A stretch of DNA of 5,674 nucleotides, taken from the IMG/VR virus record IMGVR_UViG_2534681628_000022. One strand, given 5' to 3'. Origin of the DNA: a virus. Lineage: Duplodnaviria > Heunggongvirae > Uroviricota > Caudoviricetes. The notes under the pieces are model-generated. The model had not been told where the DNA came from, did no database searches, and was given only the letters and a program-made list of their open reading frames with translations. The translations under genes and the position numbers were made by a program. Positions 1-5,674 of the stretch are shown piece by piece. Positions within the stretch are counted from its first letter, which is position 1, and every line of letters starts with the position of its first letter.

Positions 1-525
1 TTATACAGCTTTTTTTACATCGTCTTCTCTTGCCGGGAGGTTGTGTTCCTTATTTTCATACTGAGATAAAATCTCTCTCGCTTTTTCCGGCGGTAATGCT
101 TGAAGTGTCTGTAGGGTTCTTTGTTGTTCTACAGTAACCCCCAATGCTTCTAACGCTTTATCTTTGCTAACAATTGTCGGCATAAGACCTTTAATTCCTG
201 CCACACGAATGATCTCAATAGCCGCAGCTTGCTCATCAGGCGTTAAGAAACTCATTGCATAAACTAGCCGCTCATCAACTGTATGATGGCTTGGTACATG
301 TACTGGAGGGGTATCAGAAAATGATGCTCCCTTAATAGCCCTTTGGGTTTCTTCTGGTAAGCTGTTGATGTGATATTCATAAGCCACACCTTTTCCACCA
401 TGACGTTGACGTTTTACCCAATCTTCTGCCACAGCCTTTCTGGTAATGTTAGTCGCCAACTTTGGCACACCAGGCATCCCCTCCAGCTCTTTCGCATTAA
501 ACCATTCTTTGATTTCAAAAGACAT
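1..525 (-). CDS. c: Mu/D108-type phage repressor (c), 174 aa, complete
   Basis: Minus-strand ORF with ATG at 525-523 and TAA at 3-1. The N-terminal ~65 aa are paralogous to the N-terminus of the downstream transposase (shared [20 protein letters not shown]...W..RQ..GKGV). The C-terminal tail (LPPEKAREILSQY...VKKAV) resembles the Mu c repressor C-terminus as I recall it. It is divergent from ner-A-B, as in Mu-family immunity regions. Confidence 0.85.
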   Translation of the reverse strand: MSFEIKEWFNAKELEGMPGVPKLATNITRKAVAEDWVKRQRHGGKGVAYEYHINSLPEETQRAIKGASFSDTPPVHVPSHHTVDERLVYAMSFLTPDEQAAAIEIIRVAGIKGLMPTIVSKDKALEALGVTVEQQRTLQTLQALPPEKAREILSQYENKEHNLPAREDDVKKAV

Positions 526-658
526 TGTTTAAAATCCCAATGATTTCATTAAAGTTGAAAAAATCACTTTAAATTTCAAATAATTAATCAAGATGCTGTA
601 AAATCTTTTCAAATCATCATTGATTCCAAAAAGATTTCACTGTACATTGCTCGATATG
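526..658. promoter_or_regulatory. Divergent operator / early promoter region between repressor and ner; by analogy with Mu also the transposition enhancer
   Basis: 133-bp AT-rich non-coding gap between divergent genes. GATTYCA recurs at 542-548, 622-628 and 633-639; related AAATCAY at 561-567 and 611-617. One IHF-like match AATCAAgatgCTG at 586-598 (one mismatch to WATCAANNNNTTR) follows an A/T tract. Individual operator sites cannot be assigned from sequence alone. Confidence 0.6.
620..648 (+). promoter_or_regulatory. Candidate rightward early promoter (Pe-like)
   Basis: -35 TTGATT (620-625), 17-bp spacer, -10 TACATT (643-648). This would place the transcript start just upstream of the palindrome at 659-688. 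Sequence-only prediction; the -35 overlaps one GATTYCA repeat. Confidence 0.4.
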
Positions 659-688
659 CCGTGAGCTACTTTGCAGAGTAGCTCACGG
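659..688. promoter_or_regulatory. Perfect 12-bp inverted repeat with 6-bp spacer; candidate Ner operator
   Basis: CCGTGAGCTACT (659-670), TTGCAG spacer, AGTAGCTCACGG (677-688); the arms are exact reverse complements. It sits between the predicted early promoter and the ner start codon. No T-run follows, so it is not an intrinsic terminator. Confidence 0.55.
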
Positions 689-712
689 GTGAATCTGAAA
701 GGATTACATGAA

Positions 713-934
713 ATGCATATGAATAAAAGAGCTAACCGCCAAGACTGGCATCGGGCTGACATCGTTGCTGAGTTACGAAAACGCAATATGTCACTGGCCG
801 AATTGGGAAGATCGAATCATCTTTCGTCTTCAACATTAAAAAATGCTTTAGATAAGAGATACCCAAAAGCGGAAAAAATCATTGCAGATGCATTGGGAAT
901 GACACCGCAGGATATCTGGCCATCTCGATACTAG
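713..934 (+). CDS. ner: Ner-family DNA-binding regulator, 73 aa
   Basis: ATG at 713 preceded by AGGA (699-702); stop TAG 932-934. The protein ([34 protein letters not shown]...[14 protein letters not shown]) has the Ner signature DWHRAD...IWPSRY. The ORF track starts at TTG 671, but that lies inside the palindrome and has no RBS, so I prefer 713 (719 is also possible). Confidence 0.85.
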
Positions 935-941
935 GTGCGCT

Positions 942-2930
942 ATGAAAGAGTGGTATACAGCGAAGGAATTGCTTGGTTTTGCTGGTTTGCCAAAGCAAGC
1001 AACTAACATTACACGTAAGGCACAAAGAGAAGGCTGGGTGTTTAGGCAAGTTACAGGTACTAAAGGTGTATCATTTGAATTCAATATCAAATCATTTCCT
1101 GTTGCATTACGTGCTGAAATTTTATTGCAACAAGGAGGTATTGAAACAAGCCAGGGCCGTTTTGAAATCGCCCGCCCCACGCTGGAAGCCCATGATTATG
1201 ATCGTGAGGCACTGTGGAGCAAATGGGATAATGCCAGCGATTCCCAGCGCAGACTTGCTGAAAAATGGTTGCCTGCGGTTCAGGCTGCAGACGAAATGCT
1301 GAACCAGGGGATTTCAACGAAAACGGCATTTGCGACCGTTGCAGGACATTACCAGGTCAGCGCATCCACTTTGCGAGACAAATATTACCAGGTACAGAAG
1401 TTTGCGAAGCCTGACTGGGCGGCTGCGCTTGTTGATGGACGTGGTGCATCCCGTCGCAACGTTCACAAAAGTGAATTTGACGAGGATGCCTGGCAGTTTC
1501 TGATTGCAGATTATCTGCGACCAGAAAAACCCGCCTTCCGCAAATGTTATGAGCGTCTGGAACTGGCAGCCCGCGAGCATGGCTGGAGTATTCCCTCCCG
1601 TGCCACGGCCTTTCGCCGGATTCAGCAACTGGACGAGGCAATGGTTGTTGCCTGTCGTGAAGGTGAACATGCACTGATGCATCTGATACCGGCACAGCAG
1701 CGAACTGTGGAACACCTGGACGCCATGCAGTGGATCAACGGCGACGGTTATCTGCATAACGTCTTTGTACGCTGGTTTAACGGTGATGTGATCCGCCCGA
1801 AAACATGGTTCTGGCAGGATGTGAAAACCCGAAAAATTCTGGGCTGGCGCTGCGATGTGAGCGAGAACATTGATTCAATTCGCCTCTCGTTCATGGATGT
1901 TGTGACTCGCTACGGTATCCCGGAGGATTTTCACATCACCATTGATAACACCCGTGGTGCTGCGAATAAATGGCTGACGGGAGGCGCGCCCAATCGCTAC
2001 CGCTTTAAGGTAAAAGAGGACGATCCAAAGGGACTGTTTTTACTGATGGGCGCGAAAATGCACTGGACAAGCGTTGTTGCTGGTAAAGGCTGGGGCCAGG
2101 CAAAACCTGTTGAACGTGCTTTCGGTGTTGGTGGGCTTGAGGAATACGTTGATAAGCATCCGGCACTGGCTGGCGCATATACGGGGCCAAATCCTCAGGC
2201 AAAACCTGATAACTATGGCGACCGCGCTGTTGATGCAGAGCTGTTTCTGAAAACCCTTGCCGAAGGTGTGGCGATGTTCAATGCCAGAACAGGCCGTGAA
2301 ACAGAAATGTGCGGGGGCAAACTCTCGTTTGATGATGTTTTCGAGCGTGAATACGCCAGAACGATTGTGCGTAAGCCAACCGAAGAACAAAAACGGATGC
2401 TGTTACTGCCTGCCGAGGCGGTGAACGTTTCACGCAAAGGCGAGTTTACGCTTAAAGTTGGCGGCTCCCTTAAAGGCGCAAAAAACGTTTATTACAACAT
2501 GGCATTAATGAATGCCGGCGTGAAAAAAGTTGTGGTCAGGTTTGATCCGCAGCAGCTACACAGCACGGTTTATTGTTACACCCTGGACGGTCGGTTTATC
2601 TGTGAAGCGGAATGTCTGGCACCTGTTGCATTTAATGATGCAGCGGCAGGCCGTGAATATCGCCGCCGCCAGAAACAACTGAAATCTGCAACTAAAGCAG
2701 CCATTAAGGCGCAGAAACAAATGGACGCGCTGGAAGTTGCTGAACTGCTGCCGCAGATAGCCGAACCTGAAGCACCAGAATCACGAATTGTCGGCATTTT
2801 CCGGCCTTCCGGTAATACGGAACGGGTGAAGAATCAGGAGCGTGATGATGAATACGAAACTGAGCGTGATGAATATCTGAATCATTCGCTGGATATTCTG
2901 GAACAGAACAGACGTAAAAAAGCCATTTAA
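942..2930 (+). CDS. A: Mu-family DDE transposase A, 662 aa
   Basis: From about residue 65 onward it matches the MuA sequence as I recall it almost exactly. DDE triad at D268 (1743-1745, NGDGY), D335 (1944-1946, ITIDNTRG) and E391 (2112-2114, KPVERAFG), matching MuA D269/D336/E392 offset by one. C-terminus ends QNRRKKAI, the MuA ClpX recognition tail. SD AGGTG at 929-933. The N-terminal ~65 aa differ from Mu, as described for D108. Confidence 0.97.
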
Positions 2931-2968
2931 TTAACGTTTAAACAAAATTTAATTACGAGGTTATTCAG

Positions 2969-3907
2969 ATGAATATTTCCGATATTCGCGCAGGACTGCG
3001 CACGCTTGTAGAAAATGAAGAAACCACCTTTAAACAAATTGCTCTTGAGAGCGGACTTTCTACCGGAACTATCAGTAGTTTTATCAATGATAAGTACAAC
3101 GGGGATAACGAGCGTGTTTCACAAATGCTGCAACGCTGGCTGGAAAAATATCATGCAGTTGCAGAACTACCTGAACCGCCCCGCTTTGTGGAAACGCAGA
3201 CGGTAAAACAAATCTGGACAAGTATGCGTTTTGCCAGCCTGACTGAAAGTATTGCTGTTGTATGTGGCAATCCTGGTGTGGGCAAAACCGAAGCGGCCCG
3301 TGAATATCGCCGCACCAATAACAATGTCTGGATGATCACCATTACGCCATCCTGTGCCAGCGTTCTGGAATGCCTGACTGAACTGGCGTTTGAGCTGGGA
3401 ATGAATGACGCACCACGCCGTAAAGGGCCACTCTCCCGTGCCCTGCGACGTCGCCTTGAAGGTACACAGGGGCTGGTTATCATCGACGAAGCTGATCATC
3501 TTGGTGCCGAAGTTCTGGAAGAACTCCGCCTGTTACAGGAATCAACCCGCACTGGCCTTGTGCTGATGGGAAATCACCGGGTTTATTCAAATATGACGGG
3601 AGGTAACAGAACGGTTGAATTTGCCCGTCTGTTTTCCCGTATTGCCAAGCGCACTGCAATTAATAAAACAAAAAAAGCCGATGTAAAAGCTATTGCGGAT
3701 GCCTGGCAGATTAACGGCGAAAATGAACTGGAGTTATTACAGCAGATTGCGCAGAAACCAGGTGCGCTTCGCATTCTGAATCATTCACTTCGCCTTGCCG
3801 CCATGACGGCTCACGGTAAAGGTGAGCGTGTTAACGAAGATTATCTGCGTCAGGCTTTCCGTGAATTAGACCTGGACGTTGATATTTCAACGCTGCTGCG
3901 TAATTAA
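2969..3907 (+). CDS. B: Mu B transposition target-DNA activator (AAA+ ATPase), 312 aa
   Basis: Begins MNISDIRAGLRTLVENEETTFKQIAL, matching MuB as recalled. Walker A GNPGVGKT at 3266-3289 (lysine 106), Walker B VIIDEADHL around 3475-3500. SD ACGAGG at 2954-2959. Confidence 0.97.
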   Translation: MNISDIRAGLRTLVENEETTFKQIALESGLSTGTISSFINDKYNGDNERVSQMLQRWLEKYHAVAELPEPPRFVETQTVKQIWTSMRFASLTESIAVVCGNPGVGKTEAAREYRRTNNNVWMITITPSCASVLECLTELAFELGMNDAPRRKGPLSRALRRRLEGTQGLVIIDEADHLGAEVLEELRLLQESTRTGLVLMGNHRVYSNMTGGNRTVEFARLFSRIAKRTAINKTKKADVKAIADAWQINGENELELLQQIAQKPGALRILNHSLRLAAMTAHGKGERVNEDYLRQAFRELDLDVDISTLLRN

Positions 3908-3922
3908 GAAGGAGAAGAAATT

Positions 3923-4150
3923 ATGATGGCCCGAAATATAAAAATGGCAACGGATGCGCAGAACTGGTTACAGGCGCGCGGGAGTCATGTAAATGAATCA
4001 TATCTCGGCGTGGCGCGTCCGATTCTTGAAATCACTTACCCACCGGTGGAACTGGTAAAAAACGCGGTCAGGATTATGGAGCATAAGTCCGGGGTGGCCC
4101 GTTCTGTATGGACGGCCCGTCTTAATGGTTGTCAGATAATCTGGAGGTAG
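3923..4150 (+). CDS. kil: Kil-like small early protein, 75 aa
   Basis: Immediately downstream of B, as kil is in Mu; strong SD GAAGGAG at 3908-3914; size matches Mu Kil (~74 aa). Assignment is by position and size; I cannot verify sequence identity to Mu Kil without a search. Confidence 0.7.
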
Positions 4151-4157
4151 CATTTTA

Positions 4158-4370
4158 ATGATGGTGATAAACATTCACGATAATCTGGGAATCAGTAAGT
4201 TAATCAACCTTGATAATGTCAGTGTAATGGAAACGACTGTTGAGGGTGGTGTTGCTTTTGAATTTATTGATGGTCACAGGCTGGTCGTTCATGTCGGCAA
4301 CCATCATCACGCAGAAAATGTGCTTTGTGAACTTAACAAAATCACAAATGCAACACCCGTTAATCAATAA
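4158..4370 (+). CDS. Hypothetical small early protein, 70 aa
   Basis: GGAGG at 4143-4147 upstream of ATG 4158 (second ATG at 4161). Tightly packed in the early operon, same strand. Contains a His cluster (VVHVGNHHHAENV). No recognisable domain. Confidence 0.6.
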   Translation: MMVINIHDNLGISKLINLDNVSVMETTVEGGVAFEFIDGHRLVVHVGNHHHAENVLCELNKITNATPVNQ

Positions 4371-4381
4371 GGAGAAACAAA

Positions 4382-4645
4382 ATGGCAAAAGTAATTATTG
4401 AAATTAAAAATACAGTGTCTGGAATTAAAGGACGGAATTTGCGCACCAGCATTGCGGTGGACGGTAGTGTGGAGCTGGACGGTGATGAGGGGACACTTGC
4501 TGGCATGGTGGCGTTACTGGTGCTTAATAAAAGCCAGAAAATAATTAATGAGTCAGCCCATGAAGTTATTGAGATTTTGAAAAGCGATGCTGCCATCACC
4601 GGTGGCCGTGTCACTGAAATGACTGTTGGAAAAACACGCCACTGA
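4382..4645 (+). CDS. Hypothetical small early protein, 87 aa
   Basis: Strong SD AAGGAGA at 4369-4375, 6 nt before ATG 4382. Gly/Asp-rich N-terminal half and a hydrophobic stretch GTLAGMVALLVL too short for a confident transmembrane helix. No recognisable domain. Confidence 0.65.
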   Translation: MAKVIIEIKNTVSGIKGRNLRTSIAVDGSVELDGDEGTLAGMVALLVLNKSQKIINESAHEVIEILKSDAAITGGRVTEMTVGKTRH

Positions 4646-4659
4646 AAGGAATTCCGGCA

Positions 4660-5079
4660 ATGAACAACAAAATCCGAAATGAAATTCAGGCATTAATCCG
4701 AATTCAGAAACGCAATAACAACGGCGGTGAATTACGCGAGTTTATTTGCGCCCGAAAAGTTGATGGCTATGGTGAAAAAACTTACCTGATTACTTTCGAC
4801 CATTACAGCATCTGTGCGCGTTATTGCGGCGAAAGCATATCCCGTGCCATTGCATCTGGCGGTGCGTTCAACGTGGATTTATGGGAGTACGTCATGGACC
4901 GGGAATACATCTGCGCATCAGACCAGAAAGTCCGTGAAATGTGGCAGCGTATCTGGCGCGATTACCGGTTAATGGCAAAAGGCTGGGCGCGCTGCTGTTA
5001 TTCCTCGCTTGCCCTGAAAGCGGTTCAGTTATCGCTGCGGCATATTCCGGCACCACTGCACGAGCTTCTGCTGTACTGA
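4660..5079 (+). CDS. Hypothetical early protein, 139 aa, Cys-containing
   Basis: SD AAAGGA at 4645-4650 before ATG 4660. Basic N-terminus (IRIQKRNNNGGELREF). Six Cys (30, 52, 56, 85, 112, 113) and several His, with no canonical zinc-finger spacing. Confidence 0.65.
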   Translation: MNNKIRNEIQALIRIQKRNNNGGELREFICARKVDGYGEKTYLITFDHYSICARYCGESISRAIASGGAFNVDLWEYVMDREYICASDQKVREMWQRIWRDYRLMAKGWARCCYSSLALKAVQLSLRHIPAPLHELLLY

Positions 5080-5379
5080 ATGGTGACTGACATGAAGTGT
5101 AATCGTAAGCGCTGGTCACGCGAAGACCGGGAATTTATCGAAGCCAGTGTCGGGAAAATGACCGTTGAAGAAATGGCGGAAAAACTGAAAGTCGCCACAA
5201 CCGCCCTCCGGGCACATGCCAGAAGGCACGGAATTTCATTGTGTGTATACCGAATCAGTGAACACGACAAATATTTATGTCGTGAACTTTATAAAGAAGG
5301 ACTGGATATTCATGTCATTGCCCGAAAGATGGAATTAAGCAATCGGGCTGTATCCAGCATTGTATACAGCGGATATTAA
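5080..5379 (+). CDS. Hypothetical early protein, 99 aa, with two helix-turn-helix-like segments (putative DNA-binding)
   Basis: ATG 5080 directly abuts the upstream stop (TGAATG at 5077-5082); alternative ATG at 5092 preceded by GGTGA. Segments WSREDREFIEASVGKMTVEEMAEKLKVATTALRAHARRHGIS and LYKEGLDIHVIARKMELSNRAVSSIV have HTH-like periodicity; this is inference from sequence only. Confidence 0.6.
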   Translation: MVTDMKCNRKRWSREDREFIEASVGKMTVEEMAEKLKVATTALRAHARRHGISLCVYRISEHDKYLCRELYKEGLDIHVIARKMELSNRAVSSIVYSGY

Positions 5380-5398
5380 TTAACAGGAGCTTTAATTT

Positions 5399-5674
5399 AT
5401 GGCTAAACCAGCAAAACGTATCAAGAGTGCCGCAGCGGCTTATATGCCACAAAACCGCGATGCGGTGATTACCGATATTAAACGCATCGGGGATTTACAG
5501 CGCGAAGCATCACGTCTGGAAACGGAAATGAATGATGCCATCGCGGAAATTACGGAGAAATTTGCGGCCCGGATTGCACCGATTAAAACCGATATTGAAA
5601 CCCTTTCAAAAGGCGTTCAGGGATGGTGTGAAGCGAACCGCGACGAACTGACGAACGGCGGCAAAGTGAAGACG
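5399..5674 (+). CDS. gam: Gam (Mu-type host-nuclease inhibitor, DNA-end binding), N-terminal 92 codons; truncated by window end
   Basis: ATG at 5399 with SD AGGAG at 5385-5389; the frame stays open to 5674. The translation MAKPAKRIKSAAAAYMPQNRDAVITDIKRIGDLQREASRLETEMNDAIAEITEKFAARIAPIKTDIETLSKGVQGWCEANRDELTNGGKVKT matches the Mu Gam N-terminus as I recall it. It is absent from the ORF track because no stop falls inside the window. Confidence 0.85.
   Translation, partial: MAKPAKRIKSAAAAYMPQNRDAVITDIKRIGDLQREASRLETEMNDAIAEITEKFAARIAPIKTDIETLSKGVQGWCEANRDELTNGGKVKT

Follow-up and report, generated by a model that had tools for sequence, protein, structure and literature searches.

A putative immunity and early-control cassette of the D108 family, SfMu subtype, on a Mu-like transposition backbone

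Introduction

Transposition and immunity in phage Mu are linked through shared DNA. There is homology between repressor and transposase (PMC3820752, which cites Harshey 1985 and Mizuuchi 1986), the Mu enhancer, a target of MuA binding, overlaps the operators O1-O3 (PMC3145075), and the enhancer-binding domain of MuA, I-alpha, contacts enhancer O1-O2 (PMC3562280). The stretch of DNA analysed here, which we call the window, is 5,674 nucleotides of a Caudoviricetes virus (IMG/VR record IMGVR_UViG_2534681628_000022). It carries a repressor gene, c, divergent from ner and the transposition genes A and B. An earlier note proposed that c and A share an N-terminal DNA-binding module, that this module differs from that of Mu while the rest of A and all of B look Mu-like, and that a D108-type specificity cassette had been swapped in. 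The question that this locus raises is whether repressor, control DNA and the start of the transposase belong together as a unit, and where that unit came from.

We consider it highly probable that positions 1-1163 of the window, in a transposable prophage of the Mu family, are an immunity and early-control cassette of the D108 family, SfMu subtype, attached to an A-B backbone like that of Mu and D108, with one domain shared by two proteins and the whole exchanged as a unit. Much of this is familiar ground, and the locus has little weight as a discovery. That c and A share a domain, and that it differs between Mu and D108, has been known since 1986, and the exact allele is present in the 2015 SfMu genome (PMC4406740). 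For D108, the c/A N-terminal similarity is already stated in the title of the 1986 paper by Mizuuchi, Weisberg and Mizuuchi (NAR 14:3813; reference 52 of PMC3820752). What is gained is that the reasoning of the earlier note has been validated, that the junction with the backbone has been placed at base resolution in the I-alpha/I-beta linker, and that public data reveal the cassette as one of at least five alleles co-varying in c and A. This allele set provides context for work on heteroimmunity or enhancer specificity in Mu-like phages.

A DNA-binding domain common to repressor and transposase

The c gene (1..525, minus strand) is an open reading frame of 174 aa, and the transposase A gene (942..2930, plus strand) encodes 662 aa with matches to Pfam PF02316, PF09039, PF02914 and PF09299. 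The N-terminal DNA-binding domain of c, residues 1-57, is encoded at 355..525 on the minus strand, and residues 1-53 of A at 942-1100 on the plus strand; the two peptides quoted in the earlier note are exactly these. Aligned by BLASTP, c 5-57 and A 1-53 are identical at 32 and positive at 39 of 53 positions, with 0 gaps (E = 1e-18). The Smith-Waterman score of the two N-termini is 165, against 23 +/- 4.2 in 2000 shuffles (maximum 47, z = 34). PF02316 (HTH_Tnp_Mu_1), which has a gathering cut-off of 23.3 bits, is found in both c (E = 1.2e-44, 152.4 bits) and A (E = 4.7e-40, 137.5 bits), and the segment ATNITRKA is present and identical in the two proteins of the window. The N-termini of c and A are thus a paralogous DNA-binding domain, as had been proposed. 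Over its length, c also matches PHROG 7148, transcriptional repressor (E = 1.6e-84).

By homology, both N-terminal domains are predicted to adopt a winged helix-turn-helix fold. The reference structures were 1TNS/1TNT for MuA I-alpha and 1G4D/1QPM for the DNA-binding domain of the Mu repressor; phmmer searches with c against solved structures returned 1tns_A (c 7-64, E = 1.4e-7) and 1g4d_A (c 8-62, E = 1.3e-3). AlphaFold2, run on the single sequence of c, gave a model too poor for use (mean pLDDT 43.6), so sequence homology is the sole basis for the fold predicted for c.

Paralogy of this kind could in principle reflect a recent DNA duplication, gene conversion or an assembly artefact rather than selection that has long held both domains to one DNA target, and the two proteins are indeed more alike here (60% identity) than in Mu (~41%, 26/64). 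Their DNA, however, is only 63% identical over the 53 aligned codons and 47% identical at third positions. Of the 32 conserved residues, no more than 18 are encoded by the same codon, and at conserved Arg and Ser positions the codon family has switched (AGA/CGT, CGT/AGG, AGC/TCA). The two genes also occupy opposite strands, with about 400 bp between them, an arrangement that recurs in 89 independent loci. A recent origin is, in our judgement, exceedingly improbable; the third-position identity and the codon-family switches effectively refute it, and on this evidence we rejected conversion of one gene by the other.

Origin of the cassette

The block that is foreign to Mu extends over ~20-1162, from the 3' end of c, which is its left edge, to A codon 74, and has no DNA relation to Mu; there is no DNA match to Mu before position 1122 of the window. 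Across window positions 1-1150, DNA identity is 99.6% to SfMu and 86% to D108. The proteins follow suit. The c repressor is identical to that of SfMu at 174/174 positions, to that of D108 at 156/175 and to that of Mu at 52/196 over the full length (21/69 in a local alignment of the N-terminus). Ner gives 73/73, 72/73 and 37/77 in the same order, and the first 70 residues of A give 70/70, 66/70 and 29/71, the last by local alignment. The backbone tells a different story: residues 75-662 of A are 99.8% identical to Mu A and B matches Mu at 310/312 positions, so that the claim of N-termini unlike Mu on an otherwise Mu-like A and B is borne out. Full-length A is identical at 659/662 positions to SfMu, 656/662 to D108 and 618/663 to Mu, and B at 312/312 to D108 and 304/312 to SfMu.

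The description of the cassette as D108-type stands at the level of the family. The genes stand in the order seen in D108, and the repressor, Ner and the start of A are far closer to D108 than to Mu, with 56/57 identical residues in the c DNA-binding domain, 72/73 in Ner and 69/74 in A(1-74). It does not stand for D108 itself, to which the DNA is 86% identical, whereas the SfMu subtype is at 99.6%. Our data support assignment of the cassette to the D108 family, SfMu subtype. Complete E. coli genomes fall into two classes of cassette identity, with 5 genomes at >=99%, 40 at ~86.5% and 0 between, and the window/SfMu and D108 cassettes are discrete alleles there. A plasmid search recovered no copy of the cassette, and Rfam has no family in the window.

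Comparison with the three reference phages shows how the window is put together. The left end of SfMu (KP010268 / NC_027382; PMC4406740) has the same gene order, the same c and Ner, and near-identical A and cassette DNA; its genome paper (Jakhetia and Verma 2015, PMC4406740) gives c as 89% and Ner as 98% identical to D108. Further downstream the two part company: window 4147-4361 has no SfMu counterpart, and window 4689-5588 reaches just 77-96% identity with SfMu versus 92-100% with Mu and D108. With B at 304/312 as well, the simple reading that the window is SfMu was rejected, as was the reading that it is D108, on the 86% identity of the cassette DNA. The window is a different mosaic from SfMu that carries SfMu's cassette. 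D108 (GQ357916) has the same organisation, the same palindrome arms and GATTTCA repeats in the operator region, but its c differs at 19 of 175 positions, mostly in the linker and C-terminal half. Mu has the same layout of c followed by divergent ner-A-B, repressor and transposase proteins that each carry PF02316, and the same domain boundary, at MuA residue 76/77; its cassette DNA, on the other hand, has no similarity to that of the window, its c, Ner and A N-terminus have diverged, and its most repeated operator 7-mer is CTTTTCA rather than GATTTCA.

The junction with the backbone

Residues 1-74 of A, domain I-alpha (942..1163, plus strand), form the right part of the heterologous cassette in the comparisons with SfMu, D108 and Mu. 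In base-level alignments, Mu similarity resumes across a recombination junction at 1127..1163 on the plus strand, partially from ~1127 (A codon 62) and completely from 1163 (A codon 75; TTTTGAAATCGCC...), which supplies the breakpoint that the earlier note had left to be located. Six sequences (window/SfMu, D108, Mu and types 3, 4 and 5) become identical at this junction; they represent five types, D108 and window/SfMu counting as one, and rejoin at one position. The crystallised MuA core begins at residue 77 (PMC3562280), and the right junction therefore coincides with the boundary of I-alpha. The picture of a swapped cassette holds, its right junction falling sharply on the boundary between I-alpha and I-beta. 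Beyond it, the transposition protein B gene (2969..3907, plus strand; 312 aa; Pfam PF09077 and PF13401) belongs to the backbone and lies outside the cassette.

The control region between c and ner

The intergenic control region between the divergent c and ner genes (526..712) is 70% A+T. By analogy with Mu, we infer that it is the operator and the transpositional enhancer. An operator/enhancer (IAS) of the Mu type sits in the gap between divergent c and ner at about 1 kb from the left end, consists of two binding-site clusters with an IHF site between them, is bound by repressor and by I-alpha of the transposase, and is required for efficient transposition. The intergenic region of the window has this setting, and its SfMu counterpart is found ~850-1040 bp from the left end. 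In the window, two conserved blocks with GATTTCA-like repeats surround a variable centre. In the alignment with D108 the conserved blocks are ~500-552 and ~600-655, and the central ~50 bp between them are unalignable.

GATTTCA occurs at 511, 542 and 633, the last reading GATTCCA in D108, and has 7 copies in the whole window versus 1.4 expected. It is the most repeated operator-region 7-mer in both the window and D108, and the same method returns CTTTTCA in Mu, which we take to be the core of the consensus published for Mu repressor binding. Against local dinucleotide shuffles the 7-mer repetition is not significant, the shuffles reaching the window maximum in 149/300 cases; CTTTTCA of Mu also fails this test (270/300), which lacks power for repeated 7-mers. 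Support for operator sites from repeated motifs is statistically weak. The IHF consensus WATCAANNNNTTR is not enriched (9 matches versus 7.3 expected), and its matches at 574-586 and 586-598, each with one mismatch, are at chance level.

A sigma-70 scan of 480-960 gave 2 matches versus 1.6 expected. The candidate early promoter Pe (TTGATT, 17 nt, TACATT; 620..648, plus strand) was read from the sequence; with 8/12 consensus matches it falls under the threshold of the promoter scan and was unreported by it, and its hexamers are kept in D108. Immediately downstream, a repeat search found an 11-bp perfect inverted repeat with an 8-bp spacer at 659..688 (CCGTGAGCTAC N8 GTAGCTCACGG), presumably the Ner operator in view of D108 Ner footprinting work. 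Its arms are identical in D108 and SfMu, and the D108 spacer differs. The ner gene itself (713..934, plus strand) encodes 73 aa with a match to Pfam PF13693 (HTH_35, E = 1.2e-28).

A model for the cassette, and its specificity

Taken together with the Mu literature, from which the operator-equals-enhancer mechanism is carried over (PMC3145075, PMC3562280), these features suggest how the cassette may work. DNA binding by c and A, the identity of operator and enhancer, and the immunity specificity are put forward by analogy. The repressor would use its PF02316 domain, as its Mu homologue does, on operators between c and ner and would thereby shut the early promoter driving ner-A-B. The transposase would bind the same DNA through I-alpha, as transposition enhancer, during assembly of the transpososome. 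Since the operator DNA would also be the enhancer, bound repressor would block transcription and transposition alike. Two protein domains and their DNA sites would then have to match, which would explain why c, the operator, ner and A up to codon 74 are inherited and exchanged as a unit, through recombination in the conserved I-alpha/I-beta linker.

Is the SfMu subtype a drifted form of the D108 specificity, or is it a third immunity/enhancer specificity that is heteroimmune to Mu and D108 alike? The DNA identity of only 86%, the bimodal distribution in E. coli genomes, the unalignable centre of the operator region, the altered repeat at 633, the five differences from D108 in A(1-74) and the 19 of 175 in c would all fit such a reading. 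Other features tell against it. The c DNA-binding domain keeps 56/57 residues even though third-codon-position identity is only 79%, which points to purifying selection on an unchanged domain, and ATNITRKA, common to c and A, is unchanged between the SfMu and D108 subtypes. Ner and the arms of its palindrome are kept too, and most of the differences in c lie in its linker and C-terminal half. We regard a third specificity as unlikely, and membership of the D108 family as an SfMu subtype remains our preferred reading.

At least five cassette alleles are found on near-identical A cores. With equally little confidence, one may extend the proposal to c-operator-ner-A(1-74) as a multi-allelic exchange unit with at least five alleles in E. 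coli and Shigella, among which the SfMu subtype may be a distinct immunity/enhancer specificity. If it is, such closely spaced natural alleles would be a ready series for mapping co-evolution, in this case of a winged-helix domain and its sites evolving in two proteins simultaneously.

Co-variation and exceptions among relatives

Relatives lend weight to the cassette reading. We surveyed 159 related loci and drew 42 non-redundant c/A pairs from 89 of them. Cognate N-termini have a mean score of 164, versus 103 for non-cognate combinations, and 0 of 10,000 permutations of the 42 pairs reach 164. Within each type, identity between c and A is concentrated in one segment, and that segment is type-specific: ATNITRKA in the window, AGV.Y.A in Mu, S.ISRKA in type 3 and GVHKRA in type 4.

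These results bear on another explanation, in which c and A have only an ancestral fold in common and bind different sites, so that the operator would not double as the enhancer. Type 5 prophages lend it some substance, as their repressor has a Cro/CI-type HTH_3 domain while their A keeps a domain matching PF02316. However, cognate N-termini co-vary strongly across 42 types, with identity concentrated in a segment that changes from type to type, a pattern difficult to account for unless c and A have one DNA target, and the overlap of operator and enhancer has been directly shown in Mu (PMC3145075, PMC3562280). We think it very improbable that only the fold is shared, and return to a common target of c and A as the better account.

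That account does not extend to every relative. The c/A paralogy is absent in 45 of the 111 related loci with enough upstream sequence, some of which have Cro/CI-type repressors, and it is not obligatory in the Mu family. Sharing of the domain is dispensable in some members, as the HTH_3 repressor and PF02316-type A of type 5 indicate. Type 5 prophages, such as locus L112, have the ner-A-B backbone, an A core at 75% identity and a divergent repressor in the same place, but they break the rule of a shared c/A module that holds in the window: their repressor begins with HTH_3 (PF01381, E = 1e-6), which is not paralogous to A I-alpha. The C-terminal segment of the L112 repressor is nevertheless like that of Mu c, with 15/40 identical residues (E = 1e-5).

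Gene organization and the shared N-terminal module

The 5674 bases analyzed here are the early region, at the left end, of a transposable prophage of the Mu family. The repressor gene c lies on the minus strand at 1-525 (174 aa), and its product matches Pfam PF02316, the DNA-binding domain of Mu, at E = 1.2e-44. Positions 526-712 are intergenic and rich in A+T, and are followed by ner (713-934; PF13693), the transposase gene A (942-2930; 662 aa; PF02316, PF09039, PF02914 and PF09299) and B (2969-3907; PF09077 and an AAA domain). Four small early ORFs and a gene resembling kil complete the set, and no Rfam families were found in the window.

An earlier note had proposed that the N-termini of c and A are paralogous. 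The peptides it quoted are encoded exactly where it placed them, and the shared module is confirmed: c residues 5-57 and A residues 1-53 align without gaps, with 32/53 identical and 39/53 positive positions (BLASTP, E = 1e-18), and their local alignment score of 165 compares with 23 ± 4.2 (maximum 47) in 2000 shuffles (z = 34). Two solved structures also match c by sequence, that of MuA Iα (1TNS, E = 1.4e-7) and that of the DNA-binding domain of the Mu repressor (1G4D, E = 1.3e-3); a single-sequence structure model of c (pLDDT 43.6) was unusable.

The DNA beneath this alignment is far less similar. Across the 53 codons, identity is 63% (68%, 74% and 47% at codon positions 1, 2 and 3), the codon is the same for just 18 of the 32 conserved residues, and conserved Arg and Ser residues draw on different codon families. 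This divergence rules out recent gene conversion as the source of the similarity; the third-position identity and the switched codon families point to an ancient likeness maintained at the protein level.

The finding is correct and already known from the literature: a passage in PMC3820752, citing Harshey (1985) and Mizuuchi et al. (1986), describes the Mu repressor as homologous to the transposase, and the title of the 1986 paper already makes this point for D108. Our additions are modest, namely a base-level junction, a formal co-variation test and a count of five or more alleles with that junction in common.

An SfMu-subtype cassette

Megablast against phage records places window 1-1150 at 99.6% identity to Shigella phage SfMu and 86.3% to D108, and finds no Mu similarity before position 1122. 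A sliding comparison in 100-column windows gives 97-100% identity to SfMu and 70-94% to D108 up to ~1174, whereas identity to Mu, at 25-59% as far as ~1074, is no more than alignment noise; past ~1074, all four sequences reach 90-100% identity through A and B. At the protein level, identities to SfMu, D108 and Mu are, respectively, 174/174, 156/175 and 52/196 for c, 73/73, 72/73 and 37/77 for Ner, 659/662, 656/662 and 618/663 for A, and 304/312, 312/312 and 310/312 for B. SfMu c and Ner have themselves been reported as 89% and 98% identical to those of D108, and 24% and 47% to those of Mu (PMC4406740).

The modules are thus unlike Mu while the rest of A (residues 75-662, hereafter the core; 99.8% identical to Mu A) and B are Mu-like, as the earlier note had it. 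Its description of the module as D108-type holds at the level of the family, within which the allele belongs to the SfMu subtype and not to D108 itself. Among complete Escherichia coli genomes, the cassette (window 1-1121) occurs in 5 at ≥99% identity (99.5%) and in 40 at ~86.5%. This distribution is bimodal, with nothing between, as expected if the two subtypes are discrete alleles. Each of these 45 genomes has a single copy, on the chromosome, and none was found on plasmids.

Between the subtypes, the c DNA-binding domain is identical at 56/57 residues with third positions at 79%, and Ner follows the same pattern of a conserved protein over drifting third positions. Purifying selection has held both constant as the DNA drifted, which argues for, and does not prove, one specificity common to both subtypes.

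Cassette boundaries

In base-level alignments, identity to Mu returns in two steps, a partial one at window ~1127 (A codons 62-64; CAAGGA) and a full one at 1163 (TTTTGAAATCGCCCGCCCC..., A codon 75). The published MuA transpososome core begins at residue 77, and Iα, which is absent from that structure, contacts the enhancer O1-O2 in Mu (PMC3562280); the right junction is therefore the Iα/Iβ linker. On the left, comparison among SfMu, D108 and Mu shows ~80% similarity near the c stop and last c codons followed by a drop, in agreement with a conserved c C-terminal tail (...VKKAV). From these two edges, the heterologous block spans roughly window 20-1162, so that the left edges of window and cassette almost coincide.

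Alleles and co-variation

We fetched 159 loci related to the A core from species-representative genomes and IMG/VR. Cores at least 94% identical to that of the window carry at least five N-terminal types: D108/SfMu (…ATNITRKA…); Mu (…AGVIYVA…); type 3 (…SSSAISRKA…; L127 and L088-L090), which is that of Escherichia phage PhiR68_1 (97.3%); type 4 (…MGVHKRA…; L108, L100, L004 from Shigella flexneri and L005 from E. coli), which had no match among 50,697 phage records; and type 5 (MLTHWVTAQEC…; L087, L099 and L102). Six sequences, one per type with D108 and window/SfMu taken separately, reach identical DNA at window ~1163.

A divergent upstream gene whose N-terminus is paralogous to that of its cognate A was found in 89 loci. 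After clustering into 42 types, cognate c/A pairs had a mean score of 164, a value reached by 0/10,000 random re-pairings, versus 103 for non-cognate pairs. In an alignment of the window, D108, Mu and types 3 and 4, within-type c/A identity concentrates in one segment: ATNITRKA in c and A of the window, AGV-Y-A in Mu, S-ISRKA in type 3 and GVHKRA in type 4. This segment probably corresponds to the second helix of the helix-turn-helix in the 1TNS structure. The shared junction and the co-variation across 42 types support the reading of a swapped cassette, refined here to the SfMu subtype of the D108 family.

One type 3 locus, L088 (IMG/VR; A core 99.7%), yielded no paralogous c in its 2.2 kb of upstream DNA (best score 36), whereas a paralogous c is present in other type 3 loci (score 199); in this copy the repressor gene may be deleted or disrupted. 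Two Streptomyces sp. E11-3 scaffolds of 1.5-1.6 kb (L007 and L064) hold fragments of Mu A that have a Mu-type N-terminus and are 100% identical to the A core of the window; their likeliest source is contamination of the assembly by E. coli/Mu DNA.

The control region

Aligned with D108, the control region shows conserved blocks at ~500-552 and ~600-655, with ~50 bp between them unaligned. At 659-688 lie the arms of a perfect 11-bp inverted repeat, 8 bp apart (CCGTGAGCTAC N8 GTAGCTCACGG); D108 has the same arms and a different spacer. On the basis of studies of D108 Ner, this palindrome is the presumed Ner site. Type 3 (L127, within 1807-2054) has ATCAGCTAC N8 GTAGCTGAT, and the common AGCTAC half-site core and 8-bp spacer suggest that Ner specificity is partly common to different cassette types.

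The word GATTTCA occurs 7 times in the window versus 1.4 expected, including at 511, 542 and 633, and is the top repeated 7-mer of the window and D108 control regions. For the other alleles, this search for repeats yields CTTTTCA in Mu, where the word is the core of the published repressor-binding consensus, GTATTCA in type 3 and ATAAACC in type 4. Such a series would fit operator motifs that change along with the protein domains, but it is suggestive only: against local shuffles, the repetition is not significant for the window, and Mu CTTTTCA also fails. A conserved TTGATT-17-TACATT at 620-648, just upstream of the palindrome and below the scan threshold, is a plausible early promoter, and IHF-consensus matches were at chance level only.

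In Mu, operators O1-O3 overlap the enhancer, to which MuA binds (PMC3145075). By homology with Mu, we infer that residues ~5-60 of c would bind the operators of the intergenic region and thereby repress ner-A-B, and that A residues 1-74 would bind the same DNA as an enhancer, so that repressor occupancy would block both ner-A-B transcription and enhancer use by A. Ner would bind the 659-688 palindrome. Because two proteins and their sites must match, the whole segment would be exchanged as a unit, with its junction in the linker.

Relatives without the shared module

Not all relatives have the module. A paralogous divergent c is present in 66 of the 111 related loci that extend 1.3 kb or more upstream of A and absent from the other 45. 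In many of these 45, the repressor is an HTH (XRE-like) protein of ~170-260 aa; a ...FALIPGY... motif in some of them is suggestive of a cleavable repressor of the S24 peptidase type. In the type 5 locus L112, the divergent repressor (1342-1878, minus strand) has an HTH_3 N-terminus of the Cro/CI type (E = 1e-6) and a C-terminal segment resembling Mu c (15/40 identities with window c 86-125, E = 1e-5), while its transposase A (2270-4270) retains a domain matching PF02316. Repressor and transposase of type 5 thus have no common DNA-binding module.

Backbone mosaicism

The window is a mosaic and is identical to none of the records searched. It has its cassette in common with SfMu, but its backbone is unlike that of SfMu, as the identity profile shows: the gp7-like gene (4382-4645) shares 94-97% identity with Mu and SfMu and 42-46% with D108; for region 4689-5588, the values are 92-100% with Mu and D108 and 77-96% with SfMu. 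The plus-strand ORF at 4158-4370 (70 aa; phrog_3375, PHROG 3375, of unknown function) stands where Mu has gp6/E5 and recurs at 93-98% identity in other prophages of E. coli. None of Mu, D108 and SfMu has an equivalent of window 4147-4361 (25-37% in alignment). Matches to segment 4120-4420 occur in 26 complete E. coli genomes, mostly with 93-98% identity; 4147-4361 looks like an ordinary alternative allele of the semi-essential early region.

Follow-up and report, generated by a model that had tools for sequence, protein, structure and literature searches.

A perfect palindrome between the predicted early promoter and ner as the probable Ner operator of a D108/SfMu-type phage

The left end of a Mu-like phage and its c-ner interval

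The window analysed here, a stretch of 5,674 nucleotides taken in its entirety, comes, by its sequence, from a Mu-like transposable phage with D108/SfMu-type immunity, of which it represents the left end. ORF listing and database comparisons gave the gene order c repressor, ner, A and B, which is that of D108/SfMu-type phages. Over the whole window, identity amounts to 96% with Shigella phage SfMu and 95% with D108, and the c repressor is 100% identical to that of SfMu and 90% identical to that of D108. As expected for heteroimmune relatives, phage Mu matches the window only from position 1122 on. The genes and the features of the c-ner interval are as follows.

1-525, minus strand: c repressor gene (PF02316, Mu DNA-binding domain), the presumed other target of Ner control
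526-619, no strand: A+T-rich region of putative c-repressor operators, upstream of Pe and outside the Ner site, with candidate IHF sites
620-648, plus strand: predicted early promoter Pe (-35 TTGATT at 620-625, 17-nt spacer, -10 TACATT at 643-648)
659-688, no strand: putative Ner operator core, a 30-bp palindrome of 12/6/12 layout, equivalently 11-bp arms with an 8-bp spacer as in D108
659-670, plus strand: left half-site CCGTGAGCTACT, whose conserved core TGAGCTAC is shared with D108, SfMu, Vibrio phage martha 12B12 and the martha-like phage L176
671-676, no strand: spacer TTGCAG, which varies among relatives
677-688, minus strand: right half-site, the reverse complement of the left arm
699-703, plus strand: predicted Shine-Dalgarno sequence AAGGA of ner, 9 nt before the ATG at 713
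713-934, plus strand: ner, coding for the cognate repressor (73 residues, Pfam HTH_35)
942-2930: transposase A gene (ORF listing and database comparison)
2969-3907: transposase B gene, after which come the semi-essential early genes

Over positions 520-940, the best matches (SfMu, E. coli RM11911 and XJ34) are 99.3% identical, and no exact match to this segment was found among complete E. coli genomes or phage records, suggesting that the window derives from a slightly different SfMu-type prophage. This region is present in 46 of 5,426 complete E. coli genomes. We also observed a 54-nt inverted similarity (70%) between positions 460-513 on the minus strand and 942-995 on the plus strand. Its source is the homology between the N-termini of the c repressor and of transposase A, which share 60% amino acid identity over 53 residues. 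This homology is already known in Mu and D108, and the shared N-terminus explains the binding of both proteins to the operator/enhancer region.

The candidate Pe was ranked with a rough position weight matrix (PWM) of our own, in which 620-648 is the best plus-strand sigma-70-like site between positions 500 and 800. It scores 8/12, under the threshold of the consensus tool, which listed two A+T-rich sites at 555-604 instead. The two hexamers match D108 at all 12 positions, whereas the 17-nt spacer has 6 differences, and the retention of the hexamers despite the changed spacer supports a Pe function. Judging from the hexamers, transcription would start near 654-656, with the palindrome beginning approximately 4 nt later. 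The PWM scan revealed no convincing leftward promoter (Pc), and its weak candidates have predicted starts near 707 and 632. The exact Pe and Pc start positions in this phage are thus to be read as predicted ones.

Upstream of Pe, the segment 526-619 is 65% identical to D108, compared with >95% for its flanks, as expected for an immunity-specific region. Repeated TGATTTCAAAAGA-like motifs are found in both orientations within 526-658, together with IHF-like matches at 574-598. These elements presumably correspond to c-repressor operators and to an IHF site, respectively.

The palindrome and its counterparts upstream of ner

Positions 659-688 read CCGTGAGCTACT-TTGCAG-AGTAGCTCACGG. The initial annotation had described this element as an exact 12/12 inverted repeat, and a reverse-complement comparison of the arms (659-670 and 677-688) confirmed that they match at 12/12 positions on either side of a 6-nt spacer. 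Read inward, 14 of 15 positions are complementary, with T671/G676 as the sole mismatch. The location assigned to the repeat, between the predicted early promoter and the ner ATG, also holds, with the element downstream of the 620-648 site and separated by 24 nt from the ATG at 713. In the 5,674-bp window, no other repeat has perfect arms of at least 8 bp and a loop of at most 12 nt, no second copy of the 30-mer exists, and the half-site TGAGCTACT is confined to the two arms of the palindrome. An arm of at least 12 bp occurred anywhere in 0.65% of 2,000 first-order Markov shuffles of the window; a chance origin of the palindrome is rejected. The element also stands out by its base composition, with 57% G+C as against 25% in the surrounding intergenic region (526-658).

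We compared the palindrome with the ner operator sequence of D108, as the initial annotation had proposed, using the genome of that phage (GQ357916). The corresponding D108 element, at positions 996-1025 and likewise 24 nt from the ner ATG, reads CCGTGAGCTAC-TTTATAGC-GTAGCTCACGG. Its 11-bp arms form a perfect inverted repeat on either side of an 8-bp A+T-rich spacer, and the D108 genome has exactly one such element upstream of ner. The arms of the two phages (659-669 and 678-688 in the window, 996-1006 and 1015-1025 in D108) are identical at 22/22 positions. The central 8 bp, TTTGCAGA in the window and TTTATAGC in D108, are identical at 5/8 positions, and one of the three substitutions (C to A) gives the perfect repeat arms of 12 instead of 11 bp. 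The D108 spacer is more A+T-rich than that of the window. The leader from the palindrome to the ner ATG differs from that of D108 at 1 of 24 positions. The window and D108 thus have in common both 11-bp arms, the 30-bp length of the element, its distance to the ATG, the Pe hexamers and a Ner protein identical at 72 of 73 residues (99%), the sole change being outside the HTH.

The Ner operator of D108 was reportedly defined by DNase I and chemical footprinting and described as a pair of perfect inverted repeats of 11 bp, with 8 bp of A+T-rich DNA between them, located between the early promoter and ner. D108 positions 996-1025 fit this description, and no other element upstream of ner in the D108 genome does; the D108 palindrome would thus correspond to the Ner footprint.

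Two variants of the element were found among close relatives. SfMu and a few E. coli prophages have the 12/6/12 variant of the window; its sequence is unchanged in SfMu, E. coli RM11911 and an IMG/VR contig (L012/L175) whose Ner protein is 100% identical. D108, five of the E. coli prophages sampled and other IMG/VR contigs have the 11/8/11 variant instead. The 24-nt spacing to the ner ATG is common to the window, D108, SfMu and six sampled E. coli prophages.

We also examined the ner upstream DNA of 160 loci that encode relatives of Ner, taken from IMG/VR and GTDB genomes. Vibrio phage martha 12B12, whose Ner is approximately 65% identical to that of the window, harbours TGAGCTACT-CCATGA-AGTAGCTCA 26 nt before the ner ATG. 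The BLAST alignment with this phage is limited to the coding region, the intergenic DNA being unalignable; both arms nevertheless share their inner 9 bp with the window, and the CCATGA spacer differs. In a martha-like phage (L176, IMG/VR UViG_2713897198_000001), positions 180-203 form a perfect 12/6/12 palindrome, TTATGAGCTACT-CCATAA-AGTAGCTCATAA. It has the same 9-bp core as the window, and its outer 3 bp are changed symmetrically, from CCG/CGG to TTA/TAA. The loci L022/L092, whose Ner is 79% identical, have GAGCTAC-N8-GTAGCTT, and the left arm of L022, CGAGCTAC, retains GAGCTAC alone from the core. An exact scan of IMG/VR for TGAGCTAC-N8-GTAGCTCA yielded 12 contigs, in 8 of which the site is directly upstream of ner. 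The core is invariant, the spacer and, in part, the outer positions are free to vary, and the motif co-occurs with ner, a pattern expected of a symmetric site recognized by a protein in a base-specific manner.

More distant Mu-like phages have other palindromes 24-45 nt upstream of ner, with AGCTA-, TAGTT- or TAAGT-like cores: TAGCTAGC-N14-GCTAGCTA, CAACTACATTT/AAATGTAGTTG, TAGTTAAATGAT-TTAC-ATCATTTAAGTA and, in Mu, TAGCTAAGT-TTTTAC-ACTTAGTTA. Over 34 non-redundant loci, the best inverted-repeat score upstream of ner averages 6.7, versus 5.2 in shuffles. A strong palindrome upstream of ner was rejected as a general rule, with approximately 7 of these 34 loci scoring above at least 97% of the shuffles, and Mu's own validated Ner site does not clearly beat them. 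These proportions indicate that perfection of the repeat is a trait of the D108/SfMu lineage rather than a requirement of the family. The TGAGCTAC core, which accompanies ner into Vibrio phages, could serve as an annotation aid for Mu-like prophages, and the AGCTA-, TAGTT- and TAAGT-like half-sites found upstream of ner across Enterobacteria and Pasteurellaceae may also help in annotating them.

Ner, its start codon and the operator reading

The 73-residue protein encoded by 713-934 is assigned to Pfam HTH_35 (E = 1e-28), and its structural matches include Mu Ner (1NEQ/1NER, E = 1e-18). The initial annotation had placed the ner start at 713 on the grounds that a TTG start at 671 falls within the palindrome. 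This TTG is in frame with the ATG and does lie in the spacer. We consider the start at 713 to be correct, but this particular argument proved weak. The TTG start was rejected on other grounds: where the window has CAG (674-676), the D108 codon is an in-frame TAG, and an N-terminal extension would thus be unusable in D108, which is the strongest reason for a start at 713. The Shine-Dalgarno sequence at 699-703 is likewise suitably placed for the ATG at 713, the match to the HTH_35 profile opens at residue 11 of the 73-residue form, and a 222-nt ner CDS is annotated in GenBank/RefSeq in every relative examined.

The initiation region of ner is itself conserved. At positions 697-712, the pattern TAAGGAT-NN-CAC-N3-ATG is found in 33 non-redundant Mu-like ner loci from Enterobacteria, Vibrio and Pasteurellaceae, in which the DNA further upstream is unalignable. 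Such conservation exceeds the need for a Shine-Dalgarno sequence; it could reflect an extended Ner footprint or a leftward promoter.

The palindrome at 659-688 is very probably the operator at which Ner acts, a small Cro-like HTH repressor whose gene directly follows. Sequence comparison identifies it as the already known Ner operator of D108/SfMu-type phages, in its SfMu-type spacer variant. As a D108-type operator would, it has 11-bp arms at 8-bp spacing and is situated between the predicted Pe and the ner start, next to a gene for a D108-type Ner protein. The designation of the element as a candidate Ner operator in the initial annotation thus gains support from the 22/22 identity of the arms with D108, from the adjacent D108-type Ner and from the association of the core with ner.

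Ner is reported to be monomeric in solution and to oligomerise on DNA, and the D108 protein reportedly represses both promoters. In Mu, the start of leftward c transcription lies immediately rightward of the Ner site, in line with the GenBank features. In the phage of the window, RNA polymerase would start at Pe (predicted near 655) upon infection or induction, and Ner would be the first early product. Ner would then bind the two TGAGCTAC(T) half-sites, at approximately +4 to +34 of the early transcript, close enough to Pe to hinder open-complex formation or promoter clearance. The bound protein would limit further transcription of ner-A-B, a form of autoregulation. It may also stop leftward c transcription, which would have to start in or cross this interval; we infer this leftward part of the mechanism in the present phage by analogy. 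Shut-off of c combined with early autoregulation would lead to commitment to lytic, transpositional growth. The window carries a textbook Mu-family lysis-lysogeny switch in which the palindrome very probably marks the Ner operator, leaving the understanding of the system unchanged.

The same repeat could also fold as RNA. On the plus strand, the predicted hairpin has a stability of -27.1 kcal/mol (z = -5.8), equalled by 0 of 200 shuffles, a similar fold is predicted for the minus-strand transcript, and the hairpin would begin approximately 4 nt past the predicted Pe start. Such a 13-bp stem-loop, a few nucleotides from the 5' terminus of the early mRNA and perhaps also of the leftward c mRNA, might act mainly at the RNA level and independently of Ner binding, on mRNA stability or on translation of ner. 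Symmetric alteration of the outer 3 bp on both arms in L176 is compatible with pairing, but a symmetric protein site accounts for it equally well. Pairing alone would not require the AGCTAC/GTAGCT core to be invariant across phages with unalignable flanks, and the one-sided, uncompensated changes at outer arm positions in martha 12B12 and L022 also argue against pairing as the main constraint. Moreover, an Rfam search over 656-747 detected no family at threshold, the only match being PK-repBA, whose 17 bits (E = 0.37) fall well short of its gathering score of 45. We consider a mainly RNA-level role to be very unlikely. The RNA fold contains a weak second hairpin after that of the operator, at 689-709, in which GGA 701-703, part of the Shine-Dalgarno sequence, pairs with 692-696. 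The possibility of an intrinsic terminator was rejected, as there is no T-run, the hairpin being followed by GTGAATCTG on the plus strand and by CATATCGAG on the minus strand; no terminator-like sites were found on either strand in 480-760.

Binding of 659-688 by another regulator of the switch, namely the c repressor, the N-terminal domain of transposase A or IHF, would be conceivable, as the c-ner interval of Mu-family phages is crowded with such sites and IHF-like matches occur nearby, at 574-598. We nevertheless regard it as highly improbable. The palindrome is G+C-rich and devoid of the TGATTTCAAAAGA-like repeats found in the A+T-rich operator block, and no match to the IHF consensus overlaps 659-688. 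Furthermore, its arms are identical between D108 and SfMu-type phages, even though the c proteins differ by 10% and the operator blocks are only 65% identical, and the motif accompanies ner into a Vibrio phage. There is finally an extremely small probability that the repeat is a cruciform element sensing supercoiling at the Pe/Pc switch or a functionless chance palindrome. Negative supercoiling can drive the extrusion of a perfect 12-bp inverted repeat whose spacer is short, but nothing in our analysis specifically supports a cruciform function, and both the low chance probability per window given above and the retention of sequence-specific cores across hosts argue against chance.

With 659-688 taken as the Ner operator, a secondary RNA role is conceivable because the element would fall in the initial ~35 nt of the early transcript and probably also near the start of the convergent c transcript. 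We consider it unlikely that the operator hairpin has such a second role, in mRNA stability or ner translation, and that the spacer affects the lysis-lysogeny set-point. If that were the case, the SfMu-type spacer (12/6/12 versus 11/8/11, and less A+T-rich) could alter Ner-induced bending or hairpin strength, and spacer differences could shift the lysis-lysogeny set-point between near-identical phages.

Comparison with Mu, lambda and EnrR

The Ner site of Mu is said to consist of two 12-bp sites, ANYTARCTAAGT, separated by a 6-bp spacer. In the Mu genome (AF083977), positions 1029-1040 and 1047-1058 fit this consensus exactly, and the GenBank features flanking 1029-1058 are labelled 'part of Ner binding region/site'. 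The element, AGCTAGCTAAGT-TTTTAC-ACTTAGTTAAAT, spans approximately +2 to +31 relative to the early start at 1028. The sites of Mu and of the window are thus alike in their inverted 12-6-12 layout, their position in the early transcript upstream of ner, their AGCTA-like core and their association with an HTH_35 repressor. However, the half-sites themselves differ (AGCTAGCTAAGT in Mu, CCGTGAGCTACT in the window), and the latter does not fit the Mu consensus ANYTARCTAAGT, with which it has the layout and the AGCTA core in common. The Mu repeat is also imperfect, with 8/9 matches in its core, and lies 43 nt rather than 24 nt from the ner ATG, and the two Ner proteins are 51% identical.

Lambda offers a functional analogue of Ner and its operator. 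Its Cro protein is a small early HTH repressor acting on a symmetric operator region, OR, between the divergently regulated lytic and repressor promoters, where it stops synthesis of the repressor and dampens early expression. Unlike Ner, an HTH_35 protein that is reportedly monomeric in solution, Cro belongs to the unrelated Cro/CI family of HTH proteins. Lambda has three operators, whereas a single extended one is predicted here, across which the promoters of the present phage would face each other.

The closest solved homologue of the window Ner protein is EnrR (7F9H, E = 1e-22), which also has a palindromic DNA target. In the EnrR-DNA crystal structures (7F9H/7F9I), a palindromic duplex is bound by two monomers with the HTH in the major groove (PMC9023278), which supports symmetric recognition by the HTH_35 family, although the spacing at the window site is different. 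EnrR is a nucleoid-associated anti-H-NS factor that recognizes a compact CTATAG centre in A+T-rich DNA (PMC9023278), whereas the conserved cores of the window site are approximately 15 bp apart and G+C-rich.

Follow-up and report, generated by a model that had tools for sequence, protein, structure and literature searches.

Mu-like phages of Pseudomonas carry small early accessory genes downstream of their transposition genes, and the products of these genes bind host proteins, for example Tip in D3112 and Aqs1 in DMS3. Their hosts and targets differ from those of the locus described here, homology is not expected, and they serve as a lead only.

In Mu, the semi-essential early (SE) region is transcribed within the long early transcript. 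Phage from which the whole region has been deleted are viable, killing is gone and host viability returns to 100% (PMC3325207). Silas et al. (bioRxiv 10.1101/2023.04.06.535777; Nat Commun 2025, PMC12373910) include gp6, gp7 and gp8 in their list of accessory genes and leave gp9 out, and identify gp7 (E6, Mup07; NP_050611.1, Mu 4784..5047) as UDP0063, also called orf63 or gnarl2. Expressed alone, Mu gnarl2 shifts the O-antigen bands of ECOR1 and ECOR22 downwards, and its expression sensitizes wild E. coli to T5 by 10^5-6-fold with removal of a surface barrier; the effect is host-strain specific, and gnarl2 is also found among the conditional-lethal accessory genes (PMC12373910). Mu gp6 (E5, Mup06; PF26833, Phage_Mu_gp6), a Cys-rich 'Zn finger' protein, and gp8 were both part of the 200-gene screen, and the searchable text and supplements give no phenotype for either (PMC12373910). 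Thus, an accessory position is no guarantee of a detectable counter-defence role. Like gnarl2, gnarl1 and gnarl3 are small early accessory phage proteins that modify the O antigen, and gnarl3 binds GalU; they offer a functional analogy for the position of gp7 (slot 7) and possibly for that of gp6 (slot 6). We found nothing usable in the literature on the roles of Mu E5, E7 and E8, or on the mapping of the classical cim, arm and lig functions to the E5-E8 ORFs.

Layout and coding status of the early interval

The window is the whole stretch of 5,674 nucleotides analysed here (IMG/VR record IMGVR_UViG_2534681628_000022). An initial annotation had described four same-strand ORFs of 70, 87, 139 and 99 amino acids at 4158-5379, flanked by kil and gam, and we recovered the same coordinates, lengths and strand (Table 1). 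The flanks were also correctly named: the kil product is identical to Mu Kil (74/74) and matches phrog_2743 'Kil protein' (E 2.8e-43), and the gam product is 99% identical to Mu Gam (tblastn), whose gene is annotated in Mu as a host-nuclease inhibitor. From 3900 to 5674 the window aligns to Mu with 96.9% identity across 88% of its length (megablast), the absent 12% being slot 6, and the annotated maps of Mu and D108 are concordant with the per-protein identities. The interval therefore lies where it had been placed, in the early-gene slot that holds E5-E8 (gp6-gp9) in Mu. The non-essential character proposed for its genes agrees with the viable SE deletion (PMC3325207) and with the accessory class assigned to gp6, gp7 and gp8 (PMC12373910).

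The genes are closely packed. Seven nucleotides separate the kil stop from ORF1 and 19 separate the ORF4 stop from the gam ATG (5399). Among the four ORFs, the reported gaps of 0-14 bp were reproduced as 11 nt (ORF1-ORF2), 14 nt (ORF2-ORF3) and 0 nt (ORF3 to the ORF4 ATG at 5080; 12 nt to the ATG at 5092). The ribosome-binding sites claimed for all four genes are present for three of them: a strong GGAGG at 4143-4147, 10 nt upstream of ORF1, AAGGAG at 4369-4374 for ORF2 and AAGGA at 4646-4650 for ORF3. The ORF4 ATG at 5080 has no Shine-Dalgarno sequence. The ATG at 5092 is conserved across diverged relatives and is also the start chosen by PGAP, and ORF4 probably begins there.

Table 1. Features of the early interval and its flanks (window coordinates)
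Feature	Position	Strand	Description
kil	3923..4150	+	Context; conserved gene to the left of the accessory insert
Swapped cassette	4150..4361	+	DNA unlike Mu and D108, standing in for the gp6/E5 gene
ORF1 (slot 6)	4158..4370	+	70 aa; acidic orphan, non-homologous to Mu gp6
ORF2 (slot 7)	4382..4645	+	87 aa; orthologue of Mu gp7/E6, gnarl2
ORF3	4660..5079	+	139 aa; orthologue of Mu gp8/E7
ORF4	5092..5379	+	95 aa; orthologue of Mu gp9/E8; alternative ATG at 5080 gives 99 aa (5080-5379)
gam, 5' part	5399..5674	+	Right flank; context

Each of the four frames is indel-free and intact in 5-9 independent alleles. All four are under purifying selection, with pN/pS below 1 throughout (Nei-Gojobori; all comparisons having synonymous differences): 0.13-0.81 for ORF1 (0.37-0.59 in the most diverged comparisons), 0.06-0.54 for ORF2, 0-0.85 for ORF3 (mostly 0.1-0.5) and 0-0.27 for ORF4. 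For comparison, kil gave mostly 0-0.4, with a single low-divergence pair at 0.88. Intact frames together with pN/pS below 1 indicate more than chance ORFs, and all four are real genes.

A promoter and terminator scan of 3800-5674 returned no promoter-like sites on the + strand and no terminators above shuffled expectation. Given this lack of an internal signal, ORF1-ORF4 are expected to be co-transcribed with ner, A, B and kil on a long early transcript. Expression would follow infection or induction, and the genes would be silent in a repressed lysogen. Rfam searches gave only sub-threshold chance matches, all outside the interval, and a repeat search of the region only short chance repeats. 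The interval is very probably the promoter-proximal portion of the SE region of an E. coli Mu-family transposable prophage, with four genuine genes and accessory slots 6-8.

A non-homologous cassette swap in slot 6

Slot 6 is the sole unusual feature of a region that is largely textbook Mu. Homology to Mu stops at 4149 and restarts at 4362 (blastn), and the cassette in between has no similarity to Mu or D108 DNA. Its left joint is the kil stop and its right joint, seen in the alignment, is the common AATCAATAAGGAGAAACAAAATG, which makes it a gene-sized, precise replacement of gp6/E5. ORF1 is thus a non-homologous cassette swap for the zinc-finger gene gp6. The initial annotation, which took all four genes as the unknowns of the Mu interval, missed this swap; the first of them is not a Mu gene.

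ORF1 and Mu gp6 both follow kil, are of similar size, and share their final codons (NQ-stop) and the downstream ribosome-binding site. The proteins are otherwise unlike: a global alignment gives 10/101 identity, homology with the gp6/E5 family was not found, and whereas gp6 is basic with nine Cys, ORF1 is acidic (pI 5.5) with one Cys, and no Pfam hit is recorded for it. The ORF1 product is soluble, with no hydrophobic segment. A His cluster, HVGNHHHAE, and Cys57 are invariant in all six intact ORF1 alleles.

These likenesses could mean that ORF1 is a non-homologous analogue of gp6, both being small metal-binding proteins with the same early job. The common slot, the lengths (70 vs 76 aa), the common 3' end with its ribosome-binding site, the nine gp6 Cys in CxxC-type motifs, the 'Zn finger' entry in the table of Silas et al. 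and the His cluster with Cys57 in 6/6 intact alleles would all fit. We nevertheless consider this quite unlikely. Of 43 related loci, 13 have nothing in slot 6, so the slot does not carry an indispensable job; for ORF1, metal binding would be guesswork from its residues; and the predicted folds are unlike, that of ORF1 being beta-rich with one C-terminal helix. The ORF1 fold comes from a weak AF2 model (pLDDT 64), with only one of the five models above 50.

ORF1 has few relatives of any kind. It matches phrog_3375, a family of unknown function (E 8e-34), and no family in Pfam, NCBIfam or PADLOC scans. A tblastn search of 50,697 phage records gave zero matches even at E 1, and neither ORF1 nor gp8 had relatives in the GTDB species-representative genomes scanned. 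A word-indexed search of 5.8 billion proteins placed its close relatives in seven clusters, and all five with a named source come from E. coli. An exhaustive HMMER search of 1.84 billion representatives returned three matches, two E. coli fragments and the protein P0032. The latter is a repeat protein of 1363 aa; its E value of 6e-5 is a sum over six short repeats and its Pfam matches are uninformative, and we dismissed it as not meaningful. PDB sequence searches with all four proteins gave nothing significant, and no significant structural match was found for ORF1, for which a PH-like/PTB fold is no more than a possibility. There is no sequence relationship to gnarl1 or gnarl3 (for gnarl3, BLASTP E 0.24 over 14 residues), and the gnarl2 profile is unrelated. 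The initial annotation had suggested HMM searches for each protein; such searches tied ORF2, ORF3 and ORF4 to phrog_10252, phrog_3690 and phrog_323, and ORF1 to phrog_3375 only.

The ORF1 type was seen in Mu-like prophages of E. coli and nowhere else, and in each case kil precedes it and slot 7 follows. Its orphan status, this narrow distribution, the weak structure model and the fact that PGAP leaves it unannotated in SE11 might be taken as signs of a chance ORF or a decaying spacer remnant. Such a non-functional ORF1 is hardly credible: six alleles, with nucleotide differences of up to 11-12%, all keep the frame intact and of the same length, pN/pS is below 1, a strong GGAGG stands 10 nt before the gene, a PHROG family is matched at E 8e-34, and hundreds of assemblies carry ORF1, with 918 index blocks for one allele.

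Slot polymorphism in related loci

We surveyed 43 related IMG/VR loci. Slot 6 holds a gp6-type gene in 26 and an ORF1-type gene in 4 and is empty in the rest; slot 7 holds a gnarl2-type gene in 18 and a D108-gp7-type gene in 25. The types in the two slots assort independently. Slot 7 is split into several deep clades, and the flanks, kil on one side and gp8/gp9 on the other, are conserved. In Klebsiella/Raoultella and Pluralibacter the gp9 homologue directly follows kil, and slot 6, slot 7 and gp8 are all absent, from which it follows that what lies between kil and gp9, slots 6-8, is an accessory insert. Variable content between conserved flanks, by which Silas et al. recognize accessory regions, is what this locus displays. 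Slot 6 is a hot spot with three states, and the ORF1 cassette found in it is an orphan not described before.

A hot spot of this kind within an early operon, with present, absent and alternative states, raises the question of whether ORF1 is a dedicated anti-defence protein against a specific intracellular immune system, slot 6 alternating between inhibitors of different systems. ORF1 is small, narrowly distributed and less constrained than kil and gp9 (pN/pS ~0.5 vs ~0.1-0.2), and such genes are over-represented in the early accessory regions of phages (Silas et al., PMC12373910). However, it resembles no known anti-defence or defence-related family, nor gnarl2 or gnarl3, and for Mu gp6, which occupies the same slot and was screened in ECOR strains, the searchable text and supplements of Silas et al. 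report no counter-defence phenotype. We regard this reading as unlikely. The initial annotation, too, saw no specific anti-defence system, and PADLOC agrees, with no match for ORF1-ORF3 and two chance-level matches for ORF4 (E 0.014).

We infer instead a broader role for ORF1, as a putative dispensable cytoplasmic accessory protein of the lytic phase that would bind a host protein, in host modulation or counter-defence. Tentatively, and at clearly less than even chances, the ORF1 type may be a previously unrecognised host-targeting effector, small, with a His cluster and possibly PH-like, that alternates with gp6 or an empty site beside gnarl2, the independently assorting slot-6 and slot-7 alleles adapting Mu-like phages to individual lineages of E. 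coli according to their surface or defence type.

A gnarl2 allele in slot 7

ORF2 is an orthologue of gnarl2 as judged by sequence: it has the length of Mu gp7 and its position between slot 6 and gp8 of the Mu-like early operon, aligns to NP_050611.1 with 78/87 identical residues (90%), gap-free and over the full length, and matches phrog_10252 over its full length (E 3e-54). The description of these genes as uncharacterised therefore does not hold for ORF2, which has an orthologue with a published phenotype. ORF1 has no informative homologue. The initial annotation had allowed that the proteins might prove to be already characterised Mu proteins, and through ORF2 this is partly the case.

By analogy with the Mu allele, the gnarl2 allele of the window may act on LPS. 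Nine of its 87 residues differ from the allele tested by Silas et al., most of them within the C-terminal third (residues 62-86), and because of these substitutions and the host-strain-specific effect the gnarl2 phenotype may not transfer to ORF2. D108 gp7 and related slot-7 proteins occupy the same slot and share the N-terminus MAKVI-E and a C-terminal H, with 89 vs 87 aa, but are only ~25% identical to the gnarl2 type. Profile-to-profile comparison links the two types (70% probability, E 4e-5, 69 columns). Taken together, the slot-7 genes have the look of a single fast-diverging family.

The gp8 and gp9 genes

ORF3 and ORF4 are essentially the same as Mu gp8 and gp9, ORF3 differing by a small number of private substitutions and by a variant ribosome-binding-site region. 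ORF3 is homologous to Mu gp8 over its full length (129/139 identical, 93%) and matches phrog_3690 (E 2e-91). Its homologues are confined to Mu-like prophages of Enterobacterales, and its AF2 model (pLDDT 40) is unusable. ORF3 is a Mu-lineage-specific basic protein.

ORF4 is likewise homologous to Mu gp9 over its full length (98/99 identical, 99%) and matches phrog_323 'transcriptional regulator, D5-like' (E 2e-28). For ORF4 itself all Pfam helix-turn-helix (HTH) matches fall under the gathering score (best 19.9 bits vs 24.1), and 10 of 13 members of the gp9 family match HTH_23 (best E 1e-10) and Sigma70_r4_2. A weak profile match to the tandem-HTH structure 2lvs (E 0.01) was also obtained. The family is thus of HTH type, and gp9 is a strongly conserved small protein, probably a tandem-HTH one, that is predicted to bind DNA; a literature search found no experiment on its DNA binding. 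The statement that no domain could be named in these products is superseded by this result. We consider gp9 a putative regulator. With kil it is part of the core that Mu-like early operons of enterobacteria conserve, the kil-gp9 core.

In all loci examined from Escherichia, Shigella and Salmonella, gp8 and gp9 lie next to each other or abut, with 0-12 nt between them. With the HTH of gp9, its faint HigA-like match (E 0.02) and the contribution of the SE region to host killing (PMC3325207), this arrangement could suggest a two-gene module, either a reverse-order toxin with an HTH antitoxin (cf. higBA) or else an effector paired with a regulator. We judge such a module highly improbable, since in Klebsiella and Pluralibacter gp9 directly follows kil with no gp8, so that gp9 does not depend on being paired with gp8, no toxin family is matched by gp8, and the HigA match lies far under its cutoff (14.7 vs 47.7 bits). 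The more specific idea of a type II toxin-antitoxin pair was dropped, there being neither toxin homology nor obligatory pairing.

Implications for Mu-like phages

The overall gain is modest because the region is largely textbook Mu. In place of four unknown genes there is now a precise map, with a gnarl2 gene whose surface remodelling is published, an HTH gene of the kil-gp9 core, a lineage-specific gp8 that has already been screened, and the orphan ORF1. If ORF1 or the deep slot-7 clades prove to have strain-specific effects, the locus would offer a compact, naturally occurring system in which to study how a classical transposable phage adapts to the envelope and immunity diversity of E. coli.

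Gene map, coding status and transcription

The window covers the left end of a prophage of the Mu family. In it, four consecutive plus-strand ORFs separate kil from gam, exactly where the initial annotation placed them, with gaps of 7, 11, 14 and 0 nt along kil/ORF1/ORF2/ORF3/ORF4 and 19 nt before gam. Ribosome-binding sites had been ascribed to all four; we identified clear Shine-Dalgarno sequences for ORF1, ORF2 and ORF3, and none for the ATG at 5080 (ORF4). That start, annotated for Mu gp9 (99 aa), is not conserved, being ATG, GTG or no start codon in diverged relatives. The ATG 12 nt downstream, at 5092, is kept in all diverged relatives except one, is also the choice of PGAP and gives a 95-aa product. 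The exception has ATA at the equivalent position, and the upstream ATG may serve there.

Features of the window
Feature	Position	Strand	Remarks
c repressor	1-525	minus	174 aa
ner	671-934		mechanical ORF, 87 aa, TTG start
A	942-2930
B	2969-3907
kil	3923-4150
ORF1	4158-4370	plus	slot 6 (first gene position after kil)
ORF2	4382-4645	plus	slot 7 (second gene position after kil); Mu gp7/E6, gnarl2
ORF3	4660-5079	plus	Mu gp8/E7
ORF4	5080-5379	plus	Mu gp9/E8
gam	from 5399		only its start inside the window

The ner ORF probably extends too far; at related loci Ner is called at 73-75 aa (HTH_35), which fits an internal ATG in the window's gene. Upstream of ORF3 (4646-4659), the ribosome-binding site and spacer read AAAGGAATTCCGGCA in the window and AAAGGAACGCTGACA in nearly all 54 other loci, and the window's private variant contains an EcoRI site.

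For each ORF we compared 5-9 alleles, drawn from Mu, from D108 and from E. coli chromosomes. All four frames are intact, without indels, in every allele, and pN/pS is below 1 throughout: 0.37-0.59 at greatest divergence for ORF1, 0.06-0.54 for ORF2, mostly 0.1-0.5 for ORF3 and 0-0.27 for ORF4, the most constrained of the four (kil, for comparison, mostly 0-0.4). Overlapping minus-strand ORFs, some formerly "putative" in M64097, are not needed to account for this selection pattern.

Between 3800 and 5674 there are no plus-strand promoter-like sites and no intrinsic terminators, which fits the published account in which A, B and the semi-essential early (SE) region share one long early transcript (PMC3325207). 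Firing of the early promoter would then be required for any of the four genes to be expressed. The phage can do without the entire SE region, which takes part in killing the infected cell (PMC3325207). No Rfam family was found in the interval; a weak match to PAGEV RNA in the c-ner operator region (447-635, minus strand; 21.5 bits against a gathering score of 61.1, E 0.029) is most likely chance.

ORF2, ORF3 and ORF4 are Mu early genes

Megablast aligned 3900-5674 to Mu at 96.9% identity over only 88% of the query. Against their Mu counterparts, ORF2 is identical at 78/87 residues, ORF3 at 129/139 and ORF4 at 98/99. All four genes of the interval had been described as uncharacterised, which holds for ORF1 and gp8, for which we found no role. 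It does not hold for ORF2.

A 200-gene accessory-gene screen included Mu gp6 (UDP0137), gp7 (UDP0063) and gp8 (UDP0119), and its orf63, gnarl2, is Mu gp7 (NP_050611.1, Mu 4784..5047; Silas et al., bioRxiv 10.1101/2023.04.06.535777, PMC12373910). In that study, gnarl2 expression shifted O-antigen bands down in ECOR1 and ECOR22 and raised T5 infection 10^5-6-fold, disruption of O-antigen genes phenocopied the effect, and gnarl2 was among the genes lethal in some hosts only. The authors suggested that it aids a phage that has already entered, for example through exclusion of kin phages or by avoiding re-adsorption to debris; the searchable text and supplements make no mention of a phenotype for gp6 or gp8. 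By orthology, ORF2 would have this role, altering O-antigen and removing an adsorption barrier; the published effect is that of the Mu allele only, and nine substitutions, most of them close to the C-terminus, separate the window's allele from it.

Homologues of gp8 occur only in Mu-like prophages of Enterobacterales, at 70% identity or more. The protein itself matches no family, PDB entry or defence model, and an AF2 model was unusable (pLDDT 40). Some database gp8 'variants' are frameshift products, namely P0008, a 231-aa gnarl2-gp8 fusion, and P0018 and P0031, which change reading frame partway. Such products are likely to reflect sequencing errors or pseudogenes and not novel architectures.

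For gp9, the earlier statement that no domain could be named was incorrect. The window's protein gives only sub-threshold Pfam HTH matches, in two separate stretches (approximately residues 9-50 and 64-95). In a family alignment reaching down to 47% identity, 10 of 13 members match HTH_23 and Sigma70_r4_2. Together with phrog_323 ("transcriptional regulator, D5-like"; E 2e-28) and a weak match of the family profile to the tandem-HTH structure 2lvs (E 0.01), this predicts a small two-HTH DNA-binding protein, likely regulatory. We found no experimental work on gp9 in the literature searched. A homologue from Pluralibacter gergoviae (P0056, 153 aa; L071 5001-5462) has a duplicated N-terminal Myb-like HTH unit, giving three units versus the usual two.

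Locus organisation across relatives

With gp8 as the anchor, 43 IMG/VR loci all show the gene order kil-[slot 6]-slot 7-gp8-gp9-gam. Slot 6 holds a gp6-type gene in 26 loci (two subtypes) and an ORF1-type gene in four, and is empty in 13, leaving a 32-44-nt spacer. Slot 7 is of gnarl2 type in 18 and D108-gp7 type in 25, the latter including a clade only ~40% identical to D108 gp7. The types in the two slots assort independently, and two complete E. coli genomes share the window's pairing of ORF1 type with gnarl2 type. Both slot-7 types have N-terminus, length and C-terminal residue in common, and their profiles can be aligned (70% probability, E 4e-5); slot 7 probably represents a single, rapidly diverging family. 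E. coli TUM9757 (L007 1785-2055) has a frameshift in its slot-7 gene, which is annotated there as a pseudogene.

In Mu-like prophages of Klebsiella/Raoultella and Pluralibacter, a gp9 homologue directly follows kil, without slot 6, slot 7 or gp8, and a DUF3164 protein takes the place of Mu gam (L068-L071); a Salmonella relative retains the Mu-like arrangement. Thus the conserved core consists of kil and gp9, between which the Escherichia/Shigella/Salmonella lineage carries slots 6-8 as an accessory insert, in agreement with the accessory list of Silas et al., which has gp6, gp7 and gp8 and not gp9 (PMC12373910). The proposal of an accessory early region was borne out. The same gp9 homologues argue against an obligatory gp8-gp9 pair.

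Some of L068-L071 carry a Peptidase_S24 (LexA-like) repressor in place of Mu-type c. Over the window's immunity region (1-1000; c, ner and the beginning of A), identity is 99.5% to Shigella phage SfMu and only ~86% to D108. Further downstream, the SE region has Mu as its closest relative (97%). The prophage is thus a mosaic that combines immunity of SfMu type with an early accessory region of Mu type.

An orphan cassette in slot 6

DNA homology to Mu and D108 ends at 4149, at the kil stop codon, and returns at 4362, 8 bases short of the ORF1 stop, inside the shared AATCAATAAGGAGAAACAAAATG, which carries the ribosome-binding site and start of slot 7. This loss of homology, with 10/101 identities in global alignment, rules out that ORF1 is Mu gp6; ORF1 is a precise gene-for-gene cassette swap for it.

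The 70-aa product (pI 5.5) has no hydrophobic segment, and a histidine cluster (HVGNHHHAE) and one cysteine are invariant in 6/6 intact alleles. Its sole family match is phrog_3375, of unknown function. The absence of Pfam hits in our local scan partly reflects the age of the library, which lacks a Kil family; PF26843 (Kil_protein) and PF26833 (Phage_Mu_gp6) appear in newer precomputed annotations, where ORF1, gp7, gp8 and gp9 still have no dedicated family.

No match to ORF1 was found by tblastn against 50,697 phage records or in GTDB species representatives, and exhaustive HMMER of 1.84 billion representatives gave nothing meaningful. A collection of 5.8 billion proteins yielded seven clusters, the five with a source name all from E. 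coli. Among 5,426 complete E. coli genomes ORF1 occurs in 10, of about 70 with matching flanks, and indexed assemblies add many drafts; every occurrence is between kil and slot 7. In E. coli SE11 (L008 1559-1771) the gene is intact and left unannotated by PGAP.

The variable occupancy of its slot and its relaxed constraint are in line with a host-modulating or counter-defence accessory gene, and ORF1 may be a soluble early protein that the phage can do without and that works by binding some component of the host. The initial annotation overstated the novelty of the interval: one of the genes has been characterised, a domain can be named in another, and every ORF except ORF1 is textbook Mu. The new elements are the orphan cassette of slot 6 and the hot spot, with its three states, in which it sits.
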